DNA of 64,000 bases from Candidatus Wolframiiraptor gerlachensis (GTDB lineage: Archaea > Thermoproteota > Nitrososphaeria_A > Caldarchaeales > Wolframiiraptoraceae), in contig JAJPCT020000022.1 in the NCBI GenBank assembly GCA_021323375.2, forward strand, positions 38,411 to 102,410, in the 5' to 3' direction. Positions within the stretch are counted from its first letter, which is position 1; every line of letters starts with the position of its first letter. This document shows, piece after piece, positions 1 to 64,000 of this stretch. The position numbers were made by a program, and so were the translations under genes. Under the pieces are notes generated by a model that saw nothing but the letters and a program-made list of their open reading frames with translations, ran no database searches and was not told the origin of the DNA.

Positions 1-130
1 TCACCTTGAGAAGTATGTCCCCTCTAGCATAGAGCCTATCCCCGATAGGCTTGAAGCCGTATCCCTCGATCAAGAGCCTTCCAGCCAGAATCGAGGTTGG
101 ATCAGCCTCCGAGACCACTATCAGCCTCAA
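1..130 (-). CDS. dtdA: D-aminoacyl-tRNA deacylase (DtdA/GEK1 family), N-terminal part; runs off the window
   Basis: Manual translation from TTG at 130: MRLIVVSEADPTSILAGRLLIEGYGFKPIG..., resembling the archaeal DtdA N-terminus (S..DP.S..L....GF); only 43 codons visible. Confidence 0.5.
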   Translation of the reverse strand, partial: MRLIVVSEADPTSILAGRLLIEGYGFKPIGDRLYARGDILLKV

Positions 131-377
131 CCCGCCTCACCCGAGAAATGAATAGCATATCTTCCTATGAATTCCTCTAAAATGTTGCTTTTCCAGCCCC
201 TCGCCCAATCTAGCCGAACATTCATTTCATGGAAGCTATGTTAAAGTAAGGGTCAACAAGGCCTGAATTATGGTTAGCCATGATAGCGCCTCCCATCTAT
301 CACATCTCAAATATTTTGCGATAACGAGTTTATGCCTTTTATGTCGTAATTCAGGAGTGACTCTTGGACAGGAATTT

Positions 378-824
378 TTATTCACCTGGGGGCGGTGGAA
401 GTGATGTTACAGTAATTGTCGTCGTTGATGTAGATGTAACAGTTGTTGTAATGGTTCGCGTGGTTGTCGTCAGGCTTGTAATCGTCTCCGTGGTTGTTAT
501 GGAGTAGGTGGTTGTGGAGGTGATTGTTGTCGGGCTTATGCTCGTCACCGTTGTGGGGATAAAAGTAGCCTCTGTTTTTGTAGATATTTGGGTGAGCGTC
601 GTAGGGCTCGTAATGATACTATAAACAGTTTCCATGCCTGTCACAGTTACTCTGACCGTTTCAGATGAGGTTTCCGTGGATATGACCGTATGAGTAACTG
701 TTGTCGGGCTAAAGATGGTAGTACTCCTAGCCTCGGTCAGGGTTGACATCGATAAAACCCCTATACCTATGATCATTAAAACAGCTATAATCGATAAAGT
801 TAACGCTATGATATTCAGCCTCAC
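378..824 (-). CDS. Thr/Ser-rich secreted or membrane-anchored protein
   Basis: N-terminal hydrophobic helix followed by about 115 aa dominated by T/S, ending LPPPPGE. Confidence 0.7.
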   Translation of the reverse strand: MRLNIIALTLSIIAVLMIIGIGVLSMSTLTEARSTTIFSPTTVTHTVISTETSSETVRVTVTGMETVYSIITSPTTLTQISTKTEATFIPTTVTSISPTTITSTTTYSITTTETITSLTTTTRTITTTVTSTSTTTITVTSLPPPPGE

Positions 825-1046
825 TCTTTCAGATATTTGTACGTCTGATAGGATTTAAGTCTTTCCGATGACGAGCTGTCAACCAGATAATGCCTCTCTT
901 TGGGCCCTATCACTAATGCATAGCCCTTTTATCAAATTCCTGCTGGCCAGCTTTTGCCCGCGCCTTTCTACCAAAGCTTAAGCCCGATTCACTTTTCATG
1001 GTTAAGATTTTAAACTGTTTTATTATCTTTCTAGGCTAGGGGCTGG

Positions 1047-1907
1047 ATGAGATTTAGGTCCATTAGGAGGCCGCTGATATGTAGTCCGGCTGCTAGGCTG
1101 CTTCTTGAAGGTAAGCGCCGCGGCCTTAAAAGTGTTAGGACATCGCTGGATCTTGGGAGGAGCTATGTTGAGGTTGAGCTCCTCGATTATGGCATACGCT
1201 ATGGTGATGTGGAGCTTAGCTGGGATAATATCAACCTCGCTTGCTCCCGGGAGAGGGATATCTATGTTATCGAGGGCGGGGAGCTTATACCGCTCTCAAT
1301 AGCCTCGGAGCATTTTTACAAGCTCGTTCTCGTCAAGTGGGGTAAGCCGCCGACACTCGAGATAGATGGCATACACATGCATAGAATTCTAGATGTTACG
1401 CCCGATGTGGACTCGGAGATGAAGGTGGCTCTCCTAGGGAACATCAGGTGCTGGAGGGTTCTTGATGTTTGCACGGGGCTTGGATACACAGCGATAGCGG
1501 CGCTGAAGAGGGGTGCCTGCTCGATCCTGACAATAGAGAAGGATGAGAATGTGCTGAGGCTCGCCGCCCTCAATCCATGGTCGCGGGAGCTTGAGGATGA
1601 TCGGGTTGAGCTTGTGCTCGGCGACGCATTCGAGGTCTTGGAGGAGTTTAAGAACGAGTTCGACGCCGTGATCCATGATCCCCCGAGGATGCCCCTAGCA
1701 GGGAGCCTCTATAGCTTGGAGTTTTACGTGAAGCTGGCTAGGGCCCTCAAGCCCGGGGGAAAGATCGTGCATTATGTCGGCCAGCCGGGAATCCATAGGG
1801 GTAGGAGGATTTGGAAGGGGGTTCTCGAGAGGCTTAGGCAGGCTGGATTCGATGCAAGCTATGATGAGAGGTCTCGATGCGTCTATGGTAGGAAACTGGG
1901 AAAATAA
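1047..1907 (+). CDS. Class I SAM-dependent methyltransferase (archaeal COG2521-like)
   Basis: PTLEIDGIHMHR, VLDVCTGLGYTAI and IHDPPR motifs. Confidence 0.85.
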   Translation: MRFRSIRRPLICSPAARLLLEGKRRGLKSVRTSLDLGRSYVEVELLDYGIRYGDVELSWDNINLACSRERDIYVIEGGELIPLSIASEHFYKLVLVKWGKPPTLEIDGIHMHRILDVTPDVDSEMKVALLGNIRCWRVLDVCTGLGYTAIAALKRGACSILTIEKDENVLRLAALNPWSRELEDDRVELVLGDAFEVLEEFKNEFDAVIHDPPRMPLAGSLYSLEFYVKLARALKPGGKIVHYVGQPGIHRGRRIWKGVLERLRQAGFDASYDERSRCVYGRKLGK

Positions 1908-1923
1908 GAATAATGATGGGTTT

Positions 1924-2420
1924 TTACTCTGATGGGATCTCGTCTCTCAGCCCATTAACCTAATAGATCGTCATGTCCTATAAATCGCTCCACACGTCGT
2001 CTAGATACTCCGGTAGCCCTGACCTTTCCACGATTCTGACACTACTGCGTACACCTCACTCATAGACTGTTATAGTATAGTGTGGTTCTATCCTGTATGG
2101 TAGCCTGCCATGTTCTCTCATGAGATATGCTAGATCTCTTCATCCGTTGGGATTATTATCCAGTGAGATCTCCTCTAGAGCCTTATAAAACTCCTCATTC
2201 CCGATCTCATGGTAATAGGGTGTATGTCTGAAAACTGAGACTTTAAGCCTCTTATTATCCCTGTCTCGGCAATACCATACCTGCGCCTCCTCGCCCAGCT
2301 CAGCAGCATACTTCTTCTCTACGTGGAAGATCTCATGCCTGTTCGCCCTCCGCTCGCGGGGAATCTCGACTCAGAGCCCCTCAACCTCCCTTAGCGCTCT
2401 CATTATGCCCCTTTCCCATG
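1924..2420 (-). pseudogene. Possible decayed gene of unknown function, truncated at the left end of the adjacent element
   Basis: One frame with coding-like composition (…WERGIMRALREVEGL*VEIPRERR…FRHTPYYHEIGNEEFYKALEEISL…), about 75 uninterrupted codons but 5 internal TGA/TAG stops. Confidence 0.35.
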
Positions 2421-2488
2421 TTGCATTTTCGGGCTGGCCCTCAATGAATAAGTTGAGGGTTCATGTTGAGGGTATGTGTGGGATGTAG

Positions 2489-3373
2489 ATGATTGGGGTT
2501 TACTATGTTGATACTGCAATTCCAAGTGACAGGAAGAAGAGGGGAAGAGTAAGACTCATACGGTCTTCGACGGGGGGCAAGGTATTCAAAGTGAGAAGAT
2601 TAACCGAGCTGGAGGCGCCGACGAGATATACATCAATTCGCTGCTCCCGGAGCTATATGACGAGATCCTAGAATCGTTGAGGAGGGGTGTTAGGGTATAC
2701 CTGCTGAAGGATGTCAGAAAGCTGATGAGGATGGAGAATAACTTGAAGAAGAATGATGAGAATAATGCTATGCTATTTTCAAGAATTCCAAGAGAGGCAT
2801 TCAGGTTGTTGACGATTGAGGAGATAGAGCTTAAGGCGGAGACACATCCGTTGATAAATAAGTATGAGTGGCTTGTGCGGTGGAGGAAGCAGCTGAGGAA
2901 GTTGGTTAAGGACGGCTATGACTATAACTTCAAGGAATCAATAAGGCTCATGGAGATGGATAGGAGGAAAATATCCTCCGAGGAGATTATCAGACAGGTG
3001 GACAGCCTCCCCATTTACGGGGAGATTTGGTGGAAAGCTTGCGAGATCCTTGGGGCTCAGGAAGAGCGCTGAGCTAGCCATACTGGCGATAGGGTTGCCG
3101 CCTCATTTGCCGATGGTGAGTTGAAAACGTTATTGGGGTTGGTTCTAGGCGGAAATAGAGGACGGTACAACCATAGGTTAAGAGATCATATTACGAGATT
3201 CGCAGTAAACCTTTACATAAACGCCGAGAAAGGATGCCAGTATTTCGGATAAGGTTATTGAGGTTGTTAATTGTCTGCCGAAAAAGCGGGCAATATCCAA
3301 ATTAGAGTGATGATTCTAAAAATGCTACGATAGCATACCTTATGACGACAAATCCGCTGGCCAGCGGCAGTAA
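2489..3373 (+). pseudogene. Frameshifted IS110-related (DEDD RuvC + Nop/Tnp-like) protein, about 290 aa when reconstructed
   Basis: Fragments GVYYVDTAIP, DEIYINSLLPELYDEI, RRGVRVYLLKD, KKNDENNAML, LKTLLGL.GGNRGRYNHRLRDHI, AYLMTTNPLA spread over several frames. Confidence 0.8.
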
Positions 3374-3497
3374 AAGCCATAAAAGCCGGTAAGGTTATTA
3401 GCGTTTCCCCACTATGGATGGGTTTATAAACCGTCCATAGATGGTTATGGCAGGATCTCCTGCCGGTCTTTATGGCTACGAGGACTCGCCGGCCAGC
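3356..3497 (+). ncRNA. Putative dual-guide structured RNA, unit 1
   Basis: Nested stems GCTGGCCAGCG/CGCCGGCCAGC, AGCCATAAAAGCCGG/CCGGTCTTTATGGCT and CTATGGA/TCCATAG; 14-nt arms at 3395-3408 and 3445-3458; homologous to 11217-11351 and 53601-53733. Confidence 0.75.
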
Positions 3498-3688
3498 CAC
3501 CTCCCCTTTTCCCCTAAAGCTCACTCACTTTCATGATTATGAACTTCATGTGATACGAATATAGTAAACTGATACTTGGAGCTCGCGGATTCGAACTTTC
3601 ATACTTGTTAAATTTTTTCGGCCCATCCCTCCTAATACACTCCTAAGAGATCCCCTTATACTACCCTTAATCTAAGATTCTGCCGGAT

Positions 3689-5278
3689 ATGCCGAGGGAG
3701 ATCATCGGGCATGGAACTTGGATGGATAAGGTGGCTGCTGAGCTTATTGAGAGGGAGAGGAGGCTTGGCAGGAGCCTAGATATGATAAGGACTGAGAGCG
3801 GGCTCGGGGCTTCAGGGATACCGCATGTGGGTAGTATGGCGGATGCCGTGAGAGCTTATGGTGTAACCCTCGCCCTGAGAGAGCTTGGATACAACTCCGA
3901 GTGCATAGCATTCACCGATGATATGGATGGTCTTAGGAGGGTTCCAGCGGGGATGCCGAGAGAGCTTGAGAAGTATCTCCTCAAGCCCGTCTCATCGATC
4001 CCGGACCCGTACGGCTGCCACGAGTCGTTCGCCGCGCATATGAGCGGGATGCTGAGGGATGGGCTTGAGAAGGCTGGGATAGAGTGCAGATATATGTCGG
4101 GGAGGCAGGCTTATGCCTCCGGGCTCCTAGCCGAGCAGATACATATGATCCTGCTAAATGCTAGGAGGGTTGGGGAGAAGATCGAGGAGCTAACAGGCCA
4201 GACGAAGTTCAAGCAGATCCTTCCATATTTCGCGGTATGCAGGAATTGTGGAAGGATATACACTACGCAGGCCTATGAGTATGATCCCGGAAGGAGGGTT
4301 GTAAGGTATAGGTGTGTTGGTGTGGAGGTTGGGGGGAGGTGGTTTGAGGGGTGCGGCTATGAGGGCGAGGCTGATATCAGGAGGGATGATGGCAAGCTCG
4401 CCTGGAAGACGGAGTTCGCCGCGAGATGGGCCGCCCTAGACATAAGGTTTGAGGCATATGGAAAGGATATCGCGGACTCCGTCAAGGTGAATGACTGGGT
4501 CTCGAGGGAGGTTCTGGGATTCGAGCCCCCAATGCACGTGCGGTATGAGATGTTTTTGGACGCATCGGGTAAAAAGATCTCGAAATCCCTTGGCAACGTC
4601 TTCACGCCCCAGCTCTGGTACAGGTATGGGACGCCTCAGAGTCTTCTCCTTCTGCTCTTCAAGCGGGCTATCGGGACCCGGGTGCTAACACTCCAGACGA
4701 TACCCAAGCTCATGGATGAGCTGGACTACTTGGAAGACGTGTACTTCGACAGGGTTAGGGTGGATAATGAGCTGGAAAGAGCTAGGCTTAAGGGATTATA
4801 CCTTTACTCCTATCTCTTGAGACCACCTGAGAGGCCGTCGCCCCATATACCGTATTCGCTGATCGTGGAGCTGGCCTTGGTCGCGCCGGAGGGGAGGGAG
4901 CTCGAATTTATCATGGCCAGGCTCCGGAAATATGGCTATGAGCTTGATGAGAGGGCCATGGAGAAGATCAGGCTCGCGATAAACTATGCAAGAGATCTGG
5001 GCGCAGTTGAGAGGAGGCCTGTCGAGTTATCCGAGGAGGAGAGGAGGGCGATCATGGAGCTAATTAGGCTTGTTGAAGCGGCGCAGAGCGCTGATGAGGT
5101 TCAGTCAGCGATCTTCCAAGCGGCGAGGAGCGTGGGCCTAGATCCAAAGGAGTTCTTCAAGAAGCTGTACATGATCTTTTTGGGTAGGGAGAGCGGCCCA
5201 AGGCTCGGCCCTTTCCTCTGGGACCTGGGGAAGGATAGGGTGCTGGAGATCCTTCGCTCAAGCCTTCAGCGAAAATGA
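3689..5278 (+). CDS. lysS: Lysine--tRNA ligase, class I
   Basis: GASGIPHVGS (HIGH-like), GKLAWKTEFAARW and KKISKSLGN (KMSKS) motifs. Confidence 0.97.
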   Translation: MPREIIGHGTWMDKVAAELIERERRLGRSLDMIRTESGLGASGIPHVGSMADAVRAYGVTLALRELGYNSECIAFTDDMDGLRRVPAGMPRELEKYLLKPVSSIPDPYGCHESFAAHMSGMLRDGLEKAGIECRYMSGRQAYASGLLAEQIHMILLNARRVGEKIEELTGQTKFKQILPYFAVCRNCGRIYTTQAYEYDPGRRVVRYRCVGVEVGGRWFEGCGYEGEADIRRDDGKLAWKTEFAARWAALDIRFEAYGKDIADSVKVNDWVSREVLGFEPPMHVRYEMFLDASGKKISKSLGNVFTPQLWYRYGTPQSLLLLLFKRAIGTRVLTLQTIPKLMDELDYLEDVYFDRVRVDNELERARLKGLYLYSYLLRPPERPSPHIPYSLIVELALVAPEGRELEFIMARLRKYGYELDERAMEKIRLAINYARDLGAVERRPVELSEEERRAIMELIRLVEAAQSADEVQSAIFQAARSVGLDPKEFFKKLYMIFLGRESGPRLGPFLWDLGKDRVLEILRSSLQRK

Positions 5279-5333
5279 ATACTTATATAATGGGCGATCG
5301 ACAGGATGTCGTCCAAAAGGAGTCGTAAAGGAA

Positions 5334-5741
5334 ATGAGTGAATTGGTAAAGATAAGTCAGTTAAACCCGCGCTCTAGAAACGTAAACCTGATCGCGAAGG
5401 TTGTCAGCAAGTCGCCGGAAAGGATTGTTTCATCGCAATATGATCAGAAGGAACATAGGCTTAGCGAGGCCCTTATAGCTGATGAGACAGGAGCGATAAA
5501 CCTGATCCTCTGGGATGATAGAATAGACGATGTTAAAGAGGGCTCGACGATTAAGGTGACAAACGGCTTCATCAAGCTCTTCAAGGGGAAGATGCAGCTT
5601 AACTTGGGGCGATATGGATCGGTCGAGGAAGTCGATGAGGTCATAGAGGAGGTAAACCTCGATAACAACTTATCAGAGACCCCCCAGCCTCACATGAGAT
5701 TTGGCGAGAGAAGACCTCCAAGACGGTTCAGGCGAAGATAG
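5334..5741 (+). CDS. ssb: Single-stranded DNA-binding protein (single OB-fold, crenarchaeal type)
   Basis: VNLIAKVV…ALIADETGAINLILWD…GKMQLNLGRYG OB-fold plus Arg-rich tail. Confidence 0.9.
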   Translation: MSELVKISQLNPRSRNVNLIAKVVSKSPERIVSSQYDQKEHRLSEALIADETGAINLILWDDRIDDVKEGSTIKVTNGFIKLFKGKMQLNLGRYGSVEEVDEVIEEVNLDNNLSETPQPHMRFGERRPPRRFRRR

Positions 5742-5815
5742 CCAGTAAAGGCAGGGTTCCGGGCCTCCCGGCGAAACCACTATTTTTATATCCTATTTCA
5801 AGCTGATAAGATCAC

Positions 5816-7387
5816 GTGGTAGAAGATCTGGACAATAAGGATTTTGAGCTGATAGTTGCTGAGAGCCCGCAAATCGAAATTCCTATACCGCATGAGAAGC
5901 TTCTCTCTTTCATAAAGCTGGTTGAGGATCTAGGCTGGAATAAGGCGAGGATTAAGCGCTATATCACAACAGCTCTAAGATTGAGGGAGCTTGAGAAACG
6001 TTATGGGAAAAGCTATGCAGCCCTAGTCAAGACCTATGAGAAGCTCGTGAGCGACGAGGTCAAGCTCAGATACTCCATCGAGCAGCTCATGGAGAAGCGC
6101 AGGCAGATGGAAGAGGACTTCAAGCTATATATGGAGCAGTATAAGCTGACCTTAGAGGCTGTTCAGAACGTTGGAAAGCTTGTCGAGGCACTAAAGATGA
6201 GGGGCCTCGATCTAACCGACCTCGAGAAAGCCTTGAAGGCCCTTAGCTTCATGAAGGAGGCGGGACATGATGTCGAGGAGATCGTGAATAGACTGAAGAA
6301 TATCGAGAGCTATGAGGCCTCGATCAAGGAGCTTGAGAGGATGATCGAGGAGATGGAAAAGAGCCTTGAGAATCTTGAGAACGAGAAGAAAAGGCTTCTC
6401 AAGGAGATTGAGGAGATACATGGGTTATCCGGGGATCTAGAGGACTTGAGGAGGGCGCGGGAGGTGCTGGAGGAGAGCATTAAGCAGGCCGAGGCGGAGC
6501 TTAACGAGGTATCTAAGAGGCTGGAGAGCGCTAGATCAGAGCTCGAGACCCTCATCGGATATAGGGCCTCATTCGAGGAGATGCGCAGGATGCTCGATGA
6601 GCTCGAATCCGAGGTAAATAGGCTTAGGGCTGAGAGGGAGTCGCTCCAGAATGAGGTTGCACAGCTTCTTGGTGCGCGGAATGAGATAGGGGAGATTAGG
6701 AGGAAGCTGGAGGAGGGGCGGTCGAGGCTCGCGGCCATCGAGAAGGAGATCAGGGATAGGCAGTCCTATCTCGAAATACTGGAGGGCGAGCTCGCGGCCG
6801 CTTACTCCATCCTTAAACTCTTCACAGAGCCGGGCGGCGTTGAGGTTGAGGATCTCGAGCCCCTCGTCACACATCTCCAGAGGATCTTGAAGATTAAGAG
6901 GGGTGAGCTCCCGGCCCTGAAGCCCCTTGAGCCCCACATACTAAACAAGGTTAAGGAGGATCTAGCATCGCTGATTATGCCCTATGTGAGGGGCGAGTTT
7001 GTTCCCAAGAGGGCCTTCGACCAGCTTGAGAAGGAGGTTAAGAGATTGAGGGAGGAGAATGAGGCTTTGAGGGAGGAGCTAGAACCCCTCAGGAAGCTCT
7101 TGGAGGCTAGGCCGCCAACCGCACCAGCCGAGCAACCGAAGCCATTTCTCGAGGCTATTACTCCGAGCAGCGAGGTTTTAGAGCTTAAGACGCTAGATCG
7201 GGGCAAGAGGTTTAGGATAAAGTGCCCATCATGTGGTGAGATATCGGTGGCAATCGCCCCGGCAATCGAAGAGCTTGGGGAGCTCGCGTCGAAGGGTTGT
7301 AAACTGAGGTTTACGTGCAGGTGCGGCAAAACAATAATCATTCCGCCCGATGTTCTCTTGAAGAAACTGGAGGCGGGCGGCGTTTGA
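5816..7387 (+). CDS. Long coiled-coil protein with C-terminal Zn-ribbon
   Basis: Heptad E/K/R/L-rich coiled coil over most of its length; C-terminal CPSC…CRCG; no Walker A motif seen. Confidence 0.8.
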   Translation: MVEDLDNKDFELIVAESPQIEIPIPHEKLLSFIKLVEDLGWNKARIKRYITTALRLRELEKRYGKSYAALVKTYEKLVSDEVKLRYSIEQLMEKRRQMEEDFKLYMEQYKLTLEAVQNVGKLVEALKMRGLDLTDLEKALKALSFMKEAGHDVEEIVNRLKNIESYEASIKELERMIEEMEKSLENLENEKKRLLKEIEEIHGLSGDLEDLRRAREVLEESIKQAEAELNEVSKRLESARSELETLIGYRASFEEMRRMLDELESEVNRLRAERESLQNEVAQLLGARNEIGEIRRKLEEGRSRLAAIEKEIRDRQSYLEILEGELAAAYSILKLFTEPGGVEVEDLEPLVTHLQRILKIKRGELPALKPLEPHILNKVKEDLASLIMPYVRGEFVPKRAFDQLEKEVKRLREENEALREELEPLRKLLEARPPTAPAEQPKPFLEAITPSSEVLELKTLDRGKRFRIKCPSCGEISVAIAPAIEELGELASKGCKLRFTCRCGKTIIIPPDVLLKKLEAGGV

Positions 7388-7398
7388 GTAGCCGTAAG

Positions 7399-7782
7399 AT
7401 GAACCCGATAGTAGTGATGCTCTCATGGAGGGCTAAGAAGCTCAGGGCCGAGGATGTTGAGAGGATACTCTCCGCGGTCGCTTCGATAAGCGAGGGGCCA
7501 TTCACGCTCACGGACGTCATCGAGAGGCTCCCAGACGATGTCAAGATCGACAGGAACAAGAGGAGGAGGGTTGGAAATCTCCTCCAAGCCCTAGTCTCAA
7601 TAGGATATCTCTCGAAGCCGAGTGAGCGGAAATGGGTTAAAAATGCGCCAACGCTGAGCCACTTCTTGAGCCAGCATCTCTTAGAGCTCTCATCTATCGA
7701 GATGCTCTCCCCGCGTCCTCCACCCGCTGGCGGGAAGGTGATCGGCCGCCGCCAGAAGCTTGATCGTGCATCCGCAACATGA
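7399..7782 (+). CDS. Small winged-helix-like hypothetical protein
   Basis: ATG at 7399 just after the upstream stop; FTLTDVIERL…RRVGNLLQALVSIGYLSKPSERKW is wHTH-like. Confidence 0.65.
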   Translation: MNPIVVMLSWRAKKLRAEDVERILSAVASISEGPFTLTDVIERLPDDVKIDRNKRRRVGNLLQALVSIGYLSKPSERKWVKNAPTLSHFLSQHLLELSSIEMLSPRPPPAGGKVIGRRQKLDRASAT

Positions 7783-8176
7783 TTGAGCCCCTCCAGCTCA
7801 ATGGTATCTCGGTGAAGCTCCACTCCCTGTTGAGAAACCTGGCGGCTATGATAGGTTTCGGCCTTATCTCAGCTCCACACTGCGGGCACCTGACGATAAA
7901 TAGCTTGCAGAACTCGAGGAGCCTCTCGACCTGGGAACTGTTCAGGAGCACATATGACTTGTTCGTAGATTTTACCTCGATTGCTAGGAGCTCGCCCGAG
8001 TCCACTGCGATCACATCTGGTTTCGGGAGCTTTCCAGAGCCGCTTCCAGGGGTCCTAACAGCATATGTCCCAGGCTTTCCCCTGTCTGCGAACATCCTCA
8101 CGAGATAGTACTCGCCCTCATAGCCCATTCTAGCCTTATATCTTGGTGATGACGGGTTTCTCGGCCTCCTCGGCAT
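7694..8176 (-). CDS. hjc: Holliday junction resolvase Hjc
   Basis: GYEGE…AVRTPGSGSG…PDVIAV…LAIEVKST PD-(D/E)XK signature of Hjc. Confidence 0.88.
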   Translation of the reverse strand: MPRRPRNPSSPRYKARMGYEGEYYLVRMFADRGKPGTYAVRTPGSGSGKLPKPDVIAVDSGELLAIEVKSTNKSYVLLNSSQVERLLEFCKLFIVRCPQCGAEIRPKPIIAARFLNREWSFTEIPLSWRGSIMLRMHDQASGGGRSPSRQRVEDAGRASR

Positions 8177-8258
8177 AATCCCAGCAAGGCTAATGAGTTT
8201 GGTACAGTTATTATGGTTATCTCTTCAGGATTGATGACAAGCTATACCGCGAGATTCC

Positions 8259-10136
8259 TTAGAACTCGAACTCGTATGTTCGAGTTCTTACAGCTCCCTG
8301 CATGATTGGGTAGAGCTTGGCTAGCGCCTCATCCAGCCCAAGCTCCATCAGCTTCTGCGGAGTTGGTATGCCGTTCTCATCCCAACCTCTCAGCTCATAA
8401 TATGTTTTAAGCAACTCGGCGAACTTCTCCCTATCCAAGGTTATTCCCTTGGTCTCTCCCTCCGGCACCGGGTCCTCGAAATCCCTTGCCGGGAGGGTGT
8501 CATCCTTCGCGCATACCCTCTTCCTGAGGTAGGCGATGACCCTTACCAAGTTCCAGACCCTCTCGGAGCACTTGAGAAGATCATCCAGAGTCGTCTCCCT
8601 ACCGGTAACCGCGGAATAAGCCTCCGCATAGATGTTTGGGTCGATCTTCAGCTCAACCCATGGAAGCCTGCATACTCCAAGCATGTCGAATAATGGCCTG
8701 ATGTGCTGGAGGTAGATCACCTTCTCAGCCTTATCGCGGCTATAGCTCGCCCGCCCAACTTCGACATCATATGTTATCGCCCAAGACCGATTATGATGTG
8801 CTCCTATATCGCACGTAGCGTAGCTAAGGGCCATTGCCGTGGCGGCCCTATGATCATATGCACTTATCTCGAGGCCCTTCACATGCATCGCGAACCTCTC
8901 TGAGCCCCGCTTAACATAGCTCGCGACAGCCTTAACGCCCTGTGCTAGGAGGCTCCCTATCCCCCTCCTATAAGCTATCATCTCTATGAGCTGATAGATC
9001 TTCTCGGCTTCCCCCCATGAGATCTCGAAGCCGAGCTCATCCTTGGTTATCAAGCCCCTCTGGAAACACTCTATCAAGAATGCTATAACGGATCCCGTGC
9101 TTATCGTGTCGATGCCATAGTAGTCGCAAAGGTAATTCGCTTTAGCAACCTCCTGAAGCGTCCTTAACCCGAGGTTTGAGCCCAGCATCCCGAGGTTCTC
9201 GTAATCAACGACCACGAAGTCGTCATCAATTCTTAGCGTATGGCCGCATGGTATTATGCAGTTTGCGCAAGCGGAGACATAGACCTGAGACTCGTGGACG
9301 GCTCTCCCGGAGATCGCGTCAGCATACTCGTAGACGGTCTTCTGGAAGTTGTATGTTGGGAGGGCCTCCACGCCATTAGCCCATTCAACAGTCATGTTCG
9401 TCCCATACTTCATCCAGCTATCATATGCTGGGCTCGACCTAACCTCTTCCATAAGCCTCCTATTCACCTCTCTAAGCCTCTCAGGGTCTGCGACATCTAC
9501 GGATCCGCTTCCTCGAGCCACGATCGCCTTGAGGTTCTTGCTGCCCATCACCGCACCCATCCCCGTCCTCCCAGCCTGTGAGTGCCTCCGCTCCCTAAGC
9601 CCCCAATCCACGTTTATCGAGGCATAGACCACCATCTTCTCACCCGCAACCCCTATCGTCGCTATCGAGCAGTCTCCATACCTCTCTCGAAGCACGCGGT
9701 CGGCATCCTTCGAGCTCATCCCCCATAGGCTTGGATCCTCGACCACCTCGACACGCCCATCATCGACTAGGAGGTAGCTCGGTGCATTAGCCCTACCCCT
9801 TATCACCAGCGCATCTATGCCAGCCCTCCTCATCATATAGCCGAGGTATCCGCCGACACTGCTATCTCCATATATGCCAGTCTGGGGGCTTATTGCCGCG
9901 AAGCTCGTCTTGCATCCGCCGAGAAAGCCCGTCGCCGCCAACGGGCCCGTCGCAACCACAAGAACATTTGATGGATGGGTTCCATGAATTATCTCATTAA
10001 GATTCTCGAAGATTATCTGCGCACACCAGCCCCTCCCGCCAATGAAGTCCCTAATCAGCCTCTCATCAGGATCATAGGTACGCACCCTACCCTCCGTCAG
10101 ATCTATCTCAGCTATCCTGCCATAGCCATGCATCAT
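8259..10136 (-). CDS. aor: Aldehyde:ferredoxin oxidoreductase family (W-pterin)
   Basis: GRTGMGAVMGSKNLKAI, CANCIIPC, CDYYGIDTIS and HVKGLE motifs. Confidence 0.95.
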   Translation of the reverse strand: MMHGYGRIAEIDLTEGRVRTYDPDERLIRDFIGGRGWCAQIIFENLNEIIHGTHPSNVLVVATGPLAATGFLGGCKTSFAAISPQTGIYGDSSVGGYLGYMMRRAGIDALVIRGRANAPSYLLVDDGRVEVVEDPSLWGMSSKDADRVLRERYGDCSIATIGVAGEKMVVYASINVDWGLRERRHSQAGRTGMGAVMGSKNLKAIVARGSGSVDVADPERLREVNRRLMEEVRSSPAYDSWMKYGTNMTVEWANGVEALPTYNFQKTVYEYADAISGRAVHESQVYVSACANCIIPCGHTLRIDDDFVVVDYENLGMLGSNLGLRTLQEVAKANYLCDYYGIDTISTGSVIAFLIECFQRGLITKDELGFEISWGEAEKIYQLIEMIAYRRGIGSLLAQGVKAVASYVKRGSERFAMHVKGLEISAYDHRAATAMALSYATCDIGAHHNRSWAITYDVEVGRASYSRDKAEKVIYLQHIRPLFDMLGVCRLPWVELKIDPNIYAEAYSAVTGRETTLDDLLKCSERVWNLVRVIAYLRKRVCAKDDTLPARDFEDPVPEGETKGITLDREKFAELLKTYYELRGWDENGIPTPQKLMELGLDEALAKLYPIMQGAVRTRTYEFEF

Positions 10137-10421
10137 TGATGGTCCGCCAAGGTAAACAATATCCCCCTAATTAATTTATTGCCTCGCATACCATGGGCTT
10201 AACATCGGCATAGATTTCCCCTAAATTGTTAGGGGGGAGGTTTCCGCCTAGCTTTGTCTTCTCTCCGCCATCAAGACCATAGGTTGTATAGGTCTCTGCC
10301 CTCCACCTATCAGCATCCGTGATCATTAATTAATATCCTTTTATAGAGTGTTTTTGCCATTTTCGGGATGGTCCTCAATGAATAAGGGGAGGGCTCGTAT
10401 TGGAGGTATGTGTGGGTGTGG

Positions 10422-11231
10422 ATGGCTAGGGTTTATTATGTTGATGTGGCGATTCCCGCTGACAAGAAGAGGGGGAGGCATAAGACGCATGCGGTCTTTG
10501 ATGGGGGCAGGGTTTTCAGGGTCAAGAAGCTGACGGAACTTGAGGGTGCCAGCGAGATATCTGCTAAAGGATATTGCCAAGCTGAAGAGGCTGAGGATGG
10601 AGAATAATATGAGGAAGAGTGATGAGAATGATGCAATGCTACTTGTACAGATTCTAAAGGAGACATTTAGGTCGTTAATTATCAAGGAACTAGAGCTTAA
10701 AATGAAGATGAGACCATTAGTGAAAGAATATGAGAAAATCATGCGTTAGAGAAGAAGATTGACGACACTAATAAAACACGGCTTCGACTACAACTTCAAA
10801 GAGTCAATAAGACTTATGAATGTAGCTAGAATAAGGATTTCTGGAAAGATTGCTAGTCAGATAGCCATCCTTCATATACTTCATAATATACGAAGAAGTT
10901 TATAAGAAGGCTTGTAAAATTCTCGGTCTCAAGGAATAACGCTGAACGCGCAATCCTAGCAATAGAACTACCGCTTCATCTACCACTAGTAAGACTGAAA
11001 GGGCGATATAATCATAGACTGAGAAGGCATATCGCAAGGCTTGCAACAAGCCTTTACAAAAAAAAATGTTAGTTAGTTAGTTTTAGAAAGAACATAAGAT
11101 TTTTCGAATGAGATTGCAGAAGTTAGTAATCGCCTGCCAAAGAAGCAGACAATAGTCGGATTAGAACTACTCATTTTGAAAGCACTGCGAGTAGCATATC
11201 TTATGACTGTGAAGCCGCTGGCGGCGAGTAG
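10422..11231 (+). pseudogene. Frameshifted and deleted IS110-related RuvC/Nop-like protein
   Basis: MARVYYVDVAIPADKKRGRHKTHAVFDGG, YLLKDIAKLKRLRMENNMRKSDENDAMLL, GFDYNFKESIRLM, GRYNHRLRRHIARLA, LILKALRVAYLMTVKPLA. Confidence 0.8.
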
Positions 11232-11351
11232 TAAAAGCCATAAAGGCCGGTAAGGTCGTTGCCGGCATCCCAGCATGGAAGATCCCATGAATTCATGTAT
11301 GGTTTTAGGTTTGATACCTGCCGGCTTTTTATAGTTATGAAGACCGCCAGC
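11217..11351 (+). ncRNA. Putative dual-guide structured RNA, unit 2
   Basis: GCTGGCGG/CCGCCAGC outer stem, AGCCATAAAGGCCGG stem, GCATGGA/TTCATGT inner stem; 14-nt arms at 11256-11269 and 11303-11316. Confidence 0.75.
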
Positions 11352-11490
11352 CCACCCCGCTTTTAACCTTTTATTAGTAAGGCTTTTCACGACCTACAAC
11401 GTTTAAAGGCCCTCCTCGACAAAGTACTAGTAATTCAATTTTCCCAAAACGCCTAAAGCTGGAAAATGATCAAATTAAAGAATTCTCATG

Positions 11491-11793
11491 CTATCTCATG
11501 GAGCATTGGCAGGGTTTTGAGCCGCAGGCCGGGCATCCCGACCCATATCTGGCTAAAACAGCGTCCTCAAGATCTATTCCAACCACGTTGCAGAAGCTGA
11601 GAAGCCATGCGAGGAGATCTGCAACCTCGCATTCAAGACCCTTCCTATCATTCTTGAGGAAGGCATCCGCCACCTCTCCAGCTTCCGAGAGCATCCAGAG
11701 AAGCGTCTTTTCAGCACCCCTCCGACTATCACGATCAAGGTAGGTCTCAGCCATGAGTCTTTGAAGATCCCTCAACCTCATGTCAGCGATCAA
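11491..11793 (-). CDS. MazG-like nucleotide pyrophosphohydrolase
   Basis: LLWMLSEAGEVADA…EVADLLAWLLSFCN; C-terminal CPAC…CQC. Confidence 0.85.
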   Translation of the reverse strand: MIADMRLRDLQRLMAETYLDRDSRRGAEKTLLWMLSEAGEVADAFLKNDRKGLECEVADLLAWLLSFCNVVGIDLEDAVLARYGSGCPACGSKPCQCSMR

Positions 11794-11831
11794 GATCTAG
11801 CATGGCTCTAAAAAACTTAGCTTCAAGGCCG

Positions 11832-12809
11832 TTATCTCACCCCCTGAGCAAGGGTTTGAGGCGGGTTCGAGGCTAGGGCTATCGCGCCATATAAAACAAC
11901 ATCACCTCCAAGCGGCGTGATTATTATCTTAGGAGCCCTATTCGCAGTATATCCCCCTATGTTCGCTATTATCGGCTTGAGCACCAGCTCCAGGTTATTC
12001 AGCGCGATCGAGCCACCGACGGTAATCAGCTCCGGATCATAGAGCGTGTTGACATTGGCGAAGCCTATAGCATTCAGCCTGCCAACCTCCTCGATGATCT
12101 TGAGAGCCCCCTTATCACCCCTCCTTGCCAACTCGAAGAGTGACTTGGGGGTCAGTTCGCCCCTCCCTACAAGATCCTCCACCAATGTTCCGCAGAAATA
12201 ATCCGGCCTGCTCTCGATCAGATATTTAGCGAGCTTCGGTATCCCAGAGCCTGAGCAGTATGCCTCCCGATGTCCTCTACCACCACAGTTGCATGCTAGC
12301 CTCTCCTCGAAGTCTATCACCATATGCCCTATCTCAGCGGCGTTTCCATCCTTTCCAATTAGGGGGATGCCATCCACGACCACTCCTCCACCGATGCCCG
12401 AGCTGAGTGTTATGTAAGCGAGGTTCTTCAACCCCCTGCCGGCCCCAAAGACCCATTCTCCCAAGGCCGCGGTCGTGCAGTCATTAAGCAGGTAGACTGG
12501 AACCCTGAACATATCCCGGAGGGTCTCGACTATATGCACATTCTTGAATGGGACGTTCGGCGGGTTAAGTATCACACCCCTCCAGCAATCAAGAGGCCCT
12601 ATCGAGCCTATTCCAATAGCTCTAACCTTATCCAAGTCGTTCGCCGAGACCATTCTTATCAGGCGGATAAACTGCTGGATTACATCATCCGGGGACTCTG
12701 ATTGAACAGTCTTCTCCTCAACCCTCCTGAGAATCCCGGATTCAATGTTGCCCAGCGCCGCCCGAATATTCGTCGCGCCCAGATCTACACCAATAACAAG
12801 CCCCGGCAT
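11832..12809 (-). CDS. ROK family sugar kinase (gluco/hexokinase)
   Basis: IGVDLGATNI, LLNDC, GIGGG and EIGHM…CNCGGRG motifs. Confidence 0.92.
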   Translation of the reverse strand: MPGLVIGVDLGATNIRAALGNIESGILRRVEEKTVQSESPDDVIQQFIRLIRMVSANDLDKVRAIGIGSIGPLDCWRGVILNPPNVPFKNVHIVETLRDMFRVPVYLLNDCTTAALGEWVFGAGRGLKNLAYITLSSGIGGGVVVDGIPLIGKDGNAAEIGHMVIDFEERLACNCGGRGHREAYCSGSGIPKLAKYLIESRPDYFCGTLVEDLVGRGELTPKSLFELARRGDKGALKIIEEVGRLNAIGFANVNTLYDPELITVGGSIALNNLELVLKPIIANIGGYTANRAPKIIITPLGGDVVLYGAIALASNPPQTLAQGVR

Positions 12810-12983
12810 ACTCGGAATCAGGAATCAAACTCGCAGCCCTAAACTTTTACACCCCACTAGAATCCTCTCATAAGGCCGCAAAGCAGCTCCTTCAAGCTTA
12901 AGAGAAGAACTCTAGGATGGAAGCTCAATGTAAGTTTGTTCCACCCTTGAAACCTTGATTGTTTGTAAGAGTTGTAAGCTGGT

Positions 12984-13460
12984 TTAGACCCTCCTTCCTC
13001 TTCTTCCACCCTTTCTCCTGACCGAGTCATGGGGTATTGGTGTCACGTCCTCTATCCTCCCGATTATTACTCCTGATCTCGCGATCGCCCTGATAGCTGC
13101 CTGTGTTCCCGGCCCCGGGGTCTTCGCCTTAACCCCTCCAGGTGCCCTCACCCTTATGTGGACAGCCTCTATACCCTTTTGCTTCGCTATCTCCATCACA
13201 TAGCTCGCGGCCCTTGTCGCAGCATATGGTGTCGGCTCAAGCCTTCCAGCATCCACGAACATGCCGCCGGAGGCCCTGGCAATCGTCTCGGCGCCGGTAA
13301 GATCTGTCAAGTGGACGATAATGTTGTTATAGCTCGAGTATATGTGGACGATACCCCATTTAAGGGTCTTCTTGGGCGCTGTAGCTACTGCCCTCTCAGC
13401 TTCCTGAGCTTCCTTCTCCTCCGGCTTCTTCTCAACCTCTTCCGCCTGAGCGCTGCTCAT
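12984..13460 (-). CDS. rps11: 30S ribosomal protein S11 (uS11)
   Basis: [12 protein letters not shown]…TPGPG…[13 protein letters not shown]…GGRRGRRV. Confidence 0.97.
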
Positions 13461-13564
13461 TCTGGGGGCTAGTTGGAGACGCCATATTTAAGACTTCATC
13501 CCCCCTCAAGTGTCCCCGCATCATTTATTACTACGCTATAGCGGCTTTCAGCTAAGTAGGAGGA

Positions 13565-15088
13565 ATGACTGAAAGGCTTTACCTGCCCGATTTACTGGCG
13601 ATTCAGCTTAAGTCCGTGGTGCATCTAGTTGAGAGTGGGCTTCTTAAGGAGGGGAAGGTCCTCATACACCGCGGTCTCGTGGCGGAGGCGGAGAGGCTGG
13701 CCTCCGAGGGAGATACACTGGCCCTCGAGGGGCTTGAGAAGCTGGCAACCGCCTGCAGGGCCGCGGGCATAGTTATCGAATATGTTGGGGCGAGCTCTAA
13801 TGGTGATCGGCTAGCGATCCTCGAGGAGGCGAGGAAGAGGGGCGCCAGCCTCGTGACATGCGACCCAATCACGGCCAAGATGGCCTCATCGCTGGGGGTT
13901 GAGGTGCTTTATGAGATGCCGCCGCCCCCATTCCGCATTCAGGAAGTCTTCACAGATGAAGTTATGAGCTTGCATCTAAAGGGGGGACTTCCGCCTAGGG
14001 TTAAACGGGGCTCGCCGAGAAGCTGGAGGCTCGAGGAGATACTGGATAAGCCGGTCACGAGGGAGGAGATGGAGCTAACCCTCGCCTATCTAATGAGGGA
14101 GGCTTACACGTCGCTGGGAACGGATGCCTTCCTTGAGGTCGATAAGCCAGCCGTCAAGATATTCCAGCTAAGGGACTTCAGGATCGTGGCCACTAGGCCG
14201 CCGTTCTCAGACGGCTTCGAGCTCACGATAGTCAAGCCGAAGATCAGGAGAAGGCTCGCGGACTACAGCCTACCGATGAAGGTTATCGAGAGGCTGGAGA
14301 CGCAGGCGGAGGGGATACTAATAGCTGGGCCGCCTGGGATGGGCAAGTCGACCTTCGCGCAGGCCCTCGCCGAGCATTATAAGTCGCTGAACAAGATTGT
14401 TAAGACTATTGAGAGCCCGCGAGACCTCCAGGTGTCGCCCGAGATAACCCAGTACTCGAAGGCTGCCTCGAGGCATAACGAGCTTCATGATGTCCTTCTG
14501 CTGAGCAGGCCCGATTACACGATCTTTGATGAGATACGTGGGCCCGAGGACTTCGACCTCTTCATAGACCTGAGGCTCGCCGGGATAGGGATGATAGGTG
14601 TTATACATGCGACAACGCCGATAGATGCTATTCAGAGGATAGCGAATAGAATAGACTTGGGCATGCTGCCGTCAGTAATAGACACGGTCATATTCATGGA
14701 TAAGGGTGAGGTAGAGAAAATATACTCCCTCGAGATGACAGTTAAGGTGCCAGCCGGTCTGAAGAAGGAGGATCTCGCGAGGCCAACGGTGATTGTCAAG
14801 GACTTCCTGACCGATGAGCCGAAATTCGAGCTCTACGTCTTTGGTGAGAGGAACTTCGTGGTGCCGATAAAGAAAGAGGCGCGCGGAGAGGCCATGAGCA
14901 GGCCAGCATTCAAGATCACGAGCCTGCTCCAAGAATACATACCGGACTTCAGGATCGAGGAGGACAAGAACGTCATAAGGCTATACATCCCGGAGCAATA
15001 CTACAGGATATATATCAAGAAATGCCAGAACAAGCTCCTTAAGATCGCGAGAAAATACAGGATAAACATCGAGGCGTATCCGAGCTAA
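13565..15088 (+). CDS. PIN-domain ATPase (PINA, PilT-like ATPase with KH-like C-terminus)
   Basis: Degenerate PIN N-terminus, GPPGMGKST Walker A, RPDYTIFDEIR and DLRLAGIGMIGVIHA. Confidence 0.9.
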   Translation: MTERLYLPDLLAIQLKSVVHLVESGLLKEGKVLIHRGLVAEAERLASEGDTLALEGLEKLATACRAAGIVIEYVGASSNGDRLAILEEARKRGASLVTCDPITAKMASSLGVEVLYEMPPPPFRIQEVFTDEVMSLHLKGGLPPRVKRGSPRSWRLEEILDKPVTREEMELTLAYLMREAYTSLGTDAFLEVDKPAVKIFQLRDFRIVATRPPFSDGFELTIVKPKIRRRLADYSLPMKVIERLETQAEGILIAGPPGMGKSTFAQALAEHYKSLNKIVKTIESPRDLQVSPEITQYSKAASRHNELHDVLLLSRPDYTIFDEIRGPEDFDLFIDLRLAGIGMIGVIHATTPIDAIQRIANRIDLGMLPSVIDTVIFMDKGEVEKIYSLEMTVKVPAGLKKEDLARPTVIVKDFLTDEPKFELYVFGERNFVVPIKKEARGEAMSRPAFKITSLLQEYIPDFRIEEDKNVIRLYIPEQYYRIYIKKCQNKLLKIARKYRINIEAYPS

Positions 15089-15107
15089 GCCTATCCCCAA
15101 TAGACTA

Positions 15108-16238
15108 TTAGACTCTTCTTCCGGGGAGCGGGTATCTTCCGTGTTTTCTCGCCTTATCAACCATTGTGAATATGTTCTCCACCTTCACATTCATGTGAAG
15201 CGAGTTGCTGGATGTAAGTATGAATCCACCGCCCTCCGCCGCCGCATCTATACATCTCCTAACATCTCTCCTCACATCCTCCGTCCCATAGGAAAGGACG
15301 TACTTGCAATCAACATTCCCCATTACACATATCCTGTCCCCATATCTCCTCTTAACATCTCCCATATCCATGACGCCGGGCTCCATTGGGTGTAGCGCCG
15401 AGATACTCGTATTTACTATGTCATCTAGGATGGTGTAGAGATTTCCATCAGAATGCTTCAGAAACAGGAATCCCATATCTCTTGCCTATATTGACAATAG
15501 CCTTCAAGTATGGGAGCTCATACTCCCTAAACATTATTGGGTTCATGAATGGGCCATTTTCCCCAGCATAGTTATCCGTAACCCATAGCGCATCTACACC
15601 AACCTCCGCCATCGCCTTAGCATAGCTTTGACAGGCTCTTGCTAACTTATCCAATAGATTTCTCGCGAGGAAGGGCCTATTGAAAGTCTAGAAGGATCTT
15701 GTCAATACCTCCCCTAACTTGGAAGGCGAAGTGCCAGCCACTATGGCATTGCCCTATCATAACGATACGATATCCTCCCCCCTTACACTCCTCATTATTC
15801 GCTCCATCATCTCGTAGATATCGGGATGGAAGGCATTAGGCGGCTCATAGGATTCCAGATCCTCCGGCGTTTTCACCACACCATCCACAAAGAAGGTTGT
15901 CCTGCTTCTCTGATTCGCCTGCATCACCCTACCCTAATGATCAACGTACCTATCCTTATCGACATATCTCGGCTTATAATCTCTAGGCGTTAAAGAATAG
16001 TCTGATAGCACGACAGCGGCATCGAAGTCAAGCTTCTTGCACGCCTCAACCAACAATAACCTATAGGTTATCGCTTAATCCCAGCTGGTACTGCCGCAGC
16101 CGTAGTGTAGACCTGACTCATAATAGGTCTACCAAGAACCTGCTCAACTATAGGAGGATCAAGCGCGAAATCTGTTATAGGGACATAATCTGGCTCGCCC
16201 AGCTCAAGAGCCCTGAAAAAGCGCTCCTTATGATTCAT
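15108..16238 (-). pseudogene. Uroporphyrinogen decarboxylase / MtaA-CmuA family pseudogene
   Basis: Starts MNHKERFFRALELGEPDYVP; later fragments GVDALWVTDNY…, HSDGNL…, GNVDC…GGGFILTSSNS, broken by stops and frameshifts. Confidence 0.85.
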
Positions 16239-16327
16239 TGTAAGATACGCATATCTTGGTCTAGATAAATAGTTTTATGGCCGGGAAGGTGGAAAGATTA
16301 AAAGCCGAGAATGAATTAGTTTTCTCA

Positions 16328-16389
16328 TTGGGGGATGAGGCAGCCGCTCCAGACTGAACTGTGATGCAGGAAGAGCCGGGCCGACCCAA
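16328..16389 (+). ncRNA. Box C/D sRNA candidate
   Basis: Terminal stem TTGGG/CCCAA, box C GGGATGA, D' CTGA, C' GTGATGC, D CCGA; intergenic, with AT-rich GATTAAAA about 30 nt upstream. Confidence 0.7.
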
Positions 16390-16407
16390 ATATTCTCACT
16401 AAACTGG

Positions 16408-16883
16408 TTATGCTCTTGCTTGGCGTTTCTTTTGATACGTCCTAATTATTTCATTGTAGTCTTCTTCGCTTATCCTCTTTGTCGATCCCATGAATGCCCT
16501 CATTGGGTTCCTGAACCTCCTGAGGAATGAGAGCCTGTTATGTATTTCTGTTGGCGAAATTGCTATCTCCCACACCTCCGCCTCCTTGAAGCCCATCGCA
16601 TATTGGAACGCGTTTGATAGTTCTCCGATTACATGGAATCTCTGTTCCTCCGTTATTGGGTGAGCTGGCCCAGCTAATATTCCCTCACCATGAACCCCTT
16701 TCTCTTGGCTTCTGCGATGTAGAAGATTACTTTGTCGCCCTTCTCGAGCCTCCTGAGATTTGGGGGCTCTAACATTCAGCGACCGGAACCTGTTTTCATC
16801 CTGTTTGATAGGACCTCGCTCGCGGGTGCAATTCTTCCCATATGCACATGATCCTTCACAAGGAAGACCCAATAGTTGACCAT
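16408..16883 (-). pseudogene. EVE-domain protein, frameshifted
   Basis: Three frames join to give MVNYWVFLVK…NLRRLEKGDKVIFYI…GILAGP…ISEEDYNEI, matching the EVE pattern. Confidence 0.65.
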
Positions 16884-16917
16884 GCTCTATGCATGGGATC
16901 TCAATCTTATAAGAGAG

Positions 16918-18345
16918 TTAGGTGAGCCTTATCCTCCTCCACGGCCTCTCCTCCGAGCCCCTCTTAGCATAATCATCCAAGTTTATCCCCATCTTCTTCG
17001 CCTTTCTTCTTATCGCTGCTAGGGTCGGTTTCCTATACTCTCTAACAGTCTCGAGGATCAGCTCTCCAATCCTCTCATCGCCCCTCGCTATTATGGCCTG
17101 GAGATATGCCTGCCTTATCCCATCAGTGCTCAGGATCCTGCCAAGCTCCCTTCTCAGGAACTTAAGCTTCCTCCTTAGGATTCTTGGATCCTCAAACTCC
17201 TCGCTCTCCATTGGTGTATGAGGCTTTGGGACGAATGGGTTCGCGCTCACCCTCACCCTGAATCCCAGATCCTTTATCTCCCTAACAAGCTTCACCGCCT
17301 CCTCTAAGTCCTTCATGGTCTCCCCCGGTAATCCGAACATCATGTAAAGCTTTATCCGGGTGATCCCATGCTTCTTGAGCAGCTTGCACACATTGAGGAG
17401 CGATTCATCTGGAAATCCCTTTCCTATCCTATATCTGAGCTCCTCACATGTCTCGGGGGCGATCGTTATGGTCTTCTCACCGCTCTCCGCCAAGAGTTCT
17501 AAGAGCATCTCGCTCATCGCATCGGCCCTCAAGGATGGCGCTATTAGCCTAAAGCTTCTATCCCTCCTGAGCTCCCTCGCGATCTCTATTAGCTCCTCGA
17601 GCCTGCTATATCTCGAAAGGTCGCTGGCTATTAGGGCTACGGCCTCATAATCCCCCCTTATCACCCCCTCCCGCATAACCTCTGCCAGCTGATCTAGACT
17701 CCTCTCCCTATATGGCGCGTAGAAGTTTTTCCCTAGGCAGAAGAGGCAGCTCCACCCACATCCCCTGCTTACGTCGAGTAGGAGAGCATCGCCGAAGATG
17801 CTCCGCCTGCTGGAGACCTGAAGCGCCGGGAGAAACGTGTCAAGCCTTCGTGGATATGTTCTTCTCACCGCCTCGGAGACCCCTGCGATGAATAACCCCT
17901 CTAAGCTTGCTAGGTTCTTTGGGCTCGCGCCGTCCATCATCTCCTCGATGAGTTTCATCAGCCCGCTCTCCGCCTCTCCGATGTAAACATAGTCTGTAAG
18001 GCATTTGAGAGGGTATGGATTGCATGTACATGGGCCGCCGATAATCTTGGGCTTATCGAAGAGGTTTAGCCTAGCTATCTGGTGCGCCATCTCGAGGAAA
18101 TCCAGCTCATACTGGTAGCTGAACATTATCAGGTCAAACTCGCTGAGATGGGAGCCGGTCTCAATACTCCTATCACTCTCAGCGGTAAAGCGCTCGCAAT
18201 AGATCCTGTCATCGAGGTTTAGGAGGTGGTAGATTATCCTGATGCCGAGGTTTGATATCGCGACCTCATACGTGCTCGGGTAGACTAGGGCTATCCTGAA
18301 CTTACCCCTAACCCTCTTCCTTACAACGAACTTCTCATCTAGCAT
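16918..18345 (-). CDS. Radical SAM protein with B12-binding-like N-terminus
   Basis: YPSTYEVAISNLG, SRGCGWSCLFC (CxxxCxxC), TIAPE and YMMFGLPGET. Confidence 0.9.
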   Translation of the reverse strand: MLDEKFVVRKRVRGKFRIALVYPSTYEVAISNLGIRIIYHLLNLDDRIYCERFTAESDRSIETGSHLSEFDLIMFSYQYELDFLEMAHQIARLNLFDKPKIIGGPCTCNPYPLKCLTDYVYIGEAESGLMKLIEEMMDGASPKNLASLEGLFIAGVSEAVRRTYPRRLDTFLPALQVSSRRSIFGDALLLDVSRGCGWSCLFCLGKNFYAPYRERSLDQLAEVMREGVIRGDYEAVALIASDLSRYSRLEELIEIARELRRDRSFRLIAPSLRADAMSEMLLELLAESGEKTITIAPETCEELRYRIGKGFPDESLLNVCKLLKKHGITRIKLYMMFGLPGETMKDLEEAVKLVREIKDLGFRVRVSANPFVPKPHTPMESEEFEDPRILRRKLKFLRRELGRILSTDGIRQAYLQAIIARGDERIGELILETVREYRKPTLAAIRRKAKKMGINLDDYAKRGSEERPWRRIRLT

Positions 18346-18426
18346 CCCAGCTTCCTACTCGCTCCTATGCAATCATCCATAACTTTCTCTATAAAGGTTT
18401 GAACGCGGTCCAAGGGTTAAGTTTTC

Positions 18427-19398
18427 ATGTCGCCTCCAGCCCATGATCTAGTAAGGATCATGAGTAAGATCATGCTCAGTGATGATTTGAGGAGCTATCT
18501 TGATAGGCTTCCGGACGTGGAGCTGGATCTCCTGCTTGAGGCTTATGAGAGGCCCTTACCCGAGGCCTTTAGAGTTAATACCCTGAAGGCTTCTGAGGAG
18601 AAGATTCTGGAGAGGCTAAGGTCTAGGGGATATAGTATTGAGCCTATTCCATGGGCTCGACATGGCTATATGGCTTCGGGCGGCGAGGATCTTGGGAAGT
18701 CGCTGGAGCATATGCTCGGGCTGATCTATATTCAGGGGCCTGTCTCCATGGCGCCTGTTGAGGCCTTGGACCCGAGGCCGGGCGAGGTGATCCTCGACCT
18801 ATGCGCCGCTCCGGGAAGCAAGAGCACGCAGATCGCGCAGCTCCTCCGCGGCGAGGGGGTCCTAGTCGCGAATGATATCAGTTTCGACAGGGTTAAGGCG
18901 CTCTCATCAAACCTCCAGAGATTCGGCGTGCTAAACTGCGTTATCACGCTCGCCGATGGGAGGAAGTATCCACGATTTGCTAGAGAGTTCTTTGACAGGG
19001 TTCTTGTGGATGCTCCATGCAGCTCCCTCGGAATAATTAGCAAGAACTGGGGTATAGCGAGGGCGTGGTCCATTGGGATCGTCAAGAGGCTTAGCGAGCT
19101 CCAGAAAAGGCTGATCCTAGCCGCCTTCGACTGCCTCAAGCCCGGCGGCACCCTAGTATACTCCACGTGTACGCTGACAGTTGAGGAGAATGAGCTTGTG
19201 GTGAACTGGCTTCTCGAGAACCGGGAAGATGCAAAGGTAAGCGAGATAAGGCTCAAGGATCTTAGGCATAGGCCGGGGATAACCGAGTATGGCGGGGTAA
19301 GAATGAAGGATGAGATCTCGAAAACGATGCGGATAATGCCCTATGACAACTGGGCTGAAGGATTCTATATCGCGAGGATCACAAAGGAGGTGAGATGA
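18427..19398 (+). CDS. RsmB/NOL1/NOP2/Sun family RNA m5C methyltransferase
   Basis: LDLCAAPGSKS, VDAPCS and VYSTCT…EENE. Confidence 0.93.
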   Translation: MSPPAHDLVRIMSKIMLSDDLRSYLDRLPDVELDLLLEAYERPLPEAFRVNTLKASEEKILERLRSRGYSIEPIPWARHGYMASGGEDLGKSLEHMLGLIYIQGPVSMAPVEALDPRPGEVILDLCAAPGSKSTQIAQLLRGEGVLVANDISFDRVKALSSNLQRFGVLNCVITLADGRKYPRFAREFFDRVLVDAPCSSLGIISKNWGIARAWSIGIVKRLSELQKRLILAAFDCLKPGGTLVYSTCTLTVEENELVVNWLLENREDAKVSEIRLKDLRHRPGITEYGGVRMKDEISKTMRIMPYDNWAEGFYIARITKEVR

Positions 19399-19850
19399 TG
19401 AGGTTGCTAACCTCCGCAGAAAGGAGATACCTCGCTAAGAGGCTTGAGGACCAGCATGGCGTCGAGAATGCCTTCGATGATCTAGTCCTCATCCGGACTG
19501 GGCAGGGGAGGATAAGAGCCACGTCCAAGGAGGCTTATGATGTTGCCTGCAGGCTTAGGAGAGTTCAGCAAGTGGGGCTCTATGTCGCGAAGATGGTGAA
19601 GGGCGATGTAATTCTCTCGATAGAGGGTAGCCAGTTGCTCGGCGCCGCGATAACGAAGAATGTAATAGAGCTGAGCGAGGAGGAGGCTGAGGAGTGGATG
19701 AAGGCCGCGCCCATAGAGAGGTCTGAGAAGATTGAGGCGAGATATGTTGTTGCGAGATGCGGCGACTTCTACCTTGGATCGGGCAGAGTCTCTAGGGATG
19801 GGAGGATATATCCACAGGTGGCCAAATGGAGGCGAATCCCTGAGGAATAG
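19395..19850 (+). CDS. NIP7/PUA-like partner of the m5C methyltransferase
   Basis: GLYVA…LSIEGSQLLG…KNVIEL motif; translationally coupled to the upstream methyltransferase. Confidence 0.7.
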   Translation: MMRLLTSAERRYLAKRLEDQHGVENAFDDLVLIRTGQGRIRATSKEAYDVACRLRRVQQVGLYVAKMVKGDVILSIEGSQLLGAAITKNVIELSEEEAEEWMKAAPIERSEKIEARYVVARCGDFYLGSGRVSRDGRIYPQVAKWRRIPEE

Positions 19851-19855
19851 AATCA

Positions 19856-22081
19856 TTACTTGGATTTTATGGTTATCTTGTATGGCACGTATCTATCGGC
19901 GTAGTAGATCGCATATCCAGCCCCCAGCCCCGCCTCCTCATATCTATTAACCTCGAGGCTGAGCTCTATCGCTGGGTTAAACCATCCATCAACAAAGCTG
20001 AATGTGCATACCATGTAGAGCACCCTATCACGGCGATCCTCCGGAATCCCTTCAAGAATTCTGGAGAGGTCCTCCTCAACTATGAGGAGCGACATGTTGA
20101 CCCTCGTCATGTAGTAGAGCTTGCTTATGAGCGGCGTGGTCTTAAGGACCATGTAGTCCGAGAGCTTGAGAAGCCTACCAACCTCCTCTTCGCTCAGGAC
20201 ATCCGGTCCCTCGATGAAGATGGGTATCCAGGTTCGCGCCCTCAATCTCTCGAGAAGCGGCATGATGTGCTGCAGCCTATCATCTGATGATATTCTCCAG
20301 CTATCCCAAGCCATGAGATATACACCATCAAACCCGAAGTCCCTGACCACCTTCTCCAGCTTGCTTGAGAAGAACTCCGCATAGCTGACGCCGTTCAAGC
20401 TATTGTTAAAGAGTAGGAGGTTCTCGGCCCCAAGCAAGTTCGGATGCCTGCTGATCCACTTTATGTCGAATCCCTGGACCCCGTACCTGTATATCGGCCC
20501 CTCAGCCTTGAGATAGACTCCGAGGAGCACCTTAACACCGCGCGATTTCAAGCTTCTCACGAGCCATAGTAGGTCTGACTGGCTCCACCTATCAGCCTCG
20601 ATCCTGAACCTAAAGTACTTGGTCACGTCTTGGGAGGGATCAAATCCATTATAGGTGTTGATGAAGTCCGGGGACATTATAAGGACAACATGCGTGACGT
20701 TATAGTGCCTTAGGAACTGGCTCACGCTTTCATCGGATCCCGGCGTGAAGGCGGAGTCGGGGCTCTCCGGGACCCCTATCCTGATTGGATCATTTGGGAG
20801 CGCCACTGCGAGGGGTGGCGGCATTACTGAGGCGAGGCCGAGCGCAATCACAACACCATATACGAGTACATTCCACTTGCTGAGATACGCTGTATCATAT
20901 TTCTGGAGACTGAAATAATCCATCATTAATGCTAGGAGCCTCGTCCCGCCGAATATACCAGCTACAATCTGCAGGATATATGGCAGTCCAATTTCATAGC
21001 TCTCTGGAACATATATCCTCCCAATACATGCTGGGCTGAATCCATTCATGGTGATCCAAGCGCCCGCGAGCCATGCCACGGCCGAGAGCATCAACATGAT
21101 GAGGTTTCTCTTAACATTCCTCGAGACCCATAGATCCCTAGAGATTAGTATCATCGGGATTAGGAAGTTTATGTGCTGAATGTTTACCTTCGGCGATACT
21201 GCTAGGAATGATGTGAGAGTGAGCGTTAGCGCCCACACTAGGCTATGGTCGTCGGGCCTTATCCTCCTCGCAATCATCACGAGTATTATGCTGAATGCCG
21301 CGATCGGTATGAACCAGAAGCTTGAGAGATTGAAGAAGGTTGAGAGGGCCATCCAGTAGGTGAATCCGCCGACGCTCTTGGCGTGGAAGAATATTGCCTC
21401 GAAATATTCCATCGGCGTTGTTAGGAAGGGTGTGGAGACCGCTAGAAATGTTATGGATGTTGGGAGGATCAGCTTTAGGACGGCTTCTCTGAGGCCGCAT
21501 TCCCCCCGCCTGATAAGGTGTATCATAGCCGGGATTACTATGAGGGCTGGGATTAGCTTGATAGACGCCCCGATCCCCGCCATGACCCCGGCCGAGATGA
21601 GCCTCCGCCTGAGGAGCATGTAGATCGCGAGGAGCTGGAAGAGGACCGCTATCGAGTCAAACATCCCCCAAAACGATGAGATGAAATACGTGATTGGGTT
21701 GAAGAGCCATATTGCCGAGGCTACTAGCGATTTGTCCTCATCGAATTTGAGCATCCTCATGATCTGGTATATCATGATAGCTGATGCTATGTCAGCGAGG
21801 ATTATCGGGAGCTTTATCATGAATATTCTGAATAATGTTCCCCCGCCAAGCAGGGCGACGACTATCAGCCAGTAGAGCCATCCAGGCGGATATGCGTAGA
21901 AGCCCCAGGGATACTCGACGTAATCCCCGAACTTGTAGATGTTTAGGTCCTGTAGGCCGAGCTCGCCGGACTTGAACCAGATATACATATCCCATGGATG
22001 GGCGTAGAATGGCGCTGGAATCAGCCGAGCCAAGACGCCGATCAGCAATATTATTAGTAACTTCCGCCGCGCCGGCGTCAT
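19856..22081 (-). CDS. GT-C-fold membrane glycosyltransferase (GT87/PIG-M-like) fused to a C-terminal soluble GH-like domain
   Basis: HPWD, FYAYPP, KLPIILAD, WLFNP…WGMFDSI and IKLIPAL; many TMs, then GVKVLLG…FGFDGVYL segment. Confidence 0.75.
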   Translation of the reverse strand: MTPARRKLLIILLIGVLARLIPAPFYAHPWDMYIWFKSGELGLQDLNIYKFGDYVEYPWGFYAYPPGWLYWLIVVALLGGGTLFRIFMIKLPIILADIASAIMIYQIMRMLKFDEDKSLVASAIWLFNPITYFISSFWGMFDSIAVLFQLLAIYMLLRRRLISAGVMAGIGASIKLIPALIVIPAMIHLIRRGECGLREAVLKLILPTSITFLAVSTPFLTTPMEYFEAIFFHAKSVGGFTYWMALSTFFNLSSFWFIPIAAFSIILVMIARRIRPDDHSLVWALTLTLTSFLAVSPKVNIQHINFLIPMILISRDLWVSRNVKRNLIMLMLSAVAWLAGAWITMNGFSPACIGRIYVPESYEIGLPYILQIVAGIFGGTRLLALMMDYFSLQKYDTAYLSKWNVLVYGVVIALGLASVMPPPLAVALPNDPIRIGVPESPDSAFTPGSDESVSQFLRHYNVTHVVLIMSPDFINTYNGFDPSQDVTKYFRFRIEADRWSQSDLLWLVRSLKSRGVKVLLGVYLKAEGPIYRYGVQGFDIKWISRHPNLLGAENLLLFNNSLNGVSYAEFFSSKLEKVVRDFGFDGVYLMAWDSWRISSDDRLQHIMPLLERLRARTWIPIFIEGPDVLSEEEVGRLLKLSDYMVLKTTPLISKLYYMTRVNMSLLIVEEDLSRILEGIPEDRRDRVLYMVCTFSFVDGWFNPAIELSLEVNRYEEAGLGAGYAIYYADRYVPYKITIKSK

Positions 22082-22140
22082 CTTGCAGATATTTCGCGAG
22101 AGTATTTTATATCGGTTACCGCATGACTCCTCAGCATCCG

Positions 22141-23022
22141 ATGAGCAGAGATTGGATTAGGTTCTTATTTTATAAGGGGCCATCCTTTGTCGGAACTGAT
22201 GCGAGCTTCGAGGATGCCGATTATGCGGTCTTCGGCGTGCCCTTTGATGCTACCGCGAGCTTTAGACCCGGGTCGAGATTCGCTCCCCTCAGCCTGAGGA
22301 TCATGTCTGAATATCTTGAGCTCCCGGCCGAGAAATCGATAAGAATATGCGACTTAGGCGATCTGCATCCAACGGTTAGCGTTGATGTGATGCTACGGAG
22401 GGTTGGTGAGGCTGTTGAGAGGATTGTAGAGGCTGGCAAGATCCCCGTTATCCTCGGAGGAGAGCATACGCTCACTCTTGGATCCATCCCGAGGCTGGGA
22501 GGCATCGGCGGATTAGTGATCTTCGATGCTCACCTAGATATGAGGGACGAGTTCATGGATACTAGGATAAATCATACCACTTGGCTTAGAAGGCTTCTAG
22601 AGGAGAAGAGGATGGAGCATGTCATAGTTGTTGGGGCTAGAGCCTATACGGAGGAGGAATTCGCCGTGGCCGATGATATGGGTGTCCAGCTCGTCACGAG
22701 CTCCGAGATATTCCTAGACTTCAGGGGTGCCGTGAAGAAGCTTGACGCGCTCACATCCGGGCTGAAGAACATCTATCTAAGCATAGATGTTGATGTTCTT
22801 GATCCGGGCTATGCGCCAGGCGTTAGTAATCCGGAGCCTGGTGGGATTGCGCCAATCCACCTCTATGAGCTCATTAAGATTGTCGCGGCGAGGGGGCTTA
22901 TGGCGATGGATATCGTCGAGGTGAATCCGCTCTTCGATAATTGGTCGGCGGCAGCCTGCGCCATCTACGCCGCATATTATGCCATGTTATCATCTACCAC
23001 CTCCTCCTCAGCTTCGCGATGA
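22141..23022 (+). CDS. speB: Agmatinase
   Basis: GVPFDATASFRPGSRFAP, GGEHT, DAHLD, SIDVDVLDP and VEVNP; start placed at ATG 22141. Confidence 0.9.
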   Translation: MSRDWIRFLFYKGPSFVGTDASFEDADYAVFGVPFDATASFRPGSRFAPLSLRIMSEYLELPAEKSIRICDLGDLHPTVSVDVMLRRVGEAVERIVEAGKIPVILGGEHTLTLGSIPRLGGIGGLVIFDAHLDMRDEFMDTRINHTTWLRRLLEEKRMEHVIVVGARAYTEEEFAVADDMGVQLVTSSEIFLDFRGAVKKLDALTSGLKNIYLSIDVDVLDPGYAPGVSNPEPGGIAPIHLYELIKIVAARGLMAMDIVEVNPLFDNWSAAACAIYAAYYAMLSSTTSSSASR

Positions 23023-24304
23023 AGAAGCCGTTACAGTAGTCCCTGTGTGGATAGAGGCGGCGGGTCTCTGCCAAGCCCCTCAGCCCATCCATGCCCAGCC
23101 TCGGCTCAAGATCCACGAGCTCAAACTCTGGATGAATCTTGAGGAAATCCTCGATAAGCAGCTCATTCTCCTCGAGCGATATGCTGCATGTCGAGTAGAT
23201 TATGTGGCCTCCCCTCTTAACATGGGGCGCGGAGTTCCTGAGCATCTTAGCCTGGAGCCTCGCAAACATTTTCACGTGCCTAGGCTTCACGATCTGCCTG
23301 TATATTGGCTCCCTCCAGAAGAGCCCCGTGGAGCTGCATGGCGGATCAAGGAGCAACGCGTCCGCCTCCAGCCTCAGAGGCAGCGGCTTTGTCGCGTCAG
23401 CGGCCAAGTCCTCCACAATCCGCAGCCCAGCCCCTCTAACCCGCCTCAAATGAGTCCTGAGCCTGCTTATCGAGGAGTCAATCGAGATTATCAGACCCCT
23501 ATTCCTCATCCGGATGCCCGCGAGGATAGTTTTCGAGCCCGGCGCCGCGCATATATCAAGGATCCTTTGGCCCGGCCTCGGATCAAGCGCGTAAACCGCA
23601 TAATAACTTGAGAGATCTTGGATTAGGAGTAGCATCCTCCTCGTTAGCGATATCAGGCTCCGGGTATCATCCACGCGCTCAAGTATGTAAAGGCCTGGAA
23701 GCCTCCGATCAGGAAGCAGGTGGACTCCATTCTTCTCAGCCTCTTCAAGTATATCCTCCTGAGAGGCGAGGAGCGTGTTCAGCGCAACATATGTTCTCGG
23801 CCGATTCTCATCTTGGAATCTCAGTAGCATGCTGGCCTCAGATCTCCCGAGCACCCTTGTTACGAGCTTGATGAACCATGGCTGATAACTTGGATATATC
23901 TGGAGATTGAGCCCAGCTTTATGGGCTGATCTTATTAGCCCTATCCAGGGCTCGGCCCCCCTTGGCCAAAGCCTACCCATCACCCTTCTAAGAGCCTTTA
24001 CAAGCTCCTCGGGGTCTCCCAAGTCCAAACCCGCCCAGATGGAGCATAAGAGCAAGCCTAGCAGTATCATCGAGTCCTGATCCAGCTCTTCCCTAGAAAG
24101 CCTTCTCAGGAGACTGAGAGCTTGATAGCTTCCAAGGGCATATATGTGGAGCATCTTGCGGGCGAGCCTCAGAACCCGGGTAGCAGGTTTATATGCTTGG
24201 ATGGACGCGTAGAGGGCTGATTTAAGGGAGATCTCCTGTTCTAGATGTTTTTTAATCGCCACGAATGCTAGAGAAACTGCTTCGGCCACCTCCTCGACAT
24301 TCAT
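22994..24304 (-). CDS. RsmB/NOP family RNA m5C methyltransferase
   Basis: IQDLSS, LDICAAPGSKT, LDPPCSSTG and YSTCS…EENE. Confidence 0.92.
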   Translation of the reverse strand: MNVEEVAEAVSLAFVAIKKHLEQEISLKSALYASIQAYKPATRVLRLARKMLHIYALGSYQALSLLRRLSREELDQDSMILLGLLLCSIWAGLDLGDPEELVKALRRVMGRLWPRGAEPWIGLIRSAHKAGLNLQIYPSYQPWFIKLVTRVLGRSEASMLLRFQDENRPRTYVALNTLLASQEDILEEAEKNGVHLLPDRRLPGLYILERVDDTRSLISLTRRMLLLIQDLSSYYAVYALDPRPGQRILDICAAPGSKTILAGIRMRNRGLIISIDSSISRLRTHLRRVRGAGLRIVEDLAADATKPLPLRLEADALLLDPPCSSTGLFWREPIYRQIVKPRHVKMFARLQAKMLRNSAPHVKRGGHIIYSTCSISLEENELLIEDFLKIHPEFELVDLEPRLGMDGLRGLAETRRLYPHRDYCNGFFIAKLRRRW

Positions 24305-24387
24305 TCTTCATCCTATCCTCTTATGGGCTCTAAGACATCTTAGGCGCTAAAACCCTATATTAGCCTAATTCGGGTAAATGATTTAGA

Positions 24388-26883
24388 ATGGGTCAGACAC
24401 GCCTCGACGATCACATTCATCGCGATATCTACTTCTTGATCGGCTGCAGCTATGATGGTAAGACTGGGAAAGCCTATCTCAAGCTCTTAAACCCCGAGAC
24501 CCAGGAGGTCAAGCTGGTATATGATGAGAGCGATCATAAGCCATACTGCTATGTCAAGGAGCCCATTGAGGAGGTTAGGAGGCTGGGGTTGCCCGGCGTC
24601 GTGGACCTTACCCGTGAGAAAAAATATGATCTGCTCAGGGATCAGGAGGTTGAGCTGACGAAGATAATCGCAAGTGATCCTCTCGCGATAGGTGGAGGTA
24701 GTAACTCGATAAGGGAAAAGATAAGGGCGTGGGAGGCCGATATACCGTATCACCTCTGCTACCTCTATGACGCGGGACTTACGCCATGCATGCCATACAC
24801 TCTAGCGGATAATAGGCTACGCGAGTTCCTGCCAAGTGATGAGAAGATTAGGGATATTGTGGAGAGGGTCTTCGGCGACCTCCCAGACGATGAGAAGAAG
24901 CTACTAGCAGAGTGGATAAGCCTCTTCGAGGCAGATCAGCCGACATTCAAGCATCTCTCAATGGATATAGAGGTCTTATCACCGGTCGCGACTAGGGTTC
25001 CATCCCCGAGCAAGGCTCGAGATAAGATTGGGACGATATCATTCGTTGGAAGCGATGGTAGGAGGGAGGTTTACCTGTTAAGGACACCAAAGCTTGGAGA
25101 GGTCTCAAACACTGATCTCTACGAGGTTAAAGTATACGATGATGAGGCTGAAATGCTCAGGGACGCCTTTGAGGTCATCAAACAATACCCGGTGCTAGCG
25201 ACATTTAATGGCGATGACTTCGACCTACCATATCTCAGGCATAGAGCTGAGGTTCTCAAGATACCGAAGGAGCAGATCCCGATAACGTTGGGAAAGGAGG
25301 GTGCCTCACTGAGACATGGTGTGCACATAGATCTCTATAAATTCTTCATGAATCGAAGCATACAGGTCTATGCCTTCGATAACAAGTATAGGGAGCATAC
25401 GCTCGAGGCCGTGGCCCAAGCTATACTCGGCAAGGGGAAGATCGCGATAGAGAAGCCCATAGGAGAGCTATCTGGGGAGGAGCTTGCGAGATACTGCTTC
25501 CAAGATGCTCTCCTAGTCCATGAACTCCTTACTATGGATAATGAGCTCGTGCTCAAGCTCCTAGTAGTCCTCTCGAGGATAAGCAGGATGCCGATAGAGG
25601 ATGTCTGCAGGCACGGCGTATCGGGGTGGATTAAGAGCCTCCTCTACTTCGAGCATAGGAGGAGGGGATACCTGATACCGAGACATGATGAGCTCATCGA
25701 GGAGAAGGGAGTAATCTCGACGAGAGCCATAATTGAGGGGAAGAAGTATAGGGGGGCGATAGTCGTCGAGCCCGTCCCCGGAGTACACTTCAACGTAACA
25801 GTTCTGGACTTCTCATCCCTCTATCCATCGGTCTTGAAGGAGTGGAATCTCAGCTATGAAACCACCAGATGCCCACATCCCGAATGCAGAGATAATATCG
25901 TCCCGGAGACAAGCCACTGGATATGCAGGAAGAGGAGGGGGATCCAGAGCGAGGTGATAGGATGCCTTAGGGATATTAGGGTTAGATGGTATAAGCCAAA
26001 GAGCTCGGATAAGAGCCTGCCAGAGAACCAGCGGAGATGGTATGGCGTTGTCCAGAGAGCTCTCAAGGTCTTCCTAAACGCGGCTTATGGCGTCTTCGGC
26101 TTCGAGGATTTCCCACTATACTGTCCCCCAGTGGCTGAGAGCACGGCTGCGATAGCGAGATACGCCTTCAAGAGGACTGTTGAGAAAGCGATAGAGCTAG
26201 GGATCCAGGTGCTATACGGGGACACGGACAGCCTCTTCATCAAGACAAGCGATGAGGCGCTGATAAACGAGCTGGTATCATGGGTCAAGAAGGAGCTAAA
26301 GCTAGACCTAGAGCTCGATAAGAGATACAGGTATGTTGTCTTCTCACAGAGGAAGAAGAACTATCTCGGCGTCACAGATAAGGGCGTTGTCGATGTCAAA
26401 GGCCTCACCGGAAAGAAGTCACATATCCCCAAGTTCATAAAAGACGCGTTCGAGGAGATGCTGAAGATACTTCAGGAGGTTGAGAATGAGGAGGACTTCG
26501 AGCGCGCTAAGAAGAGGATCGAGGAGCTCGTGAGAGCTAAGTATCAGGCCTTGAAGAGGGGCGAATACAACTTGGAGGACCTATCATTCCAAGTCATGTT
26601 ATCTAAGAGTGTGGAGAGGTATGTGAAGACTACGCCGCCTCATGTAAAGGCCGCTAGAAAGCTCATAAGCCGCGGAATATCAGTCGTCCCAGGAGACATA
26701 ATATCATATGTCAAGACGAAGGATAGCGATGGCGTAGAACCCCTAGAATTCGCCAGGAAAGATCAAGTAGATGTCGACAAATACATCGAATACCTACTAT
26801 CAACATTCGAGCAAGTCCTTGACGCGCTCGGAATAGATGTAAACAAGATAACCGGCGTGACAAGCCTCGAGTACTTCATCTAG
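24388..26883 (+). CDS. polB1: Family B DNA polymerase (PolB1 type)
   Basis: DIEV, FNGDDFD, DFSSLYPS, KVFLNAAYG, YGDTDS and KKNY; CPHPEC insert. Confidence 0.96.
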   Translation: MGQTRLDDHIHRDIYFLIGCSYDGKTGKAYLKLLNPETQEVKLVYDESDHKPYCYVKEPIEEVRRLGLPGVVDLTREKKYDLLRDQEVELTKIIASDPLAIGGGSNSIREKIRAWEADIPYHLCYLYDAGLTPCMPYTLADNRLREFLPSDEKIRDIVERVFGDLPDDEKKLLAEWISLFEADQPTFKHLSMDIEVLSPVATRVPSPSKARDKIGTISFVGSDGRREVYLLRTPKLGEVSNTDLYEVKVYDDEAEMLRDAFEVIKQYPVLATFNGDDFDLPYLRHRAEVLKIPKEQIPITLGKEGASLRHGVHIDLYKFFMNRSIQVYAFDNKYREHTLEAVAQAILGKGKIAIEKPIGELSGEELARYCFQDALLVHELLTMDNELVLKLLVVLSRISRMPIEDVCRHGVSGWIKSLLYFEHRRRGYLIPRHDELIEEKGVISTRAIIEGKKYRGAIVVEPVPGVHFNVTVLDFSSLYPSVLKEWNLSYETTRCPHPECRDNIVPETSHWICRKRRGIQSEVIGCLRDIRVRWYKPKSSDKSLPENQRRWYGVVQRALKVFLNAAYGVFGFEDFPLYCPPVAESTAAIARYAFKRTVEKAIELGIQVLYGDTDSLFIKTSDEALINELVSWVKKELKLDLELDKRYRYVVFSQRKKNYLGVTDKGVVDVKGLTGKKSHIPKFIKDAFEEMLKILQEVENEEDFERAKKRIEELVRAKYQALKRGEYNLEDLSFQVMLSKSVERYVKTTPPHVKAARKLISRGISVVPGDIISYVKTKDSDGVEPLEFARKDQVDVDKYIEYLLSTFEQVLDALGIDVNKITGVTSLEYFI

Positions 26884-26998
26884 CAGGTATAACGCTTAAG
26901 AGAGGAGACGACAATCTCCCCGCAAAGTCTTAGTGAATTATTGTTAAAAGATTTTGTCCCATGATATTTATCTCGCTTCTCCTTGAGGATTTTGATGG

Positions 26999-27643
26999 AT
27001 GCTACGGGTGGAGTGTATTCCTGTTGGCAGGCTGCTGTCAAATTCGTATCTGCTTTGTGATGCGGGAAGCGGGGAGGGGATAATAATTGACGCGGGAGAT
27101 GATGCTGAGAGGATTATCAGGATTGTTGAGATGAATGATGTTGAGGTTAAGGGGATCTATCTAACCCATGGCCACTTTGACCACGTGCTAGCTGTTAGGG
27201 AGTTGAGAGAGAGGCTTGGATGCGGCTTCTACATCCATGAGAAGGATGCAATGATCCTCTCGCGGGTTCCTCTTGACGCGAAATACTTCCTAGATCTTGA
27301 TGTTGATCCGCCGCCCGAACCTGATGGGTGGGTGTTCGACGGCCAGATCATACGCGTCGGAAGCCATAAGGTTAGAGTTATCCACACGCCGGGCCATACT
27401 TCGGGAAGCGTCTGCTATCTGGCTGGAGAAGCCATCTTCACCGGAGATACACTCTTCGCGGGATCTATAGGGAGGACGGATCTGCCCGGCGGAAGCCTCC
27501 AAGATCTACTAAACTCAATAAGCACCAAGATCCTAAGCCTACCCGACCATTACGCCGTTTATCCCGGCCATGGACCATCATCAACAATAGGTGCCGAGAG
27601 GAGGCTGAATCCATTCTTAAGATGGATAGGGGATTGGCGGTAG
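26999..27643 (+). CDS. MBL-fold metallo-hydrolase (glyoxalase II-like)
   Basis: THGHFDH, HTPGHT, FTGDTLF and PGHG. Confidence 0.92.
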   Translation: MLRVECIPVGRLLSNSYLLCDAGSGEGIIIDAGDDAERIIRIVEMNDVEVKGIYLTHGHFDHVLAVRELRERLGCGFYIHEKDAMILSRVPLDAKYFLDLDVDPPPEPDGWVFDGQIIRVGSHKVRVIHTPGHTSGSVCYLAGEAIFTGDTLFAGSIGRTDLPGGSLQDLLNSISTKILSLPDHYAVYPGHGPSSTIGAERRLNPFLRWIGDWR

Positions 27644-27656
27644 ATCTTGCGAGATT

Positions 27657-28715
27657 CTAGCTCCTGATCTCACATATCGGGTTCTCAGATTCCACGAAGA
27701 GATCTAGGGCCAGCTGCGCCATCCTCTGGACTATTGACTGTATTACGATGAACACGGTCTCGGCTTGGGCGATTAATGCTATCAGCTCCCTATCCTTCAA
27801 GGGGGCCTCCTCCATCTCCTCTCTTAGGATCCCTGCTAGATGCTCCTTGGGGAGGCTTAGGATTGAGTGTGTCTGCTCCAGATCCAGTGAGAGATAGGCG
27901 TTGATTGCCCCATCAACGAGCCGCGAGGACTCATCAAGCGCCCTTCTCAAGCCATTATACACTGTGGAATTTGACCACATCTTCTTGCCCACCTGCGATA
28001 TCCACTTAGCGAACTCTAGGAGAACCTCAGCCAAGGAGTCCATCAAATTCTCTAGTAGTATCAGGGAGTATATGTGCGGCGGGTTTCGGAGCTTTAGAAA
28101 CCTCCCAAGCTCCCTCCTCCTGAAGTAGGTTACCATGAGCCTAGTATGTAATTGGAGGAGCTCGCTGACACGCCGCCTCAAAGTCTCGAGATATGGTATT
28201 AGGTCATATCTCCCTGTCTCGAGGAAGCTTGAAAGAGTGTTGAGCATCTCCGAGACTAGGATATAGCTCCGTTTAATGAGGTCGTCTGCCGGGAAGCGGG
28301 AGTAATCGAGGACATTCCGGAGAATGAGCTCGGAGTTTTGGCCCTGCTCAAGCTCAAAGCCCGGAAGACCCTCGATCAAGCCCTCCAAGCCCCTAGACAG
28401 CTCATGAATCGGGCTCCTGGAACATGTTACCTGGATTATGTCATAGCCAACCCTATAGCCCGCTAAAACGATAGCCCCAAGCTGCTCGAGGTCTCTACAT
28501 AGATCGGCATTTAGCCTACAAAGACTCCTCCTCAGCCTAGCCTCAGGCGGGCTTAGCCTAAGACTGCCATCAACCCCCTCAATTATCTCCAAGACGTCGC
28601 CGGGCTTCAACCCCATTTTAATAACCCAATTCTTTGGGAGTGATATGGAGAAGCTGGCCCTACCGACCACTTGGAGCCTGCGGAAAACCCTTTCTTCAAG
28701 CTCTCGCCTCATCAT
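27657..28715 (-). CDS. AbrB-PhoU domain phosphate-uptake regulator family
   Basis: N-terminal RRLQVVGRASFSISLPKNWV…GLKPGD AbrB motif followed by helical repeats. Confidence 0.8.
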   Translation of the reverse strand: MMRRELEERVFRRLQVVGRASFSISLPKNWVIKMGLKPGDVLEIIEGVDGSLRLSPPEARLRRSLCRLNADLCRDLEQLGAIVLAGYRVGYDIIQVTCSRSPIHELSRGLEGLIEGLPGFELEQGQNSELILRNVLDYSRFPADDLIKRSYILVSEMLNTLSSFLETGRYDLIPYLETLRRRVSELLQLHTRLMVTYFRRRELGRFLKLRNPPHIYSLILLENLMDSLAEVLLEFAKWISQVGKKMWSNSTVYNGLRRALDESSRLVDGAINAYLSLDLEQTHSILSLPKEHLAGILREEMEEAPLKDRELIALIAQAETVFIVIQSIVQRMAQLALDLFVESENPICEIRS

Positions 28716-28795
28716 CTCTACTTACTTTATGTAGAAAATGATAGATAAGGTTTATTTAGAGGGAGAGATGAGCTCATGCGGGGTGAAGGGTCGGG

Positions 28796-29041
28796 ATGCT
28801 GTTCCTGGATAACAAGCCTCAGATGTCCCTGAGGAGAAGCTATGCTAATGGCTACAAGTACTGCTCTAGGTGCAGGATATACTATCTCACGGACAGTGTT
28901 AGATGCCCATACTGCGGGATCCTGTTGAGGAATTCGCCGAGGAAGAAGAAATCCCTGAAGAATGCGAAGGTCGTTAAGGTTGCAAATGATATTCTAAAGG
29001 AAGCTGAGAAGGTCGAGATAGAGGTAAAAACAAAGGCCTAA
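28796..29041 (+). CDS. Small Zn-finger protein
   Basis: YCSRC…RCPYCG…LRNSPRKK. Confidence 0.75.
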   Translation: MLFLDNKPQMSLRRSYANGYKYCSRCRIYYLTDSVRCPYCGILLRNSPRKKKSLKNAKVVKVANDILKEAEKVEIEVKTKA

Positions 29042-29207
29042 GACAGCATAAATCCAGCATCACAAAGACTATTCAACGATCGGGCACCTATATAGCCTAT
29101 GTCAAGTCTTTAAAGTTTAAGCCCACATCATACTTTTACACATACTTCTCAATAGCCCCCCTTCTTCATCATTTAATCTGCAATGATTAAGAACAGGTTT
29201 TTGATAG

Positions 29208-30017
29208 ATGCCGCTTATGCCGCTGCACGCTTATTCGACGATGTTCTATACTTGTCTGCCGCCGTTAAAGGCTATCGAGAGGATTATGAATCATGGTCTA
29301 TTGGCTGAGCTCTCCTATGATAACCTTGCCATCCTTGGAGGAGCGTTTATGGAGGACATGTATATCGTCGAGCTTCTCAGGGTGTCGAGCGATCTTAGAG
29401 GCCACATTAGAGCCATCCACATGCCTTATGATGAGCTTGATCCCCAGAGAGCATTAAGTGAGCCCGGATATAGGAGGTTCTTTAAGTGGCTTAACTTGGC
29501 TCGAAGGCTTGAGATTGGGCTCGCGGTCATCCATACGCTGAGAATTGATAGAGGCCATGAGAATGCCTTGAGGCTGAATCTCGAGTTCTTGGAGGGGATC
29601 GTCGAGGAAGCTGAGGAGAGCGGGATCGTGGTGGCTGTGGAGAATAGATTGGAGAGGGCATGGTACGGCTCAAGTCCACGTGACCTGCTCGCGATAATAG
29701 AGGGTCTCGGCGGGAGGGTGAGGATATGCTTGGATCTGGGTCATGCACATATAAATGGTAATCTTGAGGAGTCCTTGCAGGCGCTGGGCAGGCACATGGC
29801 CGCCATGCACGTGCATGATAATGACGGGGTTAAGGATCTGCATAAGCCGCCCTACACCGGGACCATAAGATGGAGCCTGGTAGAGAACTGGATAACAAGG
29901 GTGAGGTTCGATGGAGTCCTCGTATTCGAGGTCTCATGTAAGGGCGATATACAGACATGTGATAGGCTTGTCGAGGAAGTGAAGTCCTCGCCCATAGCCA
30001 ATATCCAGCCGCGATAA
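29208..30017 (+). CDS. Sugar phosphate isomerase/epimerase (AP endonuclease 2 TIM barrel)
   Basis: AVEN, CLDLGHA, HVHDNDG.DLH and FE motifs. Confidence 0.85.
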   Translation: MPLMPLHAYSTMFYTCLPPLKAIERIMNHGLLAELSYDNLAILGGAFMEDMYIVELLRVSSDLRGHIRAIHMPYDELDPQRALSEPGYRRFFKWLNLARRLEIGLAVIHTLRIDRGHENALRLNLEFLEGIVEEAEESGIVVAVENRLERAWYGSSPRDLLAIIEGLGGRVRICLDLGHAHINGNLEESLQALGRHMAAMHVHDNDGVKDLHKPPYTGTIRWSLVENWITRVRFDGVLVFEVSCKGDIQTCDRLVEEVKSSPIANIQPR

Positions 30018-30074
30018 GGGGTCAGTGCTGGGAGCAACAGGCATCAATCAATCAGTGGAGGTCTCATCATCCCC
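30018..30074 (-). ncRNA. Box C/D sRNA candidate
   Basis: Minus strand GGGG-ATGATGA-gacctcca-CTGA-ttgat-TGATGC-ctgttgctcccagca-CTGA-CCCC: consensus C, D' and D boxes with a 4-bp terminal stem. Confidence 0.8.
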
Positions 30075-30131
30075 AAAACCCGTATATAACCTGTCGGAGG
30101 AGGTTAAAGATCTTACCACTCAATCTTTCAG

Positions 30132-31010
30132 CTAAGTGCTTGATTTTCTGAGACTCCTTGTAAGAGCCAGTAATACGATTGCTAGAATTATGAGAGCCGT
30201 GGAATTTAACGCTAAAACCATCAACATCATCTGCTCCATGTATTGAGATCCATTTTGTGAGAATGTTTCTTGAGCAATGTTATCAGCCCTCTGTGGGGGG
30301 AGATTCACCATGCATGCGGAGAAGATCTTCATGTAGTTGCCTGACGTATCTACGGACTCTGGGCTCAGCTTCTTCGAGCTAATGACGAGATAGAATTCCT
30401 CACCAGAGATTATTGGGAAATCTTGCGTGAACACGTTGATATCATTTATGAAGAATCTGATGACCCCCCTATTATTTACCTCCGAGTAAATCGCCTTGAG
30501 GGTATAGGTCTTCTCAACCCCGATGGGTATATTCTCAAGCCTGAACTCCTTGAAGAACTCCGGTATCCTCGGCGACTGGATGTATCCATTGATCGTGGAT
30601 GACTTCTGCCTTATGACGAAGCCGAACTCATCCCCAGTAAAGACCCTTGTATCATCCGTGACGAATATCGCGAACTCGTCTCTATCACTCTGCGACGGGT
30701 TCTCGATGTATAGGCTGATCCTGGCTGATAGGGCGAAGGTCTTTCCAGCCTCGATAGCCTTGAGGGACAGCGCGTCTTGGTAGACGTTTGAGGCTCTGCT
30801 ACCCGTGAAGACATAATGGTCGCCATTGAATGATGGTAGGGGCCCGGCCGTGTTATACCACTTAAAGTTCCGATCATACGCTGTTGTCGTGTCGAGGCAT
30901 AGGTCTCTAAGCTGATTATCCCCGTGGGCCATGGGCATAATGATGAGGAGTGATAGAGCAAGTAGTAGGATCAGCCTAGCTCGCGACAATCTCCACACGC
31001 TGCCTCTCAA
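30132..31010 (-). CDS. Secreted, C-terminally anchored hypothetical protein (beta-rich ectodomain)
   Basis: Signal peptide, beta-strand-rich core, C-terminal TM plus basic tail. Confidence 0.7.
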   Translation of the reverse strand: MRGSVWRLSRARLILLLALSLLIIMPMAHGDNQLRDLCLDTTTAYDRNFKWYNTAGPLPSFNGDHYVFTGSRASNVYQDALSLKAIEAGKTFALSARISLYIENPSQSDRDEFAIFVTDDTRVFTGDEFGFVIRQKSSTINGYIQSPRIPEFFKEFRLENIPIGVEKTYTLKAIYSEVNNRGVIRFFINDINVFTQDFPIISGEEFYLVISSKKLSPESVDTSGNYMKIFSACMVNLPPQRADNIAQETFSQNGSQYMEQMMLMVLALNSTALIILAIVLLALTRSLRKSST

Positions 31011-32790
31011 TGCTTATCGGCTCCCTTATATCATCATCCTTCCTTATGACCTCGAAGCCCTTTGGAGGTCTTATGAGGGCATACCATGGCGCGAGGGCCT
31101 CGAGCACCATCCCGCCGATTATCGCGGCTATTTTCCTGAATTTTCCCGCTAAGCTGCCATTCCTTTCCCGGCCGGCGATATAGATCTCATTTAAGCCGTA
31201 TCCGGCTGAATAGTAGCGGTATAGCGAGTACCATGTGAAGCCTGCTATGAAGCCTGAGCCGGGAAATAGTCCCCCAGTTGGGTGTATAAGCGCTAGGATG
31301 AATGCCATGAGGGAAGGTAATCCCGAGAGCCAGCTAACCATGCCGTATAGGGCTGTAAGGCGAAACCTAGGCTTGATCCTCTTATCGCGTATTATCTGCA
31401 TGGCTCCATAAGCCCATCGCCTCCTCTGCTTTAGGAGGCCCCTCGCTGATAGGGGCGGCTTCTCGTAGCCGAAGCCCTTCAAAATCGTTTTTCCGGGCTT
31501 ATGCTTCTGCCACATCATTAAGCCGAACATCCAGTCCTCCGTCCTCACATCGCCGAAATCCCACCCTATACCCACCTCTATATCCGCCCTCACTAGCAAG
31601 TGTGAGCCATGATGGCCGAATGAGAGCTTTCCATTAGTCTTCGTAGTAAAGAGTATCCTGAAGTCGTCATAGCTTCGAGAAGGCTCTTGGGCCCTTGATG
31701 GAGTATATGTCAGCGAGTCCGAGTAGTTTATCACCCCGGCCGCGTAAATATCGTTTTCATCGGCGTTTGCTATGTAATCCATAATACCGAGGACCGTATC
31801 TTCACCTACCTTGGTCTCATCGTCCTGATGGTATATCCAAGTGTCCCGATTCGCCAACCCCTCCTCGACCAACACCTTATGAGCGTAAGTTAACGCCCTC
31901 GCCTTGTAGCGTGTCCCATTAGGCGTGCTGAAATCCCGTGGTACGATGATTATCCTCGAGCCCATCGAGGCTAGCTTCTCATATTCCTCCAAGTTCGCCT
32001 CATAATCCTCCTGCTCACAGACTATCCACTGGGAGATCCTGACAGCCTTGCCGTAGTTCAGCTCAAATATGTCCTTCCAGAAGATCACGGATTCGGCGCT
32101 TGTCTTGACTGTGCTGAAACTCCCGCTCTTAGTCGGGAGAATGAAGATCACATGCTTCCCCCTCAAGCGGTCAATATTCCTTGAAAAAGCCCTCTCATCC
32201 AGCAGAAAGTCCTCCTTCTTGAATGAGAGGTAGCCGATGTTCTGGAGCATGAGATGCGGCGTGCCTATCAGCCAGCTATACTTCATCACATGAATCGGCA
32301 TGCTTAGCGGTGATGTGAGGATGGGCACTCCGGAGATCACGGAGCCAACTAGAAAGGAGAAGCCGAGCATGTCTATTAGATGAGCGTGCTTCACCCCAAA
32401 GATCTTCTCGATGGATCGATTATAATTTTGTACGGTGTATTGTAGGAATATCGGTGCGTTGTTATTATGGCTTCCGTTATCCAGCTGATACTCTTTAAAA
32501 TTATTGACTCCGCCGCGGTTGTTTAGCAGGATCATGGTCGCGGCCATGGAGAAGAGCGATAAGTCCATGAGCATTATTATCGAGGCTAGGGGAGCACCTC
32601 TCACAAGCCCATAAAATCCCTCGAAGACGGAATTCACATAAAGCGACCAAGGCCTGAGATAGGGCAATCCATCCGTTATTAAAAGCGCTGGAACAAGAAT
32701 TGAGGTCAGCAATATCGCGAAATTCCAGAAAAGCGCCCTAAAAACTAGCTTAAACAGGTTTCCACAACCCTTACGAACCACTTTTTTCAA
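30976..32790 (-). CDS. GT2 family glycosyltransferase, multi-TM (egghead-like)
   Basis: YKARAL, HQDDET, HGSHLL, TED and QRRRW motifs. Confidence 0.85.
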   Translation of the reverse strand: MKKVVRKGCGNLFKLVFRALFWNFAILLTSILVPALLITDGLPYLRPWSLYVNSVFEGFYGLVRGAPLASIIMLMDLSLFSMAATMILLNNRGGVNNFKEYQLDNGSHNNNAPIFLQYTVQNYNRSIEKIFGVKHAHLIDMLGFSFLVGSVISGVPILTSPLSMPIHVMKYSWLIGTPHLMLQNIGYLSFKKEDFLLDERAFSRNIDRLRGKHVIFILPTKSGSFSTVKTSAESVIFWKDIFELNYGKAVRISQWIVCEQEDYEANLEEYEKLASMGSRIIIVPRDFSTPNGTRYKARALTYAHKVLVEEGLANRDTWIYHQDDETKVGEDTVLGIMDYIANADENDIYAAGVINYSDSLTYTPSRAQEPSRSYDDFRILFTTKTNGKLSFGHHGSHLLVRADIEVGIGWDFGDVRTEDWMFGLMMWQKHKPGKTILKGFGYEKPPLSARGLLKQRRRWAYGAMQIIRDKRIKPRFRLTALYGMVSWLSGLPSLMAFILALIHPTGGLFPGSGFIAGFTWYSLYRYYSAGYGLNEIYIAGRERNGSLAGKFRKIAAIIGGMVLEALAPWYALIRPPKGFEVIRKDDDIREPISIERQRVEIVAS

Positions 32791-32925
32791 CGAATCATCT
32801 CCAACTCCTATAACCCAGTTATACTACCTGCTGGCACTATAAAAGGATTGAAAAAGCCTCCCAGCTCCTAGGGGGCATGGAGATCTTCATAAGACCCATT
32901 TACTGGAGCATTAATTGAGGGCCTC

Positions 32926-33420
32926 ATGGTGGGCTGGAAGGAGGAGCTTAGGCGGATTATCGAGGGCTCGCTTGCTGGCGAGGGGGATCTGATGCTGATC
33001 GGTATAGGCAATCCGCTTAGAGGGGATGATGGAGTGGGAGTCGAGATCGTGAGAATTTTAATGCAATCCTTGAGAAATGAGAAGGTGAAGGTGCTTATTG
33101 TGGAGGATAGGGTTGATCTTATACCGAGAATGCTAAGGGACGTGAATCCTAGGATAATCCTGATCTTTGATGCAGCGGATTTCGGGGGCAGCCCCGGGGA
33201 GATTAGGATCATGAGCCCGGATGAAGCATCTGGGAAGACAACATCGACACATGATATGCCATTGAATCTTATGCTGAGGCTTGCGGAGAAAGACGCGCCA
33301 GCATACGTTCTGGGAATACAGGTGGAGACCTTGGAATTTGGAAGAGGCGTTAGCCCGGCGGTTAAGGCGGCGGCGGACGAGATTGCAAACTTCCTATTAA
33401 ACCTCCTCGCTAGGTTATGA
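32926..33420 (+). CDS. hycI: Hydrogenase maturation protease (HycI-like)
   Basis: GIGNPLRGDDGVG, DAADFG and STHDMPL. Confidence 0.92.
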   Translation: MVGWKEELRRIIEGSLAGEGDLMLIGIGNPLRGDDGVGVEIVRILMQSLRNEKVKVLIVEDRVDLIPRMLRDVNPRIILIFDAADFGGSPGEIRIMSPDEASGKTTSTHDMPLNLMLRLAEKDAPAYVLGIQVETLEFGRGVSPAVKAAADEIANFLLNLLARL

Positions 33421-33496
33421 TATTACCGCGTTATGAGCTCTACATGTGTGGAGACTAAACTTAAATTTGGGTTACCAAGTTATAGTGATGATCTTT

Positions 33497-33826
33497 ATGG
33501 AGGATCTTGTGATCGCACTTATCGTTACATTTCTCGTGGTCCTCGGCCTCTATCTTCTTGGTGGTAGGCTTTCTGTTAAGGCTCCTAAGAGTAGGATGAA
33601 GCTTGAGCCTTATGCTTGTGGTGAGAGCCTTCCTCCCGCTAGGAGCCCGGTGAGGTTGCTGTTTTTCAACTTCGCTGCATTATTCATGGTTTTTGATGTT
33701 ATCGCGCTCTTCCTCGCATTCACGATAAATGTCCCACCTGCGTATAAGCCGGGTATAATCAGCCTCCTCCTAATCTATGGGCTCGTGCTCGGGATAGCTA
33801 TCCAGCTACTGGGAAGGAGGAGATGA
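33497..33826 (+). CDS. nuoA: NuoA-like membrane subunit
   Basis: KLEPYACGE and FAALFMVFDV; 3 TMs. Confidence 0.8.
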   Translation: MEDLVIALIVTFLVVLGLYLLGGRLSVKAPKSRMKLEPYACGESLPPARSPVRLLFFNFAALFMVFDVIALFLAFTINVPPAYKPGIISLLLIYGLVLGIAIQLLGRRR

Positions 33827-33832
33827 GCTTAG

Positions 33833-34273
33833 ATGGGTCTCGTCGAGAAGTTCGTGAGAAAATGTAGGGCAAGAAGCCCCTGGATACTTCTATTCGACAC
33901 TGGGGCATGTAATGCATGTGATATCGAGATAGCTGCATGCCTGACCCCACGCTATGATGTTGAAAGGTTCGGTGTTCTTGCGCGTGGAAGCCCGAGGCAC
34001 GCAGATATACTCATTGTGACAGGCCCCGTTACTAGGCAGGCGAGAGACAGGCTTATCAGGATATATGAGCAGATGCCTGAGCCCAAGTATGTTGTCGCCG
34101 CTGGGACGTGCGCGACGAGCGGCGGAGTATATTGGGGCTGCTATAACACTTACCCCAGCCTCGACTCCGTTATACCCGTCCATGCCTATGTCTCGGGCTG
34201 CCCCGTGAAGCCAGAAGCAATCCTGAAGGCGATCAGCATACTGGTCGAGAAGATTGAGAGGGGGGAGGTTTAG
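33833..34273 (+). CDS. Group 4 hydrogenase small subunit (NuoB/MbhJ-like)
   Basis: GACNACDIE, SPRHAD, GTCATSGG and GCP. Confidence 0.92.
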   Translation: MGLVEKFVRKCRARSPWILLFDTGACNACDIEIAACLTPRYDVERFGVLARGSPRHADILIVTGPVTRQARDRLIRIYEQMPEPKYVVAAGTCATSGGVYWGCYNTYPSLDSVIPVHAYVSGCPVKPEAILKAISILVEKIERGEV

Positions 34274-34275
34274 GG

Positions 34276-34746
34276 TTGAGCGAGGAGGATATTCTAAGGA
34301 AGATAACTGAGAGGTTTGGTGAGAGGGTTCTCGAGGCTAAGATCCTCGGGAGGAGAAGGATCTCGATCCTCGTTTCACCCGACGCTTACAAGGATGCCGT
34401 GAAGTATGTAGCGCATGATCTTGAGTTGGAATTCCTAAGCTGCTTGAGTGGAGTGGATCGGGGGGATAGCTTGGAGGTCGTGGCGCATCTGGGATTCTCC
34501 ACTCAAGTCCTCATTAAAACCCGTATTCCGAAGGATAATCCCGTCATAGATTCGATAACCGATGTTCTCCCGGCCGCGAACCTGTATGAGCGGGAGGCGC
34601 ATGATCTGCTCGGCATAGTTTTCAGGGGTCACCCTAATCTCAGGAGAGTCTTCCTGCCCGAGGATTGGCCCAAGGGCATCTATCCGTTGAGGAAGGACTA
34701 TGCGCCGGAGCATCCAAAGCCGCTTAGAGGAGGCGAGAGTGGATGA
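34276..34746 (+). CDS. NuoC/MbhK-like subunit
   Basis: EREAHDLLGIVFRGHP…YPLRKD. Confidence 0.9.
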   Translation: MSEEDILRKITERFGERVLEAKILGRRRISILVSPDAYKDAVKYVAHDLELEFLSCLSGVDRGDSLEVVAHLGFSTQVLIKTRIPKDNPVIDSITDVLPAANLYEREAHDLLGIVFRGHPNLRRVFLPEDWPKGIYPLRKDYAPEHPKPLRGGESG

Positions 34747-35936
34747 GCTTCGAGATACCGATTGGCCCGCAACACCCGATACATGTCGAGCCTCTGATGC
34801 TGAGGCTCAGCGTTGAAGGCGAGCTAATAGTGGATGTTGATGTTGATGTCAGCTATATTCACAGGGGGATCGAGAAGGCCCTTGAGGTCCGGCCATACAT
34901 TCAGGGGCTCTATCTCGTCGAGAGGATATGTGGGATATGTAATGCCGCCCACTCCCTCTGCTACTGCCTCAACGTGGAGCAGCTTCTCGGGAAAGAAGCT
35001 CCTCCGAGGGCCAAGTATCTCAGGATTGTCGTGGAGGAGCTTAGCAGGATTCACAGCCACCTCCTCTGGCTCGGCCACTACTTCCACACGCTAGGCTTCG
35101 AGACCCTCTTCATGTACTTCTGGAGGGATAGGGAGAGGGTCATGGACATGCTCGAGCTCATTACGGGCAATAGGGTCACCACGGCCTATAACACGATAGG
35201 GGGTGTGAGGAGGGATCTAACGCCGGAGGTAGAGCAGAAGCTCAGAAGAACACTCGACTACATCGAGGAGAGGATGCGCTATTATGAGAAGGTGATAGAC
35301 TCGGAACCGACGATCCTCGCGAGGACTCAGGGTGTTGGGATTCTAAAGCCTAGTGATGCGGTGAGACTTGGTGTTGTCGGCCCCCATCTAAGAGCATCGG
35401 GAATAAAGCATGATGTTAGGCTGGATGACCCGTATAGCGGCCATGACGAGATCCCGTTCAACGTGATCACGTGGGATACATGCGACTGCTATGCTAGGGT
35501 GAAGGTTAGGGTTAAAGAGGTCCATGAATGCGTGAACATGATCCGCTATGCACTTGATCATATGCCGTCTGGCGATTATAGGCTGAAGATACCACCATTC
35601 TTCAAGGCCCCTCCGGGCGAGTCATTGTCAAGAGTTGAGGCGCCGAGGGGCGAGCTAGTCCACTACTCGATCTCGGATGGCAGTGATAGGCCGTATAGGT
35701 ATAGGGTGAGGACACCGACGCTCGCGAACCTATTATCCGTTGTTGAGATGCTGAAGAGCAGGGATGGCTACGAGGTCTATATAGCTGATGTCCCGGCAAT
35801 CCTAGGCGGCATAGACCCTTGCATATGTTGTAGCGCGAGGGTCGTGGTCGCGGATGAGGCGAGGAGGAGGCGGACAGTCATGACTCTCGATGACATCATA
35901 AGGATCTCGCGTGATAGGGGGGTTGAGAGAAGATGA
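34743..35936 (+). CDS. Group 4 [NiFe]-hydrogenase large subunit
   Basis: Ni-binding ERICGIC (L1) and DPCICC (L2) both intact, followed by a cleavable C-terminal extension. Confidence 0.93.
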   Translation: MSFEIPIGPQHPIHVEPLMLRLSVEGELIVDVDVDVSYIHRGIEKALEVRPYIQGLYLVERICGICNAAHSLCYCLNVEQLLGKEAPPRAKYLRIVVEELSRIHSHLLWLGHYFHTLGFETLFMYFWRDRERVMDMLELITGNRVTTAYNTIGGVRRDLTPEVEQKLRRTLDYIEERMRYYEKVIDSEPTILARTQGVGILKPSDAVRLGVVGPHLRASGIKHDVRLDDPYSGHDEIPFNVITWDTCDCYARVKVRVKEVHECVNMIRYALDHMPSGDYRLKIPPFFKAPPGESLSRVEAPRGELVHYSISDGSDRPYRYRVRTPTLANLLSVVEMLKSRDGYEVYIADVPAILGGIDPCICCSARVVVADEARRRRTVMTLDDIIRISRDRGVERR

Positions 35937-36898
35937 TCGAGAAGATCTTGGCTACGATATTCTTCCCGGGAGCGGTCTTCTTGCTCGCGGTCTCGCTCTT
36001 CTATGAGTGGGTTGATCGGAAGCTCTATGCTAGGTTTCAGAATAGGGTTGGGCCTCACTTGGCGGGCCCCTTCGGGCTCCTTCAGCCGGTTGCCGACTTC
36101 ATCAAGCTCCTCTCTAAGGAGGATATTGTCCCGATGGCGGCTGATAGGCTTCTCTTCACACTGACGCCGATACTTGCTTCAGCCCTTACACTCTTTGCTT
36201 GCATGTTTCTCCCGATAGCCGGGCCAACAGGCATAATCTCATTCGAAGGCGATCTGATAGTCGTTATAGCCCTCCTCTCAATCTACACGATAACAGTTTA
36301 TCTCGCCGGTGAGGGTTCGAACAATAGGTTCGCCTCGATAGGAGCCGAAAGAGCAGCTCTCCAGCTAATAGGATACGAGATTCCCCTGACACTCAGCCTC
36401 CTGAGCGCCGCCATCGCCGCCGGCTCGCTCAGCGTTGGCGGGATAGTTGAGGCGCAGGCTGAGAGAGGCCTCTGGCTCATCGTAGGCCCACAGAGCATAG
36501 GCTTCGCAATCTTCGTCATATCCTCTCAGGCCGAGATGAAGAGGATACCATTCGACATACCAGAGGCCGAGCAGGAGATAGTCGCGGGATGGGAGGTCGA
36601 GTATGGCGGGAGAAGGCTCGCATTATTCAGGCTCTCAAAGGATCTTGAGCTCATCCTGCTCTCAGGCCTCGGCGCGGCGATATTCCTCGGAGGCCCAATA
36701 GGGCCCGTTATCCCGGGACTCGAGCCAATGCTATACACGATCTATTTCATCCTAAAGTCCCTAATCGTCCTCGCGATCTTCACGCTTGTTAGGGCGCTCT
36801 TTGCGAGGCTCAGGATAGATCAGATGGAGTTCTTCTCGTGGAAATACCTGATGCCCTTGGCCGTGATACTCATAATCCTGACGGAGGTGATTTTGTGA
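35933..36898 (+). CDS. nuoH: NuoH/MbhM-like membrane subunit
   Basis: RVGP…GLLQPVADFIKLLSKE, PFDIPEAEQE and ARLRIDQ. Confidence 0.92.
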   Translation: MIEKILATIFFPGAVFLLAVSLFYEWVDRKLYARFQNRVGPHLAGPFGLLQPVADFIKLLSKEDIVPMAADRLLFTLTPILASALTLFACMFLPIAGPTGIISFEGDLIVVIALLSIYTITVYLAGEGSNNRFASIGAERAALQLIGYEIPLTLSLLSAAIAAGSLSVGGIVEAQAERGLWLIVGPQSIGFAIFVISSQAEMKRIPFDIPEAEQEIVAGWEVEYGGRRLALFRLSKDLELILLSGLGAAIFLGGPIGPVIPGLEPMLYTIYFILKSLIVLAIFTLVRALFARLRIDQMEFFSWKYLMPLAVILIILTEVIL

Positions 36899-36900
36899 GC

Positions 36901-37251
36901 ATGAAGGTTCCAGGCCGCCTTCTAGCAGAAGCCCTAAAAAACCTCTTCAGGAAGAGGGCCACGATACTCTACCCATACAGGGAGCTTGACAAGATACATC
37001 TGCCGGAGGGATTCAGGGGCAGGATAGAGTTTGATAGAGCAAAGTGCATCGGGTGCCAGCTCTGCTTCAGGGTCTGCCCAGCAAAAGCCATAGAGATAAT
37101 CGAGGATGAGAAGGGCAAGAGACCCATCTTCTACATTTACAGATGCATATACTGCGCTCAGTGCGTGGAAGTCTGCCCAACTAAGGCGATTAGCATGAGC
37201 AAGATCTTCGAGAATATCGCTCTAAGGAAGGAGGATATGGTGGTGAGATAA
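36901..37251 (+). CDS. nuoI: NuoI/MbhN-like 2[4Fe-4S] subunit
   Basis: CIGCQLCFRVCP and CIYCAQCVEVCP. Confidence 0.92.
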   Translation: MKVPGRLLAEALKNLFRKRATILYPYRELDKIHLPEGFRGRIEFDRAKCIGCQLCFRVCPAKAIEIIEDEKGKRPIFYIYRCIYCAQCVEVCPTKAISMSKIFENIALRKEDMVVR

Positions 37252-37490
37252 TGGCCGCGATACACATCGCGATGATAATCATTACCATAGTGTTCACGGT
37301 GCTGGCCGCGGAGCTGAGGGATATGATGAAGGCCATACTCGCATTCATGTGCGCGAACATCGCGATGGCCGCGATATTCTATCTCCTCGGAGCACCTTAT
37401 CTCAGCGTCTTCCAGCTGCTGATATACGCTGGTGCGGTCACGATACTCCTCCTAGCGACGATACATGCAGGGGAGGAGAGAGGTGACTAG
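37251..37490 (+). CDS. NuoJ N-terminal half / MbhD-like subunit
   Basis: LGAPYLSVFQLLIYAGAV. Confidence 0.8.
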   Translation: MAAIHIAMIIITIVFTVLAAELRDMMKAILAFMCANIAMAAIFYLLGAPYLSVFQLLIYAGAVTILLLATIHAGEERGD

Positions 37491-37491
37491 G

Positions 37492-37737
37492 ATGGAGGCC
37501 ACGAGGATTGTTGCCGCTATACTTGCGGTAATCCTTGCGGCGGCGCTTCTAGCCTACTCCCCGAGGATAATTGAGGACATTAGGGCCCCGAGCCTCGAGC
37601 CCACGAGGATCGAGGATAATCCGCAGTTTCTCTGGGCTAATAGGTGGCTCGACCTACTAATCCAGGCATTCATACTCTTCGCGGTGATCGTGGCTATCTC
37701 ATCCCAACTTAGGAGGGATTTGAGGTCAAGGTGGTGA
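37492..37737 (+). CDS. NuoJ C-terminal half / MbhE-like subunit
   Basis: LWANRWLDLLIQAFILF; two TMs; operon position. Confidence 0.7.
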   Translation: MEATRIVAAILAVILAAALLAYSPRIIEDIRAPSLEPTRIEDNPQFLWANRWLDLLIQAFILFAVIVAISSQLRRDLRSRW

Positions 37738-37744
37738 GCGCTGT

Positions 37745-38065
37745 ATGAACCTTTACGAGATATACTTCGCTGGATCCCTTCTCCTAATCGCCGCCGGCCT
37801 CTACATAATCGCGTCCAAGAGACATCTCGTCAAGATAGTGATAGGATTGGAGGTCGTAACTCTCGGAGTGAATCTCGCGATAGCCTCGATGGGGATAAGG
37901 ATAATGGACGGCGTGATAGTGATGGATGCCCTAGCCCAGAGCATGATCGCGATCTCGATAGCCGTGGCGGCGGCGATCGCGGCGCTCGCGCTATCCATAG
38001 CCCTAAACATCTACAGGCATTATGGGACATTCGATATCAGGAAGCTTAGGAGGTTGAGGTGGTGA
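37745..38065 (+). CDS. nuoK: NuoK/MnhC-like subunit
   Basis: KIVIGLE…GVNL…IYRHYGT.DIRKLRRL. Confidence 0.85.
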   Translation: MNLYEIYFAGSLLLIAAGLYIIASKRHLVKIVIGLEVVTLGVNLAIASMGIRIMDGVIVMDALAQSMIAISIAVAAAIAALALSIALNIYRHYGTFDIRKLRRLRW

Positions 38066-39624
38066 GCATGGATCCCCTCGCAGTTATCCTGATACTCGTC
38101 GGAGCCGCGATAGTCACCGTGATTCTAGACCCGGTCTTCAAGAGGATCAGGATGATCGAGCTCAGCGGCGTGATCACTTGCATCGCCTTACTCTCCACAT
38201 TAATCCTACTAGTCCTTGATGCTGTGGTGGGAGCCCCGCCCCGAATGATCATATTCGGCCCAGACTCCCCGCTAACCGCCTCCCTTAAGCTTGATATGCT
38301 GAGCATTTATCTCTCGATCATCTTCTCCGGCCTCGGCCTAATGGCAGCAATATACTCAATGAAATACATGTTATTCGAGGTTGAGCATCTCCCCCTCGAT
38401 GATCTATTCTGGGTTAAGGTGAGGGAGCTGGGCCTTGACAGGTATTATGCCCTCCTCCTAACCCTGATCGCGGGGATGATCGGCGTGACCATGGCGAACG
38501 ACTTCTTCACACTCTACGTCTTCTGGGAGCTCATGGCGATCTCATCATACTCGCTCGTCGCATTTAGGAAGTGGTCTTGGGAGGCGGTTGAGGCGGGCTT
38601 CAAGTATCTCATAATGAGCACTCTCGGGTCGCTCGCCGCCCTCCTCGGGATAGCCGTCCTCTACGGGCTCACGGGATCGCTTAGATTCGATGCCGTGAGA
38701 GTTGCGGTCTTCGGAGGGGGTAATATGGCGGCCGCATTCTCCCTCGTGATGATATTAATTGGCTTCGGCGTGACGGCCGCGATCGTGCCATTCCACTCAT
38801 GGCTACCGGATGCGCACCCAGCAGCCCCAACCCCGATAAGCGCGATCCTATCCGGCGTCGTGATCAAGACGGGAATCTACGCGATGCTCTGGTCCATGTT
38901 CAAGATATTCGGGCCAGTGGCCTATGGCTTCAGCCCAGCCCTAATCGGCCTAGGGATACTGACCATGAGCTTCGCCAACATAGCCGCGATCATGCAGACT
39001 GATATCAAGAGGTTTCTAGCATATTCCAGCATAGCCAATATCGGATACATAGTCACCGGCATGGGGCTCGCTGCCCACATACTCAGGACATATCCATCGG
39101 AGGTTGGGTTGGCTGCCCTCGCGCTGACCGGAGCGCTCCTCCACGTGCTCAACCACGCGCTCGGGAAGGGCCTCTCGTTCCTCTCAACCGGATGCTATAT
39201 CCTGAGGATAAACTCTAGGGAGATTGAAAAGCTCGAGGGCATTGGGCCGAGAATGCCGGCCACCACAGCATCCCTCGGCATCGGGCTTCTGAATCTCGCC
39301 GGCGTGCCTCCTCTAAGCGGCTTCTGGAGCAAGCTCCTCATAGTATCGGCCGGCCTCGGAGTCCCCTCAGATGGCTTGATGCTCGCGGCGACCATAATCT
39401 TCATAGTGAACTGTATTATGGCCGCTGGCTATTATCTCTGGCTCTTCCAGAGGCTGGCATTCAGGAGGCCCATGCTCGATGGAGGTCATAAGGAGGTTAT
39501 GGAGGCGCCTGCCCTCATGCTCACCCCCCTACTAGTCCTCGCAGCTGCCTGCATACTCGTCACAATAATGTTGAACCCAGTCCTCCAGCTTATACAATCT
39601 GCTCTAGAGGTGATTTTGAGATGA
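38059..39624 (+). CDS. Antiporter-like membrane subunit (MnhD/NuoN-like)
   Basis: LYVFWELM, FHSWLPDAH, KRFLAYSSI and GVPPLSGFWSK. Confidence 0.9.
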   Translation: MVSMDPLAVILILVGAAIVTVILDPVFKRIRMIELSGVITCIALLSTLILLVLDAVVGAPPRMIIFGPDSPLTASLKLDMLSIYLSIIFSGLGLMAAIYSMKYMLFEVEHLPLDDLFWVKVRELGLDRYYALLLTLIAGMIGVTMANDFFTLYVFWELMAISSYSLVAFRKWSWEAVEAGFKYLIMSTLGSLAALLGIAVLYGLTGSLRFDAVRVAVFGGGNMAAAFSLVMILIGFGVTAAIVPFHSWLPDAHPAAPTPISAILSGVVIKTGIYAMLWSMFKIFGPVAYGFSPALIGLGILTMSFANIAAIMQTDIKRFLAYSSIANIGYIVTGMGLAAHILRTYPSEVGLAALALTGALLHVLNHALGKGLSFLSTGCYILRINSREIEKLEGIGPRMPATTASLGIGLLNLAGVPPLSGFWSKLLIVSAGLGVPSDGLMLAATIIFIVNCIMAAGYYLWLFQRLAFRRPMLDGGHKEVMEAPALMLTPLLVLAAACILVTIMLNPVLQLIQSALEVILR

Positions 39625-41621
39625 GTATCGAGCCTTGGGCATTCTATGCCTGGGCATGTTGGATAATACCGGTGATAGGCGCCCTATCGACACCTCTGCT
39701 CAATAGGATCAGCGAGAGGGTGAGGGATCTTGGCGCGGTCATCTTCTCGCTCCTAGCGATGCTGATGACCCTAGGCCTTTTACCGCTCCTATTCAGTGAT
39801 GTTGAGTGGCCGTTGAGAAGCCAGGTCTCATGGGTGTTACTGCCGGGAGCCCCGATCCTCTCGGAGATAAGGGCTGGAATGCTCCTCGACCCGCTCAGCA
39901 TAATAATGGCTAATGTGGTCTCGGTGGTCAGCTTCCTGATAATGGTCTACTCCGCAGGCTATATGCGCGGCGACCCAGGCCTCACGAGATACTGGTTCTT
40001 CATGAACTTCTTCATCGCGAATATGCTCCTCCTAGTGCTCGCCGACAACCTAGTCCTCATGCTCATCGGCTGGGAAGGTGTCGGCCTCTGTAGCTACGCC
40101 CTCATAGGCTACTGGTATCGCGATTCCAAGGAGGGCTGGCTCCACTACTGGGTTGGAGAGCCGCCTGAGGCCTATCCACCATCACACTGCGGCATGAAAG
40201 CCTTCATCGTGACGAGGTTCGGGGACCTATTCATGATCGCCGGAGTCCTGATGCTGGCGGCCACGGTTAAGACGATCAGTTTCCCCGAGCTCCTGCACGC
40301 CGACGCAACTGCGCCCATGGAGATGAGATGGCTCCTTCCAGTCTCCCTGGTAATGATCCTTGGTGGGGCTGTTGGCAAGTCGGCTCAGCTGCCGCTGATG
40401 GAGTGGCTCCCGGATGCCATGGCGGGCCCATCATCTGTTAGCGCGCTGATACACGCGGCCACGATGGTCAAGGCTGGGGTATACCTGGTCGCGAGGCTCT
40501 TCCCGATAGCGCTCAACTGGAGCGCGAGCATGCCGGCGGCCACGAGCTTCTTCTACGCCGTCATGTGGATCGGGGCCCTCACAGCATTCATAGCCGCGAG
40601 CCAGGCCGTTGCCTCAACCGAGCTCAAGAAGGTTCTAGCATACTCGACGGTCAGCCAGATAGGCTATATGATGATGGCCCTCGGGGCGGCTGGGCTCTCA
40701 GCTGAGATACTCACGGGCTATGTAGCCTCCATCTTCCACCTGATGAATCATGCGGTCTTCAAGGCAGCCCTCTTCCTCGCCGCCGGCTCGATAATCCACG
40801 CAGCCGGATCAAGGTTTCTCAGGGACATGGGAGGCCTCCGGAAGTATATGCCTGTAACATTCTATAGCACGCTCCTCGCAACCTTCGCCTTAATCGGCCT
40901 ACCGCCCTTCGGTGGATTCTGGAGCAAAGATCTAGTGCTCTCCGCGACATTATCCTCCGGCCAGTATGCGGTCTTCATCCTCGGCCTAGTCACAGCGATC
41001 CTAACAGCCTTCTATAGTATCAGGATGATAGGCCTAGCCTTCTGTGGTGGTGAGGAGTCCAGGAAAGCTCATGAGGCGCCGAGGATCATGTGGATCCCCT
41101 ACCTCATCCTAGCAGCCCTCAGCCTCATCATAGGGCTTGTTGCGCCGTTGCTTGAAAGCGGCCTCGAAACGGCCTTATCTCGCATACTGCCAGTCCACGC
41201 GCACCCAGCTCATGGGGCGTCAAGCATGGAGCTCCTCGTCCCGCTGGCATCGGTAATTGCTATTGCTGTTGGAGCTGTTCCAGCCTACGCTCTCTACGTA
41301 AGGAGGATAAGGAATCCGGAGGAAATCATCGAGAAGCATGGATATATGAAGGCGCTCAGAATGCTCCTTATAAGAAGATACTACATTAACGCCTTCTACT
41401 ATAGGGCCATAGCATATCCCTCGATAAGGCTCAGCCATGCCATTCATAAGGCATTCGAATTACGGATCATCGAGGGGATCAATAAAGCGATATCGATCGG
41501 CGCGAGAAGGTTCTCGGATATTGTTAGGAGGGTGCATACAGGCCTGCTGAATCATTATGTCATCGGACTAATCCTAGGAGCCCTCATACTCATAATCCTG
41601 ATCCTTGCGGGAGGTGCATAG
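39621..41621 (+). CDS. nuoL: Antiporter-like membrane subunit NuoL
   Basis: GWEGVGLCSY, GKSAQLPL..WLPDAMAGP, HAATMVKAGVYL and LAYSTVSQIG. Confidence 0.92.
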   Translation: MSIEPWAFYAWACWIIPVIGALSTPLLNRISERVRDLGAVIFSLLAMLMTLGLLPLLFSDVEWPLRSQVSWVLLPGAPILSEIRAGMLLDPLSIIMANVVSVVSFLIMVYSAGYMRGDPGLTRYWFFMNFFIANMLLLVLADNLVLMLIGWEGVGLCSYALIGYWYRDSKEGWLHYWVGEPPEAYPPSHCGMKAFIVTRFGDLFMIAGVLMLAATVKTISFPELLHADATAPMEMRWLLPVSLVMILGGAVGKSAQLPLMEWLPDAMAGPSSVSALIHAATMVKAGVYLVARLFPIALNWSASMPAATSFFYAVMWIGALTAFIAASQAVASTELKKVLAYSTVSQIGYMMMALGAAGLSAEILTGYVASIFHLMNHAVFKAALFLAAGSIIHAAGSRFLRDMGGLRKYMPVTFYSTLLATFALIGLPPFGGFWSKDLVLSATLSSGQYAVFILGLVTAILTAFYSIRMIGLAFCGGEESRKAHEAPRIMWIPYLILAALSLIIGLVAPLLESGLETALSRILPVHAHPAHGASSMELLVPLASVIAIAVGAVPAYALYVRRIRNPEEIIEKHGYMKALRMLLIRRYYINAFYYRAIAYPSIRLSHAIHKAFELRIIEGINKAISIGARRFSDIVRRVHTGLLNHYVIGLILGALILIILILAGGA

Positions 41622-41623
41622 GG

Positions 41624-43111
41624 ATGATTGACTCGGGTCATCTGCTCCTCCAGTCTGTGGTCGCACCCCTTATTGCGTCGCCGATAGTCATGGTCTTGGG
41701 TAGGCGGCTTGGGAGAAGGGTTGGATGGATCGCGCTAATACCGCTTGCCTACTCCCTCTCATGCCTCCTCGCCGCCGGATATCTTGTCCACGTGTTCAGC
41801 TCCCCGCTCCAGGCAACCTATCCATGGGCACAGCTCCTCGGAGACATCATATTGTTCTTTGATGGGTTAAGCGGGGCCGTGGCCTTAACAATCGCCGCGG
41901 TCGGTATCCTTGCATGCATCTACTCGATCACCTACATGGATCTCCGGGATGGATGGGGTGGATACTTCTCCCTCTATCTCCTCTTCAACACAGGGATGCT
42001 CGGGACCGTGCTCTCCGTGAATCTCGCGATCTTCTTCCTCTTCCTCGAGCTCATGCTTGTATCATCATGGCTCTTGATAGCGGTTTGGGGCGAGGAGGAT
42101 AGATGGCGCGCCGCCCTCAAGTATTTCCTCTACACAGAGGTTGGGGCTCTAGCGATCCTAGCCGGCATAGGGTTAACATACTCAAACACAGGGACGCTAA
42201 ATATCCTCGAGCTCCCCTCTAGGGCCGCGGGCCTGAGCCAAGCCATCCTCTCCCTGATAGCCTCGCTCATGATCTTGGGGCTCCTCGTGAAGATGGCGAT
42301 CTTCCCGCTCCATTCATGGCTCCCGGATGCCTATGTCCAATCCCCGGCTCCTGTAACCGCGATATTCTCTGCCGGGACCGGGATAGGTGGATACGCCGCC
42401 TTAAGAGTGATCTACACCGCCTTCCCGCAGATAATGGGGCAGAGGGATTTCATGCTTGCGCTACTCATCCTAGCCCTAGTAACCATGATCTATGGCGGAT
42501 ATCTAGCCCTCGCGCAGAATAGGCTGAAGAGGCTCCTAGCATACTCGAGCATAAGCCAGATGGGCTACATGCTTCTCGGGATCGCGTCGGCATCTGCGAT
42601 CGGGGTGGCTGGAGCCATGCTAATATACGTGGCCCATAGCCTCTCAAAGGCCGCTCTCTTCATGATCTCCGGGATGCTCTCGAGAGCCATAGGCACGGAT
42701 AACTTGGATGAGCTCGGCGGCCTAGCCGGAAGAATGCGGGCCACTAGCATAGCGCTCATGATAGGGTTCCTGAGCCTGATGGGCTACCCACCCCTCCTAG
42801 GATTCTGGGGCGAGCTCTTCATCTTCGCCGGCTCAATATACACGGCGCTCCACTCATCCATAGATATGCCGAGGCTCGCGCTAACAATAATCGCGATAAT
42901 CTTCTCGCTGATCACGGCCGGGTATGGGCTCTGGGCTGTGAGGAGGAGCCTATTCGGCGAGGAGTCCGAGGCCGTGAGGAGGGCTGGAGCCGAGCCAAGG
43001 CTCATGCTATGTCCGATAATCGCTTCAGCAATACTCCTGGTGATCCTTGGAGTGTATCCGACGATGCTGACAAGCTTCCTAGAGGCTTTGGCCGCCCTCT
43101 TCCCCAGCTAG
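41624..43111 (+). CDS. nuoM: Antiporter-like membrane subunit NuoM
   Basis: KMAIFPLHSWLPDAYVQSP, LAYSSISQMG and GFWGE. Confidence 0.88.
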   Translation: MIDSGHLLLQSVVAPLIASPIVMVLGRRLGRRVGWIALIPLAYSLSCLLAAGYLVHVFSSPLQATYPWAQLLGDIILFFDGLSGAVALTIAAVGILACIYSITYMDLRDGWGGYFSLYLLFNTGMLGTVLSVNLAIFFLFLELMLVSSWLLIAVWGEEDRWRAALKYFLYTEVGALAILAGIGLTYSNTGTLNILELPSRAAGLSQAILSLIASLMILGLLVKMAIFPLHSWLPDAYVQSPAPVTAIFSAGTGIGGYAALRVIYTAFPQIMGQRDFMLALLILALVTMIYGGYLALAQNRLKRLLAYSSISQMGYMLLGIASASAIGVAGAMLIYVAHSLSKAALFMISGMLSRAIGTDNLDELGGLAGRMRATSIALMIGFLSLMGYPPLLGFWGELFIFAGSIYTALHSSIDMPRLALTIIAIIFSLITAGYGLWAVRRSLFGEESEAVRRAGAEPRLMLCPIIASAILLVILGVYPTMLTSFLEALAALFPS

Positions 43112-43321
43112 GCTAATAGCCTCCTCAATTGCCTGCAACATCTCGAGAGCACTCCTCTCATCCAAGACCCTTATCGCGTATCCCGCGTGGACTAGGACGT
43201 AGTCGCCCACCTTCGCATCCACCATCGCTAGAATAACCTCCCTCCTAACACCGTTACCGAAGTCGACGACTCCGATATCCCCCCTTATCTCAACGACCTT
43301 GCCGGGTATAGCGTAGCACAT
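43079..43321 (-). CDS. hypC: Hydrogenase maturation chaperone HypC
   Basis: MCYAIPGKVV…GDYVLVHAGYAI; start set at the M-C motif. Confidence 0.95.
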   Translation of the reverse strand: MCYAIPGKVVEIRGDIGVVDFGNGVRREVILAMVDAKVGDYVLVHAGYAIRVLDERSALEMLQAIEEAISLAGEEGGQSL

Positions 43322-43357
43322 CCACACCATTGGTGATCCAGCGCCTATTAAGGAACA

Positions 43358-43765
43358 CTAGCGAATGGGCATTATCATGTAGGTCAGCTGCTTTATCTTG
43401 CCAGCCTCCCTCAGCCTCCTCACAAGCTCCTTAACCTCAAGAGCCCTCCCCCGGACAGCTATCACCAGCAGGCAATCCTCCCTCGAGAGATGTATGTGAA
43501 GTGCTGATGGTATGATGTTCAGGAAGTCGTGCTGCGCGTCGGTCAGCCTCTCCTCGATGCCATGCTCCTCATGCGAGTAATGGATTAGGATGGCGCCGGC
43601 AACCTCCTCATCCGCGATCCTCCAAGAATTCATGGTTATGAAATCCCTTACAGCTTCTTGGATCGCCTGAGACCTAGACCCTATACCGAGATCCCTAATT
43701 ATCCTGTCGAATGTTTTGAGGAGCTCCTCGGGAAAGGAGACGCCAGTCCTGACAATCCTCCCCAT
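43358..43765 (-). CDS. nikR: Nickel-responsive regulator NikR
   Basis: RHH N-terminus (RTGVSFP…SRSQAI) and Ni ligands QHD…HIH…C. Confidence 0.92.
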   Translation of the reverse strand: MGRIVRTGVSFPEELLKTFDRIIRDLGIGSRSQAIQEAVRDFITMNSWRIADEEVAGAILIHYSHEEHGIEERLTDAQHDFLNIIPSALHIHLSREDCLLVIAVRGRALEVKELVRRLREAGKIKQLTYMIMPIR

Positions 43766-43810
43766 GATGCTGGGAATACCTCGCCCGACTCTTATAACGA
43801 TATTCCCATG

Positions 43811-44233
43811 TTACAGCTCCTCGGCAAGTTCCTCCTCGAAGAGGTCGACTAGCCTCATCCTCATTATCCTCCTCGCATCCTCCATAGAGTTCGGCGACCT
43901 CTCAAGCTCTGCTAGGATATTCTCCCTAACCCTGAGAACGAGCTTCCTAGACCCCAATGTAAAAACAGCTCCGAGCTCGCCGCCCTCCAAGATCTCTATA
44001 TTGAGTTTTCCAAGCGTGCAGCCAGTAGCATATTGGACTCCATCCGCGAAGCACGTGTACGGCGTCGAGGCCCTTGGAACCAGGATCCTCGCCCTCATCT
44101 CGAATGGATCATATCCGAGAGCCTCAATGGCTCTAAGCCCAGCCTTGAGCCCCAGAGCTAGGAATGGCCCTATGTGGCAGTGAAGCATTGAGGCCTCATC
44201 CAATATCTTGTCTAATATGCTTACGTGCCCCAT
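43811..44233 (-). CDS. FmdE family metal-binding protein
   Basis: HCHIGPFLALG and CFADGVQYATGCTLGK. Confidence 0.88.
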   Translation of the reverse strand: MGHVSILDKILDEASMLHCHIGPFLALGLKAGLRAIEALGYDPFEMRARILVPRASTPYTCFADGVQYATGCTLGKLNIEILEGGELGAVFTLGSRKLVLRVRENILAELERSPNSMEDARRIMRMRLVDLFEEELAEEL

Positions 44234-45054
44234 GATTGCCGCCTCCCCGAGGCCAGGCTCGCCCCCAGCTTTGAGTAGGCTGAGGCCGAGGCTAGCAGGA
44301 TCAACGCGGCTATTGTTATACATGATCCCGCCGGGAGATCATAAAGGAAGCTCATGGCGAGGCCCATTGAGGCTGAGGCTGACCCGATAATCCATGAGGA
44401 GGCGATTATCCCCTTCATGCTAGCCTGTAGCTGGAGCGAGGCCGCTGCGGGGACATAGAGTAGCGAGAAGACGAGGAAACCTCCCGTGATCCTGAGGGCT
44501 AGAGTTATCGTGGCCCCGGCGATAACCAGTATCACGTATTTGTATGCCTTGACATTAACACCCTCAGCCTCGGCGAGCTTGATATCGAAGAGTATCGAGC
44601 TTATCTTCCCCCAGAAGATCGCCAGAAATGCGATGATAATAATGGATGCTGTGAGGAGGTATGCTATGTATGTGGGCCTGATGGCGAGGATGCTTCCCCA
44701 GAGAAGCTGTCCAATGCTCTCGGTCATCAGAGCCGGGCCGGGCGCCGAGATTATGAAGATGAAGGTGAGGGCGTTGTAGAGGGAGAAGAGCGTCATCGAG
44801 ATTAGGTCGAGGGATACTCCGAGGTAGTCGGCCAACGGCCCCAGCATTATAGCGGTCATGATTGCGAAGAGCATCGCGAGGGAAGTCATATCCGCGCCGA
44901 GGACGAGGGCTAGCGCCGATCCAGCAAGCGCCGCGTGAGCCATCGAGAACGCCATCGTCATGAGCTTGAGCCTACCGCATAATGCCCCAACCGCTCCACA
45001 TAGCCCTCCAGCAAATACCCCGCCGATTATGGAGTTAATGAATAGCATGGACAT
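44221..45054 (-). CDS. Metal ABC transporter permease (ZnuB/MntB-type)
   Basis: MAHAALAG, LLWGSIL and AEAEGVNV. Confidence 0.9.
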   Translation of the reverse strand: MSMLFINSIIGGVFAGGLCGAVGALCGRLKLMTMAFSMAHAALAGSALALVLGADMTSLAMLFAIMTAIMLGPLADYLGVSLDLISMTLFSLYNALTFIFIISAPGPALMTESIGQLLWGSILAIRPTYIAYLLTASIIIIAFLAIFWGKISSILFDIKLAEAEGVNVKAYKYVILVIAGATITLALRITGGFLVFSLLYVPAAASLQLQASMKGIIASSWIIGSASASMGLAMSFLYDLPAGSCITIAALILLASASAYSKLGASLASGRRQSWGT

Positions 45055-45751
45055 CCCGCGCGATCACCCGCTCAATACGCCCATCCGCCATCCGGATAAT
45101 CATATCCGCATCAATATGCGAGTGATCGAGCTCATGGCTGACAAGCAGTATCGTGCATCCATCCTCCAAGAGGCTTGGAAAGATCTCTGAGACTATATGT
45201 GAGCGCGTCTCCTGGTCTATAGCGCTGAATGGCTCATCCAGTAGGAGCAGCTTTGGCTCCCGAGCGATCGCCCTCGCGAGCAACACCTTCTGCTGCTGCC
45301 CGCCACTAAGCTTCCCAAATGGCTTATCAGCATACTCCAGCATGCCGAGCATCTCGAGCGCGCGGTCAACCCTCTTCCAATCTCCCTCGGAGAGCCTGCC
45401 GGCAGGATTATTCGAGGCAAGTCCCATTGCAACGACCTCCCTAGCCGTGAATGGCTCCGCCGGGGGCTTCATGAAGTCCTGTGGGAGGTATGAGGATAAT
45501 GCTCTAGCCCTCGACGCCATCCTCGGGATCTCATATCCAAGGGTTACGACCCTGCCATTACGCGGCCTCAATAATCCTAGGATCGTCTCGAGGAGCGTTG
45601 TCTTTCCGGCCCCATTCGGCCCAACTATGAGCGCGAGAACCCCAGCCGGGATCCTTAGCGTGATATCCCTTATCGCAGGCCTCCTCTCGCCATAATAATA
45701 TGTCGAGACTGCTTCAAACTCAACAGCATAGCATTCTAGATTTTTCTCCAT
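45035..45751 (-). CDS. Metal ABC transporter ATPase
   Basis: GPNGAGKT, LSGGQQQ and LLLLDEP. Confidence 0.93.
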   Translation of the reverse strand: MEKNLECYAVEFEAVSTYYYGERRPAIRDITLRIPAGVLALIVGPNGAGKTTLLETILGLLRPRNGRVVTLGYEIPRMASRARALSSYLPQDFMKPPAEPFTAREVVAMGLASNNPAGRLSEGDWKRVDRALEMLGMLEYADKPFGKLSGGQQQKVLLARAIAREPKLLLLDEPFSAIDQETRSHIVSEIFPSLLEDGCTILLVSHELDHSHIDADMIIRMADGRIERVIARDVHAIH

Positions 45752-46698
45752 CTTCTCACCGCGAGATATGCTAGGATCATCGACTCGACCGCGGCTAGTG
45801 CCGCGAGGATGTAGCTTAGCGCGCGGTAGAGCTCGGCCTCGCCAACAGCCCTAGATAGCTCCCTCTTCACAGTGAGCATGTCCAAGGATCCCAGCATGCT
45901 TCCAGCATTCCTCTTGATCAGGTCTATTAGGGTTTTCGTCTCCGGGCTGCTTCCCGGGAAGTTTGATAGGACGACGTGGATAGCGCCGATCTCCCTCGCG
46001 ACTGTCTCACCGAGCTCGACCCCGCTCTGGAGATTACTAACGACAAGCGCCACATCATTCTCAACGCCAGCCTTCACGAGCCTCTCGATGTCGGCTGATG
46101 ATACCTTCTCCGGGGGGCCGAATGTATCGACAACCTCGAAGCCTAGCCACTCGACGAAAGCCCTCTGCCACTCCATCACGACCACCTTTATCGAGGATGT
46201 CCGCCTGCTCCTCGCCTCATCTATTATCTGCCGCGCGGCATCATCTAGCTCTCTGAGCCTCTGCTCAAGCCTAGCGGACACGTCAATGCCCAACTTGGAT
46301 TTTAGAGCCTCTGCAACCTCCTCATAATATCTTCTCGCTCCCTCAGGCGTGGACCATCCACCCGAGATCTTCACGAGCTCAGCCTTCGACCCCGAGGATT
46401 CATAGAGCTGGTTAAGCCAGCCCTCCATCCCATGATAGAAGATGAGGCTGGCCCTCGAGATCGCGTAAACATCGCTAGGCTTCACATCATAGTGTGCTGG
46501 GCAGATTGTTGGATTAACAAGGACAACGACCTCAACCTGGTCTCCTGCGAGATCTTCAACGATGCTGCCGAGGACACTGGTTGTCGCGACGATTAGAGGC
46601 TTCTCGCCCACAACAGGTTGAGTTGCTAGGAGCAAACCTGCGAGGACTAGGAGTATTAGCGATATGCTTAGAAGGGGGGTTCTATCTGGTAACACCAT
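45736..46698 (-). CDS. Metal ABC substrate-binding protein (ZnuA/TroA fold) with C-terminal TM anchor
   Basis: IVATTSVLGSIV…CPAHYDVKPSD…HGME.W. Confidence 0.85.
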   Translation of the reverse strand: MVLPDRTPLLSISLILLVLAGLLLATQPVVGEKPLIVATTSVLGSIVEDLAGDQVEVVVLVNPTICPAHYDVKPSDVYAISRASLIFYHGMEGWLNQLYESSGSKAELVKISGGWSTPEGARRYYEEVAEALKSKLGIDVSARLEQRLRELDDAARQIIDEARSRRTSSIKVVVMEWQRAFVEWLGFEVVDTFGPPEKVSSADIERLVKAGVENDVALVVSNLQSGVELGETVAREIGAIHVVLSNFPGSSPETKTLIDLIKRNAGSMLGSLDMLTVKRELSRAVGEAELYRALSYILAALAAVESMILAYLAVRRWRKI

Positions 46699-46730
46699 GA
46701 CTAAGTTATGGTAACACTCCGTATTTAACC
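46687..46730 (-). promoter_or_regulatory. Candidate promoter plus operator (possible NikR site) of the metal-ABC/nikR/hypC operon
   Basis: TATA-like GGTTAAATAC (46730-46721), imperfect palindrome ACCATGACTAAGTTATGGT (46694-46712) and a TGGTAACAC direct repeat over the start codon. Confidence 0.4.
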
Positions 46731-46746
46731 ATAAAGCCGGAAATGT

Positions 46747-47226
46747 TCAGGATATTTCATATAGATATATCTTGTGTGGCCTGCCTGTAAAGAATGATCT
46801 TGTGGTTATTATCTCGGAGGGCTCTAGCCCTGGGATCGGAAAGTCGTGGCAGACTATTCTTGAGCCCCTCTTAAGCGAGAGGAGCCTCGGCTTAAGCGTT
46901 TTGAGGGTCTCAGGGAGGAGATAGAGCGTGATAACATCCGCCCCTGACAAGTTGAATTCATAGAGGTTTCCACGGATTATTCTCGCCCTATCGCTGAGGA
47001 GTCTTCCATGTATGATGTTCATGGATCTCTCATAGAGCTCTTTATCCAGCTCGACCCCAATAGCCCTGCAGCGATAATCCTCAGCCGCGGCCACTATTAT
47101 CCTGCCATCACCCGACCCGAGATCGATAAGAAGCTCATCAGGCCTAGGATCGGCTAACGACAGCATCTTCCTAACAATATCGATGGGTGAGGGGACGAAG
47201 GGTATTCTTCCCCCACCCTTCCTCAT
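46747..47226 (-). CDS. Protein-lysine N-methyltransferase-like (aKMT-like) class I MTase
   Basis: PFVPSP..IVRKML, DLGSGDGR, ADVITLYL and RIVCHDF. Confidence 0.8.
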   Translation of the reverse strand: MRKGGGRIPFVPSPIDIVRKMLSLADPRPDELLIDLGSGDGRIIVAAAEDYRCRAIGVELDKELYERSMNIIHGRLLSDRARIIRGNLYEFNLSGADVITLYLLPETLKTLKPRLLSLKRGSRIVCHDFPIPGLEPSEIITTRSFFTGRPHKIYLYEIS

Positions 47227-47288
47227 GCCGCTTATCTCAATCCAGCACCCCGCCTATAAACCTTGAGCAGTGCAGGATCCCCCAAGGC

Positions 47289-48191
47289 CTATCCATATGG
47301 CGAGAGCAACGCCGCGCCGGCAGTTATTAATATTATTCCCAGTATTGTCTCGAGGTTTGGCTTCTCCCTCAGCTTTACCGCGGCGATGATTCCGGCGAAT
47401 ACCGGCGTCGTCGCGGATAATGGGCCAACCACGTTAGCCCTCGCCAGATCCAGTCCTATCAAGTAGATCATGTCCCCGAAGCCGACCGCCAGCGTTCCCC
47501 CTATCGCCGCGAGAACCACCTCACCCCTTCTCATGCCAAGGATCGACTCCTTAGTATTCTTGGATAGTGCAGCGTATAGGCCAAGAAATGGGAGGATGAC
47601 CAGCATCCTGAAGAATGCTAGGAAGACCGGGTCAAGATATAGCATGACATGCTTAAACCATGCAACGCCAATCGCCCAGAATAGGGATGTTAGAAGGGAG
47701 GCGGTGAAGCCTATCCTGCTGCCCCCGCCTGAGCTCCCGGATTCCATGGATCGCGAGATGAGCCAGATGGCGGCGACAATCATGACCGTACCGAGAATAA
47801 TCCCGTAGCTGAATGGCTCGCCGAGAAACCAGATTGTTATGGGTAGGAGGAAGAGGGGGTAGGAGTATGCTATCGGGACTGCTCGCAAGACGCCTATACT
47901 TCTCAGCCCGAGGAAGTAGAGCGTGTCACCAATGAGCCATGAGATGAGTGATGCCCCGACAGCCTGGCCCGCGATGGCGATGTCCAGCTTGGAGAAGGAG
48001 TCTAGGCTGCCGGAGAGGAGCGTCATCAGGAATAGGAAGGCTGTGGCCGGGATGCTGCGGACGAGGTTCAGCCCGACAGGATCAACACTCCTCATGCTCT
48101 TCTTGTAGAAGCCAGCTCCAGCAGCCCAGCAGAAGGCCGCTAAAAGCGCCAGCGCCTCCCCAAGCATCTTAAAGATCCCGGATGAAGCCAT
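47289..48191 (-). CDS. EamA/DMT family transporter
   Basis: About 10 TMs in two repeats, LGEP / LREKP motifs. Confidence 0.88.
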   Translation of the reverse strand: MASSGIFKMLGEALALLAAFCWAAGAGFYKKSMRSVDPVGLNLVRSIPATAFLFLMTLLSGSLDSFSKLDIAIAGQAVGASLISWLIGDTLYFLGLRSIGVLRAVPIAYSYPLFLLPITIWFLGEPFSYGIILGTVMIVAAIWLISRSMESGSSGGGSRIGFTASLLTSLFWAIGVAWFKHVMLYLDPVFLAFFRMLVILPFLGLYAALSKNTKESILGMRRGEVVLAAIGGTLAVGFGDMIYLIGLDLARANVVGPLSATTPVFAGIIAAVKLREKPNLETILGIILITAGAALLSPYG

Positions 48192-48297
48192 AATATTAAC
48201 TGGCCAGCAACATGACCTCATCCTCCTCCAACATCTCTCTGCAAATTCGCTTAAATCACGCGCTCATCACATATCTTTCGGGAGGCGGCGTTAGTGT

Positions 48298-48996
48298 ATG
48301 GAGATTTATGTTGGGACCTCGGGCTGGATGTATGACTGGAATCTTGGTGGGAGCCTGGACTGGTATCTCGCGAACTCCGGGCTTAACGCCGTCGAGCTTA
48401 ATGCATCCTTCTATAGATTCCCATTCCCCTCTCAAGTCTCGAGCTGGGCAAGGAAGAATGGGATCAGGTGGGCTGTTAAGGTTCACAGAGCTATAACACA
48501 CATAAAAAGGCTCTCGGAAAATGCTCTCGAGACCTGGAGGAGGTTTCATGAGCTCTTCAAGCCGCTGAATGATCGCGTGGACTTCTATCTCTTCCAGATG
48601 CCGCCGAACTTCTCCGCCTCTGATGAGAATCTCATGAGGGTGCGGAGATTCTTCGCGGAGTCAGGGCTTGGTAGGAGGTTCGCGATAGAGTTTAGGCATG
48701 AGAGCTGGCTCAGTCGCGCGATCGCCGAGACTATAACGAGCATGGGGGCCACATATGTATCCATAGACTCTCCGATGGGCACGTTCATACACTCGAGCGA
48801 TGGCGTGATATATCTGAGGATGCATGGAAGGTCGGACTGGTACTCCCATGATTACTCGATGGAGGAGCTCTCAGAGCTGGTGGAGACGATATTCTCGCTC
48901 GAGCCTAGGAGGGTCTACGTATTCTTCAATAATGATCATTGGATGCTCGAGAATGCGAGGAGGATGCTGGGGCTGCTGAGGCGGGGACTCGGCTAA
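48298..48996 (+). CDS. DUF72 family protein
   Basis: YVGTSGW, VELNASFYRFP, QMPP, EFRH, YLRMHG and FFNN. Confidence 0.93.
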   Translation: MEIYVGTSGWMYDWNLGGSLDWYLANSGLNAVELNASFYRFPFPSQVSSWARKNGIRWAVKVHRAITHIKRLSENALETWRRFHELFKPLNDRVDFYLFQMPPNFSASDENLMRVRRFFAESGLGRRFAIEFRHESWLSRAIAETITSMGATYVSIDSPMGTFIHSSDGVIYLRMHGRSDWYSHDYSMEELSELVETIFSLEPRRVYVFFNNDHWMLENARRMLGLLRRGLG

Positions 48997-49029
48997 ACAG
49001 ATAATAGCCTCTTAGGAGTATGATAAGTT

Positions 49030-49314
49030 ATGGTCAAAGTAGTTAAGAGGGATGGAGGTGAAGAGGATTTCGTTCCTGAGAAGATCGTTGTGAGCTGCCT
49101 TAAGTCCGGCGCCACCCCGGAGGCCGCGAGGAAGATCGCGAAGATAATTGAGGGCAGGATTCTGGAGAGAGGGCTGGATAAGGTGAACGCCCTCGACCTG
49201 ACAAAATGGATACTCGAACTCCTCAGGAAGGAGAATGAGGAGTGGTATAGGAACTGGATAATATTCGATAAGGCCGTTAAGAGGCGAGATACGGAGAAGG
49301 AGTTAAAGAAGTAA
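49030..49314 (+). CDS. Stand-alone ATP-cone domain protein
   Basis: VVKRDGGEEDFVPEKI. Confidence 0.85.
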   Translation: MVKVVKRDGGEEDFVPEKIVVSCLKSGATPEAARKIAKIIEGRILERGLDKVNALDLTKWILELLRKENEEWYRNWIIFDKAVKRRDTEKELKK

Positions 49315-49389
49315 GGCGCTTCCGGAGGAAATGGGCAGCCATCACACATCTAGTTACATTTATATCCCAGGCTCCATAATAGCATTATC

Positions 49390-49884
49390 ATGGGAAGAAA
49401 AGCCCGCGAGATAGTTGAGAGGGCTGGAGTGAATGTCAATCAGCTTATCGAGATGCTGAAGAAGGCCTATGCGGATGAGTGGATCGCCTTCTACTACTAC
49501 AGCCTCCTAGCGAAGCTCGCCAAGGGCATCGGGTCGACGGAGATCGCCGAGCAGATCAAGAAGATTGCTAATGATGAGCTTGAGCACCAGTCCGAGCTCG
49601 CCGACAGGATAATCCAGCTGGGCGGAGAGCCTCCGAGGAAGTTCGAGGACTTGGTGAAGATCGCGAACTGCCCATATGTCAAGGTTCCAGAGAACACCGG
49701 CGACCTGAAGGCCGTAGTTAAGGCGATAATCGAGGCAGAGGGGTGCGCTATCGAGGCCTATGACAAGATCCTAAAGTGGCTGAAAGAGGTTGGGCCCGAC
49801 CCGATAACATTCCATGTCATCAGGCACATACTCCAAGAAGAGGTCGAGCACGAGGACTTATTCGAGACGATCCTAGGAGAGTAG
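49390..49884 (+). CDS. Dps-like ferritin (DPSL/thioferritin type)
   Basis: ADEW…YYY, ELEH and EEVEHE di-iron ligands plus a Cys pair (IANCP, AEGCAI). Confidence 0.88.
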   Translation: MGRKAREIVERAGVNVNQLIEMLKKAYADEWIAFYYYSLLAKLAKGIGSTEIAEQIKKIANDELEHQSELADRIIQLGGEPPRKFEDLVKIANCPYVKVPENTGDLKAVVKAIIEAEGCAIEAYDKILKWLKEVGPDPITFHVIRHILQEEVEHEDLFETILGE

Positions 49885-49918
49885 GCCTCCTCTCCCCCCA
49901 TTTTTCCATTCTCTTCTC

Positions 49919-51178
49919 TTAGCCTCTCAGTATTTTGAGGCGGGAGAGCTCATCGGCCAGTATCGGCAGGAATGCCCCGACATCAGATATTACGCCGACG
50001 GACTGGGCTGTCCCCCTATCAACAAGCTTGAGCACGACTGAGGGGTTTATGTCAACACATACCACCCTAGCTGTTGATGGGAGCATGTTACCGACCGCGA
50101 TCGAGTGGAGCATAGAGGCCAACATGAGGACCATGTTCGCATCTTTGAGATATCTTCGATATGCTTTTTGAGCCTCGACAACATCGGTTATCACATCCGG
50201 TATCGGGCCATCATCCCGAATCGAGCCCGCGAGCACGTATGGGACGCCGTGGACGATGCACTCGTAGAATATCCCCTTCTTCAAGATACCCTTCTCGACA
50301 GCGCCCCTCAATCCGCCGCATTTCATGATCTCGTTTATCGCGGCCAAGTGGTTCCTGTTCCCGCCCGGCATCCTCACGCCCTCATCAACCTTGAACCCCA
50401 ATGATGTTCCGAAGAGCGCATACTCCACGTCATGGACTGCGAGCGCGTTCCCCGAGAGGAGCGCGTCAACGAACCCCATTCTGATTATTCTCGCTAGATG
50501 CTCCGCGGCTCCGGTGTGGACTACCGCCGGACCGGCCACCACGACGATCTTCCCGCCCGCCTCCTTGGTCCTAACCATCTCAAGCGCTATCTTCCTGACG
50601 ATCGTCGGGGTCGGCTTCTCCGATGACGCCCTGCTGCTCATGAACTCGAAGATCCCCACGCCGGTTCTCGGATACTCTGGAGGCTTGACCCGGACGCCCT
50701 CCTCACCAACCACAATCAACTCCCCCTTCTTAACCTCCCTTATCGGCTTGCAGTAAGCCCTCTCCGCCAGAGGGTCAACAACTATCACTTTATCCATCTC
50801 GATATCCTCAACCTCAATCCATCTGCCTCTATATCGTATCCAAGTCGGATGATTTGTTGTCGCATAGAATCCGTCGGGGAGGATCATGTCATCAGGCGCC
50901 GGCTCGAGCCTAACATCTGAGACCACTTCCGTGACGGCGCCTAGGGACCTCAGCTCCCTTAGGATCAGCTCGAGATGCGCCGCGCTCCTACCGATCACCA
51001 GCATCTTTGCATAGCTTGGCTCATCCTTCCTCTTCCCAATCCTGAAGTCGAGGACCTCGAACTCACCGCCAAGATCCATGATCCTGTCAAAGATCTTTGG
51101 GAGGATGTGCGAGTCTATTAGATGGCCCTCAAGCTCGATTATCTCCGAATACTTCTCCTCTGAGTCCTGGAAAATGAT
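49919..51178 (-). CDS. TIGR00300 family (LOR/SDH-related, ornithine cyclodeaminase-like) protein; start uncertain
   Basis: FYATTNHPT, EMD, GPAVVHTG, GNALAVHD, LAGSIRDDGP and HSIAVGN; conserved-looking ELEGHLIDS lies upstream of the first usable ATG (51079). Confidence 0.85.
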   Translation of the reverse strand: MIFQDSEEKYSEIIELEGHLIDSHILPKIFDRIMDLGGEFEVLDFRIGKRKDEPSYAKMLVIGRSAAHLELILRELRSLGAVTEVVSDVRLEPAPDDMILPDGFYATTNHPTWIRYRGRWIEVEDIEMDKVIVVDPLAERAYCKPIREVKKGELIVVGEEGVRVKPPEYPRTGVGIFEFMSSRASSEKPTPTIVRKIALEMVRTKEAGGKIVVVAGPAVVHTGAAEHLARIIRMGFVDALLSGNALAVHDVEYALFGTSLGFKVDEGVRMPGGNRNHLAAINEIMKCGGLRGAVEKGILKKGIFYECIVHGVPYVLAGSIRDDGPIPDVITDVVEAQKAYRRYLKDANMVLMLASMLHSIAVGNMLPSTARVVCVDINPSVVLKLVDRGTAQSVGVISDVGAFLPILADELSRLKILRG

Positions 51179-51258
51179 CGCCTCTCACCGCATCAACCCC
51201 CTCGGCAGGGGAGAAACAGTTTTCTCACTATATTTTAATTCTTCTTTTCCTACTTTTC

Positions 51259-51933
51259 CTAACATCTCGTTTCCCTGATCCGCCCATCCTCGAGCACTAT
51301 TATCCTGTCTGGTTCAAGCCCTTCCGGTAGCTCCCCCCTGCTATGAGATGCTATTACTATTCCAACACCATTTCTCATCCTTGCTTGAAGTGCTTGGGCC
51401 ACGAGCCCGGATTTCCGGCTATCTAGATGGGCGAAGGGCTCATCAAGGAGTATTAGCTCCGGCTCGGCTACTAAGGCGCGGGCAATCGCGACGAGTTGGG
51501 ACTGCCCCGCCGAGAGCTCCTTGGCACTCTTATCCGCGAGATCCATGAGTTCGAGCTCCCTCATAACCATCTTGGCTTTCATGGCCGCATCTTCCCGGCC
51601 GAGCCCCCGAATTCTGAGAGGATACATGATGTTCTCGAGGACGTTCCCGCGCATGAGGACGGGCTTCTCATGGATGTATGTGATTCTCCTCCTGACCATG
51701 ATCTTCTCCGCCTCCTCCAGCATCCAGAAGTCGCGGCCATCAACAGCGACCTCGCCGCGCGTCGGCCTATAGATTAGGGCCGCTATCTTGAGGAGTGTGG
51801 TCTTGCCGCTGCCATTATGCCCCGCGACAAGTATGATCTCGTCCGAGCCGAGCTCGATAGAGACATCTTTCAGCGCCCACGAGGATGCGTCGAGGTAGCG
51901 GTGCCAAACACCTCTCAGCTTGATGGTTATCAT
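51259..51933 (-). CDS. tupC: Tungstate ABC transporter ATPase
   Basis: GHNGSGKT, LSAGQ and LLDEP; in operon with tupAB. Confidence 0.85.
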   Translation of the reverse strand: MITIKLRGVWHRYLDASSWALKDVSIELGSDEIILVAGHNGSGKTTLLKIAALIYRPTRGEVAVDGRDFWMLEEAEKIMVRRRITYIHEKPVLMRGNVLENIMYPLRIRGLGREDAAMKAKMVMRELELMDLADKSAKELSAGQSQLVAIARALVAEPELILLDEPFAHLDSRKSGLVAQALQARMRNGVGIVIASHSRGELPEGLEPDRIIVLEDGRIRETRC

Positions 51934-52577
51934 AGAGCCCTGACCCCCATCAAGATCTTCATAGATACTGCTGTCGCGATTGTTAGGGCTAGGAGTATTA
52001 TTCCGAGGATTATCGCGGCCTCGAATTCTCCGCGGGTCACGCCGAGGGCTATCGCTGTGGTTAGGACCATCGTGGATCCCCTGATGTTTCCGCCAACCAT
52101 CATCGCTATGCCGAGCTCGCCGACCGCCCTAGAGAACCCCATTACTGCTGAGGCGGCGACGCCGGGGGCGGATTCGCGGAGTATCAGCATCATGGCCTGA
52201 GACTTACTGGCCCCCATGCTTAGGGCTAGCTCTAGGTAGGGCGCCGCGACCACCCTTAAAGCCCTATAGCATGTCGAGATTATGAGAGGCGTTATTAGGA
52301 TGGATTGGCCGATGATTATGGCGTGGGGTGTGTAGAGGAGCTTGAGAAAGCCGAGTGGGCCGGAGCTGCTGAGAAGCATGTAGAGGAGTAGGCCGAGCAG
52401 GACTGTTGGCACGCCGACGAGCGACTCAACCACTGCCTCGAGAACCCCAACCCTCCGCCTGAATGAGAGTAGGTATGCTGCTGGAATGCTCCAGGAGGCG
52501 GATAAGAGCGTCGCGAGCCCGGAGACATAGAGTGATCTAATTGTCACGTCGAGAATCTCGGAAAATGCTAGGCTCAT
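51930..52577 (-). CDS. tupB: Tungstate ABC transporter permease
   Basis: LLSSSGPLG, FSRAVGELG…VGGNIRG.T..LTTAI. Confidence 0.9.
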   Translation of the reverse strand: MSLAFSEILDVTIRSLYVSGLATLLSASWSIPAAYLLSFRRRVGVLEAVVESLVGVPTVLLGLLLYMLLSSSGPLGFLKLLYTPHAIIIGQSILITPLIISTCYRALRVVAAPYLELALSMGASKSQAMMLILRESAPGVAASAVMGFSRAVGELGIAMMVGGNIRGSTMVLTTAIALGVTRGEFEAAIILGIILLALTIATAVSMKILMGVRAL

Positions 52578-53485
52578 GGGTGATTCACCCCCATGCCTGA
52601 TGCGAGCCGGCTCCATAGGTCCTCAAGCTCCAGGAGCCTTCCCTCGGCCGGGTGGAATAGCGGCTGCTCATACTCGCCCTCGCCGAAGCTCCCTATCATT
52701 CTCTGATCCTCCATGAGGAACTTAAGGAAGAGGGCCGCGTATTTCCTCTCATCGCCGGAGCAGCCTCTAACCAAGTAGGCCGAGTAGATGTTGATCGCGT
52801 CAGGGTCTTTCGGGTTCGCGTAGAGTATTGAGAGCCTTGGGACTCTTCCCTCCCTTGCCAGCCTCAAATATGTCCCGGCATCGGTTAGCGAGTAAGCTGA
52901 TAGCTCGTTCGCGATGATGAGTGTCTGCTCCATGCCTACAGCCGCCTCCCTATACCAGCCCCTGCTGGCAGGATTCAAGCCAGCCCTCCCCCATATCTCC
53001 AGCTCCCTGAGATGTGTTCCCGATAAATCTCCCCTGCTGATGAAAAATGCCTCACCTAGCTCGCCGGCGGAGTAGATCCTCCTAAAAGCCTCGATGATGC
53101 TACTCGACCCATTGATTTTTGCCGGATCAGGATTGGGCCCGACAATTACAAAGTAGTTGTATGCAATGATCTCGCCATCCTCGAGAACCCCTCTCTCGAT
53201 GTACTGCTTCTCGAGGCTCGGTGCATGGGCTAGGATCATGCAGGCGTCGCCGCGCTCGGCATATCTGAGAGCAGCCCCAGTCCCAGCAGCTATGAACTCG
53301 AGCCTAACATTTGGATGCTCTTCCTCGAACTTCTCCGCGAGATAGTCGAGGAGGCCGGTCGCGTAGAGTGATGTCGTGGTAGCTATCCTAACTCTCACCT
53401 CGCTGGGGAGGAGTATTTGGGCCGACCTGGCCGCGATCACCGCCATGAGAACCACCATTATGGTTATGACTCTCCAAGATGACAT
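52574..53485 (-). CDS. tupA: Tungstate-binding protein
   Basis: ATTTSLYATGLL, GTGAAL, HAP and SRGDLSGTH. Confidence 0.92.
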   Translation of the reverse strand: MSSWRVITIMVVLMAVIAARSAQILLPSEVRVRIATTTSLYATGLLDYLAEKFEEEHPNVRLEFIAAGTGAALRYAERGDACMILAHAPSLEKQYIERGVLEDGEIIAYNYFVIVGPNPDPAKINGSSSIIEAFRRIYSAGELGEAFFISRGDLSGTHLRELEIWGRAGLNPASRGWYREAAVGMEQTLIIANELSAYSLTDAGTYLRLAREGRVPRLSILYANPKDPDAINIYSAYLVRGCSGDERKYAALFLKFLMEDQRMIGSFGEGEYEQPLFHPAEGRLLELEDLWSRLASGMGVNHP

Positions 53486-53600
53486 ACTGCACTGTGGCCC
53501 CCTTGTTACGAGAAAGCCATTCAATATTAGCTTCTCTTTCTCTCCTCTTCTTCTCGTTATCTTGCCTCTATTATCTCTCGAAATAAGAATTGAGAGGATC

Positions 53601-53733
53601 GGCCGGCGAGTAGTAAAAAGTCATAAAGGCCAGTAAGGTTCGAGCGATAGTCCACCGTGGAGGACTTTGCGAATCTATGGATGGTACTAGCCATGTTCCT
53701 GCCGGCCTTTATGGCTACGAGGACGCGTCGGCC
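53601..53733 (+). ncRNA. Putative dual-guide structured RNA, unit 3 (orphan, no adjacent protein gene)
   Basis: GGCCGGCG/CGTCGGCC, AGTCATAAAGGCCAG/CCGGCCTTTATGGCT and CCGTGGA/TCTATGG stems; 13-nt arms at 53639-53651 and 53685-53697. Confidence 0.75.
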
Positions 53734-53777
53734 ACCCTACCCAAATATGTTTGTTCTTTCTAAAGAGTCTAGCTGGC

Positions 53778-53824
53778 TTGATGAGGTCTTATCCTCGATG
53801 CCCGGATATAGGAGGATGGGCTGA
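53778..53824 (+). ncRNA. Weak box C/D sRNA candidate
   Basis: TTGATGA…CTGA span of 47 nt; internal D'/C' (TCGA/GGATAT) are degenerate. Confidence 0.35.
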
Positions 53825-53858
53825 AGATACATTATATAGGAAAAGGGAGGGATGAGGC

Positions 53859-54944
53859 CTAGTAGAGCCTCGGCTTCGGCGTCTTCAGGAATTTTCGGAT
53901 CCCCGCTAACACCGCACTCTTCCCCCCAATGATTGCTACTAGGTCATACTCAACTTTTGCGACTATCCTGCCGGAGATATTCATGGTCGGCGCGAGTTGG
54001 AGCTCTATCTCGCCGAACCTTATATCTGGGAAAGCCTCAGGCCCCGAGTTATACGACTGTATCGCGGCTCTTGGTAGATTTGGATCACGCTTTGGCACAT
54101 CCAAACAATCCTCCTGACTCAATGGGATATCATGGCTTCTCAGTATGAGAACTGACCACATTCTCTTCCCAATTCTCGAGACATAGGCTATTGTCCCGAG
54201 CTCCGGATCTCTTAGATCCTCGGGCTTGACTCCGAGCTTCGAGACATACTGGCCATCTATCTTGAATGAGATATGGTCGCTTGAGACTCTCAGCCTATCA
54301 CGCGGGATCTCGATGAAGTAGTGTATGGGTTCAGCCCCCCTTCTCACGGGCACTAGGGCCGTTCCCGCGCCCATCTCGCTTACTGGAACTTGTGCTAGAG
54401 CCCATGGATTCACCCTAGCAGGATACTCTCCAACAAGCGCGTCAATTATCCTAAGCCTCATGAAGCCCTTCCTCGACTCGAGGAGCCTAATCTCCCTGCG
54501 GATCTGTGCCTCGAGCCGCGCCCCTAGAAGATTGTCATCGGCATGGATCCGGCCCTCAAAGATAGCCCTCCCCGAATCCGCCTCAATAATCCTATATTCT
54601 CCAGGATCTATACCCTCTGGGCAGAACCACTCCTCAAACGACTCGGGCTTCCTGTAGAAGAAGTTCCTTTCGGGGGAGATCCAGAGCCTAAGCCCACCAA
54701 CATTCCAATCATTCTTCGAGAATGCATCTTCGAGCATGGGATTAACCCAGAGAAGATTCGGCGACGCGTTCAGGAAGACTCCAAGCACCCTAGCGCCCCT
54801 CTCGCATAATACAACCCTGCAATTCTCATCATATAGAACAGCGCTCTTGGAGTATCTATTGATTACCTCGGTAAGCTCCTCCAAGCTGCCTAACCAGCTC
54901 ATACAATATGGTTGAGGATCCTTCCCCGGGATAAGTTTTTCCAA
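53859..54944 (-). CDS. Hypothetical protein (beta-sandwich, aldose-epimerase-like fold suspected)
   Basis: 361-aa ORF; GARVLG…LLWVNP…WNVGGLRLWISPE…YN.G…GEIE. Confidence 0.7.
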   Translation of the reverse strand: MEKLIPGKDPQPYCMSWLGSLEELTEVINRYSKSAVLYDENCRVVLCERGARVLGVFLNASPNLLWVNPMLEDAFSKNDWNVGGLRLWISPERNFFYRKPESFEEWFCPEGIDPGEYRIIEADSGRAIFEGRIHADDNLLGARLEAQIRREIRLLESRKGFMRLRIIDALVGEYPARVNPWALAQVPVSEMGAGTALVPVRRGAEPIHYFIEIPRDRLRVSSDHISFKIDGQYVSKLGVKPEDLRDPELGTIAYVSRIGKRMWSVLILRSHDIPLSQEDCLDVPKRDPNLPRAAIQSYNSGPEAFPDIRFGEIELQLAPTMNISGRIVAKVEYDLVAIIGGKSAVLAGIRKFLKTPKPRLY

Positions 54945-54971
54945 ATCATTACATGGAGGAGTTCGCCCTCT

Positions 54972-55742
54972 TCAGATCTGGTCTTGGGGGATCTTATCCG
55001 GTGCATGAGCCACCCCGTATCTCAATCCATACCTCTTCAACCTCTCGACCACGTGTGGGTAGAGTATGAGCTCTTCGATCTCGGCCTCCTCCGCGAGCCT
55101 CTCATCTATCTCGGCGAGCCTCTCCAGCAACATCTTAAAGCTCCCCTCGCTCGAGAATGATGTCATTATCGCCGGGTGGCAATTCACACCAGCCTTAAGC
55201 AGGTTTCTCAGGGCATTTAACTGGAGCTTGAATCCATTTGGATCAGCGCCGGTGAGCATGTGGAACTCGCTCTCATTACATCCCTTCAATGATACCCTGA
55301 CATGGAGGAAGTCGTGGCCGGAGAGTTGGGCCGCATAGCCCTCATCATGTCCCAATAGTATCCCATTGGTCTCGAGTATGAAGAGAATGTCCTTGCCCGA
55401 AAGGTAGTCGAGGACTCTTAGAAGGTGCTCTCTTCCAATCGTCGGCTCGCCGCCGCTAATTCTTACCTGACTTATCCCCCTGCTTCTAGCGAGGTTGAGG
55501 AGCCTTGAGGCCACGTCCTCTGGCTTATAGAAGCTTCCAACTCTGAGTGGATTCAGCCTGACATTGTCTGATACCCAGCAGAACTTGCAGAAGAGGCCGC
55601 ATCCAACGCAGTCTGCGGTAACTATCCCGCCATACCACCTGTCAACGCGGAACCGGTAATATTTCCTCTCATAGTCCCGGGTAACATGATTCTCGAGCAT
55701 TAAATGCGTCTTGACAGGATCATAGCCCACGAGAAATCTCAA
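54972..55742 (-). CDS. Radical SAM protein (COG5014-like)
   Basis: WYGGIVTADCVGCGLFCKFCW, ISGGEP and ETNG. Confidence 0.9.
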   Translation of the reverse strand: MRFLVGYDPVKTHLMLENHVTRDYERKYYRFRVDRWYGGIVTADCVGCGLFCKFCWVSDNVRLNPLRVGSFYKPEDVASRLLNLARSRGISQVRISGGEPTIGREHLLRVLDYLSGKDILFILETNGILLGHDEGYAAQLSGHDFLHVRVSLKGCNESEFHMLTGADPNGFKLQLNALRNLLKAGVNCHPAIMTSFSSEGSFKMLLERLAEIDERLAEEAEIEELILYPHVVERLKRYGLRYGVAHAPDKIPQDQI

Positions 55743-55782
55743 GTGGGGCGCGCGATATTTATCTTTCCCCCGCGGGAGCTGA

Positions 55783-56844
55783 TTGGTGATAGATCATCCC
55801 GGTGGAGCGGGGTTGGAGCTTATCCTCGATTGCGGTGATTATAGCCTGAATAGCTCGCTCGCGCCATCCTTCATCTCGAGCCTATACGAGAGCTTGGGTT
55901 CGGGTGCTTGGGTCAAGGTTGCCGGCAAACTCGGCGGCAGGCTAAGGCTTGAGCAGAGGGGTAGGAGACTGATCATCATCTCGACGGCCGAGATCTCTAG
56001 GGCTGAGCTGGAGCATATAGCCATCCTCGAGACGGGGTTATGGCATGAGGAGTTTGAGAGGGGGATAGGCAGGCTTCCCGCCGGCTTTAGGGAGGCTGCT
56101 GAGGCACTTGCCGAGACATATCCCGGGGTCAGGATACCAATAGCTCCATGGGACTTCGAGCACATTCTCATGGCCGTCCTGCTCTCTAAGAGAGCGAGCT
56201 ATGAGATTGTGAGGAGGTGGTGTAGAAGGCTTTGGGAGATGTTCCAAGGAGATCTTCGCATGCTAGCATCGGCCAAGCCCACAGCCTTGAGAAGGATCAC
56301 CCGGAGCTATCAGCTCTTAGATGCAGTGAGATCCATGAGAGACTTGATGAGGATTGTTGAGGAGCCTAGGAGAATTCGCGAGGAGATTATCGAGAGATTT
56401 GGTGCGCCTCGTGAGCCACTCTCAAGTTATATCCTATGTATGCCACCTGAAGCTGCTAGGGTTATCCTCCTTTCCGCTTGGGGCATAGGCCCGAAGGTCG
56501 CCGACTCAACAATACTCTCGACATTCAAGGCGCCGCACTTTATACCATGCGACGTCCATCTGAGGAAATTCATCACAAGGCTCTCATTGGCCGAGGATTT
56601 CAAGATGCCGGAGAAGAGCCTCTGCAAGAGGTTTCTATGCAACAGCGAGCCGGCCTTAGGATTAGACCCATGCCCGAGCCGAAGATGCCTCCGAGCAATT
56701 CTCAGGCCTCTTGGCGAGCTTGGAGGATGGATGCAGACCCTCATCTACCTCCACGGAAAAGAATGCTGCAGATCCATGAAGCCGCGATGCGACAAATGTT
56801 CTCTGAGAAGATTATGTGCCTCCTCAACCTCTTTCCAAGACTAG
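55783..56844 (+). CDS. HhH-GPD DNA glycosylase family with C-terminal [4Fe-4S] motif
   Basis: WGIGPKVAD, PCDVH and C-x6-C-x2-C-x5-C (CRSMKPRCDKCSLRRLC). Confidence 0.8.
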   Translation: MVIDHPGGAGLELILDCGDYSLNSSLAPSFISSLYESLGSGAWVKVAGKLGGRLRLEQRGRRLIIISTAEISRAELEHIAILETGLWHEEFERGIGRLPAGFREAAEALAETYPGVRIPIAPWDFEHILMAVLLSKRASYEIVRRWCRRLWEMFQGDLRMLASAKPTALRRITRSYQLLDAVRSMRDLMRIVEEPRRIREEIIERFGAPREPLSSYILCMPPEAARVILLSAWGIGPKVADSTILSTFKAPHFIPCDVHLRKFITRLSLAEDFKMPEKSLCKRFLCNSEPALGLDPCPSRRCLRAILRPLGELGGWMQTLIYLHGKECCRSMKPRCDKCSLRRLCASSTSFQD

Positions 56845-57093
56845 CTAAATTGGATTAGCTAAATTGGGAAATATTCTTTAAGCTCTGACAGCTTTCAAGA
56901 GCCTATTTGGAGGATTATATCCACCCTTAGATGGATGTAAAATCTCCCTCTTCCTTAAGAGTGATGGAATCCCCATGATTCCATCTTGGGATGCTGCCTT
57001 ATCGCCCTTAAGAGGCGCTCGACCCTGCAAGCACATTATTATTCCTTCCATGGAGAAAGTGCCAAATAGTGATTTGTGGGTTTATCTTCTAGG

Positions 57094-57211
57094 GCCGGGG
57101 TCCCATAGCCAGGTAGTGGGTCGGCCTCGAGATCTCATATGGGACTGGTTGGATGACGGGTTAGCCGATGCCCCTTCGCGGGGCGCGTGGGTTCAAATCC
57201 CACCCCCGGCG
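57094..57211 (+). tRNA. tRNA-Ser(CGA) with a 31-nt canonical 37/38 intron (57132-57162)
   Basis: GCCGGGG/CCCCGGC acceptor, TCGGC/GCCGA anticodon stem, CT-CGA-G, long variable arm, GTGGG-TTCAAAT-CCCAC; BHB helix CTCG/CGGG with AGA and TTA bulges. Confidence 0.93.
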
Positions 57212-57224
57212 CACATACCCCTCT

Positions 57225-57821
57225 CTAGATTATCCCGGTGGACCCGATTATGCTTCCGAGGCTTTTTATCAGCGCGGCCTCTATCGCCGCCGCAAGCGCG
57301 AGTAATAGGGTTGATAGGGCGATCGCTATGAGAAGCATCTTCAGCTCTCCTCTCAGCAGCCATCTCCTACGGAGGATGATGTGGGATATGGTGATGGATT
57401 CGGCGATCGCGACCCCGTAACCTAGGAGCTCGAGGATTCCATAGCCCGTCAGGAGTATGATGAGTATAGTCATGGCGATCATTAGGTTTACGGGTATCCC
57501 CATCTGGGCCGAGGTCCAGCCGAGGAACCTGCCCGTATTGAATACTATGTAGCCTGCTAGTGGTGGGCCGGCGAATGGTATGATCCCGAGAAGGGCTACG
57601 AGCATGTTGTTTGAGAAGATTCCGAGCTCGAGGTTTTCCTCTCCAAGCCTTTCAAGGCTCTCCTGTATCTCTCTTCCCTCCTCGTCGCTTAATGGGAAGA
57701 ATGCGCCAGCTATTAATAGGCCGATAAGTGTTACCATTATTATCAGGGCGAGCTTCAGCCTCTTCACTATGAGCTTAGCGGCCTGCAACCCTCCTGTCCA
57801 CCTCCTCAGCCACCTCGCCAT
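57225..57821 (-). CDS. SpoIIM-like membrane protein
   Basis: IFSNN…IPFAG…NTG…YGILE…LAAAIEA. Confidence 0.75.
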   Translation of the reverse strand: MARWLRRWTGGLQAAKLIVKRLKLALIIMVTLIGLLIAGAFFPLSDEEGREIQESLERLGEENLELGIFSNNMLVALLGIIPFAGPPLAGYIVFNTGRFLGWTSAQMGIPVNLMIAMTILIILLTGYGILELLGYGVAIAESITISHIILRRRWLLRGELKMLLIAIALSTLLLALAAAIEAALIKSLGSIIGSTGII

Positions 57822-58824
57822 AGACGGGGTTCAGCCTCTTAAGGCGGCTCATTCGCGGGACCGAGAGCGGGTCAGCCCCCCTTAGAGCCGCAACATAGAG
57901 CGAGACATAATCCATGAACATGAAGAGTTTTAGGAGCTCCTCGGCCTCATCCCACGCATCAACCCTTACCGAGAATATCCTATCCTCGCCCAGCAGCTTG
58001 CTGAAGGCATCTATTGTTCTCGAGATCTCCGGCGGCTCCTTCACACTCCTCGGCATGATCACGAGAGCGTTGTCCGGCAGCGCCTCAAGGTCGTTGTGAA
58101 GCGCCTCCGGGAATTCCGCGTAGCAGCAGTGCATCTTCGCATTCTCGTTTAGCTGACACTTCAGCCTATAACCAGCCTCCCTAACCCCCTCATAGGCATA
58201 GATTACCGGATATGATGATGTTATCCTCTCAGCAAGCTTCTTGGCGAGATTTCTCTCCGAGGGCACATGCTCTCGTAGCCCGGCTAGGTGATGCTCTAGA
58301 GCATCATAGTCGAGGCTGATCCTCATGAGGCCTAGTGCCTCGAGCGCTCCTAGGGCGGCGCCCAGCATGCTTGGAAACGCGTATCTCGGCGGGACATCAG
58401 CTCTGACCGGGATTACCGGCACGCCATATCTCTCAGCGAGCCTCAGTAGGGCGCCGCCGCTTGTGATGAAGACGCAGGGGACTCCCGCGTCCATCAGCCT
58501 CATCACGGGCTTCACGGTCTCGGCGGTATTCCCAGAGTGACTCACAGCTATCGCTAGATCCCAGTCGAGGCTTCTCAGCCCATAGCTTCTCTGGATAGCC
58601 GTCTTTACATCGCTTCCCGAGAGGAGCCTCGCGGCCGCGTCGCAGATTATCCCGGAGCCGCCGATGCCGAGAAAAATTATCCTCTCGACGGGCTTCACGT
58701 TTATGTTAATTCTCCGCCCATTCTCCAAGCCCCTCCTTAAATCATGAATATAATCTGCCACTATCTCGAAGGCTCTTCGAAGTGGTTCACATGAGTATGT
58801 CTCGGGCGCGTCCAGCCTGCTCAA
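57775..58824 (-). CDS. Bifunctional phosphoglucose/phosphomannose isomerase (SIS)
   Basis: GIGGSG, SHSGNTAET, PPR, QLNENAK and PEALHN. Confidence 0.9.
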   Translation of the reverse strand: MSRLDAPETYSCEPLRRAFEIVADYIHDLRRGLENGRRININVKPVERIIFLGIGGSGIICDAAARLLSGSDVKTAIQRSYGLRSLDWDLAIAVSHSGNTAETVKPVMRLMDAGVPCVFITSGGALLRLAERYGVPVIPVRADVPPRYAFPSMLGAALGALEALGLMRISLDYDALEHHLAGLREHVPSERNLAKKLAERITSSYPVIYAYEGVREAGYRLKCQLNENAKMHCCYAEFPEALHNDLEALPDNALVIMPRSVKEPPEISRTIDAFSKLLGEDRIFSVRVDAWDEAEELLKLFMFMDYVSLYVAALRGADPLSVPRMSRLKRLNPVYGEVAEEVDRRVAGR

Positions 58825-59702
58825 CTATTTCCACCTTCTGGCTTTAATGCCTCACCACCAAGCTCCTTAACAGCTTTAATTAGCTCTTTCTCAACTCTAT
58901 CGAGTATCTTCTCGCATGTCTCCTTCCTCCTCCCGATCATTCTCATGTAGATGCGTATGAAGGATGTTCCCTCCCTCTTCTCCGGGTGGCTCTTGATATA
59001 GAGGCTGGGGGCTGCTTTTCTCAGCTCGTCGAGCCTCGGCGCTAGACTAGACTCGGGAACACCTCTCACGTAGATCCATCTATCAGCTATCGCTATCTTC
59101 TTAACCTTCTTCTCGAGTAGTGGCTTAACCCTGTTTAGGAAGATGTCTTGGAGCTCGCTCGGGACTCCTGGGAGGCAGACGATCCAGCATCTACCAGCCT
59201 TGAGGAGGGCTCCCGGGGCTGTTCCAACATTATTCTCAAGAGGCTTTGCACCGCGCGGGAGCATAGCCATCTTCATCCTCGGCGGTGTCAGCTCCGGCGA
59301 CTCGACGATGCCCTCCCTTGCCAGCTCCTCATAGCGCCTCCTTATCATCTCGAGAGCCCTCTTGTTTAGGACGAGCTTTCTCCCGACTGCCCTCGCCACC
59401 CCCTGGAGGGTCACGTCATCATATGTGGGCCCGAGACCGCCGCTCGTTATTATCCAGTCCGCGCCTCTTCTCACCGCCTCCCTTATCACAGAGCTTATCT
59501 CGGCCACGTCATCGCCGACGACCGTTATCCTCGAGACCCTGCCGCCGAGGGAGCTTATCTGCCCTGCAAGCCAGCTAGCATTAGTATTCACAACCCTTCC
59601 ATCGAGAAGCTCGTATCCGACCGATATTATCTCGAAGATCGTCTGGAGGCGCGGTCCACGCGGCATAAATAAGCTCCTCAAAATGTCGGGAACCACGCTC
59701 AA
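58821..59702 (-). CDS. CinA-like molybdopterin-binding (MoCF) domain protein
   Basis: SVGYELLDGRVVNTNA, GGLGPTYDD, GTAPG, LPGVP and YIKSHP. Confidence 0.88.
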   Translation of the reverse strand: MSVVPDILRSLFMPRGPRLQTIFEIISVGYELLDGRVVNTNASWLAGQISSLGGRVSRITVVGDDVAEISSVIREAVRRGADWIITSGGLGPTYDDVTLQGVARAVGRKLVLNKRALEMIRRRYEELAREGIVESPELTPPRMKMAMLPRGAKPLENNVGTAPGALLKAGRCWIVCLPGVPSELQDIFLNRVKPLLEKKVKKIAIADRWIYVRGVPESSLAPRLDELRKAAPSLYIKSHPEKREGTSFIRIYMRMIGRRKETCEKILDRVEKELIKAVKELGGEALKPEGGNS

Positions 59703-59771
59703 TATAACGGTTAACGTTGCGGGATTCGGGCAAAACCAAAATAAGGCTCTCTGAGGAACTAGGTTAGGCTG

Positions 59772-60440
59772 GTGCCTACGAGAATGAGCTCCTGGAGTAG
59801 GCTAATGCAGTTGAGTGAGGTGGAGTGTAAGCGGATATTCCAAGATCTTGCGAAGCTTGAGGGCGATCAGGTTGCCAAGCGCTGCGGCGTAGTCTTCATC
59901 GAGCCCTCAAAGCCAGGCAACAAGCGTGGGAGATATATCGTGAACCTGCTTACGCGGACCTATTCCGTCGAGCTTGACTCGCATGAAGTCGTGGACCTGG
60001 TGGCCGGTAAGGCCGCCCCCCTAGAGATCGCATACATAATCCTTAGATATCTCTCATCTACCGGCGGTGTTGGGAAGAAGGAGGATTGGACTCAGTTCAC
60101 GGACTTCCCGAAAGGAAAGCTGTATAAGAGCTATTTTGACAGATACGTGATAAGGCCTCTCGCCAGGGTCTTTGGCTATGACTCGGAGAGGTATGAGTCG
60201 GCATGTAGGAGGCTTGGTGGTAAGAAGGAGAGGCTTGGCGGGATAAGCTACTCCTTCAATTTCCTCCCGAAGATCAGGATTCTCACTCAGCTCTGGGCTG
60301 GCAAGAAGGAGGAGTATATCGAGCCCAGGGCGAATCTCATGTTCAATTATTCTACGAGATACTTCTTGTCGACAGAGGATATACTTCTCGCAGGGAGGAT
60401 TATGGTTGGCGTCATGGCCTCTGAGGCTAGGAAGGTTTGA
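59772..60440 (+). CDS. DUF3786-like protein
   Basis: IILRYL…W..F.DFP.G..Y…FNFLPKI…W.G..E…AN.MF…LSTED pattern. Confidence 0.7.
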   Translation: MPTRMSSWSRLMQLSEVECKRIFQDLAKLEGDQVAKRCGVVFIEPSKPGNKRGRYIVNLLTRTYSVELDSHEVVDLVAGKAAPLEIAYIILRYLSSTGGVGKKEDWTQFTDFPKGKLYKSYFDRYVIRPLARVFGYDSERYESACRRLGGKKERLGGISYSFNFLPKIRILTQLWAGKKEEYIEPRANLMFNYSTRYFLSTEDILLAGRIMVGVMASEARKV

Positions 60441-61366
60441 GGGGTGTGAGCGGCATGCTGGACGGTATTAGGAGGGCTCTTGAGAGCGTTGCGGAGGCGC
60501 TTAAAACTCGGAGGCTCTCGGAGGAGGAGGTAAGGGAGCATGTCGAGGAGTTCAAGCTCATGCTGATATCGAATGATGTCGCGGTCGAGGTGGCTGAGAG
60601 GCTTGGCGAGGAGCTTGCTGAGAGGCTTAGGCTCATCAGGGTTAGGAGGTTCGGGGATGGCGAGGGCGAGGTAATGGAGCTCGTGGCTGGCGTGCTAGAC
60701 TCCGTGATAAGGGAGGGCTCCCTCGACGACCTGCTTAGGAGGATCCGTGAGAAGGCTTCCATGGGGGAGCCGTTTGTAATCCTCTTCGTCGGCCCTAATG
60801 GTGGGGGCAAGACGACGACTGTTGTAAAACTTGCGAGGCTTCTCCAGAGGCATGGCTTCAAGTGCTTGATAGCAGCCTCAGACACCTTTAGGGCCGGGGC
60901 CATAGAGCAGCTTCAGAGGCTCGCTAGCGAGGCTGGCGTCAGGGTTGTATGCCAGAGATATGGCGCCGACCCGGCGGCTGTCGCAATGGATACTGTTATG
61001 AGCGCTAGGGCGAATAGGATACCGGTAGTCCTCATAGATACCGCTGGTAGGACCGAGGTCGACCATAACTTGCTGGAGGAGATGAGGAAGATTAAGAGGG
61101 TTGTAGGCCCGGATCTCGTGATCTATGTTGGGGATGCGCTGGCTGGGAATGCGGCGGTGGAGCAGGCCAGGAGGTTCGACGAGTATGTCGGCGTGGACTA
61201 CATAATTCTCGCGAAGCTTGATGCCGATGCGAGGGGAGGCTCAGCTATCTCGATAAGCTATGTGACCGGCAAGCCCGTGCTCTTCGTCGGGACAGGGCAG
61301 GGCCTCGACGACCTCGAGCCCTTCACCAAGGATCTTTTGAAGAGGCTTATACTTGGCAGGCGCTGA
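60437..61366 (+). CDS. ftsY: Signal recognition particle receptor FtsY
   Basis: GPNGGGKTTT, DTFRAGAIEQL, DTAGR, KLDADARGG and GTGQ. Confidence 0.96.
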   Translation: MRGVSGMLDGIRRALESVAEALKTRRLSEEEVREHVEEFKLMLISNDVAVEVAERLGEELAERLRLIRVRRFGDGEGEVMELVAGVLDSVIREGSLDDLLRRIREKASMGEPFVILFVGPNGGGKTTTVVKLARLLQRHGFKCLIAASDTFRAGAIEQLQRLASEAGVRVVCQRYGADPAAVAMDTVMSARANRIPVVLIDTAGRTEVDHNLLEEMRKIKRVVGPDLVIYVGDALAGNAAVEQARRFDEYVGVDYIILAKLDADARGGSAISISYVTGKPVLFVGTGQGLDDLEPFTKDLLKRLILGRR

Positions 61367-61407
61367 GCAAGGGATTATTAACCCCGCGCCCACACCCTAT
61401 CCACGAG

Positions 61408-62022
61408 ATGGAGTTAAGGCGGTTTCTCAGCTCGATTGCCTTTGCCCCTCCCGGGCCGCGACCCAGCTTCCAGAGCCACCATGTTCTCGAGGCAATTCTC
61501 GTGATTGGGAGGGAGGCTCCTATTGGGAGGAAGAGGCTGGCCGAGATCCTAGGGTTGGGGGAGGGCGCTGTGAGGACCCTTATCCAGAGGCTTAAGGACC
61601 AGTCTATCGTGAGCGTCTTAGGTAGGGGCGGCTGCGCGCTCAGCGGGAAGGGTGAGGAGCTTCTCCGGGAGCTTGAGAGGAGGATGAGGGATGTTGGTCC
61701 GGTGAGGCTCGAGCTTCCATGGAGCTATCCCGCAAACTACGTCTTGATAATTCATGATGCTGTTGGCAGGGTTTCCAAGGGGCTTGAGCAGAGGGATGAG
61801 GCTGTGAGGGCGGGCGCGAAGGCGCTCATGATCCTTGCATATCAGGGTGGTAGGCTCTTGATGCCGGGCGTCTCAGATCTCTCCGCGGAGAGGCCTGAGT
61901 TCGCATCACATCTTATCGAGGAGCTTAGGCCCGTGGATGGCGATGTTATCCTGATAACAGGTGGTGATTCCCTGGCGGAGGCTAGGAGGGGCGCTTTGGC
62001 CGCGGCCCTAACCCTCCTCTAG
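61408..62022 (+). CDS. HTH protein, DUF4443/DUF2111-like
   Basis: IGRKRLAEILGLGEGAVRTL; GLEQRDEAVRAGA. Confidence 0.8.
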   Translation: MELRRFLSSIAFAPPGPRPSFQSHHVLEAILVIGREAPIGRKRLAEILGLGEGAVRTLIQRLKDQSIVSVLGRGGCALSGKGEELLRELERRMRDVGPVRLELPWSYPANYVLIIHDAVGRVSKGLEQRDEAVRAGAKALMILAYQGGRLLMPGVSDLSAERPEFASHLIEELRPVDGDVILITGGDSLAEARRGALAAALTLL

Positions 62023-62343
62023 ATAGCTCCTCCACTTCTCCGGGTCGAATCTCCTCTCCATCCTCTCGATCTCCTCAATGAAGGCCTTCTCCAGGTCTAC
62101 TCCGAGCCTGTTAGCTAGCTGGAGGAATAGGGAGAATGCTTGGCCGAACTCCCTAGCCACGTCATTCTCGGGGACCTCATGGCCTAGCCCCCTGACCTTG
62201 TAGCCCTCTCTCACGAGGATGTGGCGGCCGATCTCAGAGATCTCCTCGACTAGGTGGGTGAAGATCTGGGACTCCTTGAACTTGTCCCAGCCTCGGGCCT
62301 TCTCGAACTCGAGCATCCTCCTCTGGGCCTCTGAGATCCTCAT
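62008..62343 (-). CDS. MazG-like nucleotide pyrophosphohydrolase
   Basis: HLVEEISEI…EFG…LANRLGVDLE. Confidence 0.8.
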   Translation of the reverse strand: MRISEAQRRMLEFEKARGWDKFKESQIFTHLVEEISEIGRHILVREGYKVRGLGHEVPENDVAREFGQAFSLFLQLANRLGVDLEKAFIEEIERMERRFDPEKWRSYLEEG

Positions 62344-62415
62344 TCCGATGACTGCTGGCGCGGAGCAAACATATATAGTCACCTTGCTGAGTCTGATCGT
62401 CGAGGTTTTCTGGAC

Positions 62416-62877
62416 ATGTCGAGCCTTGAGCAGCAGTTGGCGAGGGCTGTCTCGGAGCTCCAGGTTCTCGAGAGGGCTTTAGAGGAGCTTCAGGGATCCG
62501 TCGCGGCCTTGAGGGCTGCCTTGAGCGAGCATGAGAGGGCTCTGGAGCTGCTGGAGGAGCTTAAGGCCCGGGGCTCCGCCTCAAGCATACTCGTCCCGAT
62601 AGGCGGCGGGAACATGATAGAGGCGGAGGTTAAGAGCGTGGAGGAGGTTTATGTGAGCCTGGGCGCCGGAGTTGTTATGAGGCAGCCAATAGATCAGGCG
62701 ATCGAGCTTATGAAGCGGAGGATGGAGAGCCTGAACTCGGCGCTTCGGACTAGGGAGGAGGCGCTCGCCAGCTATGCTCAGAGGGCTGATGAGCTTAGGA
62801 GGCTTGTCGAGGCGTTATATAGGAGGCTCTCCGAGGCGCGGCAAGCCAGTGAGGGAGGAAAGCCGGCCAGCGGGTGA
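62416..62877 (+). CDS. pfdA: Prefoldin subunit alpha
   Basis: Coiled coils flanking ILVPIGGG…VYVSLGAGV hairpins. Confidence 0.9.
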   Translation: MSSLEQQLARAVSELQVLERALEELQGSVAALRAALSEHERALELLEELKARGSASSILVPIGGGNMIEAEVKSVEEVYVSLGAGVVMRQPIDQAIELMKRRMESLNSALRTREEALASYAQRADELRRLVEALYRRLSEARQASEGGKPASG

Positions 62878-62923
62878 GATATATTCCAAGACTGGTAAAA
62901 AGGAAGTAGTGCCTTAATGGAGG

Positions 62924-64000
62924 TTAAGCTGTTTTCCTCCTTGTTCTCTTGTAGATGATGTATGCTGCTAGTGCTGAGGCTATCGCGGCCGCCGTCATAA
63001 TGATCATTAGCGCCGTTATTATTGGGCTTATGAGGCTCTTCAGCGCGGCTATGAGCGCCGCGAGTGTTATGCCGGTTATCTCGCCGCCGACAGGGGCGAG
63101 TAGTATCCGTAGCTCGAAGCCGCAGGCGTTATCATGCGTGTCCAGCTCCCCCTCGACCGGTATCGCCCTTATCTCGATCCAGTATGTCCCGGGAGCCACG
63201 CCGCTGGTATCCCACTCGAACTCCACCGTCCCCTCTGCTCCCGACGCTAGGGTCATCGTCTCATCTGAGCCTATCTGGATGGGCGGTATCTCTGGCGCTC
63301 CATAATAGCATCTCACGATAAATGTCTCCTCCTCGCTTCCATCATTCCTCAGGGTCCCAGTGATCTTTATCGGGTCGCCCGGCCTCGCCAAAGTCACATT
63401 AGCCTCCTGCCTCACGGCCACAACATCATGAACCTCTATCTTTACCGTGGCAGTCGCAGTGCAATTATTGTTATCCTCATCAGTCTCCGGCAATTCCCTC
63501 CCGGAGTCCGCGAAAGCCCTAATGTAGTATGTTCCTGGAGCCACTCCATCGGTATCCCATATAAATTGCAGTTCAATATCCCCAGTAAGATTGAAGACTC
63601 TTATGGTATGTATGGGCTTTATCTTTATCCAGGTATTTCCATCAGGGCTGTAGTATAGGGTAACATTGAATGTCGCGGGGTAACCTCCGTTATTCTGAAC
63701 GGTTACGTTTATTCCAACGAGCTCTCCCTGAATTACTACATCCTTTAATGGTTCTTGGCTAATTGCCTTGACATCTATAATGGGAGACTCTACAGCCGAG
63801 ACTTTAACATCCAAATTGGCCGTATCACTTACGTATCCATAGCCCTCGGTTCTAGCCATCACAGTAAGATCCTCTGCCTTGTTCAGTGTATACACACCAA
63901 GTTCTGTTGGCTTGAATTTGACCGTGAATCTTAGTGTGGCGCTTCTATTCGCTGGATCTGTTGGATCGAGTCTTGATAAATTCCACACTATCACATCCTT
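62924..64000 (-). CDS. CARDB/Ig-like repeat surface protein, C-terminal part
   Basis: Two repeats V.N.G…F.V…WDT.GVAPGTY…E.D..NN; PVGG + TM + KRTRRK tail; 5' end outside the window. Confidence 0.85.
   Translation of the reverse strand, partial: KDVIVWNLSRLDPTDPANRSATLRFTVKFKPTELGVYTLNKAEDLTVMARTEGYGYVSDTANLDVKVSAVESPIIDVKAISQEPLKDVVIQGELVGINVTVQNNGGYPATFNVTLYYSPDGNTWIKIKPIHTIRVFNLTGDIELQFIWDTDGVAPGTYYIRAFADSGRELPETDEDNNNCTATATVKIEVHDVVAVRQEANVTLARPGDPIKITGTLRNDGSEEETFIVRCYYGAPEIPPIQIGSDETMTLASGAEGTVEFEWDTSGVAPGTYWIEIRAIPVEGELDTHDNACGFELRILLAPVGGEITGITLAALIAALKSLISPIITALMIIMTAAAIASALAAYIIYKRTRRKTA

Follow-up and report, generated by a model that had tools for sequence, protein, structure and literature searches.

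The closest described systems are TIGR-Tas and the IS110/IS1111 insertion sequences. The TIGR-Tas protein TasR and its stem-loop tigRNAs have been reported recently (Faure et al. 2025, PMC12045711; Xu et al. 2026, preprint 10.64898/2026.09.09.750476). According to these reports, two 9-nt spacers direct TasR to opposite strands of an 18-bp target, 8-nt overhangs are left, and the authors state that the natural spacer targets, spacer acquisition and the biological role are open. The preprint (10.64898/2026.09.09.750476) names CPR bacteria as the only known non-viral hosts with arrays.

Here we describe a unit of 1.2-1.6 kb, hosted by one order of Thermoproteota-type hot-spring archaea, which is best read as a single-protein, single-guide, RNA-targeted site-specific mobile element between IS110 and TIGR-Tas. 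No prior description of the element family was found in our literature search, outside which lay most subscription journals, table S1, the 20,096 tas loci and TIGRSafari.

Protein family and copies in the window

A sequence-only reading of the window (the whole 64,000-nucleotide stretch analysed here) had quoted motifs of two decayed TasR/IS110-like copies. We confirmed both copies as ORF fragments, and their fragmented frames bear out the further claim that both are pseudogenes (Table 1). The pseudogene of copy 1 shares 68-72% DNA identity with other copies, and its fragments carry VYYVD, RRGVRVYLL, K.DENNAMLF and LKTLLGL..GGNRGRYNHRLR. At the copy 1 site, ~1896 is joined directly to ~3676, with 18-54 nt between, in six sister genomes (G267, G291, G363, G333, G273 and G297). 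The insertion in the window (1897-3675) is larger than the segment 2421-3500 first assigned to it. A module similar to the divergent one at its left end was found upstream of other copies. The conserved upstream motif, common to many copies, is a possible promoter or 5' leader, and the tail after P1 is, judging from its composition, the likely transcript end, where termination would occur. No Pfam family was detected at E<0.05 for the accessory ORFs (the 55-99-aa upstream ORF, the divergent left module and the C1 left-end frame).

Table 1. Features of the three modules in the window, with positions counted from its first nucleotide.
Feature	Position	Strand	Remarks
Element copy 1	2424-3514		Frameshifted member of multicopy element
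Copy 1 neighbour, methyltransferase-like gene	1047..1907
Copy 1 neighbour, lysS	3689..5278
Copy 1 inserted DNA, with decayed left and right parts	1897..3675	+	DNA missing from sister genomes
Target left-part remnant TATGGTAGGAAAC adjoining insertion	1884..1896	+	Empty sites have TATGGCAGGAAACGCTAATAG
Divergent left-end module, decayed, 76-aa stop-to-stop frame	2140..2370	-
Conserved upstream motif CATTTTCGGG...AATGAATAAG...	2424..2482	+	Repeat with 10358-10416; 5'-region alignment (n=16)
TasR/IS110-like pseudogene, frameshifts and stops	2489..3371	+	End overlaps P1 5' strand and J1
Copy 1 ORF fragments	2489..2671 (60 aa), 2677..3072 (131 aa), 3121..3252 (43 aa)
Copy 1 structured guide-like RNA	3357..3496	+	Model R1 match, 148.6 bits
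Copy 1 RNA parts	P1 3357-3368/3485-3496; J1 3369-3375/3477-3484; P2 3376-3394/3459-3476; P3 hairpin 3409-3444
Copy 1 5' arm TTATTAGCGTTTCC	3395..3408	+	Reverse complement is the empty target's right half
Copy 1 3' arm TTATGGCAGGATCT	3445..3458	+	Same sense as the empty target's left half
C-rich tail with T run after P1	3497..3530	+	3'-region alignment (n=20): C-rich, then oligo-T
Element copy 2	10358-11355		Also decayed
Element copy 2, 1315 bp insertion, pseudogene	10136..11450	+	G207, G363 and G291 join 10135 to 11451
Copy 2 ORF fragments	10410..10607, 10540..10749, 10759..10905
Copy 2 RNA	P1 11218-11355; arms 11256-11269 and 11303-11316
Solo RNA module without ORF	53586..53753	+	140 bits

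Intact homologues, proposed earlier as a check, occur elsewhere in the genome: a 294-aa ORF, P0001 (G000:C1, L004 1508..2392), and at least five further open copies. In a 35-member family alignment, D8, K90 and D95 are invariant, D50, Y128 and Y182 are nearly so, and no conserved serine or SG is found, near-invariant positions included. The GL-to-N..LR segment (GL..P...N..LR) is short and shows no conserved Ser or SG in this alignment, in line with what had been seen in the window copies, and it is shortened or deleted in several of the 35 members.

When PDB sequences were searched with the family profile A1 (hmmsearch), 9mty_A matched at E 5.2e-7 over residues 79-253 (175 profile positions), which takes in KsDenDA, the coiled coil and the C-terminal domain. 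PDB 9MTY is the TaTasR RNP of TIGR-Tas. It was the sole nuclease-family match; the other PDB match was a Mediator coiled coil (E 0.018), and no other recombinase or nuclease chain appeared at E<=10. By sequence profile, TaTasR is the closest solved relative. IS110 models remained below threshold: PF01548 (DEDD_Tnp_IS110) reached 12 bits against a cut-off of 29 and was weak in 11/35 members (best E 0.0095), NF033542 (transpos_IS110) reached 14.7 bits against a cut-off of 140 (E 0.013), and PF02371 (Tnp domain) was absent from the best 25 of the 33 families listed at E<=1 for the 35 members. Together with the lack of a conserved serine, these scores agree with the earlier placement of a multicopy archaeal family between IS110 and TIGR-Tas.

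The homodimer prediction scored 0.42 against 0.01 for the best control, a result that may echo solved TasR, Nop5 or IS110 dimers; the score of 0.42 was reached by 20/30 proteins solved as pairs and by 1/23 solved as single chains. The predicted dimer has a partner pLDDT of at least 82, contact agreement between runs of at least 100%, and a symmetric interface at residues 127-160. No P0001 relatives were found in viral contigs by a search sensitive to close relatives only.

The hairpin RNA

The 3' end of the gene runs into an RNA of ~140 nt with a predicted P1-J1-P2 stem, a 14x14 internal loop and then P3. Model R1 matched 28 distinct RNA loci in the 1.28-Mb genome G000. Compensatory changes occur in 17 of the 27 predicted pairs of a 34-sequence alignment, and the RNA lies well beyond chance. 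None of three RNA modules compared with Rfam matched a family. The ORF stop codon lies within the J1 5' strand and the last codons encode the P1 5' strand, which substantiates the claim that the end of the gene overlaps a structured RNA with two variable arms.

The stems are conserved and J1 is invariant across the 34 RNAs; the arms, which measure 13-14 nt in this family (f1), are hypervariable. Each element has a single RNA and each RNA a single hypervariable loop, giving one stem-embedded two-arm guide per locus, as had been surmised, and the 28 G000 units are dispersed, with or without an ORF. Arm flanks are conserved and pseudo-symmetric, being ..GG-U[arm]..CC on both arms in f1, and CAAU[N10]ACGCC and GAU[N9]AAUGC in a sister family, f2. 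The box C/box D-type motifs published for TIGR spacers are UG/CCA or CUU/UG, of which these flanks are at most candidate counterparts. Where related copies occupy different loci, their arms seem to have drifted apart by point changes.

That the unit is an ordinary IS110/IS1111 insertion sequence, using a serine recombinase guided by a two-loop bridge/seek RNA, is disfavoured and very improbable. The RNA of the IS1111 group lies at the 3' end, as it does here, and DEDD_Tnp_IS110 and transpos_IS110 both give weak matches, but these scores are far under the curated cut-offs and TasR is the only nuclease-family match in the PDB. Neither the normal IS110 SG loop nor a donor loop, which the sequence-only reading had named as marks of such an element, was found among 35 proteins and 34 RNAs; the RNA has a single variable loop, and the duplications described below measure 6-8 bp.

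Arms, insertion sites and duplications

The two loop arms of each copy spell its own insertion site, on opposite strands: one arm is identical to the flank on one side, and the other arm, once reverse-complemented, is identical to the far flank. In the empty sites of sister genomes both halves are contiguous over 18-20 bp. A target made of the left arm and the reverse complement of the right arm, as predicted from the window alone, was seen at 5/5 alignable G000 loci, among them the three RNA modules in the window. At the empty site of copy 1, the 3' arm matches TATGGCAGGA at 10/10 positions (G291, G363) and the reverse complement of the 5' arm matches GGAAACGCTAATA at 13/14. At that of copy 2 (...GCCGCGCATCAAGCCTAAAG), the 5' arm matches at 9/10 with one gap and is followed by the reverse complement of the 3' arm (11/13). 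The solo module sits in a 242-nt segment, and the same place in G267 is a 343-aa gene that contains CTAGCCATG (3' arm, 9 nt) followed directly by CTCTCGCTCGA (reverse complement of the 5' arm, 10/12). The C1 empty site, CTTAGC(C/T)GAGCTTCTTTCTAA, consists of 10 nt of 3' arm and 12 nt of reverse-complemented 5' arm, and the C4 empty site, GGGAAATAGGTTTAAGCCT, of 12 + 10 nt; at both, the arm matches share 1-3 nt in the middle. At locus C16:117102 every sister genome has the two flanks on separate contigs, and an empty site could not be reconstructed. That the arms address the element's own insertion site had escaped the earlier reading.

Exact matches of at least 10 nt within 300 nt downstream of the RNA were found for the reverse complement of the 5' arm at 5/30 loci, against 3/960 non-own pairs, and for that of the 3' arm at 4/33 loci, against 0/1056 non-own pairs. 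Same-sense controls downstream gave 0/30 (5' arm) and 0/33 (3' arm), and the 3' arm in the same sense upstream gave 4/33 own against 11/1056 non-own. An exact own-flank match of at least 10 nt was present at only 12/33 RNA loci; at the remaining 21 of 33 the match is undetected, decayed or outside the scanned flanks. The orientation of RNA and target varies: some sites read [3' arm ... rc 5' arm], others [5' arm ... rc 3' arm]. The RNA module of the G267 orthologue of window copy 2 is inverted relative to its ORF. At L087 the arm match lies ~40 nt beyond an end-like motif. The permutation and orientation controls reject the notion that the hairpin is merely a terminator or attenuator whose arms match the flanks by chance. 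Its overlap with the stop codon and the T run that follows would suit that notion, but contiguous composite targets stand at 5/5 sister-genome loci and solo modules are conserved without a gene, which leaves it scarcely credible.

No intact composite target (3' arm and reverse complement of 5' arm, gap -4 to 3; 30 RNAs) was found above control in the elements' own genome. The search topped at 21, 19 and 19, the 21 being an RNA's own locus, and 176 mismatched-pair controls reached 22. A looser composite search in the same genome also stayed at noise level, and single-arm matches of 11-13 nt elsewhere in the genome were at chance level. These results bear on a flow of information from target to RNA, in which the arms would be written from the flanks at or after insertion and the RNA would regulate neighbouring genes, confer immunity or mark the site, with no part in choosing it. 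The arms of many diverged copies fit their own unique sites, which is hard to reach by random mutation, RNA modules outlast dead or deleted ORFs, and catalytically dead TasR and TasA are reported to be RNA-guided repressors. On the other side, the arms lie between conserved stems at 40-1400 nt from the junctions. We know of no mechanism for copying flanks into arms. Moreover, the contiguous target is gone after insertion, as the 30 RNAs without an intact target above control illustrate, the acidic RuvC residues are kept, and arms of related copies appear to differ by point changes. We regard this flow as improbable.

The best-defined copies are flanked by duplications of 6-8 bp centred on the half-site boundary, GAGCTT at C1 and TAGGTTT at C4, the length varying between 6, 7 and 8 bp. 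Window copy 2 shows no visible duplication, and at window copy 1 the junction on the right has degraded. Recognition of the unit as a discrete insertion with a 6-8 bp duplication is likewise new relative to the sequence-only reading. The C4 element (1184 bp) contains only the family ORF, for a protein of 318 aa, and the RNA; no second transposase gene is present inside the delimited elements of 1184 bp and 1597 bp, and neither consensus ends nor terminal inverted repeats were found in these two. When J1 strands and arms were compared with the ends of the two delimited elements for donor recognition, the sole match was one of 8 nt at the C4 left end.

The elements are polymorphic for presence and absence, and hot-spring metagenomes carry filled as well as precisely empty alleles. 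In 4/4 metagenome runs a contig skips L004 975-2577, with 6 letters that fit both sides; in X1 the two flank pieces of the skipping contig differ at 0 and 1 positions, and X2 and X3 also have contigs crossing the filled left junction. Among the data sets listed as containing the intact element, none was of RNA.

The elements interrupt genes, some of them tRNA genes. The RNAs of family f2 have 10+9-nt arms. The f2 element L032 splits tRNA-Met and has the 8-bp duplication GCGGGGCT; when its empty site is reconstructed, the sequence folds into a canonical tRNA of 75 nt. L040 splits tRNA-Leu. Copies of f2 in tRNA genes carry a replacement 5' tRNA part, and the tRNA gene persists at one junction: the Rfam tRNA model gives 46.1 bits across L032 2460-2564, and the restored tRNA has a hairpin insert of 31-40 nt at a non-canonical position. 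In two further genomes (f2 loci L129-L138, n=10), the RNA could be parsed by pattern in 5, with a match on both flanks in 3/5 and on one flank in 2/5. No flank match was detected for L029 and L030, and that of L028 is approximate only, by eye.

An IS110-style conservative recombination could also produce such junctions. The element would be excised as a circle, and the RNP would recombine the circle junction with the target through a crossover region of 6-8 bp common to both, without DNA synthesis; the apparent duplication would then be the core. The nucleophile would be one other than the IS110 serine, or the RuvC site would carry out direct transesterification. The distant IS110 similarity (PF01548, NF033542), the precision of the empty allele, the core-like overlap of the arm matches by 1-3 nt at the centre, the replacement tRNA part, which recalls attP-type integrative elements, and the nearly invariant Y128 and Y182 all speak for it. 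Yet the duplicated sequence differs by copy (GAGCTT, TAGGTTT, GCGGGGCT), the RNA showed neither a matching core nor another variable loop for a donor, and the family has no conserved serine and no PF02371 match in the best 25 of 33 families listed; the contig joints listed in the metagenomes include no circle junction, which is weak evidence. Overall, we consider conservative recombination unlikely.

Proposed mechanism and relation to known systems

We propose a compact site-specific mobile element that is targeted by RNA through a dual-arm guide and spreads by a homing-type mechanism, an explanation we hold to be reasonably probable. Its sole conserved gene would encode a ~290-aa protein with a RuvC-like domain (D8/D50/D92/D95), a coiled coil and a Nop-like domain, without the IS110 catalytic serine, and by sequence a relative of TasR and, more distantly, of IS110 recombinases. 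The element would be transcribed, and the ~140-nt RNA (P1-J1-P2-internal loop-P3) that overlaps the 3' end of the gene would be bound by a protein dimer at the pseudo-symmetric flanks of the internal loop. Within an 18-20 bp chromosomal site, the 3' arm would then pair with one strand of one half, while the 5' arm would pair with the opposite strand of the half next to it, and two RuvC sites would cut 6-8 bp apart around the half-site boundary. The element would be joined at the cut, leaving the 6-8 bp duplication. RuvC-type cleavage with 3' overhangs is insufficient alone to account for the joining. Because insertion splits the site, the resident copy would not be a target; the RNP would act only on empty alleles arriving by DNA exchange, and each lineage would therefore be a homing-type element dedicated to one site.

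A stronger version is that the TasR-like RuvC-Nop protein (~290 aa) itself inserts the 1.2-1.6 kb element at the RNA-defined 18-20 bp site, leaving the 6-8 bp duplication, and that, inside a single archaeal order, the system has acquired new addresses dozens of times, in protein genes, intergenic sites and tRNA genes. We advance this tentatively, as a possibility on the doubtful side; were it so, the protein would amount to a very small, programmable insertion system of thermophilic origin.

This TasR-related family shows natural targets directly, since each guide addresses its own insertion site, and the genomes supply alleles with and without the insertion, the lengths of the duplications and dozens of guides that were re-addressed in nature. 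DNA cutting or insertion under RNA guidance by a RuvC-Nop protein without the IS110 serine, the way in which dual-arm guides become re-addressed, and the kinship of IS110, TIGR-Tas and box C/D RNPs are thereby made testable. If insertion is indeed RNA-programmed, mobility and homing would be a biological role for TIGR-Tas-type machinery, and the tRNA-targeting lineages, with their hairpin insert and spare 5' tRNA part, could seed non-canonical tRNA introns and split tRNA genes in Thermoproteota.

As with TnpB/IscB and omega RNA of IS200/IS605 elements, the guide of a putative element-encoded RuvC nuclease addresses the element's own vacant site, which would bias inheritance. However, the protein and the RNA scaffold are unrelated, the arms are internal whereas TnpB takes its guide from sequence flanking the element, and a separate TnpA-type transposase is absent, the 1184-bp C4 element holding one ORF. 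Family f2 resembles integrative elements of tRNA genes in its location and its replacement part, but here there is no integrase, and RNA arms specify the site.

The likeness to TIGR-Tas is closer. The compact RuvC, coiled-coil and C-terminal RNA-binding layout with its acidic residues appears conserved in the sequence, and a symmetric dimer, here only predicted, recalls TasR. Both guides have two short arms in a stem-flanked loop, directed at opposite strands of one contiguous site of 18-20 bp here, a TIGR-Tas guide, too, can extend over the 3' end of its gene, and the reported 8-nt stagger equals the 8-bp duplication of f2. In contrast to the tandem arrays of TIGR-Tas, there is a single guide unit per locus; the family is chromosomal and multicopy in free-living archaea; the acidic residues are retained, whereas the solved stem-loop TasR proteins are catalytically dead; f1 arms reach 13-14 nt; and the unit is itself a discrete insertion flanked by a duplication. 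The site at which it is inserted is its natural target, while the targets of TIGR spacers are stated by their authors to be undetermined.

Like IS110/IS1111 elements (e.g. IS621), to which there is distant sequence similarity, the unit is a mobile element with a single putative RuvC-like and Nop-related protein and a cis-encoded structured RNA whose internal-loop strands would each pair with one side of the target, on opposite DNA strands. It differs in having no catalytic serine and no PF02371 match among the best 25 of 33 families listed, and one programmable loop, no donor loop having been found in the RNAs. Its duplications are 6-8 bp of variable sequence, where IS110/IS1111 elements have a fixed 2-nt core, and each copy has its own target in place of one repeated target.

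Finally, archaeal box C/D sRNPs (Nop5-fibrillarin-L7Ae) also combine a two-guide RNA with a coiled-coil dimer of a Nop-domain protein that has an N-terminal RuvC-like fold. There, however, the N-terminal domain is inactive and the targets are sites of RNA methylation; no C/D boxes were recognised in the RNAs of the present family, which also had no Rfam match. If the proposed reading is true, these elements would be a living intermediate that links TIGR-Tas, IS110 and box C/D RNPs.

Element copies, protein family and hairpin RNA

The window carries three traces of a small archaeal mobile element that consists of one TasR/IS110-like protein gene and an overlapping hairpin RNA with two arms. As the sequence-only reading had proposed, the protein motifs quoted from the raw sequence are present in the split frame pieces of copy 1, and both protein copies in the window are pseudogenes with broken reading frames.

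Element copies in the window (window positions)
Feature	Position	Content
Copy 1	2424-3514	Conserved upstream motif, broken reading frame, long hairpin
Copy 1 frame pieces	2489..2671, 2677..3072, 3121..3252	
Copy 2	10358-11355	Likewise broken
Solo hairpin module (third in window)	53586-53753	No ORF

The 1080-nt region of copy 1 gave 28 DNA matches in its own genome, G000 (1.28 Mb, 27 contigs). The intact homologues sought were found: contig C1 carries an uninterrupted 294-aa ORF (P0001), a profile search of the genome revealed five further open copies, and the hairpin RNA overlaps the 3' end of the ORF. As a single query, P0001 found no match in the PDB, and it scored below the cut-offs of PF01548 (12 bits, cut-off 29) and NF033542 (14.7 bits, cut-off 140). 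The family is small and unannotated, with 157 matches among 5.8 billion clustered proteins, every name given being 'hypothetical', and 156 representatives at E of 0.001 or less among 1.84 billion proteins, many of them fragments. Among 400 other genomes of the phylum, members occur in 28 of the 56 genomes of three families belonging to one order and in none of the remaining 344; carrier genomes usually hold several copies.

An alignment of 35 diverse members revealed invariant D8, K90 and D95, nearly invariant H24, D50, Y128 and Y182, and D92 in most members, with no conserved Ser in the short GL..P...N..LR segment. The profile of this alignment matched PDB chain 9mty_A (E 5.2e-7) over a stretch that takes in the KsDenDA motif, the coiled coil and the C-terminal domain. 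This was the sole nuclease-family chain matched, the one other match being a Mediator subunit (E 0.018). 9MTY is described as the TasR-tigRNA-DNA complex of TIGR-Tas, with a Thermoproteota metagenome record as its source. Modelled as a homodimer, the protein scored 0.42 (vs 0.01 for controls, pLDDT 82 or more), with a symmetric predicted interface at residues 127-160. In a benchmark of solved proteins, 20 of 30 known pairs and 1 of 23 single chains attain the mark applied, and the pass could stem from resemblance to solved relatives. Directly upstream of the main gene, and overlapping its start in many copies, lies a small ORF of 55-99 aa (L003 1081-1380; L004 1348-1515) for which Pfam returned no family at a meaningful E-value; it is absent from both window copies and from the 1184-bp element on contig C4.

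The last codons and stop of the main ORF fall within the 5' strand of the hairpin, which is laid out as P1 (10-11 bp), J1, P2 (about 19 bp), an internal loop of ~14x14 nt and P3 (about 10 bp), followed 3' by a C-rich tail and a T run. The J1 loop is invariant (AGUAAA / ACGAGG), and both strands of the internal loop, the arms, are hypervariable. A covariance model of 14 copies revealed 28 distinct RNA loci in G000, about half of them without a neighbouring ORF match. In an alignment of 34 sense-strand RNA sequences taken from three genomes, two-sided changes preserve pairing at 17 of the 27 predicted pairs (for example UA:17/CG:15 and AU:15/GC:11). Three RNA modules compared with Rfam matched no family there. 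In the more distant families f2 and f3, the corresponding position is occupied by a large, analogous hairpin, and one subgroup of distant members has arms of 10+9 nt between constant flanks. Arms of related copies at different loci appear diverged by point changes (e.g. TGAGGCTTAAACTC vs TGAGGCTCGGATTT), and the modules G000:C16:117102-117253 (L082) and G000:C23:2346-2497 (L085) have an identical 14-nt 5' arm and different 3' arms. In the G267 orthologue (C54, L122 1061-1229) of window 11203-11370, within copy 2, the RNA sense lies on the strand opposite the ORF (146 vs 76 bits), suggesting that the long inverted repeats permit inversion of the guide module.

Correspondence between arms and insertion sites

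Sister genomes within the genus (among them G207, G363, G291 and G267) have empty sites that spell out the arms at 5/5 alignable loci, with contiguous half-sites, in agreement with the target predicted earlier, the left arm followed by the reverse complement (rc) of the right arm. The intact C1 copy (L004 981-2577, 1597 bp) is missing from G207, G363 and G291; its empty site, CTTAGC(C/T)GAGCTTCTTTCTAA, consists of the 3' arm (10 nt) then rc(5' arm) (12 nt), and the element is bordered on both sides by GAGCTT. The C4 copy (1184 bp) is missing from G267 and G363, its empty site being GGGAAATAGGTTTAAGCCT (12 + 10 nt) and its duplication TAGGTTT. At this target, G207 (L107, G207:C7) still has 6 nt from the right end of the element along with a portion of the duplication (...GAAATAG AAGGCA TAGGTTTAAGCC...), a footprint that points to imprecise element loss in that lineage.

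For window copy 1, ~1896 is joined to ~3676 in sister genomes, and the empty site TATGGCAGGAAACGCTAATAG matches the 3' arm at 10/10 and rc(5' arm) at 13/14 positions. The target forms the last part of the upstream gene, and in G000 this gene encodes a different C-terminus (GRKLGK* vs ...GRKR*); the right junction is degraded. Copy 2 (10136-11450) is missing from G207, G363 and G291, and its empty site reads, in the opposite orientation, as the 5' arm (9/10 with a gap) then rc(3' arm) (11/13), with no clear duplication visible at this copy. Its G267 orthologue, compared by eye, has a better arm fit (12/12 and 9/11). The solo RNA stands in place of a 343-aa gene of G267 in which the 3' arm (9 nt) runs straight into rc(5' arm) (10/12). 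A sixth locus, C16:117102, was left out of the count; no sister genome has both of its flanks on one contig, suggesting either rearrangement at copies of the element or a join made in assembly.

Two further observations concern the hosts of these insertions. The left end of the C1 element (L004 981-1183, - strand) runs in frame into the interrupted host ORF (473..1183, - strand; 236 aa, PIN/zinc-ribbon-like), which thereby acquires a different N-terminus. The intergenic site occupied by window copy 1 holds another insertion in G207 (L070, G207:C92, between the orthologues of window 1896 and 3676), ~1.6 kb long and with unrelated ORFs, and the site may be an insertion hot spot.

We also compared the C1 locus with metagenome contigs from four hot-spring runs, each of a different study. 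In 4/4 runs there was a contig that skips L004 975-2577, with 6 letters fitting either side (in run X1, its two flank pieces had 0 and 1 differing letters), and contigs in X2 and X3 crossed the filled left junction. Near-identical backgrounds thus occur both with the filled and with the precisely empty allele.

The arms of each RNA were then scanned against its own flanks and those of all other copies for exact matches of 10 nt or more. Within the 300 nt downstream, rc(5' arm) was found at 5/30 loci (non-own pairs, 3/960) and rc(3' arm) at 4/33 (0/1056), with same-sense controls at 0/30 and 0/33, respectively. Upstream of the RNA, the same-sense 3' arm was found at 4/33 loci (non-own, 11/1056), and 12/33 loci had at least one own-flank match. 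No intact composite target, with both half-sites joined, was found above control level in G000. At a module of different geometry (G000:C7:3323-3482), the 5' arm complements positions 4-13 of a downstream tRNA-Asp gene that is intact (C7:3150-3226), ~40 nt past an end-like motif.

Family f2 is an independent replication of the arm-to-site correspondence. L032 (G351) and L044 (G237) have arms and site in common and split a tRNA-Met gene; rejoining the flanks yields a canonical 75-nt tRNA-Met, and the 8-bp duplication (GCGGGGCT) is centred on the boundary between the 5'-arm and rc(3'-arm) matches. L040 (G201) splits tRNA-Leu(CAG) with a 7-8 bp duplication. Among five RNAs parsed from 10 loci in G026 and G010, three had both-flank matches (9-10 nt each) and two a one-flank match. 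Control orientations gave one 9-nt match in the first f2 scan and one 8-nt match in the G026/G010 scan. At their right end, elements inserted in tRNA genes (L032 2380-2600, G351; L040 2550-2790, G201; L028 downstream of the RNA, G249) carry a replacement for the 5' part of the interrupted tRNA, followed by a 31-40 nt AT-rich hairpin and the duplicated target; with a score of 46.1 bits, the Rfam tRNA model covers L032 2460-2564. In appearance the hairpin resembles a non-canonical tRNA intron made by the element, and such elements could possibly be linked to intron gain or split tRNA genes.

Proposed mechanism and relation to known systems

In published descriptions, TasR uses two 9-nt spacers, each pairing with a different strand of an 18-bp site; both strands are cut to leave 8-nt overhangs, and a coiled-coil dimer holds one guide. 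The element shares this geometry: its two arms address opposite strands, its half-sites adjoin, the acidic residues of its protein are conserved, and this protein is predicted to form a symmetric dimer; its boundary-centred duplications of 8 bp (f2) and 6-7 bp (f1, the window's family) compare with the 8-nt overhangs. Because of this fit, we commit to RNA-guided recognition and staggered cutting. A dimeric RNP would recognise the empty site through its RNA guide and cut it with a stagger, and the element would be joined at the cut. The joining step could be strand transfer of a transposase kind, repair by the host, or a conservative exchange as in IS110 that involves a circular form; element orientation is not fixed relative to the target (window copy 2 is opposite to C1). 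A resident copy would be immune because it splits its own site, and with the RNP acting on empty alleles only, each lineage would be a homing element for one site, paralleling the homing described for TnpB-type systems.

On the criteria applied, the family does not belong to IS110: the models stay sub-threshold, the conserved Ser of an SG loop is absent, the RNA has a single variable loop, where an ordinary IS110 would have a second, and duplications are present. The idea of a chromosomal, multicopy, single-guide family intermediate between IS110 and TIGR-Tas held up, TasR being the closest PDB match, with one two-arm RNA per element and no arrays. A literature search, which covered the TIGR papers (Faure et al. 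2025, PMC12045711; Xu et al. 2026 preprint, 10.64898/2026.09.09.750476) apart from their supplementary lists, found no description of such an element. According to these papers, it is not known what TIGR spacers target, how they are acquired or what biological role the system has, whereas the arms of the element correspond to its own insertion site. The family is related to TasR by profile and uses its guide logic. Unlike TIGR-Tas, however, it sits in multiple copies in the chromosomes of free-living archaea, combines a putative, apparently active RuvC domain with a stem-loop guide, and constitutes the mobile unit itself.
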